Shown here: piece after piece, positions 1-39,877 of the stretch
Layout: the number at the start of each line of letters is the position of its first letter
Numbering within the stretch: position 1 is the first letter of the stretch
NCBI GenBank assembly: GCA_028701035.1
Contig: JAQVRO010000002.1
Location: 30,226-70,102 of the forward strand
From: Minisyncoccota bacterium
GTDB lineage: Bacteria > Patescibacteriota > Minisyncoccia > Minisyncoccales > CSSED10-335
Direction of reading: 5' to 3'
DNA length: 39,877 bases
The notes under the pieces: model-generated
What the model saw: the letters and a program-made list of their open reading frames with translations, nothing else
Told to the model about the DNA's origin: nothing
Database searches by the model: none
Position numbers and translations under genes: made by a program

Positions 1-95
1 ATTAAGGAGGTCGGATTAAGGAGCTTAGCTCCTTAATAGAATCTTGTATTGGAAAGCGGGGGGTGTTTCATGCTATCGTTGCGTTGGATAAGACT
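1..95 (+). repeat. Composite intergenic element, copy 1 (may be cut by the window edge). It has an ATTAAGGA direct repeat, the hairpin TTAAGGAGC-TTA-GCTCCTTAA (16-36) and the conserved box CGTTGCGTTGGATAAGACT (77-95).
   Basis: Bases 1-38 are near-identical to 20006-20043, with one mismatch. The box at 77-95 recurs at 20073-20091 and 23639-23657. Confidence 0.6.
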
Positions 96-100
96 AGGTA

Positions 101-129
101 TTGACCAACTAACTGCATTCTGCTATAAA
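101..129 (+). promoter_or_regulatory. Sigma70-like promoter TTGACC-17 nt-TATAAA.
   Basis: The hexamers were read directly. The -10 box ends 7 nt before the ATG at 137, and there is no SD in between. Confidence 0.5.
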
Positions 130-136
130 CATAGTA

Positions 137-469
137 ATGAAGCGATTCTCTGCATATATTATAGCTGGTGTACTGGGTATATGGCTTGCAACCGGTATTC
201 CCGGAGTTGATTTTACGGGAACATTTGCGTCGTTAGCTTTAGCTGGGTTTGCCCTAGGTGTTATTAATTTTGCAGTAAAGCCAATACTAGATATATTAAC
301 ATTGCCGTTAAGAATATTAACGCTTGGAATATTCTCATTATTCCTTAATATAGCTATTGTTTGGGTCGTTGACGTTTTAATCTTAGAAAAGATATTTAAT
401 AATTTTACCCAGTTGTTTATTGCAACAGCGATACTCTGGATATTAAATCTTATTCTAGCTAGAAAATAA
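137..469 (+). CDS. Small integral membrane protein of the DUF360 / phage-holin-4-like (YvlD-type) family.
   Basis: The 110 aa product has 3-4 hydrophobic helices. The segment INFAVKPILDILTLPLRILTLGIFSLFLNIAIVW resembles that family's core as I remember it. Confidence 0.6.
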   Translation: MKRFSAYIIAGVLGIWLATGIPGVDFTGTFASLALAGFALGVINFAVKPILDILTLPLRILTLGIFSLFLNIAIVWVVDVLILEKIFNNFTQLFIATAILWILNLILARK

Positions 470-684
470 TGAATAATTTACTTCCTATTTTACAAATATT
501 AGTAGCAATCGGCTTAATCACTTTAGTATTATTACAACAAGGTGGCTCTGGGCTTGGTTCGGCATTTGGTCAAGATGGTGGTGGAAGTTACTCGGCAAAA
601 CGAGGAGCACAAAAGCACATATTTAATGGAACTATTGTCTTGGGAATACTTTTTGTAATCTTGGCCATAATCAATCTATTATAG
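469..684 (+). CDS. secG: Preprotein translocase subunit SecG.
   Basis: The 71 aa product has two TM helices flanking a Gly-rich loop (LLQQGGSGLGSAFGQDGGGS). Its start overlaps the upstream stop (TAATG). Confidence 0.7.
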   Translation: MNNLLPILQILVAIGLITLVLLQQGGSGLGSAFGQDGGGSYSAKRGAQKHIFNGTIVLGILFVILAIINLL

Positions 685-699
685 TTTTCTCTTTAAAGA

Positions 700-2703
700 A
701 TGTCTAAATTAAAAGATAGTATTAGGGGCTTTTTGCCAAAAAGGTTGCCATCATGGTCGCAGTCTCAGTTTTTCGTTAAGGTTTTAAACAGAGAAGAAAG
801 GGCTTTGTTCTATGCATTGACTTTAATATTCTTTGTTTCTCTAATTGGTTTTTCTTATTCTCTTTATATCAATAATACCGAAGTCGCTCCAGCTTATGGA
901 GGAACATATACAGAGGGTATGGTCGGTCATCCTAACTTTGTTAATCCGATATATAGTGCCGCTAACGATGTTGATCGAGATGTTGTAGGGTTATTGTTCT
1001 CGGGACTAATAGATTATAATTTTAACGATGGTTTTGAATTTAATCTTGCCGAAGACATAACAGAGGAGGGCGATTCTTATACTCTAAAACTTAAAGACGG
1101 ATTAAAATGGTCCGATGGAGAAAGTATCACCGCCGAGGATGTTGCTTTTACAGTTAAAGTTATTCAAGATCCAGATTATCGTAGTCCTTTGCGCCCCGAC
1201 TGGATAGGTGTAAGAGTTGAAGAAGTTTCAGATCTTGAAATTTCGTTTGAGTTAGATCAAGCATCTCCAATGTTTATTAACAAACTATCTTTAAAGGTTA
1301 TTCCAAAACATATATGGCAAGATGTTACACCTCAAAACTTTTTGCTTTCAAGCTATAGTATAGATTCAGTTGTTTCGGGGCCTTATCAAATAGCAGGCAA
1401 AGTAATTAGTGGCGATAATATGCAGGCATTAAACTTAAAACCGAACCCTAATTATCATGGCAAGACCCCATATATTTCTAATTTCAACATCAGTTTCTTT
1501 TCTAGCAAGGAAGAGCTTGTATCAGCCGCTAAAAAGGGTCAAATAGATGGTTTTGCAGTTATTAATCCTAAGAATTATCAACAAATTACAAGCGATACAC
1601 GGTTTAAGGGTTATCGTTTTGAGTTCCCAAGATATTTTGCACTTTTTTTTAATAATCAAGTTGTAGATGACATTAATATTAGAAAAGCATTAACGCTAGC
1701 CATAGATAAGAATAAGTTGATTGAAGATGTTTTGTCCGGTCGAGGAAGAGTGGTAAACTCTCCAATTATTCCTGAGATATATAATTTTGATTTTGGAGTT
1801 GAGGCGGATTTTAATTTAACCGAAGCAGAAGAGATTTTAGAGAGTTCGGGATTTATATTAAATGAAAATGGCTTTAGAAGTAAAGTTGTTCGCGAAGAAA
1901 AAGAATTAAGCTTTGATAAAGATCTTAAGGTTGGATCGCAGGGAGAAGCAGTTAGAGATCTTCAGCGTTGTTTGATTTACTTGTCCGAGACAGACCAAGA
2001 CTTATTTCCCAACGGAACCGTTAGTGGTTTTTATGGTCAAGAAACACGCGATGCAGTTAATAATTTTCAGGAAAAATATCACGAAGAGATTTTAGCGCCG
2101 GGAGGGTTTAGTAGTGGTACTGGTATGGTAGCCAAGGGCACTAGAGCTAAACTAAGCGAATTGTGTCAAGAAATACCATCAGAAGCCGAAGATTTTGTTT
2201 TTACAATAACTACAGTAGATCAACCTTTAATGATTCAGATGGCTGAATCAATTAAGAGTCAGTGGGAGTTAGTCGGTGTAAAGTCAGAAATAATAACATA
2301 TAATCAGAGCTCCTTAGAAAGAGAGATTATTAAGCCTAGAGAATACGAGATGATCCTTTTTGGCAATGCTTACGAAGCTATTCCTGATCCATTTCCTTTT
2401 TGGCATTCATCTCAAGTAACTGAATTTGGTCTTAATTTATCCCTATATCAAAACAAAGACACCGATACTTTGTTGGAGATGTTAAGAGTTGAAACTGAAT
2501 CAGAACAGAAAATTGTTGTTTTAGAAAAAATACAAGAAACAATATTAGAAAAATATCCAGCTATATTCTTGTGTAGTGTTGATTACTTGCATTTTGCTTC
2601 TGATAAGATTTTAGGAATAAATCCAGCTAGCATTCTTAATCCTTCTCATCGTTTTTTAGAAGTAGAGGATTGGTATACCAAAACAAAAAGAATAATTAAA
2701 TGA
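700..2703 (+). CDS. Membrane-anchored family-5 (peptide/nickel type) solute-binding protein with an inserted peptidoglycan-binding-like domain.
   Basis: The 667 aa product has an N-terminal TM anchor. It shows SBP_bac_5-like segments (LKLKDGLKWSDGESITAEDVAFT, NPNYHG). An insert at about nt 1930-2165 (GSQGEAVRDLQRCL...GFYGQETRDAVNNFQ) looks like PG_binding_1. Confidence 0.7.
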   Translation: MSKLKDSIRGFLPKRLPSWSQSQFFVKVLNREERALFYALTLIFFVSLIGFSYSLYINNTEVAPAYGGTYTEGMVGHPNFVNPIYSAANDVDRDVVGLLFSGLIDYNFNDGFEFNLAEDITEEGDSYTLKLKDGLKWSDGESITAEDVAFTVKVIQDPDYRSPLRPDWIGVRVEEVSDLEISFELDQASPMFINKLSLKVIPKHIWQDVTPQNFLLSSYSIDSVVSGPYQIAGKVISGDNMQALNLKPNPNYHGKTPYISNFNISFFSSKEELVSAAKKGQIDGFAVINPKNYQQITSDTRFKGYRFEFPRYFALFFNNQVVDDINIRKALTLAIDKNKLIEDVLSGRGRVVNSPIIPEIYNFDFGVEADFNLTEAEEILESSGFILNENGFRSKVVREEKELSFDKDLKVGSQGEAVRDLQRCLIYLSETDQDLFPNGTVSGFYGQETRDAVNNFQEKYHEEILAPGGFSSGTGMVAKGTRAKLSELCQEIPSEAEDFVFTITTVDQPLMIQMAESIKSQWELVGVKSEIITYNQSSLEREIIKPREYEMILFGNAYEAIPDPFPFWHSSQVTEFGLNLSLYQNKDTDTLLEMLRVETESEQKIVVLEKIQETILEKYPAIFLCSVDYLHFASDKILGINPASILNPSHRFLEVEDWYTKTKRIIK

Positions 2704-3272
2704 AGTTAGAAAATCCAGATGTTAGATATTTAAAGGACATCGAGAATGTTGTCTTTGATAAGGAGTGGTTAAAAGAAGCGCCAAATATTGAGCTTTATTA
2801 TATGTATCGTAATTTGGAACGCAGAGGATCTTTGCGTTACGATATTACTGTTATACCCGCTCAAATGTTAGGTAGTGAATTTGTTAAAACAAAAGGACAT
2901 TATCATCCTAAACAGTATGGCGAACTATATATTGTTTTAGAGGGAGAGGCAATATATTTAATGCAGAAGGTAAACGAAGAAAACGAAGTCGTTGACATCT
3001 ATGCCGTAGAGGCCAAGAAAGGAAATTATGTTGTTATTCCAAAAGATTATGGTCATATCACCATAAATCCAGGCCCCGAGTCTTTAAAAATGGCTAACTG
3101 GGTTTACGATGGATTTCAGTCTAACTATTCTTTAATTGAAGAAAAAGGTGGTGCTGCTTATTTCTATACTATCAATGGTTGGATTAAAAACGATAAGTAT
3201 AGCAATGTGCCTGATTTAAGGTTTGAGGTTCCCGAAGTAGAAGAACCAAAAGATTTGTCTTTTCTTAATTAA
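2700..3272 (+). CDS. pgiA: Cupin-type (archaeal-type) glucose-6-phosphate isomerase.
   Basis: The 190 aa product has cupin metal motifs (KGHYHP...GELYIVLEGEA and YGHITINPG). Size and motifs fit the cupin PGI family. Its start forms an ATGA overlap with the upstream gene. Confidence 0.65.
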   Translation: MKLENPDVRYLKDIENVVFDKEWLKEAPNIELYYMYRNLERRGSLRYDITVIPAQMLGSEFVKTKGHYHPKQYGELYIVLEGEAIYLMQKVNEENEVVDIYAVEAKKGNYVVIPKDYGHITINPGPESLKMANWVYDGFQSNYSLIEEKGGAAYFYTINGWIKNDKYSNVPDLRFEVPEVEEPKDLSFLN

Positions 3273-3356
3273 GCTCTTGTGGCGGAATTGGCAGACGCGT
3301 ACGGTTCAGAGCCGTATGAGCATATGCTCGTGTGGGTTCAACTCCCACCAAGAGCA
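3273..3356 (+). tRNA. tRNA-Leu (anticodon CAG), type II with a long variable arm; CCA is not encoded.
   Basis: I folded the cloverleaf by hand. The acceptor is GCTCTTG/CAAGAGC, the anticodon stem TACGG/CCGTA with loop TTCAGAG, the variable stem GAGCA/TGCTC, and the T arm GTGGG-TTCAACT-CCCAC. Confidence 0.85.
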
Positions 3357-3377
3357 CAAAATTAAAAATTAAAAAAT

Positions 3378-5054
3378 ATGAAAGAAGAAAAAAAATTAAA
3401 AATTATACCACTAGGAGGAATGGGCGAAATTGGCAAGAACATGACTCTTTTTGAGTATGATAAAAAAATACTAATTGTGGATATGGGTTTAAAGATGCCA
3501 AGTGAGAATATGCCTGGTGTTGACTATATTATTCCTAATGTATCCTATTTAGAAGGTAGAGAAGATGATATTGTTGCAGTTTTGTTTACTCATGGTCACT
3601 ATGATCATATTGGAGCAATACCATATATTATCGAGAAAATTGGTAATCCTAAAATGTTTGCCTCACCTTTAGCTAAGGGAATAATTATGAAAAGGCAAGA
3701 AGAATTTCCTAACAATGTTAAACTAGACATTACCGAAGTGAATCATGGATCTAAGATTAACCTTAATCCATTTAAGGTTGAGTTCTTTCATATGAATCAC
3801 AATATTATGCATAACCTCGGAATGTTTATTCAAACTCCAGTTGGCAATATTGTTCACACATCTGATTTTAAACTTGACTCAGATCCGGTTAACGAAAAAC
3901 CAAGTGATTTAAAAAAGCTAAAAGAGATTGGTGATCAAAGGATAGATTTATTAATGATTGATTCGACTGGAGCTGAGAGTCCGGGGCATTCATTATCGGA
4001 AAAAGTAATAATGGAGAATTTAGAAGAAATATTTATTCAATCTGAAGGCCGAATTATTGCTGCTACATTCTCTTCTTTAGTTAATAGGATTCAGCAAATG
4101 ATTGTATTATCTGAAAAATATGGTCGTAAGGTTGCTATTATCGGAAATGGTATGAAAACTAATGTTGAGATTTGCAGAAAATTAAAAATCGTTTCTATTA
4201 AGAAGGGAACATTGATTAAGCCAAAAGATGTTGCTGATTATCCCGACGAGAAGATTACTATTATTTGTACTGGAGCTCAAGGAGAAGATAGGGCTGCTTT
4301 AATGCGTATTGCTAACGGAGAACATCAGAGCATTCATTTCAAAAAAGGTGATTCGGTGGTATTTTCATCTTCCGTTATTCCGGGCAATGAGAGAATGGTT
4401 CAAGAATTAAAAGACGATATCTTAAGACAAGGGACAAAGGTTTATCATTACAAAATGATGGATATTCATGCTGGTGGTCATGCTTATCAAGAGGAGATCA
4501 AAGAAGTAATTAACCTAATTCGCCCCAAGAATATTATGCCAATTCATGGTCAATATTCTATGTTTGCTTCCTTGAAAAATATGGCTATAGATTCTCTAAA
4601 TTTTAAAGAAGAGAATGTTTTACTGGCTGAGAATGGAGATATAGTTTATCTTTCTTCGGGTCGTGGATCGGTAGAGCAAAGCAAGGTAGCCTCTAATTAT
4701 GTGATGGTTGATGGTTTGGGAGTCGGCGATGTTGGCGAAGTTGTCCTAAGAGACAGAAAAGCATTAGCCGAAGATGGTATGTTTGTTATAATTGTTGTTG
4801 TGGATAAACAAAAAGGGCAAGTAAAGGGTTCGCCGGATATAATATCTCGTGGATTTATATACTTAAGAGAATCCAAAACTATGCTTTTCCAGACAAGAAA
4901 AAAGACGATACAAATCGTCAACAAGTCTGCTGGTACTGGCGGGGCAGTAAACTGGGCTTATGTTAAGGATGAATTGAGGAACAAAATCGGCCAGTTCTTG
5001 TATGAGAAAACCGAAAGAAGACCAATGGTCCTTCCGGTTATTATCGAGGTTTAG
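3378..5054 (+). CDS. rnj: Ribonuclease J (metallo-beta-lactamase / beta-CASP).
   Basis: The 558 aa product has the HGHYDHIG motif. Its beta-CASP and C-terminal domain layout is typical of RNase J. Confidence 0.85.
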   Translation: MKEEKKLKIIPLGGMGEIGKNMTLFEYDKKILIVDMGLKMPSENMPGVDYIIPNVSYLEGREDDIVAVLFTHGHYDHIGAIPYIIEKIGNPKMFASPLAKGIIMKRQEEFPNNVKLDITEVNHGSKINLNPFKVEFFHMNHNIMHNLGMFIQTPVGNIVHTSDFKLDSDPVNEKPSDLKKLKEIGDQRIDLLMIDSTGAESPGHSLSEKVIMENLEEIFIQSEGRIIAATFSSLVNRIQQMIVLSEKYGRKVAIIGNGMKTNVEICRKLKIVSIKKGTLIKPKDVADYPDEKITIICTGAQGEDRAALMRIANGEHQSIHFKKGDSVVFSSSVIPGNERMVQELKDDILRQGTKVYHYKMMDIHAGGHAYQEEIKEVINLIRPKNIMPIHGQYSMFASLKNMAIDSLNFKEENVLLAENGDIVYLSSGRGSVEQSKVASNYVMVDGLGVGDVGEVVLRDRKALAEDGMFVIIVVVDKQKGQVKGSPDIISRGFIYLRESKTMLFQTRKKTIQIVNKSAGTGGAVNWAYVKDELRNKIGQFLYEKTERRPMVLPVIIEV

Positions 5055-5461
5055 TCAAAGGTGCAAGTCATACTCTCACATTTACTACTAGCGTATCCTG
5101 ATTTTGTTCTGGTAACGCAGTAATGTTTGTTAGTGTCGGTTATTAAACTTGAAGAAAAGCAATAACTATCAGTATTTGCCTGACAAGTTAAAACTCCACC
5201 AGCATCTATTATGTCTTCACCAATGAGATCTAGCTTTTCAACATTATTAAATTCGGTTGCACTCTCACAAGCACTAGCATAACTACCACTCATAACGCCA
5301 ACAGTGTTGGCAACATTACCTGCCTGACCTAGTGCATTAATTATTCTAGAATCTCGTGCATCTTCTCTCATACCATAGAAACTAATCATGGTTGCTGCAA
5401 GAATTCCGATGATTGAGATAACGACTAATAACTCTATTAAAGTAAATCCTTTCGATTTCAT
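5051..5461 (-). CDS. Type IV pilin / pseudopilin with a prepilin N-terminal methylation motif.
   Basis: The N-terminus MKSKGFTLIELLVVISIIGILAA is a class III signal (G|FTLIE). The C-terminal half is Cys-rich. Confidence 0.85.
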   Translation of the reverse strand: MKSKGFTLIELLVVISIIGILAATMISFYGMREDARDSRIINALGQAGNVANTVGVMSGSYASACESATEFNNVEKLDLIGEDIIDAGGVLTCQANTDSYCFSSSLITDTNKHYCVTRTKSGYASSKCESMTCTFD

Positions 5462-5499
5462 GTTTCAATTCTACTAGAAAATAGAAAAAATACAAGCTC

Positions 5500-5527
5500 T
5501 TGACATCATTTTAATTTTGTATAGAAT
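5500..5527 (+). promoter_or_regulatory. groESL promoter TTGACA-16 nt-TAGAAT.
   Basis: The -35 is consensus and the -10 is good. It lies immediately upstream of the CIRCE-like repeat. Confidence 0.5.
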
Positions 5528-5531
5528 GGAG

Positions 5532-5558
5532 TTAGCACTCAAAGGTCGTGTTTGCTAA
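5532..5558 (+). promoter_or_regulatory. CIRCE-like HrcA operator, TTAGCACTC-N9-GTTTGCTAA.
   Basis: The left arm matches the CIRCE consensus TTAGCACTC exactly. The right arm differs from GAGTGCTAA at 2 positions. It sits between the promoter and groES. Confidence 0.6.
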
Positions 5559-5577
5559 ATTAATAATAAAATAAAAT

Positions 5578-5871
5578 ATGAAAATAAAACCATTAATGGA
5601 TAATATATTAATCGAGCCTATTGAGCAATCAGAGCAGACTAAAGGTGGAATCATTCTTCCCAAAACTGCCGATCAAGATCGCTCAGAAGAAGGCAAGGTT
5701 ATTGCAGTTGGGCCAGGTAAAAGAGATTCTTCTGGCAATTTAATAACAATGGAGGTTAAAGAAGGCCAAAAAGTTCTTTTTACTAAATATGGTCCTAACG
5801 AAATTAAAGTCGAAGATAAGAACTATCTCATTGCCAAGCAAGACGATATTTTGGCAATTATTGAAGAGTAA
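5578..5871 (+). CDS. groES: Co-chaperonin GroES.
   Basis: The 97 aa product has a canonical sequence (KPLMDNILIEP...GGIILP...) and is adjacent to groEL. Confidence 0.95.
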   Translation: MKIKPLMDNILIEPIEQSEQTKGGIILPKTADQDRSEEGKVIAVGPGKRDSSGNLITMEVKEGQKVLFTKYGPNEIKVEDKNYLIAKQDDILAIIEE

Positions 5872-5876
5872 TTTAA

Positions 5877-7526
<1,650 letters not shown>

Positions 7527-7540
7527 AATGGTAATAATCA

Positions 7541-7579
7541 AAGCGCTCCCTAATCGGGGGCGCTTTTGAATTTTTACAA
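7541..7579 (+). terminator. Intrinsic terminator after groEL.
   Basis: The stem AAGCGCTCCC / GGGGGCGCTT has loop TAATC and is followed by TTTTGAATTTTT. Confidence 0.7.
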
Positions 7580-7617
7580 AAAATATGTTAGGGTTGCCTT
7601 AGTACATTTCAAAGGAG

Positions 7618-8028
7618 TTGTTGACATTGGGAAAAAGAAATGGGTCGAGGTCTCGAGAAGTTAAACCTAATGGGAACAATGGTCATAATAATGGCAATGG
7701 TTTCTCAATCGGGACATGCCCTATATGTGGAAGGGATAATATCCGTCTAACGGCACACCATCTTAAAAAGAGAGCAGTATTTGGAGAGAATCAGTGCGTT
7801 TTCTATCTTTGTAGAGAATGCCACGATCTCTTAGAGGCTTATATTAGAACAATGGAGAATGCAATCTTAAGATTGGCTCCAACAGCTTATGTTAAGCTCA
7901 ACGATACTTTTATACAAAACTTAGGTTTTGTTACCGATGGTGATCTGATGAACATCTGCAAGGATTTCTTAGAGGAGGTGAATCCAGAAGAAATCCAAAT
8001 AATCTTCAAAAAAAGAGGGAAAAATTAA
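7618..8028 (+). CDS. HNH-type endonuclease-like zinc-finger protein with a non-ATG start.
   Basis: The HNH/His-Me finger pattern is CPICG...LTAHHL...LCRECHD. There is no in-frame ATG before the motif. TTG codons at 7618, 7621 and 7627 follow AAAGGAG (7611-7617), so the exact start is uncertain. Confidence 0.5.
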   Translation: MLTLGKRNGSRSREVKPNGNNGHNNGNGFSIGTCPICGRDNIRLTAHHLKKRAVFGENQCVFYLCRECHDLLEAYIRTMENAILRLAPTAYVKLNDTFIQNLGFVTDGDLMNICKDFLEEVNPEEIQIIFKKRGKN

Positions 8029-8108
8029 CCCTCTTTAAGCTCTTGCTAAAATGTGATTAATGTTATATTATTAAGTTAGTTAGTCGATTATTAATTTAAA
8101 ATAAAAAT

Positions 8109-8672
8109 ATGGATATAATATATATTGTTTTGGGATTTATTGTGGTATTAGCTTTAGTTGTTGTATTGATTTACAACAGTCTTGTAGTTTTAAGGAATAG
8201 AACCGACGAGGCATGGTCCGATATTGATGTCCAATTAAAAAGAAGATACGATCTTATTCCTAATTTAATAGAAACAGTAAAGGGATATGCAGCTCACGAA
8301 AAAAGCGTCTTTGAAAATGTTACTAAGGCAAGAACAGCAGCAATGTCTGCTGAGCAATTAGGCGATCCTAAGAAGATGGCCGAGAGTGAGAATATGCTTT
8401 CGGGAACATTAAAAACTCTTTTTGCTGTTTCTGAAAATTATCCTCAGCTAAAGGCATCTGACAATTTTATTGAGCTTCAAAGAGAATTAAGAGATACCGA
8501 AGACAAAATTCAAGCATCTAGAAGATTTTATAACTCTAATGTTAGAGATCTTAATATCAAAGTTCAAGTATTCCCTTCTAATATTATTGCTGGATCTCTT
8601 GGATTTACAAAAAGAGACTTCTTCGAAATAGAAGATCCAAAAGAAAAAGAGCCAGTAAAAGTTAGTTTTTAA
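8109..8672 (+). CDS. lemA: LemA family membrane protein.
   Basis: The 187 aa product has an N-terminal TM helix and LemA signature segments ([41 protein letters not shown]). Confidence 0.85.
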
Positions 8673-8678
8673 TTTTTT

Positions 8679-9566
8679 ATGGCAAATCTTTATACTCAAG
8701 TTGAATCAAATACCAGAAAGACTTGGGCTTATCTATTATTCTTCTTTGTTTTCATAATTAGTCTTGGATGGGTGATGTCCTACTTTCTAGAAACTCAAGC
8801 TATTCTTTGGGTGGCAGTTGTTTTTGCAATAATACTAAACATCGCTTCTTACTGGTATTCAGATAAGATAGTTTTAAGTATGGTTAAGGCAAGGCCAGTA
8901 AAAAAAGAAGACAACCCAGAGCTTTATCGCTTAGTAGAGAATTTATCCATTACTGCTGGATTACCTATGCCCAAGATATATATTATGAACGAAATGCAAC
9001 CAAATGCTTTTGCTACTGGTCGCGATCCGGAGCATGGAGTAATAGTAGTAACCGAAGGGTTATTAAATATCTTAGAAAAAGCAGAGCTAGAAGGAGTGTT
9101 GGCTCACGAATTAGCTCATATTGGCAATCGCGACATTTTACTATCCACAGTGGTTGTAGTATTAGTTGGTATGGTGGTAATTATGACAGATATGTTCTTT
9201 AGAATTGCTTTCTTTAGTGATGGAGATAACAAAAACAAAGGACCTATGATAATTATTGCTTTGATTTTGGCGATATTGGCACCACTTATGGCTCAATTAA
9301 TGAAGTTGGCGATATCTCGCAAAAGAGAGTTCTTAGCAGATTCTTCAGGAGCTTTACTTACAAGATATCCCGATGGACTTGCTCGGGCATTAGAGAAAAT
9401 ATCCAAAGACCCTCATCCGATGACTAAAGCTAGTAATGCCACAGCCCATATGTTCATATCCAATCCTTTTAGAGGAAAAGAAACTGCTAGCTGGCTAAGT
9501 AAAATGTTTATGACTCACCCTCCTGCCGAAGAGAGGATATCAAAATTAAAAGAAATGAGCCTATGA
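8679..9566 (+). CDS. htpX: Zinc metalloprotease HtpX (M48 family).
   Basis: It has the HELAHIGNRD (HExxH) motif, four TM segments and a C-terminal THPP...ERI motif. Confidence 0.9.
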   Translation: MANLYTQVESNTRKTWAYLLFFFVFIISLGWVMSYFLETQAILWVAVVFAIILNIASYWYSDKIVLSMVKARPVKKEDNPELYRLVENLSITAGLPMPKIYIMNEMQPNAFATGRDPEHGVIVVTEGLLNILEKAELEGVLAHELAHIGNRDILLSTVVVVLVGMVVIMTDMFFRIAFFSDGDNKNKGPMIIIALILAILAPLMAQLMKLAISRKREFLADSSGALLTRYPDGLARALEKISKDPHPMTKASNATAHMFISNPFRGKETASWLSKMFMTHPPAEERISKLKEMSL

Positions 9567-10096
9567 AACAATGTTTTTCTTGTAAGGAAAAGATGGAGCG
9601 AGCACTGCTATACAATGTAGAGGTGGATTATTGCCCTAAGTGTTTTGGTTTGTGGTTTGACAAAGATGAGCTTAGATTGGCCAAAGATAAGGCCGATGAA
9701 AATATTAAATGGCTTGATGTTGATTTATGGTCCGATGATTCTAAGTTTAAGATTGCTAAGGGCGGTAAGTTATGTCCAATAGACCGTCTTCCCTTGTATG
9801 AGGTAGAGTATGCCGATTCGGGGATTAAGGTAGATATCTGTATAATTTGTAATGGAGTATGGTTAGATAGAGGTGAGTTTAAGCAGATTATTAATTACTT
9901 AAAACAAAGAGGTGACTGGGAGATTTTAAATAATTATTACAAGAATCTTGCAGGAGAAGCCTTAGAGATATTTATTGGCCCCAAGACAATGCGAGAAGAG
10001 ATAGTAGATTTTTTAATAATCCTCAAGCTTTTTAATATAAAGTTTTTGGTAAGTCACCCTAAAATATCTCAGGCAATATCAATGTTGCCAAAATAG
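9563..10096 (+). CDS. Protein with two zf-TFIIB-like zinc ribbons.
   Basis: The two repeats are CFSCKEKM...YCPKCFGLWFDKDEL and CPIDRLPL...ICIICNGVWLDRGEF. Its start forms an ATGA overlap with htpX. Confidence 0.6.
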   Translation: MKQCFSCKEKMERALLYNVEVDYCPKCFGLWFDKDELRLAKDKADENIKWLDVDLWSDDSKFKIAKGGKLCPIDRLPLYEVEYADSGIKVDICIICNGVWLDRGEFKQIINYLKQRGDWEILNNYYKNLAGEALEIFIGPKTMREEIVDFLIILKLFNIKFLVSHPKISQAISMLPK

Positions 10097-10099
10097 TTT

Positions 10100-10187
10100 G
10101 GAGGGATCAGATAGTGGTTTATTCTAATGGCTTGGAAAGCCATGCTTTGTAAGAGGCCCGTGGGTTCGAATCCCACTCCCTCCGCCA
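10100..10187 (+). tRNA. tRNA-Ser (anticodon GGA), type II, with CCA encoded.
   Basis: The acceptor is GGAGGGA/TCCCTCC, the anticodon stem ATGGC/GCCAT with loop TTGGAAA, and the T arm GTGGG-TTCGAAT-CCCAC. It has a long variable arm and a terminal GCCA. Confidence 0.85.
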
Positions 10188-10200
10188 AATTGTACTTTTT

Positions 10201-10231
10201 GCAAAAACTCCGAGAAATCGGAGTTTTTTGC
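10201..10231 (+). terminator. Intrinsic terminator after tRNA-Ser.
   Basis: The hairpin AAAAACTCCGA-GAAA-TCGGAGTTTTT has a T run. Confidence 0.6.
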
Positions 10232-10269
10232 CTAGCGAGTTGGAAATTCTTTGTTTGACTAAATTGTGA

Positions 10270-10350
10270 ATAATTTATATACTAACTATTGATACAGTCA
10301 AAAAAATAGCGGACGCTCTTGGCGTTTCGATTGAGGATTTAATAAAATAA
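10270..10350 (+). pseudogene. 3' remnant of an XRE-family HTH (controller-protein-like) gene.
   Basis: The frame reads IIYILTIDTVKKIADALGVSIEDLIK*. This is the typical end of an XRE HTH domain. There is no start codon, and an in-frame TGA lies at 10267. Confidence 0.5.
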
Positions 10351-10354
10351 AACT

Positions 10355-11146
10355 ATGGCTAGACAAATTACAATTACAGCTGAATATTTCCGTCAATACA
10401 GACAAAAACTTGGTTTTTCAAACCAAGCAGATGTTAAAAACTTTTTTGGTGCGAAAGATATTACGCCGACCGTTGATTTGAATTATATTGGATTATTAAA
10501 TGAAAGACTTTATAACATCATTGATAAAATCAATGATGTCGTCGCCAAAGAAATAAAAATCGACGATTCTATTGCTTTCAAAAAAGAACATATTGACCGA
10601 ACTTTTGAAATCATGAAGGCAAATAATATTTTGCCGGTTTTAAATAATCAAGGCAGACGACCAGAACAGGTTTATTACTCATGGATGAGAGGTTATGTTT
10701 TATCAAATTATTTTTTGAAAGCACTTGGTTTAGTTTTTGAAGTTGATACTTCAAGTATAGATTTAATTGGCGACGACGATTTAAAGAATATAGAAACATT
10801 TAAAAGAACACCAAAAGCAGATTTAGAAATTAAATTAAACGGAAAAGAAAAAGTAAGAATTGAAATGCAGTCTGGTTTTACTGGAATAAATGACATAAAG
10901 CAACATAAAGTATTGGAAGCAAAACGAGTTTTTCGTGATTTGGGTTTTCACACTCTGGCAATTCATTTTGACTTATATAATGGTCAGGTTGCTTTTATTA
11001 AGCTAGATGAAATTGAGGACGATAGCGTTAATTGGATTACAAGACAACAAATGGAGGGACAAACAGTTTTCAATATTGATCAAAATTATTTTATTTGGAA
11101 GATTACAGAAAGCCCAGTTAAGTATAAGGAAATTAATTTTGATTAG
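10355..11146 (+). CDS. Hypothetical protein; candidate PD-(D/E)XK-like restriction endonuclease partner of the adjacent methyltransferase.
   Basis: The 263 aa product ends 8 nt upstream of the m5C MTase. A possible catalytic pattern is IGDDD...KADLEIK...VRIEMQSG (D...ExQ, as in a few type II enzymes). I recognise no family. Confidence 0.45.
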   Translation: MARQITITAEYFRQYRQKLGFSNQADVKNFFGAKDITPTVDLNYIGLLNERLYNIIDKINDVVAKEIKIDDSIAFKKEHIDRTFEIMKANNILPVLNNQGRRPEQVYYSWMRGYVLSNYFLKALGLVFEVDTSSIDLIGDDDLKNIETFKRTPKADLEIKLNGKEKVRIEMQSGFTGINDIKQHKVLEAKRVFRDLGFHTLAIHFDLYNGQVAFIKLDEIEDDSVNWITRQQMEGQTVFNIDQNYFIWKITESPVKYKEINFD

Positions 11147-11154
11147 ATTTTTTT

Positions 11155-12288
11155 ATGAGTAAAGCCAAAAAATTAAAAGTTATAGATTTGTTTTCTGGTG
11201 TGGGTGGTTTGAGTTATGGCTTCGCCCATGACGATAATTTTGAAATTGTCGCCGCTAATGAGATTTTGCCAAATATGGCAAAAGCATACTCATTGAATCA
11301 TCCAACAGCAAAAGTCTATGCGGAGGACATCAAAGATTTTAATGCAGAAAAAGTTGAAAAAGATTTAGGAATCAAGGCGAGCGAGATTGATATTATCGTC
11401 GGTGGACCGCCTTGTCAGGCTTATTCCACAGTTGGAAAAAGATTGATTGACGACCCACGAGGTAAATTATTTCAAGAATACTATCGTGTTTTAAAAGAAT
11501 TTAATCCAAAACTTTTTCTCTTTGAAAATGTTAAAGGTCTTTTATCAATGCAAGGTGGCGAATTATTAAAAACAATTATTTCACTTTTTGAATCTCTTGG
11601 ATATAAAGTTCAGTATAAACTTTTGAATGCCGCTGATTATGGTGCACCCCAGGTAAGAGAAAGGGTTGTAATTATTGGCTCAAAACTTAAAACTGATTTT
11701 GAATACCCAGAACCAACTCATTATAATCCAGAGGAAAAACCTGATTTGTTTAACAAAAAACTCAAACCATATTTAACACTTGAAGAAGCAATAAGTGATT
11801 TGCCTTTCATTAAATCAAATGAAGAAAGTTTTGAATATTCTTCTAAACCACAAAATGATTTTCAAAAGTTTATGCGTAAAAACGCACCGACAAAACTAAT
11901 GGATCATAATTCGCCAAACAACAATGAAAATTTGGTCAAAATAATGGAGCTATTGCCAGACGGAGGAACACCAGAAGATTTGCCAGAAGAATTACGCCCA
12001 ACATCAGGTTTTAAAAATACATATTGTCGTCTTTGGTGGAAGCGACCAGCAACAACTATAACAAGAAATCTAAGCACACCGTCATCATCTCGTTGTATTC
12101 ATCCAAAAGCACCTAGACCACTGACAACAAGAGAGGGTGCGAGAATTCAATGTTTTCCAGATGATTATAGATTTTTTGGTTCACGAGGTGATAGAAATTT
12201 ACAAATTGGAAATGCTGTTCCAACATTTTTATCAAACGCAGTAGCAAAAGCAATTTTGGAAAATTTTAAATCAGAAAACGCAATATGA
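11155..12288 (+). CDS. dcm: DNA (cytosine-5)-methyltransferase.
   Basis: All the canonical motifs are present: DLFSGVGGLSYGF (I), GGPPCQAYS (IV), ENVKGL (VI), QVRERV (VIII), TTREGARIQCFPDDY (IX) and GNAVP (X). Confidence 0.95.
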   Translation: MSKAKKLKVIDLFSGVGGLSYGFAHDDNFEIVAANEILPNMAKAYSLNHPTAKVYAEDIKDFNAEKVEKDLGIKASEIDIIVGGPPCQAYSTVGKRLIDDPRGKLFQEYYRVLKEFNPKLFLFENVKGLLSMQGGELLKTIISLFESLGYKVQYKLLNAADYGAPQVRERVVIIGSKLKTDFEYPEPTHYNPEEKPDLFNKKLKPYLTLEEAISDLPFIKSNEESFEYSSKPQNDFQKFMRKNAPTKLMDHNSPNNNENLVKIMELLPDGGTPEDLPEELRPTSGFKNTYCRLWWKRPATTITRNLSTPSSSRCIHPKAPRPLTTREGARIQCFPDDYRFFGSRGDRNLQIGNAVPTFLSNAVAKAILENFKSENAI

Positions 12289-12938
12289 GCAAAGCAATTC
12301 AAAAATTAAATAAACTTAAAAATCCTGAATCGTTTATGCAAATCAATACGATTAAGGGTTTTAAATATGTTGATAGGGCTGGTGAAATTGTGAATGCTTA
12401 TCATAAAAATAATTCTGCACCTCAATTTCAAATGGGGCTTAATGGATTGGTTATTGAGCAACCGAAAGATAAAATTGATGAGTTAAAAATTACTGCCCAA
12501 GTGATATGGGCAAAATTTAGCGAGATAGATTCGTTAGATTCCATCTCTACCCTTTTTGCAAAGGAAAGCGAAAATATTCTAAAAATATTGGAAGTTGAAA
12601 AAATAAGCCGAATTGGCTGGCGGAATTATTTTGTTCATGAATTTTTGAATAAAGAAAAACAAGACGAATATCTAAAAAAATTCACGGTAATCAAGGACAC
12701 TAAACCGACAGTCGTAAGGTTAGATATAAAAACAGGCAAAGATTTTAACGCGAATTTGATGCTTCAACCTGTGATTAAGAATGATGAGAATAAGACATCT
12801 GGAATTCTTTTTGATATTGATATTTTCCAAAACGGAGAATTTGAGCCAAAAGATATATCTAAATTATTAAGAGAATTTAGACAATATCTTGCCGATGAAA
12901 ATGGATTTTTGAATGTTGTAAATAACACTTTTGAATAA
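12285..12938 (+). CDS. Hypothetical protein (217 aa) translationally coupled to the methyltransferase.
   Basis: Its start forms an ATGA overlap with dcm. I am not confident of any family. The segment ISRIGWRNYF vaguely recalls the RxGLRY motif of TIGR04255-type uncharacterised proteins, from memory only. Confidence 0.6.
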   Translation: MSKAIQKLNKLKNPESFMQINTIKGFKYVDRAGEIVNAYHKNNSAPQFQMGLNGLVIEQPKDKIDELKITAQVIWAKFSEIDSLDSISTLFAKESENILKILEVEKISRIGWRNYFVHEFLNKEKQDEYLKKFTVIKDTKPTVVRLDIKTGKDFNANLMLQPVIKNDENKTSGILFDIDIFQNGEFEPKDISKLLREFRQYLADENGFLNVVNNTFE

Positions 12939-12939
12939 T

Positions 12940-13164
12940 ATGTGGACAGAACTTGTTAAAAAAATAGAATTACAATCGGTGCTAGTGTTATTTTTGACAC
13001 TTCTTTTTGGGTTTTTACTTTTGAATAAAGATAATAGCTTATCAAGTCCCGCTGGAATTTTAGGAAGTATTTCAATCGGAATGGGGCTTTTATATACATT
13101 TGGCTCATTTTTTTCAAATCAGATCAAACCAACGAAAATAAACAGAGAATCATTGATTTTATAA
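12940..13164 (+). CDS. Small two-TM membrane protein (74 aa from the ATG; a TTG at 12931 is an alternative start).
   Basis: The ATG lies 1 nt after the upstream stop. The two hydrophobic helices are VLVLFLTLLFGFLLL and ILGSISIGMGLLYTFGSFF. Confidence 0.45.
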   Translation: MWTELVKKIELQSVLVLFLTLLFGFLLLNKDNSLSSPAGILGSISIGMGLLYTFGSFFSNQIKPTKINRESLIL

Positions 13165-13312
13165 ATATAATAAAATAAATTGCCCCGCCGAGTTCAAATT
13201 AGTTTTCAGGATTTTCGTCTAAAAAAAACACAGTCAATTTATAATTTTATATCGTTAATATCGAAAAAGAAGAAAGGCAAATTATTAATAATTACTCAAA
13301 GTTGATAAAAAC

Positions 13313-15859
13313 ATGACCGAAAGCATTTATAATATAAATAGTTTTCAAGGCCTTTCTCAGAAGGAGGCAAAGAAAACTTTAATGGCTGACGGATTCAATG
13401 AATTACCTTCTCAAAAAAAGCAGAGTTGGTTTTCTATTTTAATAAGGGTTTTGTCTGAGCCGATGCTTATCTTGCTTCTTGCTGGTGGGGCAATTTATCT
13501 TGCGATGGGAGAGCCTAGGGATGCTCTAATGTTACTTTCTTTTGTGTTTGTAGTCATTGGCATAACTTTTTATCAAGAGAGAAAAACCGAGAAAACACTC
13601 GAAGCCCTAAGAGATCTATCTAGTCCTCGAGCCTTGGTTATTCGTGATGGCGAGCAAATAAGAATTGCTGGTCGCGAGGTAGTTAGAAATGACATTGTTA
13701 TTATCCAAGAAGGAGATAGAATTCCAGCCGATGCAGTTATTTTATCGTGCCAGAATCTTTTTGTGGATGAATCTCTTTTAACTGGGGAATCAATGCCGGT
13801 GAGAAAGGTGGAATGGGACGAAAAAATGAATAGTCAAAGACCGGGTGGAGACGACTTACCCTTCGTATATTCTGGCTCATTGGTTACAAGTGGGCGTGGT
13901 GTGGCTCGGGTTAATTATACTGGAATCAATACCGAAATTGGTAAAATCGGAAAAAGTCTAGAAGGAATCAAAGATGAAGACACTTTATTAAAAAAGGAAA
14001 CCGCAAAGATTGTGCGTGCAGTGGCAGTTATCGGACTTATTTTGTGTGCCTTGGTGGTAATAATTTACATCTTTACCAAGGGCGATGTTATCGGGGGGTT
14101 GCTATCCGGCCTTACTTTGAGCATGGCTATGCTTCCAGAAGAATTTCCTATTGTGCTTTTAATATTTTTAACACTAGGAGCTTGGAGAATCTCAAAAAAC
14201 AAAGTATTGACAAGGCGCTCAGATGCTATAGAAACTTTGGGTGCGGCAACTGTGCTTTGTGCAGACAAAACAGGTACCTTGACGATGAATAAAATGGAAT
14301 TGAGTAATCTCTATGTGGACGATTCTTTTTGTGAGTTGGATGACACTAAACCGGAAAAATTATCAGAAAAATTTAGAACTTTACTTGAGTGTGGGGTTCT
14401 AGCTAGTCAGAAAGACCCATTTGATCCGATTGAGAAAGAATTGAATAAAATGGGGGAGCTATACCTTAAAGATTTCACTAAAGATCATTTTGATTTAATA
14501 AAAGAGTATCCTCTTTCCAAAGAGCTCTTGGCCCTGTCTCATGCATGGCGGTTAAATAGTACAGAATTAGTTGTCGCCTCAAAGGGTGCTCCAGAGGCAA
14601 TATTAGATTTATGTCATGTCAATGAAAATCAAAGACAACAAATTCTGCAAAAAGTTCAAGAAATGTCGGACAAGGGTTTGCGAGTTTTGGGTGTTGCTAG
14701 AGCAAATTCTACTTTGGAGATATTGCCAGACAATCATCACGATTTCGACTTTGATTTTATTGGATTACTTGGATTTATTGATCCAATTAGAAAAACAGCT
14801 CCGGATGCAATTAAAGAGGCTTACGAGGCAGGCATGAGAGTAATAATGATAACCGGAGATTATCCCGGCACTGCTCAATTTATTGCTGAAAAAATTGGTA
14901 TCAAAAACACCGAACAGTATTTGACTGGCGAAGACTTGGAAAAATTAAGTCAGTTTGAGCTTCAAGAAAAAATTAAAACTGTTAATATCTTTGCTAGAGT
15001 TATTCCAGAGCAGAAATTATTAATCGTTAAAGCCCTAAAAGCTAATAACGAAGTTGTGGCTATGACAGGTGATGGTGTTAATGATGCACCAGCCCTAAAG
15101 TCTGCTCATATTGGTGTGGCTATGGGAGAGAGGGGAACTGATGTGGCTAGAGAAGCTTCATCGTTAGTGTTGTTAAATGATGATTTTTCATCAATTGTAG
15201 TGGCGGTGCGTTTAGGGCGGAGGATTTATGGGAATTTAAAAAGAGCTATGGGCTATATCTTATCTGTTCATATACCGATTGCCGGGATGTCTATATTACC
15301 ATTAGTTTTCAATATGCCAGCAATGTTGCTTCCAGCACACATTGCTTTCTTGGAGCTGATTATTGATCCGGCTTGCTCAACTGTTTTTGAGTCTGAAAAA
15401 GAAGACGATGATATTATGAAAAAACCGCCTAGGGATATAGATCAACCGATGTTTAACTTTAAAACCGTATTGTTGAGTCTTCTACAGGGTTTAGGTGTTT
15501 TGATAGCAACATTTGTTTTGTTTTTGTTTGTTAGCAACTCCGGTAAAAGTGAAGCCGAAGTTCGTTCTTTTGTTTTCGTTTCGCTTGTCTTGGCAAACTT
15601 AATGCTCATTGTTATTAACTTATCTTGGAGTAAAAATATTTACCAAATAATTGTGTCTGCTAATAAAGTCTTGTTTGCGGTTATCATTGGAGCAATGTTA
15701 TCTTTGTTTGTAGTTTTGTATGTGCCATTCTTTGCCGATCTGTTTCGTCTTGCCCCTCTTGGCATAAAAGATTTTTTGTGGATTGGCCTAGCTGTTCTTG
15801 TTGGTTTGGCATGGTTCGAAGTATTGAAATTATTAAGAAATGAAAATACCAAAAATTAA
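13313..15859 (+). CDS. Cation-transporting P-type ATPase (P2/Ca2+-type-like).
   Basis: The 848 aa product has TGES, CADKTGTLT (phospho-Asp), MITGDYPGTA and TGDGVNDAPAL, with about 10 TM segments. Confidence 0.9.
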   Translation: MTESIYNINSFQGLSQKEAKKTLMADGFNELPSQKKQSWFSILIRVLSEPMLILLLAGGAIYLAMGEPRDALMLLSFVFVVIGITFYQERKTEKTLEALRDLSSPRALVIRDGEQIRIAGREVVRNDIVIIQEGDRIPADAVILSCQNLFVDESLLTGESMPVRKVEWDEKMNSQRPGGDDLPFVYSGSLVTSGRGVARVNYTGINTEIGKIGKSLEGIKDEDTLLKKETAKIVRAVAVIGLILCALVVIIYIFTKGDVIGGLLSGLTLSMAMLPEEFPIVLLIFLTLGAWRISKNKVLTRRSDAIETLGAATVLCADKTGTLTMNKMELSNLYVDDSFCELDDTKPEKLSEKFRTLLECGVLASQKDPFDPIEKELNKMGELYLKDFTKDHFDLIKEYPLSKELLALSHAWRLNSTELVVASKGAPEAILDLCHVNENQRQQILQKVQEMSDKGLRVLGVARANSTLEILPDNHHDFDFDFIGLLGFIDPIRKTAPDAIKEAYEAGMRVIMITGDYPGTAQFIAEKIGIKNTEQYLTGEDLEKLSQFELQEKIKTVNIFARVIPEQKLLIVKALKANNEVVAMTGDGVNDAPALKSAHIGVAMGERGTDVAREASSLVLLNDDFSSIVVAVRLGRRIYGNLKRAMGYILSVHIPIAGMSILPLVFNMPAMLLPAHIAFLELIIDPACSTVFESEKEDDDIMKKPPRDIDQPMFNFKTVLLSLLQGLGVLIATFVLFLFVSNSGKSEAEVRSFVFVSLVLANLMLIVINLSWSKNIYQIIVSANKVLFAVIIGAMLSLFVVLYVPFFADLFRLAPLGIKDFLWIGLAVLVGLAWFEVLKLLRNENTKN

Positions 15860-16544
15860 ATTTGAATTTAACCAAGAGCTTGATTTTAATCTTGCCTGGG
15901 AGTTTTATAATAATCCAAACCAAGCAGGAGCTAATTTTTGGAATAATGGGGCATTAAAGCATCATAGCGGATTAAAAGAGATGGAGATTGTTAGTAAAAA
16001 GAGAGATTTTTTACTTAACTATATTAACTGTTATTACAAGCAACAAAAGAATAGGATTGAGAAAAGGAAAAAAGAGATTGAGGTTCTGTACGATAAGAAG
16101 CATAGTCAATTCTTTGACGAGATTGGTAAAATATTCAAAGACTATCCATGGCCAAAAGGGAAATACATTGCATACTTATCAATATTTGATTTTTGTCCAA
16201 GATTTTTAAATGATAAAACATTTTTTGTTTTTGTAGATGATAACGATCAAAATATGATTTTTACTATTTCTCACGAAATGCTTCATTTCATATTCTACGA
16301 TTATTGTTTAGCAAAACATTTTGACATATTCAAAAAACAAGATACGGAAAGTGGCCCCTTCTGGGAAATAGCTGAAATATTTAATGTTGTTGTGCAACAA
16401 ACCCCTGGCTTTACCGCATTGCATGGTAAGATTAATAATGGTTATCCAGATCTTGAGCCAAAGATAAAAAGCGCTAAGGATTTGTGGACAGGAGATATTG
16501 ATAGCTGGATTAAGTCTTTTGATTTATTATCAATTAAAGAATAA
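15840..16544 (+). CDS. Hypothetical protein with an HExxH motif (putative metallopeptidase-like).
   Basis: The 234 aa product has ISHEMLHF. Its start overlaps the ATPase 3' end by 20 nt. Confidence 0.5.
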   Translation: MKIPKIKFEFNQELDFNLAWEFYNNPNQAGANFWNNGALKHHSGLKEMEIVSKKRDFLLNYINCYYKQQKNRIEKRKKEIEVLYDKKHSQFFDEIGKIFKDYPWPKGKYIAYLSIFDFCPRFLNDKTFFVFVDDNDQNMIFTISHEMLHFIFYDYCLAKHFDIFKKQDTESGPFWEIAEIFNVVVQQTPGFTALHGKINNGYPDLEPKIKSAKDLWTGDIDSWIKSFDLLSIKE

Positions 16545-16548
16545 ATAT

Positions 16549-17175
16549 ATGAAATTTTACCTATCTTCTTACAAACTTGGTAACGAAATTGAAAAGCTCA
16601 AAGCTATGATTTCTTTGAGTAATAAAAGAACAGCATATATTTCAAATGCACTTGATTTTTCCGATGATTCAGAAAGAAGAAAACAGAGCGAACAAGCTGA
16701 CATTGATCAATTAAATATAGTTGGACTAAGTGATATAGAAAAAATAGATTTAAGAGATTATTTTAGCAAGAAAGACGAATTAGAGAAGAAAATCTCTGGA
16801 TTTGATGTAATTTGGGTTCGCGGAGGAAATTGTTTTGTTCTAAGGCAAGCCATGAAATTGAGCGGGTTCGATGAAATCTTAAAAGACTTATTTAAAAAAG
16901 AAGGTATCATTTATGGTGGATATAGTGCAGGAGTCTGTGTTTTGGCTCCAACATTAAAAGGTATAGATTTGATAGATGATCCAAAAGTTAATCCATATAC
17001 CAATCAAGAAGAGATTATTTGGGATGGAGTCGACCTTTTAGATTATACAATATTACCTCACTATAAATCTGATCATTTTGAATCGGAAAAAGTAGACGAA
17101 GCTGTTGAATATATGAAAAATAATAAAATTCCATTTAAGCCCTTGCGAGATGGCGAGGTAATAATTATTGAATAA
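16549..17175 (+). CDS. Peptidase S51 (dipeptidase E-like) family protein.
   Basis: WVRGGNCFVL and GGYSAGVCV (Ser nucleophile context) are present. I chose the ATG at 16549 (MKFYLSS) rather than the track start at 16498, which would overlap the upstream gene. Confidence 0.75.
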   Translation: MKFYLSSYKLGNEIEKLKAMISLSNKRTAYISNALDFSDDSERRKQSEQADIDQLNIVGLSDIEKIDLRDYFSKKDELEKKISGFDVIWVRGGNCFVLRQAMKLSGFDEILKDLFKKEGIIYGGYSAGVCVLAPTLKGIDLIDDPKVNPYTNQEEIIWDGVDLLDYTILPHYKSDHFESEKVDEAVEYMKNNKIPFKPLRDGEVIIIE

Positions 17176-17214
17176 AAGTCGTAGAGTTAAGAGAGAATTA
17201 ATAAAAAATAATTT

Positions 17215-17475
17215 ATGAAACATAAAAAGAAAGTTTGGTCAGAATATTTTCAAAAGATTTTAGATGGTAAAAAGAACTATGAGGTGCGTCTCGCAGATTG
17301 GGATTGTATTGAAGGCGATATCTTAGTTCTGCAAGAGTGGGATCCTATTACTAAAGACCTTACAGGTAGAGTTATTGAGAAGGAAGTTACTTATGTTGCC
17401 AAAACCAAAGATTTTACATTTTGGTCAAAAGAAGAGGTTGAGAAGTATGGTTACCAGATTATATCATTCAAGTAG
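17215..17475 (+). CDS. ASCH-like DUF3850 domain protein.
   Basis: The 86 aa pattern W.EYF..I..GKK.YEVR..D......GD.L.L.EW......TGR matches my memory of DUF3850. Confidence 0.65.
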   Translation: MKHKKKVWSEYFQKILDGKKNYEVRLADWDCIEGDILVLQEWDPITKDLTGRVIEKEVTYVAKTKDFTFWSKEEVEKYGYQIISFK

Positions 17476-17493
17476 TTGTAGTAGTTCTAAGAT

Positions 17494-17521
17494 TTGCTTT
17501 CTGATTTTAATTTGATATAAT
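17494..17521 (+). promoter_or_regulatory. Promoter TTGCTT-16 nt-TGaTATAAT (extended -10).
   Basis: Read directly. It lies about 47 nt upstream of the ATG at 17568. Confidence 0.45.
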
Positions 17522-17567
17522 AGCCACAGGAAAAGGTCTAGGTATTTTAGTAAATTAAAAAGAAATT

Positions 17568-18347
17568 ATGAAAAACAAAATATTTTTAGTTAGTGTGTTG
17601 GTGCTATCTTTTTCTTTTATTGGTAGCGTTGAAGCTATGAATCAAAGTAGTGGTAATAAAGGGGTGGTTATGGAGGATCGTCCATCACCACAAAACGAGG
17701 TTGTTGACCAGGTTCAAGGAAATCAGGGTGAAGGACAAGTTAATAGAAAGGATCAAGTTGGAACAAGTACTTGGATTAGTCCAGAAGTTCCAATGCAGGA
17801 AAGAGAACAAGAGAGAGAGCAACAAAGATCGCAAGACATAGTGAGAATTGATGAGCAAGGCCCTCAACACAACGACCTTGTCAGAATTGAGACCAATCAA
17901 GCAGAACAGCCAGAGCTAGATAGTCAGGATGCAACACAAAGAAGAAGTCGGGTTGCTAATGCTGTTCAAGAAATGTTGAATGTTGCAGAGAGGAATAGTA
18001 ATTTAGGTCAACAAATCAGAGTTATTGCTCAAAGTCAAAATCAAAATCAAGAAAAAGTAGATGCTAACTTAGAGAGAATCCAGAGCAGAAGTCGTATTCT
18101 TAGGTTTTTTATTGGCCCCGATTATAATGAGATAAATAATGCCAATGGTATTCTAGAGCAAAATAGAGAGCAAATTGAGCAATTAAATCAGATTAAAAAT
18201 CAAATTACAAATCAGAGTGACCAGCAACAATTAGCTGAACAGATTCAAGTCTTAGAACAAGCTAATTTGCAAATAGAAGAATCTTTAATTCCTGAGCAAA
18301 GAAAGTTTAGTCTTTTCGGCTGGCTATTTAGGTCTTTCGCTAATTAG
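17568..18347 (+). CDS. Secreted Gln/Glu/Asn-rich coiled-coil protein.
   Basis: The signal peptide is MKNKIFLVSVLVLSFSFIGSVEA. The body is low-complexity and Q/E/N-rich, with a repeated D(I/L)VRI(D/E) motif and a hydrophobic C-terminus. Confidence 0.6.
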   Translation: MKNKIFLVSVLVLSFSFIGSVEAMNQSSGNKGVVMEDRPSPQNEVVDQVQGNQGEGQVNRKDQVGTSTWISPEVPMQEREQEREQQRSQDIVRIDEQGPQHNDLVRIETNQAEQPELDSQDATQRRSRVANAVQEMLNVAERNSNLGQQIRVIAQSQNQNQEKVDANLERIQSRSRILRFFIGPDYNEINNANGILEQNREQIEQLNQIKNQITNQSDQQQLAEQIQVLEQANLQIEESLIPEQRKFSLFGWLFRSFAN

Positions 18348-18375
18348 TTTTTTAGGCACACATATTTTGCACCTT

Positions 18376-18401
18376 GATTAACTCCTCATCTGGAGTTAAT
18401 C
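18376..18401. repeat. Perfect 10-bp inverted repeat GATTAACTCC-TCATCT-GGAGTTAATC.
   Basis: Read directly. It lies between the 17568 gene and the ABC-F promoter. The flanking T run is weak (TGTTT). Confidence 0.7.
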
Positions 18402-18414
18402 TGTTTAAGGCACC

Positions 18415-18443
18415 TTCCCATTTTCCCCAAATCATGGTATTCT
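18415..18443 (+). promoter_or_regulatory. Candidate promoter TTCCCA-17 nt-TGgTATTCT (extended -10).
   Basis: The -10 box ends 7 nt before the ATG at 18451, and there is no SD. Confidence 0.4.
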
Positions 18444-18450
18444 CTCAAGC

Positions 18451-19914
18451 ATGACTGGAAACGAATCAATTCTTAGTTTCAAAAAGGTATCATTTGAATA
18501 TTCAGGGAATAAGCCTATATTAGATGAGGTTGATTTTTCTATACGCCGAGGAACAAAAACAACTATTATGGGACAAAATGGAGCGGGTAAGAGCACTATA
18601 TTCAAATTAATCACTAAAGAAAATGAGCCAGAAGACGGTGTTGTAAATATTGCAAGCAATCTTTCAATTGCTATCTCTCGTCAAGTAATCCCACAAGAAG
18701 AATTAAAGCTTACTGTTAAAGAATTTTTTGAGAAAGCAATGTCAAACTGCTCTATAAAAAAGATTTATAATATTGACCCTAAGATAGATGAGGTGCTAGA
18801 AGCGGTTAACTTTGAAGCACCGCATGATAAAGTTATTGGTTCTTTTTCTGGCGGACAACAATCAAGATTACTTCTTGCCTCTGCTCTTATTCAAAACCCA
18901 GACTTGCTTTTATTAGACGAACCAACTAATAACCTAGACAGAGCGGGGATAGAACATCTTACAAAGTTTTTAATTGATTACAATAAAACTTGCATTGTTA
19001 TCTCTCACGATACCAATTTACTAAATAGTTTTACAGACGGAGTTTTGTATTTGGACATTTTTACCAGAAAGATAGATCAATATAGGGGAAACTATTTCGA
19101 TGTAAGAGACCAAATAATCGCCCGTCAAGAAAAAGAAAAAAGCAAGAACGCTCAACTAAAAAAGGAGATAATAGAGAATAAAGAGAAAGCCAACTTCTTT
19201 GCTAAGAAAGGAGGTAATATGCGTCTTGTCGCTAAGAAAATGAGAGAAAAGGCACAAGATGCCGAAGAAAGCATTGTTGGACTAAAGAGGGAGGATAAGA
19301 CAATTCATCCTTTTGTTATTTCTTCGCAAAAAGACATTAAAGGGGAAATAGTTAATATCTCTAGTTTTAAGATTCTAAAAAACAACAAGTTAGTACAAAA
19401 AAAGACGAATGTAGAGATTAGAAGAAACGAGCACCTTTTACTTCGGGGTCCTAATGGTATTGGGAAAAGCACTCTTTTGGAATCTATTGCAAAAAACGAA
19501 GCCGAGGGAACTAGAATAGCTTCTGGTGTGAATATTGGATATTATCGCCAGGATTTTTCAAACTTGAATTTTAAAGATACAGTATATAAATCTCTTTTAA
19601 TGGCTTCTCAAAAACATACAGAAGCTGAAATGAGAAAAATAGCGGCCGGTTTCCTTATCACAGGCGATGTGATTAATTCAAAGATTGAAGAGTTATCAGA
19701 GGGCCAAAAAGGACTCCTTTCATTTGCAAGGCTTGTTTTGCAAGAGCCCGGGCTTCTTATCTTGGACGAACCTACAAATCATATAAACTTTCGCCACATT
19801 AATGTTATTGCAGAAGCATTAAATAAATATGATGGGGCAATGATAATAGTTAGCCATGTGTCAGATTTTATAGATAAAATTCGCATTGATCATTATTTAG
19901 ATTTGGAGAAGTAA
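18451..19914 (+). CDS. ABC-F family ATPase (two ABC cassettes, no TM domain).
   Basis: Each cassette has Walker A, signature and Walker B motifs: GQNGAGKST / FSGGQQSRL / LLLDEPTNNLD and GPNGIGKST / LSEGQKG / LILDEPTNHI. A charged linker joins them. Confidence 0.85.
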   Translation: MTGNESILSFKKVSFEYSGNKPILDEVDFSIRRGTKTTIMGQNGAGKSTIFKLITKENEPEDGVVNIASNLSIAISRQVIPQEELKLTVKEFFEKAMSNCSIKKIYNIDPKIDEVLEAVNFEAPHDKVIGSFSGGQQSRLLLASALIQNPDLLLLDEPTNNLDRAGIEHLTKFLIDYNKTCIVISHDTNLLNSFTDGVLYLDIFTRKIDQYRGNYFDVRDQIIARQEKEKSKNAQLKKEIIENKEKANFFAKKGGNMRLVAKKMREKAQDAEESIVGLKREDKTIHPFVISSQKDIKGEIVNISSFKILKNNKLVQKKTNVEIRRNEHLLLRGPNGIGKSTLLESIAKNEAEGTRIASGVNIGYYRQDFSNLNFKDTVYKSLLMASQKHTEAEMRKIAAGFLITGDVINSKIEELSEGQKGLLSFARLVLQEPGLLILDEPTNHINFRHINVIAEALNKYDGAMIIVSHVSDFIDKIRIDHYLDLEK

Positions 19915-20005
19915 CATCAAAGTGATTGGGGTATTTTTCTAGCTAAACTACTTCTCCTTTCTGGACCCTAGATTAAGTATTTTCTAATCCAGTAATGAGC
20001 ATTGT

Positions 20006-20091
20006 ATTAAGGATGTCGGATTAAGGAGCTTAGCTCCTTAATTATGGAAGATGAGCATGAAATTCAAGCTATCGTTGCGTTGGACAAGACT
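20006..20091 (+). repeat. Composite intergenic element, copy 2. It has an ATTAAGGA direct repeat, the hairpin TTAAGGAGC-TTA-GCTCCTTAA (20021-20041), a TTCAAGCTAT box and CGTTGCGTTGGACAAGACT (20073-20091).
   Basis: It aligns to 1-95. A degenerate extra unit (CTAGATTAAG...CTAATC) lies at about 19967-19990. Confidence 0.7.
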
Positions 20092-20096
20092 TATTG

Positions 20097-20124
20097 TTGA
20101 CATATAGAATAATTTGGATATAAT
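20097..20124 (+). promoter_or_regulatory. Promoter TTGACA-16 nt-TATAAT.
   Basis: Both hexamers are consensus. The -35 lies 5 nt downstream of the conserved box, the same spacing as in copy 1. Confidence 0.55.
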
Positions 20125-20132
20125 TAACCATA

Positions 20133-20198
20133 ATGATTATTACCATACAAAACAAATTCTTTTTTAGCCCCGATATTCGCGGTGCTTGTTTGGTGTAG
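20133..20198 (+). CDS. Candidate leaderless mini-ORF / leader peptide MIITIQNKFFFSPDIRGACLV (21 aa).
   Basis: The ATG lies 8 nt after the -10 box. Three consecutive Phe codons sit immediately 5' of the terminator's left arm, and the stop codon lies in the terminator loop. It is too short to assess statistically. Confidence 0.3.
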   Translation: MIITIQNKFFFSPDIRGACLV

Positions 20199-20244
20199 AT
20201 AATAAAACCAGAAGGGCCCCGCGAATACGGGGCTCTTTTTGTTT
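20166..20244 (+). terminator. Strong intrinsic terminator / attenuator hairpin in the leader of the ATP-grasp operon.
   Basis: AGCCCCGATATTCGCGG (20166-20182) pairs with CCGCGAATACGGGGCT (20219-20234). That gives 16 bp with one bulge. CTTTTTGTTT follows. Confidence 0.65.
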
Positions 20245-20250
20245 GGCGGT

Positions 20251-20282
20251 CGATTCTTTTGTTTTTTAGAGTAAAAGAATCG
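20251..20282 (+). promoter_or_regulatory. Second leader hairpin CGATTCTTTT-N12-AAAAGAATCG.
   Basis: It is a perfect 10-bp stem with no U tract. It lies 45 nt upstream of the ATG at 20328, which has an AAGGTGA SD. Confidence 0.45.
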
Positions 20283-20327
20283 GCTTCTAAACGAGGTCGG
20301 TATAGTTCTTTAACAAGGTGATGCTAT

Positions 20328-21476
20328 ATGATTAGAATACATAATCCAATTATGGCTCTTCCCGGGTTTTCGTTTCCTGGAATAGAGGCCTACAGTACTC
20401 GTGCCATGACTGATGTTGGCGGGATTACTATAGTTGCCGATTGTGGCAACAAAGAATCGTTGTTAGATGCACTTGAGTATTACAATTCTATTGGTCTGGG
20501 ACCCGAAGAGCTATTGTTTGTTAGCGCTCCCAATGGAGATATTTATCATTCAATATTAAAGGACAAGGCATTAAAAAGAGAGATATTCTCTTTAGCTTCA
20601 GAGGGTCACAAGATTGAATTCTTTTGTACTCGTGGAGACATAGAGAGTAACTTTATCAAATCTCTAGGCCTAGATTGGTCGGACACTGTTTCTTTGCCCT
20701 GTCGTTTTGCTGATAGGTGGAATAATAAGAGCAACTTAAGAAGGGTGGCTATTAAAAACAATCTTGATTACTTGTTCCCAGTATTTAGTATTATTGAGAA
20801 TGGTAATATTGATTTAGGCATTACTAAAAGATTCTCCGAGGTTGTGGTAAAGCCACCACTTTGGGCTTCGGGGCAAGGAATGGTATTTGGTAGTGGGCCT
20901 GGTGTTATTGATGAGTATCGTTCTTTGCATGGTAAAATTCCCAAAGACACTATTATCGAAGAGTCTTTAGGTGAGCATACGCCAATGTCTGTAGTCGCTC
21001 GAATTAAGAAGGGTGTTGTTGCTGATAAGTGGTACACTGAACAACATTGTCCGCGTAGCGGAAAATTTGTTTCCCACACGGGTTCTGTCTTGGGAGATAT
21101 GCCTAATATTACAAAACAAGACCAATGTTGGATGGATAGTGTTCTCAACGCTTTTTTAAAAATCATGGTTAAAGAGAATCCTACTATTACTGGAATTGTT
21201 AACTTTGACTGTGCCAAAAATAGCAATGGTAATTATGTTTTGGAGTGTAATTCTAGGATAACTTTTTCAACATATATTAGAGAGATTCAGAAGGCAATGG
21301 GTAATAGGACCTGCATTTTTCATCGTCTGGAGACAAGCGCTAGAAGCTTTAAAGACTTAAAGTTGAAAGATGATATTATACCAATTGTGCCTGGGTGTCT
21401 CAATAGTGGTTATTGCTACATTGTGGTTGTGGCTGATTCATATAGTGAAGCGATAGACAAGGCGAGAGGTATTTAA
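20328..21476 (+). CDS. ATP-grasp fold ligase-like protein.
   Basis: The 382 aa product has VVVKPPLWASGQGMVFG (phosphate-binding-loop-like), IIEESLGEH and a C-terminal YVLECNSRITFST (E-x-N metal site context). The substrate is unknown. Confidence 0.6.
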   Translation: MIRIHNPIMALPGFSFPGIEAYSTRAMTDVGGITIVADCGNKESLLDALEYYNSIGLGPEELLFVSAPNGDIYHSILKDKALKREIFSLASEGHKIEFFCTRGDIESNFIKSLGLDWSDTVSLPCRFADRWNNKSNLRRVAIKNNLDYLFPVFSIIENGNIDLGITKRFSEVVVKPPLWASGQGMVFGSGPGVIDEYRSLHGKIPKDTIIEESLGEHTPMSVVARIKKGVVADKWYTEQHCPRSGKFVSHTGSVLGDMPNITKQDQCWMDSVLNAFLKIMVKENPTITGIVNFDCAKNSNGNYVLECNSRITFSTYIREIQKAMGNRTCIFHRLETSARSFKDLKLKDDIIPIVPGCLNSGYCYIVVVADSYSEAIDKARGI

Positions 21477-21507
21477 AACTTTCGCCTTTTATTATATAGT
21501 ATTAAAT

Positions 21508-22227
21508 ATGAGGTATTTTGAATCTTTTAAAAACATTAATTCACCTATAATATTTACTTGCGAGCATGCATCTAGCTCTATACCGCCAGAATATGATAAT
21601 TTAGGATTAACCAAGAATCAATTAGAAAGGGCTAAAGATCTTTTTGACCCCGGAGCATTGGATTTAGCAATATTCTTAAATAAAAAAATACCCAGTAGTT
21701 TAATTTATCCTCTCTTCTCTAGATTGTTTATTGATGCTAATAGGAATATTGGTTCTTCAAATTATAATAATAAGCACCATGCGCCAGCTCTTAAAACGGA
21801 GCTTTTGCTTGACGATAACCTAATTCCTATACCTGGAAACTTAGATGCCGATGAGGCTCTAAGATGGAACGAATATGTAAAACCTTATTATTCATACGTT
21901 AAGGATCTATCTCAATCTCTTTTAGAGAAATTTGATAATGTCTATTTATTCCAAATCCATTCTTTTTATCCTGAGTATGGTGGAGAAATAAGAAAAGAAG
22001 ACATTGGCATAATACATAATAATTTGGAGGTAGCTAAAAAGATAATTAAAGAAATAGATGGTCTAGAAGTTGGAGATAACAAACCATGGGGTATGAAGGC
22101 TGTTGGTGGCGGAGTTTTTCATAATTTAGATAATATAAATGTTATTGGGATAGATGTGAACAATAAGCATTTAGACTCTCCAAATAATATTGGAAATATT
22201 TTGTGTAAAGTTTTAAAGAATTTATGA
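21508..22227 (+). CDS. N-formylglutamate amidohydrolase (FGase, PF05013-like) family hydrolase.
   Basis: The family-typical motifs are IIFTCEHASSSIP, FSRLFIDANRN and LFQIHSF. Confidence 0.7.
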   Translation: MRYFESFKNINSPIIFTCEHASSSIPPEYDNLGLTKNQLERAKDLFDPGALDLAIFLNKKIPSSLIYPLFSRLFIDANRNIGSSNYNNKHHAPALKTELLLDDNLIPIPGNLDADEALRWNEYVKPYYSYVKDLSQSLLEKFDNVYLFQIHSFYPEYGGEIRKEDIGIIHNNLEVAKKIIKEIDGLEVGDNKPWGMKAVGGGVFHNLDNINVIGIDVNNKHLDSPNNIGNILCKVLKNL

Positions 22228-23492
22228 CTCAAGAAGAAGCGTTACAAATTTTAAAAAGTGGACGGAGTGTTTTTTTAACTGGGCCCGCAGGAAGTGGAAA
22301 GACTTATGTTCTTAAGGAATATATAAGATTTCTTAGAAAGGAGAAAAAGCCAGTCGGGATTACTGCCTCTACTGGAGTTGCCGCTACACACTTAAATGGT
22401 ATGACTATACATTCATGGACAGGTATGGGTATTTTGGATACTCTTACTAAGAACGATTTATCAAAGATTATGCGCAAAAAGAACGTTAAATCGCGTATTT
22501 GTAACTCACATGTATTAATTATCGATGAGATTTCTATGCTTTCTGCTGGGAGCATAAATATTGTAGAAGAAATTATGCGCAAGACTCGTGGATCTTGGGA
22601 TCCTTTTGGAGGAATACAGGTAATTCTTTGTGGCGACTTCTTTCAACTCCCTCCTGTAAATAGAAGTGGAATAGAATCTATGGGTCAGTTTGCTTATCAT
22701 TCGCGTGCCTGGCGAGAACTTAATCCAGATGTGTGTTACCTTACAGAGCAGTATCGTCATCAAGATCAAGATTATATAAAGGTTTTAAATGCCATTAGAA
22801 CTAATAGTGTTGATAATCAAATAATAGAGATTTTGAATCAAAGAATTAAATCGGGGTCTAATGGAGGAACCAACCTATATACTCATAATGTTGATGCTGA
22901 TAAAATAAACGATAGGGAACTTGCTAAATTAGATGATAAAGAGGTTGTATTTCATATGCATAGTTCTGGGCCAACTGCTCTAGTAAATGTACTCTACAAG
23001 AGTTGCCTTGCCTCTGAAGTTTTAATTCTTAAAAAGGGAGCATTTGTGATGTTTTTGAGAAATAATTTTGAAGAGGGTTATGTAAATGGCACTTTTGGAG
23101 TTGTGGATAGCTTTGATAACGAAGGATGCCCTGTTGTGCGCACTAACCAAGGACGATTTATTCATGTTTTGCCTGAGGACTGGAGAATTGAAAACGAATC
23201 TGGGAAATTATTAGCTAGTATCACTCAATTACCCTTGCGTTTAGCGTGGGCGATTACGATTCATAAGAGTCAAGGAATGACTATTGATACTGCCGAAATG
23301 GATTTGTCTAAATGTTTTGAACCGGGAATGGGTTATGTAGCACTTTCTCGAGTGCGGACACTAAAAGGCATATCTTTGCGTGGCATTAACCAAATGGCTC
23401 TTAGGGTAAGTCCCGAAGTTGTGGATATGGATAAGGATTTTAGGCTTCTCTCAGAGCAGGTAGTAAAGGGGCTTCATAAGAAGGTTGAGTAA
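22224..23492 (+). CDS. Pif1/RecD-like SF1B DNA helicase.
   Basis: It has GPAGSGKTY (Walker A), IIDEISML (Walker B), ILCGDFFQLPPV, ITIHKSQGMTID and YVALSRVRTLKGISL. Its start forms an ATGA overlap with the FGase gene. Confidence 0.8.
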   Translation: MTQEEALQILKSGRSVFLTGPAGSGKTYVLKEYIRFLRKEKKPVGITASTGVAATHLNGMTIHSWTGMGILDTLTKNDLSKIMRKKNVKSRICNSHVLIIDEISMLSAGSINIVEEIMRKTRGSWDPFGGIQVILCGDFFQLPPVNRSGIESMGQFAYHSRAWRELNPDVCYLTEQYRHQDQDYIKVLNAIRTNSVDNQIIEILNQRIKSGSNGGTNLYTHNVDADKINDRELAKLDDKEVVFHMHSSGPTALVNVLYKSCLASEVLILKKGAFVMFLRNNFEEGYVNGTFGVVDSFDNEGCPVVRTNQGRFIHVLPEDWRIENESGKLLASITQLPLRLAWAITIHKSQGMTIDTAEMDLSKCFEPGMGYVALSRVRTLKGISLRGINQMALRVSPEVVDMDKDFRLLSEQVVKGLHKKVE

Positions 23493-23494
23493 TC

Positions 23495-23536
23495 TGTTCA
23501 AGCTATAAAACATAGTGTTCAAGCTATGGAAAATAG
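23495..23536 (+). repeat. Tandem 21-nt direct repeat x2 (TGTTCAAGCTATAAAACATAG / TGTTCAAGCTATGGAAAATAG).
   Basis: Identity is 18/21, read directly. The core TTCAAGCTAT also occurs in copy 2 (20063-20072). Confidence 0.8.
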
Positions 23537-23561
23537 TTGACAGTTAATTAATCTTAATTTT

Positions 23562-23657
23562 AAGGAGCCTAGATTAAGGCGCCCGGCGCCTTAATGGAAA
23601 GGAGCCTAGATTAAGGCGCTCGGCGCCTTAACGGAAAGCGTTGCGTTGGATAATACT
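23562..23657 (+). repeat. Composite intergenic element, copy 3. It has a 37-nt unit duplicated in tandem (23562-23598, 23599-23635), each with the hairpin TTAAGGCGC-NNN-GCGCCTTAA, followed by the box CGTTGCGTTGGATAATACT (23639-23657).
   Basis: The units differ at 2 positions. The stem carries a compensatory A:T to C:G change relative to copies 1 and 2. Confidence 0.8.
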
Positions 23658-23661
23658 TTTC

Positions 23662-23690
23662 TTTGCACAAAATTTTAAAAATGCTATAAT
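23662..23690 (+). promoter_or_regulatory. Promoter TTTGCA/TTGCAC-16/17 nt-TATAAT.
   Basis: The -10 box ends 6 nt before the ATG at 23697, and there is no SD. Confidence 0.5.
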
Positions 23691-23696
23691 GGAAGT

Positions 23697-24449
23697 ATGT
23701 CAAAATACTATAATCCAAATAGGGCTAGTAATAAATATATTCCTGACTCTAACCAACAATTTCGTATCAGTAGAAGTAAGATAGATTTGTTTCTAGAGTG
23801 TCCGAGATGTTTCTATCTAGATCGAGCGCTTGGTATTGGCCGTCCTCCCGGATATCCGTTTTCTCTTAATTCGGCTGTTGATGCTTTACTTAAAAAAGAG
23901 TTTGATTCTCATCGAGAAAGATCAACGCCACATCCTTTAATGGAAGAATATGGAATAAAGGCAATTCCTTTTCAGCACGAAAAAATGGAAGAATGGAGAG
24001 ATTCTTTAAGAAGGGGTATTACTTATCTTCACCAACCAACAAACTTAGTAATTACTGGAGGAGTAGATGATGTTTGGGTAGACCCTAAGGGCGAATTAAT
24101 TATTGTGGATTATAAGGCAACTTCTAAAAATGGCGAGGTTAGTATTGATGCCGAATGGCAAGATTCTTATAAGAGACAAATGGAAGTCTATCAATGGCTT
24201 TTTAGACAGAACAACTTTAGAGTATCTAATACGGGATATTTTGTGTACTGCAATGGAGATGCTGATCGCGAAGCGTTTAATAATACTTTGAATTTTGATA
24301 TTAAAGTAATCCCTTATGAGGGTAATGATTCTTGGATTGAAAATACAATTCACGAAATTCATAATTGTCTTAATTCTAAGAGTCTGCCCGAACCAGGGGA
24401 CGATTGCGATTTTTGTAAATATCGCAATGCAGTTAAAATATTAGAATAA
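23697..24449 (+). CDS. PD-(D/E)XK nuclease superfamily protein (RecB/Cas4-like) with four Cys.
   Basis: It has GGVDDVW...LIIVDYKAT (D...D/E-x-K), QMEVYQW (QxxxY), and CPRC near the N-terminus plus CDFC near the C-terminus. Confidence 0.7.
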   Translation: MSKYYNPNRASNKYIPDSNQQFRISRSKIDLFLECPRCFYLDRALGIGRPPGYPFSLNSAVDALLKKEFDSHRERSTPHPLMEEYGIKAIPFQHEKMEEWRDSLRRGITYLHQPTNLVITGGVDDVWVDPKGELIIVDYKATSKNGEVSIDAEWQDSYKRQMEVYQWLFRQNNFRVSNTGYFVYCNGDADREAFNNTLNFDIKVIPYEGNDSWIENTIHEIHNCLNSKSLPEPGDDCDFCKYRNAVKILE

Positions 24450-24451
24450 AA

Positions 24452-26170
24452 ATGAATAACATTTTTTCAAAGAAGAATTTATCTTATCTTTCTTTAGTAG
24501 TTGCTATTATTTTAATGGCTTTTCCTTATTTCTATCCTACAAATATTGGCTTAGTAATATTTTTAGGATTAGTCTTTGTTTCTCTAATGTATACTCTTTG
24601 GAGTATTGAGGGTGGAGCAATATCATTTCTTCTGTTTATTTCCTTTATTACAGCCACAATTAATAGCGATAAAACTATTCTTTTGTTGGGTATTTTGGGT
24701 GCGATTGTTGTTTTTCTGTCCACTTTTGGATTAAGAAAAAAGATTAAAAGTATTAAGAAGCAAGGAAGAAATTATAGTAATTTTTCAGAAAAGTCTGGCG
24801 ATGGAATAATAGTTATTCAAAATGAGATTGTAAAATATGTTAATCCTGCTTTTGCTGATGTTGTTGGTAAAAGACATTTTGGATTAGTAAATAGAAACAT
24901 CAAAGATCTTCCCTTTAAGGGGTTGTTTAAAGCAATAAATCAGTATGATCACGGTCAGTCGTTACATGAAATATCTTTTAAGAATAGGTATGGCAGAACG
25001 GTTATTATGGAAGCTAATATTACTACTATAAGCTATAACGAATCTTTGGCTTACCTGGTTACCATGCGTGACATTTTAAGAAGAACCAAAGTAGAAGAAG
25101 TTCTTCGTCAAAAAGAGCAAGAGTTCCAAAACTTAGTAGAGAATGCTACCGATGTTGTGGCTCGGTTTGATAAAGATTTGCGTTGCCTATACATTAATTC
25201 TATTGCTAAGAAAGAATGGAAGGTGAGTCCAAGTTATCTTTTTTGGAAAAGCATAGAAGATATTGGTCTTTCCAAAGATATGGCTCAAAAGTGGGAGACA
25301 GCCATGGATTATGTTTTTAAAAATGGAAAAGAGAAATCAATTCATATTGAGCATATCGTTGATGGAGATAAAAGATATTATCATGTTCGCTTGTTGCCCG
25401 AGTTTGATAAAGATAAGAATGTAAAAACAGTATTAACAATAAGCAGAAATGTTACCGAAATTAAAGAAATTGATCGATTAAAATCAGATTTCTTGTCTTA
25501 TACTACTCACCAATTACGCACCCCGATATCGGTAATAAGGTGGTGTTCGGTCATGTTCTTAGACGATATGTTAGGCAAACTAACTCAGAAGCAGAAAGAG
25601 TATATTAGAAAGATATACGAAGCTAATAACAATTTGGCTAATATTTCTAACACTTTCTTTAATGTTGCCTTATTAGAGTTTGGAATGCTTGATTTTCATG
25701 CCAAGAACGTAAATATTGTTAGCGTTGCTAAAAATTCAATAGAAGATTTAAGGTGTCAAGTTTTTGGCAAAAGCATAAAAATTCACGAAAATTACAAAAA
25801 CCAAAAACTTTTAGTAAAAGGAGAAGATCGGTTGTTGGAGGTAATTTTTAAGGGTTTAGTTTATAACGGTATTAAATATGGAAACCCAGGTGGCAATGTA
25901 TGGCTAGAAATTGAAAAAGATGGCGATAATGCCTATATCAAAGTAATGGACGATGGTTGTGGAATATCGCTAGAGGATAGATCTAAAATATTTACTAAGT
26001 TTTTTAGATCAGATAAGAGTAAAGATGTTCATGGCACCGGGCTTGATTTGTATATTATAAAATCAATTGTTGACAATCTTGGAGGGACTATTTCTTTTGA
26101 GTCTCCCAATCCAGAACTTAAGAACTTGACAGGAACTGTTTTCTATATTACTCTTCCACTTGCTAAATGA
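24452..26170 (+). CDS. Membrane sensor histidine kinase with PAS domains.
   Basis: It has N-terminal TM helices, two PAS-like regions, an H box (SYTTHQLRTPISVI), an N box (NGIKYGNPGG) and G boxes (DDGCGIS, GTGLDL). Confidence 0.9.
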   Translation: MNNIFSKKNLSYLSLVVAIILMAFPYFYPTNIGLVIFLGLVFVSLMYTLWSIEGGAISFLLFISFITATINSDKTILLLGILGAIVVFLSTFGLRKKIKSIKKQGRNYSNFSEKSGDGIIVIQNEIVKYVNPAFADVVGKRHFGLVNRNIKDLPFKGLFKAINQYDHGQSLHEISFKNRYGRTVIMEANITTISYNESLAYLVTMRDILRRTKVEEVLRQKEQEFQNLVENATDVVARFDKDLRCLYINSIAKKEWKVSPSYLFWKSIEDIGLSKDMAQKWETAMDYVFKNGKEKSIHIEHIVDGDKRYYHVRLLPEFDKDKNVKTVLTISRNVTEIKEIDRLKSDFLSYTTHQLRTPISVIRWCSVMFLDDMLGKLTQKQKEYIRKIYEANNNLANISNTFFNVALLEFGMLDFHAKNVNIVSVAKNSIEDLRCQVFGKSIKIHENYKNQKLLVKGEDRLLEVIFKGLVYNGIKYGNPGGNVWLEIEKDGDNAYIKVMDDGCGISLEDRSKIFTKFFRSDKSKDVHGTGLDLYIIKSIVDNLGGTISFESPNPELKNLTGTVFYITLPLAK

Positions 26171-28089
26171 AAAAGAATTATAAAAAATTAAGAGGAACAA
26201 TAGCTATAACCTCATTAGGTTCTGGCTACTTTTCGAGCGATCAGTCAAAAGAAGATATCTATATCTCTTTTCAGTTATTAAACACTGCCCTAAACGGAGA
26301 CGAGGTAGAGGTTTTTGTTTATCCTCAACTTGCTGGGGACAAATTAAGAGGAGAAGTTGTTCGTATAATTAATCGCAAAAAAGAAAAGTTTGTTGGAACT
26401 ATTGAGCGAAAGCCTAAAGACAAGTTTGCTTTTGTATCAACCGATGATAACAAGATGCATGTTCCAATATTTATACCCAATGCTCCCGAAGAAGCTAGGG
26501 ATGGAATTAAAGTTTTAGCAGAAATAATTAAGTGGACTGATCCTAGAAAGAATCCGACAGGAAAGATATTAACTATTATTGGAAAGAAGGGCGATAATGA
26601 TACTGAAATGGAGTCAATTGTTATTGAGCGTGGATTTGATGTTGGTTTTCCTGGAGAAGTAGAAAAAGAAAGTGAATTAATTAAAAAGACTCACGATCAA
26701 GATTTAATTTCTGAAATAAAAAAAAGGAAAGACTTTAGAGATACGCTAACTTTTACAATTGATCCAGACGATGCTAAAGACTTTGACGATGCTATATCTT
26801 TTAAGAGATTATCTGATGGTTTATTTGAAATCGGAGTTCATATAGCGGATGTGAGTCATTGGGTTAAAGAAAGAGGTTTAATTGATAAAGAAGCTATTAA
26901 AAGAGGTTTCTCGGTTTACTTAGTAGACAGGACTATTCCTATGCTTCCCGAAGTGCTATCAAACGATGTTTGCAGTTTAAATCCTAACGAAGATAAGCTC
27001 ACATTCTCTGCAGTGTTTAATATATCAAAAGATGGTGTTGTTAAAAATTCTTGGTTTGGCAAAACGGTAATTAATTCTGATAAAAGGTTTACTTACGAAG
27101 AGGCTCAAGGAGTAATAGATGGTAAGATTAAAAGCCCCTATACTAAAGAACTTCAAGACATTCTAGGAATTACTAAAAAGATGAGGAAGGGTAGAATTAA
27201 TAATGGGGCTTTAGAGATTGGCCATGATGAAGTACATGTTGAGGTTGATGCAAAAGGAACTCCAATTAATATTTCTGTTGAAAAAGGAATTGATTCACAA
27301 AAGCTGATAGAAGAACTTATGGTTTTGGCTAATAGAGAAGTCGCACTTTTTGTTGGAGGAAAGGATAGTAAGGGTTTGTGTATGTACCGAATTCATGAAA
27401 GGCCCGACAAAGATTCATTAGCTGAGCTTTTATCATTTCTTAAAAAGTTAGGACACAACTTTGATTTTAAAAGCTATAACTTATCTTCTAAAGATCTTAA
27501 TTCATTATTACAAAATATTAGTGGCACAGACGAAGAATTCTTGGTTAAATCAGTTGTTGTGAGATCGTTACCTAAGGCAATTTATTCTATAGACAATAAG
27601 GGGCACTTCGCTATGGCCCTAAAACACTACGCTCACTTTACATCTCCAATTAGAAGATACGCCGATTTTTTAGTTCACAAAGCCCTGCAAAAGAAGCTTG
27701 AAGGAAGACAAACAAACAAGAGTGATACTGTATTTTATAAAGATATGTGTCAAAAGTTGTCTCAGCGAGAGATTGAGGCTGCTTCGGCTGAGAGATTATC
27801 TGTAGCGCTCAAGCAAACAGAATATATGATTACTAAAAAGGGAGAAGTGCGGAGTGGTATTATATCTGGCATTACTGAATGGGGAATATATGTTCAAGAC
27901 ATTAAGACTAAGTCCGAAGGTATGATTAAGCTTAAAGAAATGAGGGATGATTTCTATATCTTTAGTAAAGAAAGCTTTTCTATTGTTGGATCTCGAACTA
28001 AAAAGAAGTATTCTCTTGGAGGTAGGGTAAAATTCAAGGTCGCAGGTGGAGATATTGAGCGTAAAATACTAGATTATACTTTAATATAA
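26167..28089 (+). CDS. rnr: Ribonuclease R / RNase II family exoribonuclease.
   Basis: The RNB domain motifs are TIDPDDAKDFDDAIS and FTSPIRRYADFLVH. A C-terminal S1-like domain is present. Confidence 0.9.
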   Translation: MKKNYKKLRGTIAITSLGSGYFSSDQSKEDIYISFQLLNTALNGDEVEVFVYPQLAGDKLRGEVVRIINRKKEKFVGTIERKPKDKFAFVSTDDNKMHVPIFIPNAPEEARDGIKVLAEIIKWTDPRKNPTGKILTIIGKKGDNDTEMESIVIERGFDVGFPGEVEKESELIKKTHDQDLISEIKKRKDFRDTLTFTIDPDDAKDFDDAISFKRLSDGLFEIGVHIADVSHWVKERGLIDKEAIKRGFSVYLVDRTIPMLPEVLSNDVCSLNPNEDKLTFSAVFNISKDGVVKNSWFGKTVINSDKRFTYEEAQGVIDGKIKSPYTKELQDILGITKKMRKGRINNGALEIGHDEVHVEVDAKGTPINISVEKGIDSQKLIEELMVLANREVALFVGGKDSKGLCMYRIHERPDKDSLAELLSFLKKLGHNFDFKSYNLSSKDLNSLLQNISGTDEEFLVKSVVVRSLPKAIYSIDNKGHFAMALKHYAHFTSPIRRYADFLVHKALQKKLEGRQTNKSDTVFYKDMCQKLSQREIEAASAERLSVALKQTEYMITKKGEVRSGIISGITEWGIYVQDIKTKSEGMIKLKEMRDDFYIFSKESFSIVGSRTKKKYSLGGRVKFKVAGGDIERKILDYTLI

Positions 28090-29129
28090 TGGCATTATCA
28101 GTCGGAATTGTTGGCTTTCCTAATGTTGGAAAGTCTACTCTATTTCAAACACTAACAAAGAAGCAAGTTGATTGTGCAAATTATCCTTTTTGTACCATAG
28201 ATCCTAATGTAGGGATTGTAGAGGTCAAAGACAAAAGGGTTTTAGAACTTGTTAAAATATTTAATCCTAAGAAAACTATTTACTGCACAGTTCAGTTTAC
28301 CGATATTGCAGGTCTAGTTGAGGGTGCTAGCCGGGGCGAGGGGCTAGGCAATAGATTCTTAGCCAATATCAGAGAAACAGATGTGATCGTCTATGTTTTA
28401 AGAGCTTTTGAAGACTCTAATATATCTAATGTTTTAGATAGCGTTAATCCTAAAAAAGAGATAGAGCTTTTAAATACGGAGTTAATATTTAAAGATTTAG
28501 AAACGGTAGACAAAAGGATTAATTCTTTAGAAAAAGAAATAAGGGCTCAGAAGAAAGAGGCCAAAAAAGAAATGGAGGTCTTTTTGAGAGCAAAAGGTAT
28601 TCTTGAAAAAGGAGAGGTATTAATTGATTCTAATTTAGAACAAGAAGATATAGAATTATTGAAACCATATCAATTACTTACAATTAAACCAAGAATATAT
28701 TTGCTAAACGGAAAGAAAGGAGAGGTTGATGAATTTGACGATTGTATCGTTATGGATATTTTAAATGAGTTTGAATTTTCTAATTTTAGTCCCGCCGAGA
28801 GATTAGAGTTGGGTTTGTCGGAAGAATCGGGAATAGATCAATTAGTTCAAAAAGCTTATGAGCTACTTAATTTAATAACATTTTTTACTGTTGGATCTGA
28901 CGAAGTAAGAGCCTGGGAGATTAAAAGGGGTTACTTAGCTCCAGAGGCCGCCGGAGTAATACATACTGATTTCGAAAGAGCTTTTATTAAAGCCGATGTT
29001 ATCAACTATCAAGAATTTATTAAAATTAAAGATATGACTGAAGCTAGAAAGAAAGGGTTAATTAGAATGGAAGGAAAAGAATATGTTGTTCAAGATGGAG
29101 ATATTATGGAGATAAAAAGTGGGGTTTGA
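28089..29129 (+). CDS. ychF: Obg-like ATPase YchF.
   Basis: It has GIVGFPNVGKSTLF (G1), DIAGLVEGAS (G3) and a TGS-like C-terminus. Confidence 0.9.
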   Translation: MALSVGIVGFPNVGKSTLFQTLTKKQVDCANYPFCTIDPNVGIVEVKDKRVLELVKIFNPKKTIYCTVQFTDIAGLVEGASRGEGLGNRFLANIRETDVIVYVLRAFEDSNISNVLDSVNPKKEIELLNTELIFKDLETVDKRINSLEKEIRAQKKEAKKEMEVFLRAKGILEKGEVLIDSNLEQEDIELLKPYQLLTIKPRIYLLNGKKGEVDEFDDCIVMDILNEFEFSNFSPAERLELGLSEESGIDQLVQKAYELLNLITFFTVGSDEVRAWEIKRGYLAPEAAGVIHTDFERAFIKADVINYQEFIKIKDMTEARKKGLIRMEGKEYVVQDGDIMEIKSGV

Positions 29130-29331
29130 TTTTATTCTTATTTTTGCTATAGTAATTCTTGTGATTTTAAATTTAACTATCGCCGTCTGGGCGTTTTTTA
29201 GTGAAAAATATATGGATTGGGATAATTACGAAAAAGAATTAGCTTCTCTTTACGATCAACAAAGAGAAGACTTAGAAGAAGAATTAGAGACTGAGATTAA
29301 AATCGTGTTTGCAAGCATTGACAAATATTAA
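29119..29331 (+). CDS. Hypothetical small membrane protein (GTG start).
   Basis: It has one TM helix (FDFILIFAIVILVILNLTIAVWAFF) and an acidic tail. Support is only ORF length and hydrophobicity. Confidence 0.3.
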   Translation: MGFDFILIFAIVILVILNLTIAVWAFFSEKYMDWDNYEKELASLYDQQREDLEEELETEIKIVFASIDKY

Positions 29332-29345
29332 ATTTAGCATATACT
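29318..29345 (+). promoter_or_regulatory. Promoter TTGACA-16 nt-TATACT for the RRM gene.
   Basis: Read directly. It predicts a 5' UTR of about 90 nt. Confidence 0.5.
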
Positions 29346-29441
29346 GACCTCATAGTCCTGAGACCGTGTCCTCGTTAGCTTTTTTGGCAAAAGGGGAAGG
29401 AACAGGCGAAAGGTCGCTTATTAAGTTTATCAAAAAATCAA

Positions 29442-29708
29442 ATGGCCAAGAAGCTATATATAGGAAACTTGTCTTACGAGACAAACGCTGACAGATTGAA
29501 AGAGGTTTTCTCAGAAGCAGGAGCAGTAGAAACTGCATCTGTTATCACTGACAAGTTTTCCGGAAGATCAAGAGGTTTTGGTTTCGTTGAAATGACAAAT
29601 GATGAAGATGCTCAAAAAGCAATCGACATGTTCAACGAAAAAGAAATTGACGGTAGAAAGCTTATCGTTAACGAAGCAAAACCAATGACTCCTAGGGACA
29701 ACAACTAA
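29442..29708 (+). CDS. RRM-type RNA-binding protein.
   Basis: It has RNP-2 (LYIGNL) and RNP-1 (RGFGFVEM). The 88 aa product is a single RRM. Confidence 0.9.
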   Translation: MAKKLYIGNLSYETNADRLKEVFSEAGAVETASVITDKFSGRSRGFGFVEMTNDEDAQKAIDMFNEKEIDGRKLIVNEAKPMTPRDNN

Positions 29709-29723
29709 AAGAGTTAATAGAAG

Positions 29724-29756
29724 CAAGCGGGAATTACTTTCCCGCTTGTTTTTATT
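29724..29756 (+). terminator. Intrinsic terminator.
   Basis: The stem is CAAGCGGGAA-TTAC-TTTCCCGCTTG, followed by TTTTTATTTT. Confidence 0.75.
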
Positions 29757-29774
29757 TTAAATAATTGATAATAT
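29746..29774 (+). promoter_or_regulatory. Candidate promoter TTGTTT-17 nt-TGaTAATAT (extended -10).
   Basis: The -10 box ends 6 nt before the ATG at 29781. Confidence 0.4.
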
Positions 29775-29780
29775 ATTAAT

Positions 29781-29957
29781 ATGGAAAAAGAAATAGAAGA
29801 AAAGTTAGATGCGATATATAGTTCGGTTGAAAAAACTAGAAAGTATTTTTTAGCTACTATGATAATGACCGTGGCAATGATTGTCTTGCCATTATTAGGT
29901 TTAGTTATTGTTATACCTAAAATAATATCTAGTTATATGGAAATATTAAGTATTTAA
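29781..29957 (+). CDS. Unlisted 58-aa ORF encoding a small tail-anchored membrane protein.
   Basis: I translated it by hand as MEKEIEEKLDAIYSSVEKTRKYFLATMIMTVAMIVLPLLGLVIVIPKIISSYMEILSI. It falls below the 60-aa track cutoff. It fills the gap between a terminator and the response regulator gene and has a promoter-like sequence in front. Confidence 0.4.
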   Translation: MEKEIEEKLDAIYSSVEKTRKYFLATMIMTVAMIVLPLLGLVIVIPKIISSYMEILSI

Positions 29958-29961
29958 ATTT

Positions 29962-30336
29962 ATGGAAAATTTAAAATCAATTTTAATAGTAGAAGATGAT
30001 CCTTTTTTAACTGAAATATATGTTTCTAAGTTAGAACCAAGGGGCTATAATATTGATGCTGCTCGAGATGGAGAGGAGGCTTTGGAGTTTTTAAAAACAA
30101 AAAGCTTTGATTTAGTTGTTTTAGATATCAATTTACCTAAAATTAGTGGCTGGGATGTTTTAAGAGAAATTAGAAACAATCCTAATACACACGATCTAAA
30201 GGTTATTATAGTTTCTAATTTTGAAAACGAAGACCAGCAATTAACAGAAGAGCTAGGGGTCAAGAAGTTTATTGTAAAAATATATCATACCCCTGAGGAT
30301 ATTGCTCAAGAAATAGAGCAAGAGCTTGCTATTTAG
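29962..30336 (+). CDS. Stand-alone response regulator receiver (CheY-like) protein.
   Basis: The 124 aa product has ILIVEDD, DLVVLDINLP (phospho-Asp) and a conserved Lys context. There is no output domain. Confidence 0.9.
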   Translation: MENLKSILIVEDDPFLTEIYVSKLEPRGYNIDAARDGEEALEFLKTKSFDLVVLDINLPKISGWDVLREIRNNPNTHDLKVIIVSNFENEDQQLTEELGVKKFIVKIYHTPEDIAQEIEQELAI

Positions 30337-32362
30337 GTTTTTTGTTAGACACAAAGTCACATTCGGGATAATTAGAGCAACCATAAAAAGATCTGCCTTT
30401 TTTAGATTTTTTCATAACTACATCTCCCTTTTCACATTTAGGACACTTAACTCCGATTCTAGTGTCAACTTTTCTTATATTCTTACAAGTAGGATAATTG
30501 GAACATCCCCAAAATGTTCCAAACTTGCTTCTTTTTAAAACCATTTTAGCACCACATTCTTCGCAAGGCTCGCTACTCTCTTCTTCTGCGGTTGATTTTG
30601 TGTTCTTGCATTCGGGATAATTAGAGCAGGCTAAAAAACTACCAAATCTCCCGACTTTTAAAACCATTTTAGATTTGCATTTTTCGCAAATCTCATCTGT
30701 TTCTTTTTCTACTTTATTAATTTCCATTTCTTTTTGTTTTAATAATTTAATAAAGGGGTTATAGAAATTAGATAATACTTCTTTCCAGTCGGCTTTATTT
30801 ATTGCTATTAAGTCGAGCTTTTGCTCTATACCTGCGGTAAAGTTTGGGTCTACTATTTCTTTAAAATGTTCTGATAAGAGATCGCTTACAATAATACCAA
30901 CTTCACTTGGTATAAATCTTTTTTCCTCGTTTTTAGATACATAGTTTCTTTCTTGTATTGTCGACATTATTGTTGCATAAGTTGATGGTCGGCCAATGCC
31001 GTTTTCTTCCAGTGCTTTAATTAATGTTGCTTCGCTATATCTTGCTTTGGGTTGAGTAAAATGTTGTTCTGGAATTACCTTTACTAAGTCTAATAGGTCA
31101 CTCTTTTCTATTTCGGGTATTGTTTTTTCTTCAGTCTTAATTGGGTAAACCCTTAGAAAACCTTCAAAAACCATTGTTTGCCCCGATGATCTTAGGTGGA
31201 ATTTCTTTGAAACGGTCTCAATTTCAACTGTTGTTTGGCTTATTATAGCGGGGGACATAAGACTAGCAGTAAACCTAGACCAAATTAAACTATATAGCTT
31301 AGTTTGTTTTTCGTCTAAATTGGTAATGTTTAGCGGATTATTTTTAGGGTTAGATGGCCTAATAGCTTCGTGTGCTTCTTGAGCACTTTTTGATTTCGTT
31401 TTATATATTTTACCAGACCAATATTTTTCTCCATATTCTTTAACGATATATTCCTTAGCTTCGCTTATAGCATAAGAAGATAGGTTATAAGAATCGGTTC
31501 TGTGATAAGTTGTAAGCCCCTTTTCATATAATTGTTGTGCTATTCGCATTGTCATTTTTGCGGAGAATCTTAGCTTCTTGTATGCCTCTTGTTGAAGGGT
31601 GCTAGTAATAAATGGTGGAAGGGGACTCTTTTTAACATTTTTCTTGGCTATATCAGAAACTAAGTATTTTTCTTGCTCTAACTCTTTAGCAACGTCGTTG
31701 GCTGGTAGGGTAAATTTATCTACCTTTTGATTATTAATTTTAACTAACTGAGCAATAAGAGTCAGCTTTTCTTCTTTTGGTTTTAATTCAACATCTATTG
31801 TCCAGTATTCTTCTTTTTGAAAATCGTTAATCTCTTTTTCTCGATCAACTACAAATTTTAAAGCAGCTGACTGAACTCTACCGGCCGACAAGCCTCGGGC
31901 CACTTTTTTCCATAAGAAAGGAGATAGCTTGTATCCAACAATTCGATCTAAGAATCTTCTTGCTTGCTGAGCGTCAACTAAATTCATGTCAATTTCTCGA
32001 GGATTATTTAAAGATTCCTCTACGGCAGATTTGGTAATTTCATGAAAAGCTATTCTTTGGTATTTATCTAATTTAAGCGTCTCAACCAAATGCCAAGCAA
32101 TAGCTTCTCCTTCTCGATCCGGATCCGTTGCTAGGTAAACTGTGTCAGCTTTTTTGACCAACTTCTTAAGCTCATCTATTGTTTTCTTAGCTTTGGGCAA
32201 TGATTTGTATTGTGGTTCAAAGTTATTTTCTACATCAATGCCAAGTTTTGTTTTAGGTAAATCCCTTACATGACCGAAAGAAGACGTAATATTATATCCT
32301 TTTTTCAAAAAGCTTTTTATAGTTTTTGATTTTGTTGGACTTTCAACGATAATTAGATCCAT
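30329..32362 (-). CDS. topA: DNA topoisomerase I.
   Basis: The N-terminus is TOPRIM (LIIVESPTKSKTI, DPDREGEAIAWH). The catalytic Tyr context is TTYHRTDS. Three C-terminal C4 zinc ribbons are present. Confidence 0.95.
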   Translation of the reverse strand: MDLIIVESPTKSKTIKSFLKKGYNITSSFGHVRDLPKTKLGIDVENNFEPQYKSLPKAKKTIDELKKLVKKADTVYLATDPDREGEAIAWHLVETLKLDKYQRIAFHEITKSAVEESLNNPREIDMNLVDAQQARRFLDRIVGYKLSPFLWKKVARGLSAGRVQSAALKFVVDREKEINDFQKEEYWTIDVELKPKEEKLTLIAQLVKINNQKVDKFTLPANDVAKELEQEKYLVSDIAKKNVKKSPLPPFITSTLQQEAYKKLRFSAKMTMRIAQQLYEKGLTTYHRTDSYNLSSYAISEAKEYIVKEYGEKYWSGKIYKTKSKSAQEAHEAIRPSNPKNNPLNITNLDEKQTKLYSLIWSRFTASLMSPAIISQTTVEIETVSKKFHLRSSGQTMVFEGFLRVYPIKTEEKTIPEIEKSDLLDLVKVIPEQHFTQPKARYSEATLIKALEENGIGRPSTYATIMSTIQERNYVSKNEEKRFIPSEVGIIVSDLLSEHFKEIVDPNFTAGIEQKLDLIAINKADWKEVLSNFYNPFIKLLKQKEMEINKVEKETDEICEKCKSKMVLKVGRFGSFLACSNYPECKNTKSTAEEESSEPCEECGAKMVLKRSKFGTFWGCSNYPTCKNIRKVDTRIGVKCPKCEKGDVVMKKSKKGRSFYGCSNYPECDFVSNKKPK

Positions 32363-32871
32363 TTGTTTAGTTCTTTTAGGGCTTCTAAATATATTTTATT
32401 TAATAATTCTTTTTCTTCTGTGGTGAATTTTTTCAAGACAAAGTCACTTACTTCTTCGGGTTTTGTATTAGGTAAAATTCCAATTCTTATTCTAGTAAAG
32501 TCTTTAGTACCAATTTCTTTAATTATTGAGGCCACCCCTCTATGACCAGCAGGACCACTGTCTTTGGATATTTTAATCTTTCCTATTTCAATATCAATAT
32601 CGTCATGAACAACAATAATATTTTCGGGCTTTATTCCAAACTTTTTAATTGTCTTTTTGACAACTATTCCCGAGAGATTCATAAAACTATGAGGCTTTAT
32701 AATCACTAAGTTTTGGTTTTGAGATATTTCAGCATTAATTTTTTCCGAAAAAGAGAAATCTTCTAAATTATTATCTTTAACAAAAATATCTACCAAGTCA
32801 AAGCCGGCGTTGTGCCGACTGCCTTTGTATTTGTCTCCGGGATTACCCAATCCAATAATGCAATTCTTCAT
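32353..32871 (-). CDS. pth: Peptidyl-tRNA hydrolase.
   Basis: It has GLGNPGDKYKGSRHNAGF and HDDIDIEIGKIK motifs. Confidence 0.9.
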   Translation of the reverse strand: MKNCIIGLGNPGDKYKGSRHNAGFDLVDIFVKDNNLEDFSFSEKINAEISQNQNLVIIKPHSFMNLSGIVVKKTIKKFGIKPENIIVVHDDIDIEIGKIKISKDSGPAGHRGVASIIKEIGTKDFTRIRIGILPNTKPEEVSDFVLKKFTTEEKELLNKIYLEALKELNKWI

Positions 32872-32877
32872 ATTATT

Positions 32878-32886
32878 ACTATACCA
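32878..32886 (-). promoter_or_regulatory. Extended -10 element TGgTATAGT for pth (minus strand).
   Basis: The reverse complement reads ...ATATGGTATAGTAATAAT-ATG. The -10 box ends 6 nt before the pth ATG. The -35 is weak. Confidence 0.4.
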
Positions 32887-32892
32887 TATTAC

Positions 32893-32920
32893 TTGTAAAA
32901 AAAGAAAATTCTGGTAGAAT
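32893..32920 (+). promoter_or_regulatory. Promoter TTGTAA-16 nt-TGgTAGAAT (extended -10) for lepB.
   Basis: The -10 box ends 7 nt before the ATG at 32928, and there is no SD. Confidence 0.5.
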
Positions 32921-32927
32921 TGACTAT

Positions 32928-33476
32928 ATGAAAAACATAATGTATGAATTTTTGGATTTAGTCAAGATAGTTTTAATTGCCTTGATAGTGGTTCTGCCTA
33001 TCCGTTACTTTTTATTCCAACCTTTTATCGTCAACGGGCAATCAATGGAGCCTACTTATTGTGACCGTGATTATTTACTAGTAGATCAGATTTCTTATCG
33101 TTTTAAAGAACCCCAGAGAGGCGAGGTTATTGTTTTTTATTACCCTGAAGATGTTCGTTTTCGTCACATTAAAAGAATTGTTGGTTTGCCCGGCGAAACC
33201 ATATCAATAACAAACGATAAGATAGAGGTTATTGATGCTGATGGTAATATTCTTGAGATAGATGAATCTGAATATTTGCCATTTAACACTACAAAATTAG
33301 GCGAAGTTGAGTTAGTTTTGCCCGAAGATAGTTTCTTTGTTATGGGGGATAACCGAGGAGCTTCTTTTGATTCGCGAAAGTGGGGTTATTTACCAAAAGA
33401 ATATATTATTGGTAAGGTTTTCTTAAGAGCATATCCGTTTCAAAGATTTGAATTAATTGAGGCTCCAGCCTACTAA
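32928..33476 (+). CDS. lepB: Signal peptidase I.
   Basis: It has NGQSMEPT (catalytic Ser), IKRIVGLPGE (Lys) and GDNRGASFDSR. Confidence 0.9.
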   Translation: MKNIMYEFLDLVKIVLIALIVVLPIRYFLFQPFIVNGQSMEPTYCDRDYLLVDQISYRFKEPQRGEVIVFYYPEDVRFRHIKRIVGLPGETISITNDKIEVIDADGNILEIDESEYLPFNTTKLGEVELVLPEDSFFVMGDNRGASFDSRKWGYLPKEYIIGKVFLRAYPFQRFELIEAPAY

Positions 33477-33480
33477 AACA

Positions 33481-34749
33481 ATGAAAAAAACAAAATTTCA
33501 AAAGCCAACAGGAATGCACGATATTATATTTGGAGATCAAAAGTATTTTCAAAGTATAATTAGCACAGTTGAGGGTGTTTCCGACTATTATGGGTTTTCA
33601 AAAATTGATACACCGATACTAGAAGATGAAGATCTTTTTTTGAAAGGAGTTGGTGAGGCAACAGATATATCGGAAAAAGAAATGTATACCCTAAAGACTA
33701 AGGGTGGCGACAGACTCGCTTTAAGGCCCGAGGGCACAGCATCGGTTGTGAGGTCATATATTGAGTCTGGTATGGCTAATAGGCCACAACCTGTAAAACT
33801 CTACTATATCGGCCCATTTTTTCGTCATGAACGCCCTCAAGCTGGAAGATATCGTCAATTTTATCAATTTGGTCTAGAAGTATTGGGGGATAGCAATCCT
33901 GTTATTGACGCCCAGATAATAAATATTGTTTATTCTATACTAACAGACTTAAAATTAAAGAATATATCAATAGAAGTTAATAGTATTGGAGACAAAGAAT
34001 GTCGCAATGCTTATAAAAAAACTCTAGTAAAGTATCTTAAATCTAAATCATCGTTGCTTTGTTCTGATTGTAAGAGAAGAACTAAAGAAAACCCTTTAAG
34101 GTTTTTTGATTGTAAAGACCCAAAATGTCAAGCTGTTAAGGCAGAAGCTCCTAAGATAATTGATAACTTATGTGAGGATTGCCATTCTCATTTTAAGCAG
34201 ACTCTTGAATATTTAGACGGCCTTGAACTTCCTTATCAAATTAATCCTTGCTTAGTGCGTGGATTAGATTATTACACCAAAACTGTTTTTGAGTTTTTTG
34301 TAACCACAAAAGAAGGTAAGTCTTTGGCTTTAGGTGGTGGTGGTCGTTATGATTATTTAGTGAAGTTGCTTGGAGGTAAAGAAACACCGGCAGTTGGTGC
34401 TGCTTTTGGAATAGAAAGAATTATGCAAGCCATGAAAGATATGAATTTAATTGATGGACCAAAGTCAAAGGATAAAGTTTTCTTAGCTCAAATTGGTATT
34501 TTGGCTAAGAGTAAGAGTTTAGTTTTAATAGAGTCTTTGCGTAGAGCCAAAATTCCAGTAGTTGAGTCGTTAGGTAAGGATGCGCTTAAAATCCAAATGA
34601 CTAAGGCGTCAAGGATCGGTTCTAAGTTCATAATTATTATTGGACACAAAGAAGCAACAGAAAACTCGGCAATAATTAAAAACATGGAAACTGGACGGCA
34701 AGAAACGGTTGCGCTAGATAAAGTAGTATCTAAAATTAAAAAAGGATAA
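33481..34749 (+). CDS. hisS: Histidine--tRNA ligase.
   Basis: The class II motifs are RPEGTASVVR, GPFFRHERPQAGRYRQFYQ and GGGGRYD. I chose the ATG at 33481 (MKKTKFQKPTGMHDI); the track start at 33457 overlaps lepB. Confidence 0.9.
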   Translation: MKKTKFQKPTGMHDIIFGDQKYFQSIISTVEGVSDYYGFSKIDTPILEDEDLFLKGVGEATDISEKEMYTLKTKGGDRLALRPEGTASVVRSYIESGMANRPQPVKLYYIGPFFRHERPQAGRYRQFYQFGLEVLGDSNPVIDAQIINIVYSILTDLKLKNISIEVNSIGDKECRNAYKKTLVKYLKSKSSLLCSDCKRRTKENPLRFFDCKDPKCQAVKAEAPKIIDNLCEDCHSHFKQTLEYLDGLELPYQINPCLVRGLDYYTKTVFEFFVTTKEGKSLALGGGGRYDYLVKLLGGKETPAVGAAFGIERIMQAMKDMNLIDGPKSKDKVFLAQIGILAKSKSLVLIESLRRAKIPVVESLGKDALKIQMTKASRIGSKFIIIIGHKEATENSAIIKNMETGRQETVALDKVVSKIKKG

Positions 34750-34750
34750 T

Positions 34751-35095
34751 ATGTGTATATTTTGCGATATAGCAAACAAGCAAGCTCCAGCCTCAATAGT
34801 ATACGAAGACGATTTATCTTTGGTTTTTAAAAATATTAGGCCATCAGCCCCAATTCATTTGTTAATTATTCCTAAAAAACATATAGATTCAATTGATCAT
34901 ATTGACGATAAAGATGAAGCATTGGTGGGTCATTTGCTTTGTGTCGCACAAAAGGTCGCCAAACAAGAGAAATTATCTGGATACAAGTTAGTGGTTAATG
35001 TTGGTAGGGATGGAGGTCAAGAGATATTTCATCTTCATATACACTTGCTAAGTGGCTGGAATAATGCTAAGGATAGAGATATAATACACAATTAA
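34751..35095 (+). CDS. HIT family (histidine triad) protein.
   Basis: The 114 aa product has CIFCDI and HLHIHLL motifs. Confidence 0.85.
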   Translation: MCIFCDIANKQAPASIVYEDDLSLVFKNIRPSAPIHLLIIPKKHIDSIDHIDDKDEALVGHLLCVAQKVAKQEKLSGYKLVVNVGRDGGQEIFHLHIHLLSGWNNAKDRDIIHN

Positions 35096-35126
35096 ACAGT
35101 AGTTGCTGTTAGTTGTATAAACAAAA

Positions 35127-35363
35127 ATGTCGTTAGAAATAAAAAAACAAGATAGAGAAACTACTCAGAGCTTAATTCGCAGATTTACCAAAGCGATTAA
35201 GCAAAGTGGTATATTAAGAGAGGCAAGAAGAAGAAGATTCTTCGAGCGACCACTTGGTAAACAAGCCAAAAAAGCAGTAGCTCTTAGAAAGATTAGAGCT
35301 CGAGAAGAGTATGCTAAAGCTGAGAAATTAGGACTTAACAAAGACAAGGGTTTTAGAAGATAA
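35127..35363 (+). CDS. rpsU: 30S ribosomal protein S21.
   Basis: The 78 aa basic product has LIRRFTKAIKQSGILREARRRRFFERP, typical of S21. It is followed by yqeY, as in many Firmicutes-type arrangements. Confidence 0.8.
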   Translation: MSLEIKKQDRETTQSLIRRFTKAIKQSGILREARRRRFFERPLGKQAKKAVALRKIRAREEYAKAEKLGLNKDKGFRR

Positions 35364-35367
35364 CCAA

Positions 35368-35844
35368 ATGTTTAAAGATCAAATACAAGATGATCTTAAA
35401 AATGCAATGAAAGGTGGTGATGCTATTACACTATCTGTTTTGCGTATGACCCTATCTGCTATTAATGAAAAAGAAAAGATTAAAAGGTATAATTTTTCGA
35501 AAGAGGGGTTGTCTGAAGAAGACTTGGTTTTGAAAAGTAAGCTTAACGACGAAGAAGTCATGGATATTATTTTCTCCGAAGTAAAAAAGAGAAAAGACTC
35601 AATTAAAGAATTTGAAAAAGGTAATAGGGAAGATCTGGTTTCAAAAGAGAAAGCTGAATTAGATTGCTTGCTAAAATATTTACCTCAACAAATGTCCGAA
35701 GAAGAATTAAGACCAATCGTTCAGAAAGCTATTGACGAATCGGGTAAAGATTTTGGTAAGATTATGTCGGTAATTATGCCTCAGGTAAAGGGTAAGGCCG
35801 ACGGTTCTCAAATTAGTGCTATCGTTAAAGAATTATTACAATAA
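35368..35844 (+). CDS. yqeY: GatB/YqeY domain protein.
   Basis: The N-terminus is I.DDLKNAMKGGD...LSVLRM..SAI, and the size is typical of YqeY. Confidence 0.8.
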   Translation: MFKDQIQDDLKNAMKGGDAITLSVLRMTLSAINEKEKIKRYNFSKEGLSEEDLVLKSKLNDEEVMDIIFSEVKKRKDSIKEFEKGNREDLVSKEKAELDCLLKYLPQQMSEEELRPIVQKAIDESGKDFGKIMSVIMPQVKGKADGSQISAIVKELLQ

Positions 35845-36219
35845 ATGGCTGTGCTAGTATCAGTTAATAACTTAACAGACTTTAAGGTTAGTAGTATCTT
35901 TGTTAGACGGATTATCAAATCCGTTTTTTTAAACGAAGGAGTAAAAAGCGCAGAGATATCGGTTGCTTTTTTAGGCGAAGACGAAATTAGAAATATTAAT
36001 AAGGAGTATCGCAACAAAGATAAGGCTACTGATGTCTTGTCTTTTTTGTTAGATAAAGATAATATGATCGGAGAAATTATAATCTGCCCTACGAAAGTTA
36101 AAGGTGAGTTATCCGAAGTTTTAATACATGGCTCTTTGCATTTATTGGGTTATGATCATGAGAAAAGCAAGAAAGAGAGAGAGTTGATGAGAGCCAAAGA
36201 AGACTTTTATTCTTTTTGA
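35845..36219 (+). CDS. ybeY: rRNA maturation endoribonuclease YbeY.
   Basis: It has the HGSLHLLGYDHE zinc motif. The 124 aa product is a short form. Confidence 0.85.
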   Translation: MAVLVSVNNLTDFKVSSIFVRRIIKSVFLNEGVKSAEISVAFLGEDEIRNINKEYRNKDKATDVLSFLLDKDNMIGEIIICPTKVKGELSEVLIHGSLHLLGYDHEKSKKERELMRAKEDFYSF

Positions 36220-36303
36220 CTTTTGTTGTTTTTTTGCTATTCTTTAATTGATTTGTAATTTTATAAAAAGAGTAGTATACTTAACTATTAAGCTTTAAAA
36301 TTT

Positions 36304-37512
36304 ATGTCTAATAATATTATTACAGGAATAGATATTGGAACAGGTAGTGTTAAGGTTGTTTCGGCGAGAAAAAATCCCGAAACTTTGAATTTTGAAGTTT
36401 TGGCTAAAATTCAGAAGCCAATACTTGGTGTTAGAAAGGGAGTCGTTTCTGATATAGACGAAGTTTCGAGTGCTATTAAAGAGTGTATTAAAGAAATTGA
36501 AGTTCAGATTAACGAAAAAATAGATGGCGCATATGTTAATGCTAACGGAAGTCACATATCATGCACATCTTCTCAGGGTTTAGTTTCTGTTTCTCGAGCC
36601 GATCAGAGAATATCTTTAGAAGATATTGATAGAGTTATTCAAGCTGCTAGAGCGTTTCCTGTTTCTAAGAATAAAGAGATAATAGATGTTTATCCCAAAG
36701 AGTTTATCATTGACGGAGAGAGAGGAATCAAAGACCCTCTAGATATGCAGGGGGTGAGATTTGAGGCCGAAGTGTTAGTTGTTGAGGGATTCTCTCAGTA
36801 TATTAAAAATACAAGCCAAGTGATACTAGACAGTGAATTACAATTATACGATGTTGTTATTAATCCGTTGGCAGCTGCTAGCTCTGTTGTTAACTCAAAG
36901 GACAAAGAAAGAGGGGTTGCTGTAATTGACATTGGAGCTAACACAACATCGTTAGCTGTATTTGAAGAAGGCAGTTTACTGCATTTAGCTGTTTTCCCAA
37001 TAGGCTCTAATAATATTACTAACGATATTGCTATTGGTCTTAAGACGGATATTGATACGGCCGAAGAGATTAAGCTTACTTTTGGTTCTTGCTCAGTTCA
37101 AAAAGGAGATAAAAAAACAGAGAAAGTAACATCCAAAGAATCAGAAGAGATTGTTTCTTTTTCTCGTGCCGTCTTAAGAAAGATTATTGAGGCTCGTGTT
37201 TCTGAAGTTTTTGATTTAATTGAAGCTGATTTAGAGAGAATATCTAAGAATCAAAAACTTCCAGCTGGTATAATATTAACAGGAGGAGGTTCAGAGTTAC
37301 CCGGGATATCAGAATTAGCTAAAAAAGAATTTAAGCTTCCTTGTCGGGTTGGTCATCCACTTAATTTTACTCCTGAAATAGTTGATCCTAAATTTTCAGT
37401 TGCTTGTGGCTTAGTAGTAATCGGAAATGATTTAGACGATGGCGAGTCGGACAGTATGTTCTCGGGTATTGGGAGTAAAATTAGAAGTTTTTTTAAAATG
37501 CTTATACCATAA
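36304..37512 (+). CDS. ftsA: Cell division protein FtsA.
   Basis: It has actin-fold motifs (GIDIGTGSVKVV, VIDIGANTTS, LTGGGSELPG) and a C-terminal amphipathic helix (GIGSKIRSFFKMLIP). Confidence 0.9.
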   Translation: MSNNIITGIDIGTGSVKVVSARKNPETLNFEVLAKIQKPILGVRKGVVSDIDEVSSAIKECIKEIEVQINEKIDGAYVNANGSHISCTSSQGLVSVSRADQRISLEDIDRVIQAARAFPVSKNKEIIDVYPKEFIIDGERGIKDPLDMQGVRFEAEVLVVEGFSQYIKNTSQVILDSELQLYDVVINPLAAASSVVNSKDKERGVAVIDIGANTTSLAVFEEGSLLHLAVFPIGSNNITNDIAIGLKTDIDTAEEIKLTFGSCSVQKGDKKTEKVTSKESEEIVSFSRAVLRKIIEARVSEVFDLIEADLERISKNQKLPAGIILTGGGSELPGISELAKKEFKLPCRVGHPLNFTPEIVDPKFSVACGLVVIGNDLDDGESDSMFSGIGSKIRSFFKMLIP

Positions 37513-38441
37513 TGGATAAAACAACAAAAATTAAAGTAGTAGGTGTCGGTGGTTCTGGATCAAATGCTGTCACCAGAATGATGAAGTGTAAGCTAGAAGG
37601 AGTTGAGTTGATTGCTATTAATACCGATTTACAGGACTTAAAGAAAGCTAGCGCTCATACCAAGATAAGAATTGGACAAGAGAGCACTAAGGGTTTGGGA
37701 ACGGGCATGAATCCTAATCTTGGCAAAATAGCTGCCGAAGAAGATCGCGACACAATCAAACAAGCGATAGCAGGTGCTGATTTGATTTTTATTGCTTGTG
37801 GTCTTGGAGGTGGTACTGGCACTGGTGTTGCTCCTGTTGTAGCTCAAATAGCCAAAGAAATGGGCATATTAACAATAGCAGTAGTTACTACCCCCTTTTC
37901 TTTTGAAGGAAAGGAAAGATCTCGTATTGCTAGCAAAGGAGAAGAAGTTTTAAAAGATAGCGTTGATACTCTTATTTCTGTTTCTAACGACAAACTATAC
38001 AATTTTATAGACTCCAAAATGTCGATTGAGTCTGCTTTCTGGATGTGCGACGAAGTATTAAGGCAAGCAGTAAGTGGGATATCTGATCTTATTACTTTAC
38101 CTGGGATAATAAATATAGATTTTGCTGATGTTAAGGCAATGTTAAAAGATTCGGGTTCAGCTATTTTTGGTATTGGTATTGCTTCTGGAGAAAATCGATA
38201 CAAAGAAGCAACGCTTAGCGCACTTAACTCTCCTTTTATAGATGTTTCGTGCAATAAGGCAAAGGGAGTTCTTTTTAATGTAAGTGGAGGGGAAGATATT
38301 AGTTTGGTAGAAATCAACGAAATCGCTAAGACAATTAAAGAAAGAGTGTCTACAGATGCCAGAATAATATTTGGTGCTGTCCAAGACGAGGATCTTAAAA
38401 AAGGTGAAATAAAAGTAACCGTTGTCGTGACAGGATTTTAA
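37512..38441 (+). CDS. ftsZ: Cell division GTPase FtsZ (core only, 309 aa).
   Basis: It has GVGGSGSNAV, GGGTGTGVAPV and NIDFADV. The protein ends at KVTVVVTGF, the last strand of the globular domain. Confidence 0.95.
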   Translation: MDKTTKIKVVGVGGSGSNAVTRMMKCKLEGVELIAINTDLQDLKKASAHTKIRIGQESTKGLGTGMNPNLGKIAAEEDRDTIKQAIAGADLIFIACGLGGGTGTGVAPVVAQIAKEMGILTIAVVTTPFSFEGKERSRIASKGEEVLKDSVDTLISVSNDKLYNFIDSKMSIESAFWMCDEVLRQAVSGISDLITLPGIINIDFADVKAMLKDSGSAIFGIGIASGENRYKEATLSALNSPFIDVSCNKAKGVLFNVSGGEDISLVEINEIAKTIKERVSTDARIIFGAVQDEDLKKGEIKVTVVVTGF

Positions 38442-38459
38442 AAATTAATTTAATAAATT

Positions 38460-39877
38460 ATGGATAATAAAACTAAATCTGTTAAAAAGAGGAGTGGGGA
38501 AATTGTTGATTTTGATTTGGAAAAGATAAGACTAGCCGCTTACAAAGCTCTTACATCTTCTGGGCAAGGGGATGGTATAATATCAGCTCGTGTTGCAAAA
38601 AGAGTCGGTGAGTTAGTTGATGTGAGATTTAAAAAAGAAGAAATTCCCAATGTTGAGCAAATACAAGACACAGTTGAAGAAGTTTTAATCCTAGAAGGTT
38701 TAGTAGAAGCCGCCAAAGCATTTATTCTTTATCGAGAAAAAAGGAGAGAAATTAGAGAAACCGTAGCTGAATTTGATGAGTCAACCGAGATCATTGATAA
38801 ATATTTAAAAGAGTTAGATTGGCAGATAAAAGAAAATGCCAATATGACATATTCTTTGCAAGGTCTTAATCAATATACTGTTTCGCGTATTGCTAAAAAA
38901 TATTGGCTAAACAGAGTTTATCCTGAGAATATTAGAAAGGTGGCTGAGGAAGAAGATATACATATTCATGACTTAGATTCTCTCTCAACTTATTGTTGTG
39001 GTTGGGATTTGCAAGATTTATTAGTTAGGGGTTTTGGAGGGGTTCCATCTAAGATAGAATCTAAGCCTCCAAAGCATCTAAGAACTGCGCTAGGTCAGGT
39101 TGTTAATTTCTTTTTTACTCTTCAGGGGGAGAGTGCTGGCGCACAAGCTATGAGTAGTTTTGATACTCTTTTAGCCCCTTTTATCAGATACGACAACTTA
39201 AGCTACAATCAAGTCAAGCAATCAATACAAGAGTTTTTGTTTAATTGTATGGTTCCAACTAGAGTTGGATTTCAGTGCCTTTCTGAAGATACTGAAATAT
39301 TAACCAAAGATGGTTGGAAGGGATACAGCGAGGTTAAAAAAGGCAATATTATAAAGACATTTAATATCGAAAAAGGAATCATAGAAGAAAAAAAGGTTAA
39401 GCATATCTTTAATCGGGAGTACAGTGGAAAAATGTATAGGATTCTTAATAGAATTCAAGATCAGCTTATCTCTCCGGGGCATCGTATGGTGAGGAAAAAG
39501 TTTAACAGTGAAGAATATGTTTTAGAAGAAGTGGAGGAGGTGGTTAAATTAAAATCACCACAAGCTATTCCTATTGCCGCCAACAACAATAATAAAGATA
39601 TCAAGCTTACCAACGAAGAAATAAGGTTAGTGGCTTGGATTGTTTCGGAGGGGAGCATGGAAGTCAAGGGAAATTGGAGAAGAATAATGATTTATCAATC
39701 AAAAGAAAAGAACCGAGAGAAGTATGAAGAAATTCTCGCACTTTTAGATTTGCTTGGTCTTGAATATAGCTTGCAAAACGGAACAAAGTCATTGGGGGAT
39801 GTTGTGGTTCAGATTAGATTTAATGCTGAAAACTCCAATAGAATTTTAGGTCTTTTTGATGGAAGAGAAAGCGTTAA
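38460..39877 (+). CDS. nrdD: Anaerobic ribonucleoside-triphosphate reductase NrdD, 5' partial (it runs off the window) and interrupted by an intein.
   Basis: I translated it by hand; it is not in the ORF track because no stop is reached. It has an ATP-cone (VKKRSGEIVDFDLEKI...), then KENANMTYS...DIHIHDLDS...KPPKH...AGAQAMSSFDTLLAPF. This tracks E. coli NrdD as I remember it. Confidence 0.85.
   Translation, partial: MDNKTKSVKKRSGEIVDFDLEKIRLAAYKALTSSGQGDGIISARVAKRVGELVDVRFKKEEIPNVEQIQDTVEEVLILEGLVEAAKAFILYREKRREIRETVAEFDESTEIIDKYLKELDWQIKENANMTYSLQGLNQYTVSRIAKKYWLNRVYPENIRKVAEEEDIHIHDLDSLSTYCCGWDLQDLLVRGFGGVPSKIESKPPKHLRTALGQVVNFFFTLQGESAGAQAMSSFDTLLAPFIRYDNLSYNQVKQSIQEFLFNCMVPTRVGFQCLSEDTEILTKDGWKGYSEVKKGNIIKTFNIEKGIIEEKKVKHIFNREYSGKMYRILNRIQDQLISPGHRMVRKKFNSEEYVLEEVEEVVKLKSPQAIPIAANNNNKDIKLTNEEIRLVAWIVSEGSMEVKGNWRRIMIYQSKEKNREKYEEILALLDLLGLEYSLQNGTKSLGDVVVQIRFNAENSNRILGLFDGRESV
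39276..39877 (+). mobile_element. Intein (N-terminal part, with a homing-endonuclease-like region) inside nrdD.
   Basis: Block A is CLSEDTEILT, directly after the extein sequence VPTRVGFQ. A block-B-like ISPGHRMV lies about 65 aa later. A LAGLIDADG-like LVAWIVSEGSM is present. The extein sequence does not resume before the window ends. Confidence 0.75.

What the first reader, a model, noticed from the sequence alone, without database searches (positions are those of the whole stretch)
10188..13312. tRNA-Ser-flanked four-gene cassette with an m5C methyltransferase, a candidate nuclease and two coupled genes of unknown function
Four same-strand genes are packed directly 3' of tRNA-Ser(GGA) and its terminator. 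The gaps between them are 8 nt, an ATGA overlap, and 1 nt.

- 10355-11146 encodes a 263-aa protein I cannot place. Its D...ExQ pattern is compatible with a PD-(D/E)XK nuclease.
- 11155-12288 is an unmistakable Dcm-type methyltransferase.
- 12285-12938 encodes a 217-aa unknown protein.
- 12940-13164 encodes a small two-TM protein.

The flanks are core genes (htpX cluster and tRNA on one side, a P-type ATPase on the other). A broken HTH gene sits at the tRNA-proximal edge.

A plain type II R-M system needs only two of these genes. The two extra coupled genes, one of them a membrane protein, suggest an R-M-linked or hybrid defence module that I do not recognise as a described system.
Basis: partly seen in the sequence, partly recalled or inferred. 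Interest (0 to 1): 0.7.

Follow-up and report, generated by a model that had tools for sequence, protein, structure and literature searches.

The report
Restriction system with undescribed companion genes
Next to a tRNA gene, this Patescibacteria genome carries an ordinary restriction-modification pair joined to a separate, previously undescribed two-gene unit (a soluble protein plus a small membrane protein) that in other genomes sits beside or inside many unrelated restriction systems, although this copy has lost the end of its membrane-protein gene.

Summary
In detail: tRNA-Ser(GGA), a C-protein gene remnant and four tightly packed same-strand genes sit at the stated coordinates.

They are not one cassette. 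DNA homology splits them into two independently moving modules:
- **R-M pair (10330-12270):** a 263-aa putative endonuclease plus an m5C methyltransferase.
- **Companion pair (12282-13128):** a 217-aa protein ("X217") plus a two-helix membrane protein.

X217 gives a confident model with TATA-binding-protein-like topology. It matches no Pfam, PADLOC or PHROGs family, and only some relatives weakly match NCBIfam TIGR04255.

Across 77 distinct copies:
- 48 of 57 testable loci have the membrane partner immediately downstream.
- 35 of 51 have a recognisable R-M gene within three genes, against 0 of 395 control genes (p = 5e-40).
- Hosts include type II systems with at least seven unrelated endonucleases, type I systems, and type III systems where the pair sits between mod and res.
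- X217 subfamilies track R-M type.

In the window the membrane gene is cut at codon ~66 (77 aa versus 108-134 elsewhere), so this copy is probably defective. A 97%-identical sister strain carries a type III Mod-like gene at the same start codon, so the slot is an R-M hot spot.

Best guess, inferred and not shown: a second-layer guardian or abortive-infection module.

The parts
10100..10187 (+). tRNA-Ser(GGA), the left anchor of the variable slot
   Evidence: ARAGORN; Rfam RF00005, 51.6 bits. The same tRNA and intergenic region are ~97% identical in sister contig L061.
10203..10229 (+). Hairpin (CTCCGA-GAAA-TCGGAG) flanked by an A-run and a T-run: terminator-like element after the tRNA
   Evidence: Read directly from the sequence. 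The pattern scan did not list it, probably because the A/T runs extend the stem. Conserved in L061.
10255..10283 (+). Promoter-like site, TTGACT-17-TATACT (10 of 12)
   Evidence: Consensus scan. It is a match only, and the count in the region does not exceed shuffles.
10270..10350 (+). 3' remnant (~24 codons) of a controller (C) protein / HTH_3 gene
   Evidence: The translation aligns at 73% identity with the C-terminus of the intact HTH_3 protein of L133 (Pfam for L133). The same remnant is present in L061, and its 3' end in L023.
10355..11146 (+). 263-aa putative type II restriction endonuclease of a family with no Pfam or NCBIfam model
   Evidence: 1193 homologs, several named 'restriction endonuclease' by NCBI. 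Always next to an m5C MTase (window, L023, L024, L063). No family or PDB hit. The AF2 model is poor (pLDDT 61) and the fold search found nothing.
11155..12288 (+). C5 cytosine DNA methyltransferase
   Evidence: Pfam DNA_methylase 1e-78, TIGR00675 6e-71, PADLOC MTase_II 1e-108. PDB best match M.HaeIII, 1e-42. The PCQ and ENV motifs are visible in the translation.
10330..12270 (+). Extent of the R-M module as a unit of DNA homology
   Evidence: 83% nucleotide identity to L023 7975-9916, and no further. L063 continues through both modules at 89%.
12285..12938 (+). 217-aa soluble protein 'X217': TBP-like two-repeat fold, distant TIGR04255-like, R-M-associated
   Evidence: AF2 pLDDT 90.2, pTM 0.85. 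Foldseek matches TBP and AdoMetDC in the PDB and a viral protein at TM 0.56-0.60. 154 clusters at 90% identity and 251 at 50% identity. Contexts.
12940..13164 (+). Truncated two-TM membrane protein gene (74 aa from ATG 12940, or 77 aa from TTG 12931). It keeps both TM helices and has lost the conserved charged tail.
   Evidence: Alignment with 14 homologs. Hydropathy. It is the shortest of 48 copies. The family has 122 clusters of about 117-134 aa.
12282..13128 (+). Extent of the companion-pair module as a unit of DNA homology. 13128 is the truncation or recombination joint.
   Evidence: 97% nucleotide identity to L133-L140 and 80-93% to more than 20 other loci. Every alignment starts at 12281-12285 and stops at 13124-13128.

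Best explanation
The region is a composite defence islet at a tRNA-Ser hot spot in a Patescibacteria (CPR) genome. It consists of two modules.

**Module 1.** A type II restriction-modification system: a remnant of its controller gene, a 263-aa endonuclease of an uncharacterised family, and an m5C methyltransferase.

**Module 2.** A promoter-less two-gene R-M satellite, translationally coupled to the last R-M gene. It comprises a cytoplasmic 217-aa protein with a TBP-like double-repeat fold (X217) and a hairpin two-TM membrane protein with a ~60-residue charged cytoplasmic tail.

Shown:
- The pair is conserved as a unit.
- It moves independently of any particular R-M system.
- It docks at the 3' end of type I and type II operons, or between mod and res of type III operons.
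- Its sequence subfamilies track R-M type.

Inferred mechanism: the pair is a second-layer guardian or abortive-infection module.
- X217 is the sensor. Its invariant Q19, D30, W75, R109, R113, D177 and D179 would form a ligand- or nucleic-acid-binding site, and it would hold the membrane protein inactive through the tail.
- When restriction fails or is inhibited during infection, the membrane protein is released and damages the membrane, stopping phage production.

In this window the membrane gene has lost its last ~57 codons, including the whole tail. Here the module is most likely a decaying, non-functional copy, while the R-M pair looks intact.
For: Modularity:
- Window 10330-12270 matches L023, where the same REase+MTase is followed by PDC-M50A plus a ThsB-like TIR instead.
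- Window 12282-13128 is 97% identical to L133-L140, which follow HTH+NgoPII+m5C. It is 85% identical to L025, which follows N6_N4 MTase + 286-aa ORF + D12 MTase.

Pairing:
- A TM homolog lies immediately downstream in 48 of 57 non-redundant loci.
- The two families are similar in size, 154 versus 122 clusters, and lie on the same contigs.

R-M linkage:
- 35 of 51 loci against 0 of 395 control genes, p = 5e-40.
- Partner REases include MutH-like, EcoO109I, MvaI/BcnI, TdeIII, HincII and NgoPII families. Other contexts are type III Mod/Res and type I HsdR/M/S.
- Gaps to the upstream gene are mostly -35 to +21 nt.
- Subfamilies track R-M type.

Fold: pLDDT 90, TBP-like topology.

Effector-like partner:
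- Two TM helices plus a charged tail.
- One homolog gives a weak PADLOC '2TM effector' hit, E 0.003.

Precedents for R-M guardians are PrrC, PARIS and Ronin's 61-aa membrane toxin (PMC12707154; bioRxiv 10.1101/2023.04.06.535777).

Truncation.
Against: - There is no functional evidence of any kind. The mechanism rests on position, fold and analogy.
- Type II REases are not the usual targets of DNA-mimic anti-restriction proteins. It is therefore unclear what common signal a guardian of types I, II and III would sense.
- Near-identical X217 copies serve unrelated type II enzymes, which argues against direct recognition of the R-M proteins.
- X217 is near-neutral (pI 5.8-9.0), so it is not an obvious DNA binder.
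- Foldseek TM-scores to TBP are modest, at 0.37-0.45.
- 16 of 51 loci show no recognisable R-M gene within three genes.
- Decayed copies are common.
Confidence: 0.4

Rival explanations
1. The pair is a helper of restriction itself, not a backup. It might tether or position the R-M machinery or incoming DNA at the membrane, or tune restriction activity (establishment or restriction alleviation). That would explain why it is embedded in the operon and co-adapted to R-M type.
For: - The pair lies between mod and res in type III operons and is coupled to the last gene in type I and II operons.
- X217 clades track R-M type.
- A TBP-like fold can bind nucleic acid (RNase HIII N-domain precedent cited in PMC3710099).
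Against: - The same R-M pairs work without it (L023).
- 92-98%-identical X217 copies accompany unrelated enzymes, so no specific protein contact is likely.
- There is no HTH or known regulatory domain.
Confidence: 0.2
2. The pair is a selfish toxin-antidote-like hitchhiker. It uses mobile, addictive R-M operons as vehicles and as a source of transcription. It stabilises itself and the island but gives no phage defence.
For: - The unit has no conserved upstream sequence of its own: homology starts at the ATG.
- It shuffles between R-M systems.
- It decays frequently.
- A small membrane protein next to a soluble partner resembles type V/VI-like toxin-antidote pairs. This comparison is my own inference.
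Against: - The clade-to-R-M-type correspondence and the insertion between mod and res are hard to explain by hitchhiking alone.
- The pair was absent from 72,556 plasmids and 50,697 phage genomes.
- The toxin gene precedes no antitoxin in the usual order.
Confidence: 0.2
3. All four genes form one obligate four-component hybrid system.
For: - The window packs the four genes tightly.
- L063 shows the same four genes in the same order at 89% identity.
Against: - The R-M pair occurs without the companion pair (L023, L024).
- The companion pair occurs with at least ten other R-M architectures.
- The recombination junction is at the X217 ATG, and the two halves of the window have different closest relatives, at 97% versus 89%.
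Confidence: 0.05
4. The adjacency is chance clustering in a defence island, with no functional link between the pair and R-M.
For: Defence genes cluster in islands, which is general knowledge. 16 of 51 loci lack a recognisable R-M neighbour.
Against: - 35 of 51 against 0 of 395, p = 5e-40.
- The spacing is operonic.
- The position is fixed, 3' of or inside the operon.
- Subfamilies correspond to R-M type.
Confidence: 0.03

Closest known systems
Ronin (RonA + HsdMS) decoy or guardian system of E. coli ECOR55
   Same: A small membrane protein gene is tightly linked to R-M genes. In Ronin it is the cell-killing effector, kept silent by a soluble partner and triggered by anti-restriction proteins (bioRxiv 10.1101/2023.04.06.535777).
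   Different: - RonA is 61 aa with one predicted TM helix, and its silencer is HsdMS itself in a nuclease-less type I remnant.
- Here the membrane protein is ~121 aa with two TM helices and a tail.
- Here there is a dedicated 217-aa partner.
- The hosts are complete type I, II and III systems.
- No homology was detected and no function was tested.
PrrC / RloC anticodon nucleases embedded in type I R-M loci
   Same: An accessory gene sits inside an R-M operon and acts as a second line when restriction is inhibited (PMC12707154; PMC3710099).
   Different: PrrC is a single ABC-ATPase+HEPN protein that cleaves tRNA. X217 and the TM protein have no ATPase or HEPN domain, and the predicted effector is a membrane protein.
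NCBIfam TIGR04255, a 'sporadically distributed' protein family of unknown function
   Same: 5 of 37 close and 6 of 40 distant X217 relatives give weak hits, best E 1e-5. X217 is therefore probably a divergent branch of this superfamily.
   Different: The window protein itself gives no hit even at E <= 10. TIGR04255 has no known function and no paper in the searched library mentions it.
TATA-box-binding protein fold (TBP-like, with AdoMetDC as structural neighbour)
   Same: The order of secondary-structure elements is the same: two tandem S1-H1-S2-S3-S4-S5-H2 repeats. Foldseek probability is 0.97-1.0.
   Different: - TM-scores are only 0.37-0.45.
- There is no sequence similarity and no detectable internal sequence repeat.
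- The conserved residues are mixed acidic and basic, unlike TBP's DNA saddle.
Ordinary type II R-M systems with a controller protein (such as the C-NgoPII-m5C arrangement of L133)
   Same: Window 10270-12288 is this kind of system: a C-gene remnant, a REase and an m5C MTase in one orientation.
   Different: - The C gene is reduced to ~24 codons.
- The REase belongs to a family with no curated model or solved structure.

Membership tests
Type II restriction-modification system | DNA methyltransferase with the conserved catalytic motifs | tested here: met
   Pfam DNA_methylase 1e-78 over 323/324 positions; TIGR00675 6e-71; PCQ and ENV motifs present.
Type II restriction-modification system | Cognate endonuclease encoded next to the MTase | tested here: inconclusive
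   The 263-aa protein is always adjacent to an m5C MTase (window, L023, L024, L063), and NCBI names several homologs 'restriction endonuclease'. It has no family, PDB or fold match.
PD-(D/E)XK nuclease superfamily (263-aa protein) | alpha-beta-beta-beta-alpha-beta core carrying a D...(D/E)xK-type catalytic motif | tested here: inconclusive
   D156, E170 and Q172 are invariant in 42 homologs, and the predicted strands lie in the right region. That region has pLDDT < 50, and Foldseek found nothing at E < 1.
TBP-like fold (X217) | Two tandem S1-H1-S2-S3-S4-S5-H2 repeats forming one curved sheet backed by helices | tested here: met
   The DSSP element order of a pLDDT-90 model fits this topology. 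TBP chains are among the top PDB matches at probability 0.97-1.0 and TM 0.37-0.45. Viral TBP-like hits also appear. This is similarity at fold level only.
NCBIfam TIGR04255 | Score above the family's curated cut-off | tested here: not met
   The window protein gives no hit at E <= 10. There are only weak hits for 5 of 37 and 6 of 40 relatives, best E 1e-5. The relation is probably remote and does not amount to membership.
Described anti-phage defence systems (PADLOC-DB v2.0.0) | A match of X217 or the TM protein to any component model | tested here: not met
   There are no hits for the window proteins at E <= 1, nor for five X217 homologs. One TM homolog hits '2TM effector' at E 0.0026 only. 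Databases newer than 2023 could not be queried.
Ronin-type decoy system | HsdM+HsdS without HsdR, plus a ~60-aa single-TM toxin | tested here: not met
   Host systems here carry nucleases (REases, Res, HsdR). The TM protein is ~121 aa with two TM helices.
PrrC/RloC-type R-M guardian | ABC-ATPase fused to a HEPN anticodon nuclease | tested here: not met
   No ATPase or HEPN domain is found in X217, the TM protein or 40 distant relatives.
R-M guardian / abortive-infection module (functional class) | Growth arrest or cell death triggered by phage or anti-restriction factors, dependent on the accessory genes | not testable with these tools
   This needs phage challenge and toxicity assays with a full-length pair.
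tRNA-linked genomic island | Variable content between close relatives at the same tRNA, with an integrase or att repeat | tested here: inconclusive
   Variable content is met: L061 is 97% identical up to the ATG and then carries a type III Mod-like gene. No integrase lies in the stretch examined (window 8000-16000) and no tRNA-derived direct repeat was found in 9900-13600. No empty site was found, because the nearest relatives' contigs end at the tRNA.

The most novel reading that the evidence does not exclude
X217 plus the TM protein is a new, general-purpose R-M guardian that senses something common to every R-M class. The only component shared by all its hosts is a SAM-dependent methyltransferase. 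X217's structural neighbours include S-adenosylmethionine decarboxylase, and its invariant Asp/Arg/Gln/Trp cluster looks more like a small-molecule site than a DNA saddle. X217 could therefore monitor the cofactor pool (phage SAM lyases) or a restriction by-product, and release a membrane-damaging effector. That would be the 'sensing of cofactor degradation' layer which the 2025 R-M review lists as not yet found experimentally (PMC12707154).
Probability: 0.1. Interest if true: 0.85.

Novelty: new variant of a known kind. Interest (0 to 1): 0.66.

Why it matters
R-M systems are the commonest prokaryotic defence. A few are known to carry embedded second-line genes (PrrC, Ronin), each tied to one R-M type.

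This gene pair has no relatives among described defence proteins, yet it attaches to type I, II and III systems across Patescibacteria, Proteobacteria, Bdellovibrionota, Melainabacteria-like lineages and an archaeal MAG. The protein that comes with it has a TBP-like fold of unknown function.

If it is a guardian or helper, three things follow:
- It defines a new accessory layer of restriction.
- It gives a first functional context to the TIGR04255-like superfamily.
- It shows how such modules spread, by exact start-codon swaps at the 3' end of operons.

The idea is directly testable with small constructs of about 1 kb plus a host R-M system.

For this particular genome the practical message is more modest. 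It has a likely active m5C R-M system, a degraded companion module, and a strain-variable R-M slot next to tRNA-Ser.

Tried and rejected
- **Sequence searches.** Searches of the 263-aa and 217-aa proteins against Pfam, NCBIfam, PADLOC, PHROGs and the PDB gave nothing usable.
- **Acyl-carrier-protein hits to X217.** The marginal hits (E 0.005-0.2, residues 55-109) are rejected. They centre on a 'DSLD' motif and fall on predicted beta-strands, which is incompatible with an ACP helix bundle.
- **Structure of the 263-aa protein.** It failed in the catalytic half (pLDDT < 50), and its fold search returned nothing at E < 1. The nuclease fold is therefore neither confirmed nor refuted.
- **Empty-site search at tRNA-Ser.** The two closest genomes' contigs end at the tRNA. 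More distant Staskawiczbacteria-like genomes have rearranged gene order and no ATPase nearby. Exact look-ups of the ATPase and of X217 found nothing.
- **att-like repeats.** No direct repeats flank the island.
- **Internal duplication in X217.** None was detected at sequence level (hhalign probability 0.3).
- **Annotated collections.** X217 and the REase are absent from the annotated plasmid collection, and X217 is absent from the phage collection.
- **Literature searches.** Searches for TIGR04255, TBP-like plus R-M, mod/res insertions and CPR defence surveys found no description of this pair.
- **Pyruvoyl idea.** I considered that the invariant Ser in 'NPES' marks an AdoMetDC-like self-cleavage site. 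I dropped it as unsupported, because the preceding residue varies and the Ser lies inside a predicted strand.


Full report
**1. Observation**

The described features are present.
- ARAGORN and Rfam place tRNA-Ser(GGA) at 10100-10187.
- A CTCCGA/TCGGAG hairpin with a T-run follows at about 10203-10229.
- Four same-strand ORFs follow: 10355-11146 (263 aa), 11155-12288 (377 aa), 12285-12938 (217 aa) and 12931/12940-13164 (77/74 aa). The gaps are the stated 8 nt, an ATGA overlap and 1 nt.
- GC falls to 0.28-0.36 in the region, against 0.36-0.41 in the flanks.
- The flanks are core genes. On the left are LemA, an M48 peptidase and a zinc-ribbon protein. On the right is an 848-aa protein with the CADKTGTLT P-type ATPase signature.
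- The 'broken HTH' is real. Window 10270-10350 encodes ...LTIDTVKKIADALGVSIEDLIK*, which aligns at 73% identity with the C-terminus of an intact 64-aa HTH_3 controller protein in locus L133.

**2. The R-M pair**

The 377-aa protein is a complete C5-cytosine methyltransferase.
- Pfam DNA_methylase scores 1e-78 over 323 of 324 positions, and TIGR00675 scores 6e-71.
- The closest solved relative is M.HaeIII.

The 263-aa protein is a probable endonuclease, but that call is inferred.
- It has 1193 homologs, nearly all 263 aa, mostly from Patescibacteria. NCBI names several of them 'restriction endonuclease'.
- Wherever I could see its context it is followed by an m5C MTase (window, L023, L024, L063).
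- It matches no Pfam, NCBIfam, PADLOC or PHROGs model and no PDB sequence, even with a profile.
- D156, E170 and Q172 are invariant in 42 homologs. However, the AlphaFold model is poor exactly there (overall pLDDT 61, below 50 after residue 150), and the fold search returned nothing.
- I therefore accept 'type II REase' as the best reading, but not the PD-(D/E)XK assignment.

**3. The four genes are two modules**

BLASTN of the window against fetched loci gives two blocks with sharp edges.

- **R-M block.** Window 10330-12270 matches L023 at 83% identity and stops there. In L023 the same REase+MTase is preceded by a tyrosine integrase. It is followed by a PADLOC PDC-M50A protein and a ThsB-like TIR protein (E 6e-81), not by the 217-aa gene.
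- **Companion block.** Window 12282-13128 matches more than 40 loci. Every alignment begins within 3 nt of the 217-aa start codon and ends at 13124-13128.
  - The best matches (97% nucleotide identity, L133-L140) follow a controller protein, an NgoPII-family REase and a different m5C MTase.
  - An 85% match (L025) follows an N6_N4 MTase, a 286-aa ORF and a D12-class MTase.
- **L063** carries the same four genes in the same order, but at only 89% identity throughout.

The two halves of the window therefore have different closest relatives. A recent exchange at the 217-aa start codon is the simplest explanation. Upstream of that ATG the loci share no sequence, so the unit has no conserved promoter or leader of its own.

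**4. The companion pair as a family**

*X217*
- The 217-aa protein ('X217') has 154 clusters at 90% identity in 5.8 billion proteins.
- It has 251 clusters at 50% identity in an exhaustive profile search of 1.84 billion representatives. Nearly all are single-domain proteins of 205-240 aa.
- Conserved motifs are NPESFxQ, GFKYxDxAGE, RxGWRNYF and LFDxD.
- In the most distant members the surviving invariant residues are Q19, D30, W75, R109, R113, D177 and D179.

*The membrane partner*
- It forms a family of 122 clusters on the same contigs, uniformly about 117-134 aa.
- It has two hydrophobic helices, a short loop and a ~60-residue charged tail containing a conserved ESYKDVIxEYK...TLRxSHK segment.

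*Linkage, over 96 loci (77 distinct X217 sequences) from the genome and metagenome scans*
- A TM homolog lies immediately downstream in 48 of 57 non-redundant loci with enough sequence.
- The exceptions are mostly decayed copies or contig problems.

**5. Association with R-M**

- I took Pfam-verified MTases and Res subunits as seeds for iterative local searches, and added Pfam checks of unclassified neighbours.
- 35 of 51 non-redundant loci with at least 1.5 kb upstream have a recognisable R-M component within three genes.
- Four more loci show an HTH gene plus an unknown ORF directly upstream, a layout that looks like a controller plus an uncharacterised REase.
- As a control I used 426 kb of Patescibacteria DNA fetched for an unrelated gene, plus the window flanks. 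The same procedure found 0 of 395 genes with such a neighbour. Fisher's exact test gives p = 5e-40.

The partners are strikingly diverse.

| R-M type | Partners seen |
|---|---|
| Type II | REases of the MutH-like, EcoO109I, MvaI/BcnI, TdeIII, HincII and NgoPII families, plus the window's family; m5C, N6_N4, D12 and Eco57I-like MTases |
| Type I | HsdR plus an HsdM-S fusion (L112); hsdMSR (L122); HsdS (L124) |
| Type III | The pair sits between mod and res (L012, L014, L015, L019, L020, L116, L121, L125) |

- Distances to the upstream same-strand gene are mostly -35 to +21 nt.
- Average-linkage clustering of X217 sequences shows that subfamilies follow R-M type. The large cluster at 48% identity or more is type II wherever classifiable. 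Several separate clades are type III. One clade is type I.
- Hosts include many Patescibacteria lineages. They also include MAGs labelled Gamma- and Deltaproteobacteria, Bdellovibrionales, Legionellales, Gastranaerophilales and Methanoperedens.
- The pair is absent from the plasmid and phage collections searched.

**6. Structure**

- With a 37-sequence alignment, AlphaFold gives pLDDT 90.2 and pTM 0.85.
- The element order is two tandem S1-H1-S2-S3-S4-S5-H2 units, which is the TBP-domain topology.
- Foldseek against the PDB returns T. brucei AdoMetDC/prozyme and TBP chains as the best matches. Probabilities are 0.97-1.0, but TM-scores are only 0.26-0.45.
- Against viral models, the best hit is an unnamed 202-aa protein (TM 0.56-0.60), followed by giant-virus TBP-like proteins.
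- The two halves show no sequence-level similarity.
- A minority of family members weakly match NCBIfam TIGR04255, a 'sporadically distributed' family of unknown function. That is 6 of 40 distant members (best E 1e-5) and 5 of 37 close members. The window protein itself does not match.
- No paper in the searchable library mentions that family.

**7. State of the window copy**

- Every alignment to the TM gene stops at window 13128, after ...FFSNQIK. The remaining ~57 codons, including the whole conserved tail, are replaced by unrelated sequence that runs into the ATPase promoter region.
- At 77 aa it is the shortest of 48 copies; the others are 108-134 aa.
- Its nearest relatives (97% identity) have the full 121-aa gene.
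- The module is therefore probably defective here.
- I cannot exclude an assembly joint at 13128.

**8. The locus**

- A sister contig, L061, is ~97% identical through lemA, htpX, the zinc-ribbon gene, the tRNA, the hairpin, the promoter-like site and the C-gene remnant.
- It then diverges at the very ATG used by the REase. From there it encodes MNNKLNLTDNEKRDIIKYLESGKSLPEKYRFLLF..., the N-terminus typical of the type III Mod proteins seen in L013 and L014.
- The slot beside tRNA-Ser is thus polymorphic for R-M content between close strains.
- I found no integrase in the stretch examined (window 8000-16000), no att-like repeat in 9900-13600 and no empty site.

**9. Mechanism**

Shown:
- The pair is conserved as a unit.
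- It is operonically coupled to R-M systems.
- It moves independently of them.
- Its subfamilies correlate with R-M type.

Inferred:
- By analogy with PrrC, PARIS and especially Ronin, the most likely role is a second-layer guardian or abortive-infection module. In Ronin a small membrane toxin is silenced by an R-M-derived partner and triggered by anti-restriction proteins.
- X217 would be the sensor and silencer, and the membrane protein the effector.
- In L023 the same 3' slot is filled by a TIR-containing defence-candidate pair. That supports reading the position as a docking site for accessory defence modules.

I put this reading at about 0.4. The main weaknesses are the lack of any functional data and the unclear common trigger for types I, II and III.

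Rivals:
- A helper of restriction itself: 0.2.
- A selfish toxin-antidote hitchhiker: 0.2.
- One obligate four-gene system: 0.05. The modularity contradicts it.
- Chance adjacency: 0.03.

**10. Novelty and verdict**

- The R-M pair is a new member of a known kind.
- At the level of protein families, the companion pair is unrelated to anything in the defence databases I could query. Conceptually it falls in the known class of R-M-embedded accessory modules.
- I therefore rate the whole as a new variant of a known kind.
- Interest is moderately high for the family, tempered by the truncated copy in this window.

Noticed in passing
L023:6936-11046: The same 263-aa REase + m5C MTase pair is preceded by a tyrosine integrase. 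It is followed by a PADLOC candidate PDC-M50A protein (E 4e-46) and a ThsB-like TIR protein (E 6e-81). A Zot-like gene then lies on the opposite strand. The 3' slot of this R-M pair thus hosts different accessory defence pairs in different genomes.
   Followed up: partly
L061:2568-2939 (equivalent to window 10355 onward): A ~97%-identical sister strain carries a type III Mod-like gene that starts at exactly the ATG used by the REase in the window. The contig ends before one can see whether a 217-aa/TM pair and a res gene follow.
   Followed up: partly
window 7618-8028 (+): A 136-aa ORF with a CxxC...HH...CxxCH pattern and weak HNH / zinc-ribbon Pfam hits (E 0.006-0.5), just upstream of the lemA-htpX cluster. 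It may be a small HNH nuclease.
   Followed up: no
window 15840-16544 (+): A 234-aa ORF that overlaps the end of the ATPase gene by 20 nt. It contains an HEMLH (HExxH) metalloprotease-like motif and has no Pfam family.
   Followed up: no
L021:6001-6562, L131:5001-5562, L022:6001-6325, L016:513-782, L017:6196-6507, L117, L118; L013/L110/L111 between X217 and res: Many copies of the companion pair are decayed. The 217-aa gene is frameshifted or fragmented behind TdeIII-type and other systems. Three type III loci have lost the TM gene, leaving a 265-bp gap. This suggests frequent loss, as expected for a costly or dispensable module.
   Followed up: partly
L028 and L029 (contig ends at 4211 and 4282): In the two closest species-level relatives, the assembled contigs end within or just after the tRNA-Ser gene. 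This fits strain heterogeneity, which breaks assemblies, in the slot downstream of the tRNA.
   Followed up: no
L005:2799-3038 and L079, L101: In some loci a 79-aa HARE-HTH protein (Pfam E 4e-17) is inserted between the R-M genes and the 217-aa gene, so the pair can have a third small companion.
   Followed up: no

Follow-up and report, generated by a model that had tools for sequence, protein, structure and literature searches.

In pyrBI-type attenuation, the translating ribosome physically blocks a terminator hairpin, and the erm and cat leaders respond to ribosome-targeting compounds. Closer in design to the locus described here are the pheL-pheA and pheM-pheST leaders of E. coli (Rfam RF01859), in which Phe codons are abundant in a short ORF, the intrinsic terminator and an antiterminator exclude each other, and a stall at the Phe codons results in read-through. 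In mycobacteria, leaderless short ORFs encoding polycysteine turn on the downstream genes of their operons when the ribosome stalls on the Cys run; the stalled ribosome is reported to act at the level of translation, by unmasking a downstream ribosome-binding site (RBS) (Canestrari et al., bioRxiv 10.1101/834739). The hmrA/ldmS operon of Staphylococcus encodes an M20D peptidase and a ligase, in S. aureus an Asp-Met ligase under the control of Met/Cys starvation; the signal is SAM or CodY/CymR and, in some species, acts through an S-box terminator/antiterminator riboswitch (PMC9486568). The region at positions 20097–20327 of the DNA analyzed here is probably a leader-peptide transcription attenuator, most likely sensing charged tRNA-Phe, that controls a two-gene ligase/amidohydrolase cassette.

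The window, i.e., the whole stretch of DNA analyzed, comprises 39,877 nucleotides from a Minisyncoccota bacterium, a member of the CPR/Patescibacteria, which have tiny genomes and are mostly unable to make their own amino acids; all of the features described below lie on its forward (+) strand. A sigma-70-type promoter is located at 20097–20124 (TTGACA at 20097–20102, a 16-nt spacer and TATAAT at 20119–20124); it matches the consensus at 12/12 positions, as had been recognized in the initial annotation, and is the best promoter-like site across 19000–22000. The ATG at 20133, separated from the −10 box by 8 nt, opens an ORF of 21 codons plus a TAG stop at 20196–20198 (20133–20198; MIITIQNKFFFSPDIRGACLV*), in agreement with the earlier reading, and no Shine-Dalgarno sequence precedes this ATG. 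Transcription would start at, or a few bases from, the ATG, and the leader ORF, which is presumed to be translated, is probably leaderless. Leaderless starts are plausible in this genome, in which a strict promoter ends 5–9 nt ahead of six further ATG-started ORFs (62–524 codons). The putative sensor codons, already noted initially, are three Phe codons in succession (TTC TTT TTT) at 20157–20165, and the genome encodes one tRNA-Phe(GAA). The leader DNA occurs in one copy in the genome, and no match to it was found in 40 relatives. A scan of the 580-kb assembly for short ORFs in which a Phe run is followed by a terminator-like hairpin and a T run returned two candidates, including this leader; the other, on contig C38, which bore on the idea of a Phe regulon, was dismissed as spurious by eye only.

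The 206-nt leader has a predicted folding energy of −72.5 kcal/mol, compared with −44.4 ± 4.1 kcal/mol for dinucleotide shuffles (z = −6.9), and 0/200 shuffles were as good. The hairpin reported initially, 20166–20182 paired with 20219–20234, is present (7 + 9 bp with A20173 bulged) and extends inward via GCUU/GGGC and UUUGGU/ACCAGA, so that the stop codon, earlier placed in the hairpin loop, indeed lies in the apical loop of the extended structure. The left arm of this long hairpin comprises two segments. Segment 1 (AGCCCCG, 20166–20172) would pair with 20228–20234 in the absence of a ribosome and thereby lengthen the long helix to the U tract, which gives the default off state. Segment 2 (20174–20194), the 5′ arm of the putative antiterminator, lies within the leader ORF and consists of UAUUCGCGG, GCUU and UUUGGU; it pairs with the antiterminator 3′ arm at 20207–20227 (ACCAGA, GGGC and CCGCGAAUA), which overlaps the 5′ arm and loop of a predicted intrinsic terminator. 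This terminator (20216–20244) is formed by GCCCCG (20216–20221), a CGAAUA loop and CGGGGC (20228–20233), followed by the tail UCUUUUUGUUU, and the hairpin alone has a predicted energy of −11.4 kcal/mol. Its U tract, T C TTTTT G TTT at 20234–20244, is the one described before, whereas the short, self-sufficient hairpin at 20216–20233, nested within the long hairpin's right arm, had been overlooked. Termination in vivo would be expected at this site.

The antiterminator is stronger than the terminator, overlaps the leader ORF, and the two structures are mutually exclusive. Before segment 4, the terminator 3′ arm, is transcribed, the antiterminator structure of this leader has a predicted energy of −22.7 to −24.8 kcal/mol, and the duplex between segment 2 and 20207–20227 differs from shuffled sequences with z = −4.1. 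Across the loci compared (see below), the corresponding helix that holds the terminator 5′ arm has a predicted energy of −15 to −25 kcal/mol at the same stage, compared with −9.4 to −15.8 kcal/mol for the terminator alone. The 3′ part of the ORF is unusually complementary to the 5′ flank, arm and loop of the terminator in 5/5 loci (z −2.3 to −6.6); the observed value was reached by no more than 2/1000 dinucleotide shuffles in four loci and by 20/1000 in the fifth.

The set of independent leaders consists of five sequences, namely this leader and those of loci L003, L004, L006 and L008; a further leader, L005, is near-identical. In the four other independent loci, the ATP-grasp protein is 44–46% identical and the flanking genes differ. 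These loci and L005 have a common layout, in which a TTGACA promoter is followed by the ORF, a GC hairpin with a T run, hairpins 2 and 3 (see below), an RBS and the gene. A TTGACA box and a −10-like hexamer are located 5′ of the mini-ORF in every related locus, and the ATG is found 6–8 nt past the hexamer except in L008 (16 nt). The related ORFs have 21–28 codons and contain an in-frame run of 3–6 Phe codons, the peptides including FFFFF, FFFFFF, FFFSF and FFFFFRF, and C inside the Phe runs always occupies codon position 3. Thus, both the frame and the start of the ORF are kept, together with the Phe run and the hairpin, upstream of orthologous ATP-grasp genes, a point on which the initial reading had been made to depend. 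Searches for further loci were less productive: a single-protein search of genome contigs for related loci and a scan of viral contigs found none, and a genome search of the order and of the class (401 genomes each) recovered only the source genome and that of L004.

In an alignment of the leader helix (A3), 82% of cells are paired and 7/20 pairs show compensatory changes; the covariation score of 0.343, which rests on five independent sequences only, was reached by 0/500 shuffles (0.208 ± 0.037), and slid controls gave 0.07–0.15. Strain variants were taken from contigs of four metagenomes; among RNA runs, none was listed as containing this DNA. In the 5′ half of the ORF, 4/6 strain changes alter the amino acid, and one of the variants, T20157C, converts the Phe run to LFF. 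Across 20166–20325, the list of changes is limited to C20168T, after which a G-U wobble still closes the pair, two apical-loop changes, and A20291G, which falls within the hairpin 3 loop. This pattern fits a constraint on the RNA and not on the peptide.

The effect of translation on these structures was modeled by folding constrained by a ribosome footprint, with the first free base placed at offsets of A+11 to A+16; the model is an equilibrium one, whereas attenuation is kinetic. For this leader, segment 4 is predicted to be unpaired only with the A site on F9–F11, and marginally on K8 at the largest offset and on S12 at the smallest; a ribosome on earlier codons leaves the long helix, and positions from P13 through the stop codon give the short terminator. 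The narrow read-through window includes the last Phe codon of the cluster in 5/5 loci, and in all five a stall on the sensor codons spares the antiterminator, whereas a ribosome at the stop codon destroys it. Three states may therefore be envisaged from the model. In a leader without a ribosome, segments 1 and 2 (20166–20194) would pair with 20207–20234 as one long helix abutting the U tract, and we assume that this helix terminates transcription. When a ribosome reaches the stop codon at 20196, segment 2 would be melted and the short terminator at 20216–20233 would form, stopping transcription at approximately 20240–20244. When a ribosome awaits Phe-tRNA at codons 9–11, segment 1 would be covered and segment 2 free; the antiterminator (20174–20194 with 20207–20227) would keep the terminator 5′ arm, CGGGGC(U) would stay single-stranded, and the polymerase would enter the operon. 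No pause hairpin was identified in the leader.

The initial annotation had proposed that the ATP-grasp operon is preceded by a ribosome-mediated attenuator, and the conservation, compensatory changes, shuffle tests and footprint model all support that proposal. Its mechanism, in which a ribosome stalled on the Phe codons occludes the left arm of the hairpin, as in pyrBI-type attenuation, holds in part: the stall and the read-through agree with the model, but occlusion alone would not prevent termination, because the short terminator forms by itself. The nested terminator thus makes the mechanism a different one, and a separate antiterminator helix is required and is present; the inner half of the long helix (20174–20194 with 20207–20227) would stay folded behind the stalled ribosome and block the terminator 5′ arm.

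The organization shared with pheL and pheM is accompanied by several differences. No homology is detectable: RF01859 (Phe_leader) was the best Rfam hit, followed by the Thr and Leu leaders, but its score of 28.1 bits (E = 0.012) falls short of the 55-bit gathering threshold, and the match mostly reflects a generic hairpin and U tract, because the minus strand scores similarly (26.8 bits). A separate 1:2 hairpin is missing; its place is taken by a single coaxial helix in which segment 1 is paired with segment 4 and segment 2 with segment 3, and whose right arm contains the nested terminator. The probably leaderless ORF has only three Phe codons; since, in addition, a natural variant reads LFF, the sensor appears weak in comparison with that of E. 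coli pheL. The controlled genes are a ligase/amidohydrolase pair and not genes for Phe biosynthesis or PheRS, and the host belongs to the CPR, its genome measuring approximately 0.6 Mb.

Phe is the signal that we infer, and a leader-peptide attenuator with a different signal, i.e., general translation stress, a shortage of several hydrophobic amino acids or a ribosome-targeting compound, sensed through the hydrophobic nascent peptide or the codons, is considered unlikely. Such a signal would suit a distant subfamily (L011, L012 and L013), in which the ATP-grasp proteins are 23–25% identical, the partner genes encode GATase1/peptidase C26 proteins, and a leader ORF and terminator are present: the sensor stretches there are hydrophobic and F/I/L-rich (FILISLFI, FSLFIKIIEILLVIL and VFGLFIMF), with no Phe run, and may be likened in composition to drug-sensing leaders, ErmCL among them. 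The leader ORF and terminator of these distant loci also favor attenuation as such: for L011 and L012 the folds give the nested alternative pairing; L013 folds without it, and a classical 1:2/2:3 layout was read by eye from its sequence. The LFF variant of the present leader and a gene for an ABC-F ribosome-protection-like protein just upstream of it point in the same direction. However, the ABC-F gene is unlinked in relatives, L005 and other loci having different upstream genes, and all five FGase-linked independent leaders have a homopolymeric Phe run (3–6 codons) in a peptide in which little else is conserved, with the last Phe codon always inside the predicted read-through window.

The attenuator model leaves two conserved elements outside its explanation, hairpins 2 and 3. 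Hairpin 2 (20239–20294) is a long AU-rich helix in which 20239–20265 pairs with 20268–20294; its perfect 10-bp core, CGATTCTTTT (20251–20260) with AAAAGAATCG (20273–20282), is the second hairpin of the initial annotation, and its outer pairs use the U tract of the terminator. In the corresponding alignment (A4), 91% of cells are paired, 14/26 pairs show compensatory changes, and 0/500 shuffles reach the covariation score. Hairpin 3 (20282–20298; GGCUUC-UAAAC-GAGGUC) would form in place of the outer pairs of hairpin 2, and at its position the relatives have small hairpins with different stems (GUUUC/GAAAC, GGUUC/GAACC, GUUUCC/GGGAAAC and GGUCC/GGACC). That hairpin 2 shows the strongest covariation of the region, and that approximately 110 nt separate a very strong promoter from a terminator, could be understood if the region encoded an untranslated structured RNA, either a terminated trans-acting small RNA of approximately 110 nt or a leader that binds a protein or metabolite, with the ORF incidental. 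This alternative, raised initially as a small RNA or riboswitch-like leader, is judged quite unlikely: in 5/5 independent leaders the reading frame is uninterrupted and its start fixed, the Phe codons invariably fall in frame and have C at the third position only, and the location of the stop codon within the antiterminator is preserved. Moreover, the DNA is single-copy and always directly upstream of the same gene, and no Rfam family reached its gathering score, so that none explains the structure without translation and the sub-threshold families are those of leader peptides.

Downstream of the leader, positions 20315–20330 comprise a Shine-Dalgarno-like AAGGUGAU and the ATP-grasp start codon; this ATG agrees in position with the starts of the homologues and is predicted to form local pairs with 20296–20307 (pair probabilities of approximately 0.9). 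The first regulated gene (20328–21476) encodes a 382-aa ATP-grasp ligase of the L-amino-acid-ligase/PGM1 type, as assigned by fold match. A fold search was required because the sequence searches failed to place the protein: no Pfam match was found, a profile search of PDB sequences gave nothing usable, and NCBIfam returned one weak sub-threshold match (PRK06849, E = 0.011). The AlphaFold2 model (pLDDT 82.5) matched many ATP-grasp enzymes in Foldseek (E 1e-11 to 1e-15), and the top matches were BesA (8yi6), LdmS (7r8p), a Streptomyces peptide ligase (8ynd) and PGM1 (3wvq/3wvr), with E of approximately 1e-12 to 1e-15. LdmS was the second-best match, at a sequence identity of approximately 14%; PGM1 gave a TM by query of 0.69–0.76, and the free-amino-acid ligases BesA and LdmS are likewise among the top matches. 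Neighbors in a protein atlas agree with the fold and carry PreATP-grasp and PGM1_C domains, and K134, R138, D294, E306, N308 and R310 are invariant among 30 homologues. The three-domain fold of the model and the conserved motif positions place the protein in the ATP-grasp superfamily. The second regulated gene (21508–22227) encodes an amidohydrolase of the FGase family (PF05013; Pfam E = 2.2e-17), a homologue of which adjoins the ATP-grasp gene in all five close loci, and the two-gene cassette has no conserved transporter or protease gene as a neighbor.

PGM1-type ligases use ribosomal peptides as substrates, and the nearness of PGM1 and the Streptomyces peptide ligase in structure, the domains of the atlas neighbors, the co-encoded amidohydrolase and a loose pattern shared by the peptides (a polar N-terminus, a hydrophobic stretch, T/S, and G/R-G near the C-terminus) would all accord with the initial suggestion that the mini-ORF peptide is a RiPP-like precursor or PGM1-type substrate of the ligase and the hairpin a leaky terminator. 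This explanation is very unlikely, however, since the five peptides have no Asp/Glu, Lys, Ser or Thr position in common and no graspetide-like core that could be ligated, their C-terminal G/R-rich motif is encoded by just those bases that pair with the GC-rich terminator and changes with its sequence (L003 and L006), the strain changes in the N-terminal half are mostly non-synonymous, no transporter or protease is conserved next to the cassette, and a simple terminator needs neither a covarying antiterminator nor a stop codon inside it.

The proposed Phe-dependent attenuation of the cassette has parallels in two of the systems described above. Like the mycobacterial polycysteine ORFs, this leader appears to combine a leaderless sensory ORF, a run of codons for a single amino acid and stalling as the switch, whereas the main switch here is a predicted intrinsic terminator and not an RBS (bioRxiv 10.1101/834739). 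A second layer of the mycobacterial type is possible in L003, L004, L006 and L008, because their Phe tract is complementary to a long purine run at the ligase RBS; for this leader, such pairing was rejected (duplex −3.0 kcal/mol, expected pairs 0.01). The cassette itself resembles hmrA/ldmS, in that an ATP-grasp L-amino-acid ligase and an amide hydrolase form a two-gene operon under what would here, too, be a starvation signal for the amino acid handled, although the hydrolase belongs to the FGase family instead of M20D and the signal would be received by a leader peptide. As neither gene belongs to Phe biosynthesis, the physiological argument is one by analogy; following it, one may speculate that a Phe-containing amide or dipeptide is the probable target of both enzymes.

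The mechanism itself is a textbook one, so that the value of the finding stems from the bacterial group, the genes under control and the compact, nested architecture. A full-text search of the literature covered here for leader-peptide attenuation in CPR/Patescibacteria found no report. A conserved Phe-codon attenuator would place a classical switch with the ribosome as its sensor in these bacteria; it suggests leaderless translation for the sensor ORF and gives a hint that the rare ATP-grasp/FGase pair acts on phenylalanine. More tentatively, and with rather more doubt than confidence, the leader may be read as a specificity label for CPR ligase/hydrolase cassettes, each induced by a shortage of the amino acid that it handles: Phe in the FGase-linked cassettes and mixed F/I/L in those linked to GATase/C26. 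If so, the poly-Phe tract of the relatives would also be an anti-Shine-Dalgarno sequence, such that one stalled ribosome would exert both transcriptional and translational control, and the ligase would make or remodel a Phe-containing, possibly glutamyl, amide in amino-acid scavenging by an auxotrophic symbiont.

The 413-nt gap between the ABC-F gene (18451–19914) and the 382-codon ligase gene (20328–21476) holds the leader. The ligase start agrees with those of its homologues, and the leader is therefore non-coding for the ligase. The consensus promoter proposed in the initial annotation (TTGACA-16-TATAAT, 20097–20124) was found to match at 12 of 12 positions, and the mini-ORF was likewise recovered, with its ATG at 20133, 8 nt past the −10 box, its Phe codon run at 20157–20165 and its stop codon at 20196–20198; it encodes MIITIQNKFFFSPDIRGACLV. 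The window represents contig C35 of a 580-kb, 41-contig assembly (completeness, 91%; G+C, 34%), in which six ATG-started ORFs of 62–524 codons begin 5–9 nt past a strict TTGACA/−10 pair, making leaderless initiation plausible here. The organism thus seems to use leaderless mRNAs routinely, and the sensor ORF is probably leaderless. Long ORFs located 5–9 nt after a strict TTGACA-N16-18-TATAAT-like promoter sit on contigs C29, C6, C28 and C18. The genome contains one tRNA-Phe(GAA). Short ORFs that combine a Phe run with a downstream terminator-like hairpin and T run occur only twice in the assembly, the leader included; the second candidate (contig C38) was dismissed as spurious on visual inspection alone.

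The secondary structures described earlier were also borne out: 20166–20182 pairs with 20219–20234 in a long hairpin, inward extension of this helix places the stop codon in the apical loop, a U tract is present at 20234–20244, and a second hairpin has a perfect core (20251–20260 with 20273–20282). The fold of the 206-nt leader is far more stable than those of dinucleotide shuffles (z = −6.9). A feature unnoticed in the initial annotation is a complete short terminator (GCCCCG-CGAAUA-CGGGGC, 20216–20233, −11.4 kcal/mol), which is nested in the right arm of the long hairpin and directly abuts the U tract; covering the left arm alone would therefore not block termination. The proposal of a ribosome-mediated attenuator is supported by an antiterminator pairing and by the geometry of the Phe codons, but occlusion of the left arm, the mechanism originally suggested, is insufficient by itself.

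Related ligase loci were recovered from species genomes and metagenomes, several of which proved identical (L003 = L007; L004 = L041; L008 = L009 = L010). At one locus (L005), the protein is 96% identical to that of the window and the leader is near-identical, whereas the ligases of L003, L004, L006 and L008 share 44–46% identity with it. All four of these relatives have an upstream TTGACA promoter and a leader ORF of 21–28 codons with an in-frame Phe run, encoding MDILLNNTFFFFFTRSEGGVV, MLRQINDTFFFFFFTSGSRGVV, MLERTSTQAVFFFSFTTPAQASLF and MIDKNLIKNNFFFFFRFLKPGSRGVFKC; the ATG lies 6–8 nt past a −10-like hexamer in L003, L004 and L006 and 16 nt past it in L008, and no Shine-Dalgarno sequence precedes it in any of the four. 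Within the Phe runs, C is always found at codon position 3, a pattern that is predicted by UUY codons, unlike a generic pyrimidine tract. Downstream, a GC hairpin, a T run, a long AU-rich hairpin, a small hairpin and a ribosome-binding site (RBS) follow in the same order.

A predicted antiterminator is common to 5/5 independent leaders: the distal portion of the ORF would pair with a stretch running from the terminator's 5′ flank through its 5′ arm into the loop (in the window, 20174–20194 with 20207–20227). Until transcription reaches the 3′ arm, the helix so formed amounts to −15 to −25 kcal/mol, as compared with −9.4 to −15.8 kcal/mol for the terminators alone, and the complementarity exceeds that of dinucleotide shuffles of the ORF segment at the five loci (z from −2.3 to −6.6). 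RNAalifold applied to a plain MAFFT alignment recovers the helix. In a separate count of pairs, 82% of cells are paired and 7 of 20 pairs have compensatory changes; the covariation score of 0.343 was reached by 0/500 shuffles (0.208 ± 0.037), and slid controls gave 0.07–0.15. Coming from five independent sequences, this covariation is supportive, short of conclusive.

The effect of ribosome position was modeled by folding the RNA free behind the ribosome, from a first free base at A-site + 11 to + 16, to the terminator end. With codons 1–8 of the window's ORF in the A site, the terminator 3′ arm (20228–20234) is predicted to pair with 20166–20172, so that the long helix reaches the U tract; with P13 or any later codon up to the stop in the A site, it falls within the short terminator. 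It is predicted to be unpaired only for F9–F11, and marginally for K8 (largest offset) and S12 (smallest). An equally narrow unpaired window was obtained at the other four loci and in each includes the last Phe codon of the cluster. These folds suggest a three-state switch: an untranslated leader would form the long helix (off), a ribosome stalled on the Phe codons would leave only the antiterminator (on), and full translation would allow the short terminator to form (off). Taken together, sequence comparison and folding indicate that the leader is a genuine transcription attenuator of the leader-peptide type, conserved and most likely responsive to Phe, which would gate the rare ligase/amidohydrolase cassette. 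Its mechanism makes it a further instance of a textbook class, in a compact, nested form; a full-text literature search for leader-peptide attenuation in Patescibacteria/CPR yielded no publication.

Strain variants were taken from contigs of four metagenomes. The 5′ half of the ORF carries T4A, N7S, K8N, F9L and one silent Phe change; C20168T is silent and preserves a G-U pair, the apical loop shows one change and one insertion, A20291G falls in the loop of hairpin 3, and no further variants were listed between 20166 and 20325. This pattern fits constraint on the RNA structure over constraint on the peptide. The LFF variant shows that a full run of three Phe codons is not an absolute requirement. 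The attenuator may respond to a signal other than Phe. More distant ATP-grasp relatives (L011, L012 and L013; 23–25% identity), whose partner is a GATase1/peptidase C26 protein rather than an FGase, also have a leader ORF and terminator (L011:2789–2923; L012, minus strand, upstream of 2730; L013:1204–1347) with mixed F/I/L stretches (FILISLFI, FSLFIKIIEILLVIL and VFGLFIMF). For L011 and L012, folding again predicts the nested alternative pairing; folds of L013 gave no antiterminator, and a classical 1:2/2:3 layout was read by eye from its sequence. The leader is missing at the still more remote L014–L016. Confinement of the Phe run to the FGase-linked subfamily argues for a codon-specific signal.

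The suggestion that the mini-ORF encodes a precursor peptide is kept alive by the PGM1-like fold of the ligase, but the peptides have no conserved ligatable core, the G/R-rich C-terminus is coded by the terminator-pairing bases and alters along with them, the strain variants are mainly non-synonymous, and no conserved export or protease genes lie nearby. An untranslated small RNA would not account for the conservation of reading frame, start codon, third-position pattern and stop-codon position. At gathering thresholds, Rfam identified only two tRNAs in the window and nothing on the leader; in a permissive search of the leader, the best matches were leader-peptide families, all sub-threshold (Phe_leader at 28.1 bits against a gathering score of 55, then the Thr and Leu leaders), and a similar match was obtained on the opposite strand.

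Hairpin 2 (20239–20294) has the region's strongest covariation (paired cells, 91%; compensatory changes at 14/26 pairs; 0/500 shuffles as good); its outer pairs take in the terminator U tract and compete with hairpin 3 (20282–20298), and the hairpin may serve in processing or stabilisation, or as an architectural spacer. Around the ligase Shine-Dalgarno sequence, L003, L004, L006 and L008 have an exceptionally long purine run (10–17 nt) to which the Phe tract is complementary (−10 to −12 kcal/mol; L003:2784–2798 with 2958–2985; L004:2796–2813 with 2955–2979; L006 and L008 likewise), and in full-length folds of three of the four the helix between tract and run is predicted to close a junction enclosing the other hairpins; this pairing is absent from the window's copy. 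There, the ligase start codon is predicted to be paired (p about 0.9; 20296–20307, just past hairpin 3, with 20323–20334), with the Shine-Dalgarno sequence in the loop, and variant A20326G retains this pairing as a wobble. Together, these features suggest, as a conjecture, an additional layer of control at translation, resembling that of the mycobacterial poly-Cys leaderless ORFs (10.1101/834739).

For the ABC-F gene, the best match is NCBIfam's "ribosomal protection-like ABC-F" model, with a score of 324 bits that falls short of the 380-bit cut-off; the gene is unlinked to the leader in related loci. Between its stop codon and the leader promoter lies one copy of a palindrome, TTAAGGNGC-NNN-GCNCCTTAA, present in 54 copies in the 580-kb assembly (in the window at 14–37, 20019–20042 and about 23574–23650). 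The copies are mostly intergenic, in tandem clusters spaced 40–75 nt, with a variable stem position that covaries (A:T or C:G), and constitute a REP-like repeat family. Read depth at 20006–20044 was roughly 5–80 times that of the flanks in four metagenomes. The end of the FGase gene is overlapped by a Pif1-like SF1B helicase gene, and a further intergenic repeat element precedes the next gene, which encodes a PD-(D/E)XK nuclease (both genes within 22224–24449); neither gene is found beside the ligase/FGase pair at other loci.

The ligase has no Pfam match and no PDB sequence match; its AlphaFold2 model (pLDDT 82.5) has an ATP-grasp fold, nearest to BesA, Staphylococcus aureus LdmS (SAOUHSC_02373), a Streptomyces peptide ligase and PGM1, and its protein atlas neighbours are consistent with these matches. 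The family is rare, with 174 clusters at E ≤ 1e-3 among 1.84 billion representatives and presence in 1/401 genomes of the order and 2/401 of the class; homologues occur in records named Candidatus Vogelbacteria, Patescibacteria group and Magasanikbacteria. The following gene (21508–22227) encodes an FGase-family amidohydrolase (PF05013), a homologue of which lies beside the ligase at every close locus while the flanking genes vary; the conserved unit is therefore leader, ligase and hydrolase. The closest worked example for such a pair is the staphylococcal hmrA/ldmS operon, in which CodY/CymR or an S-box riboswitch governs an Asp-Met ligase and a Met-X peptidase (PMC9486568). By analogy with that operon, an amide containing Phe is probably both formed and cleaved by the two CPR enzymes. 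Named members of the FGase and peptidase C26/GATase families act on glutamyl or N-acyl-glutamate bonds, and BesA is a gamma-glutamyl ligase; on these grounds, one guess is that the product or substrate of the operon may be a glutamyl-Phe compound.
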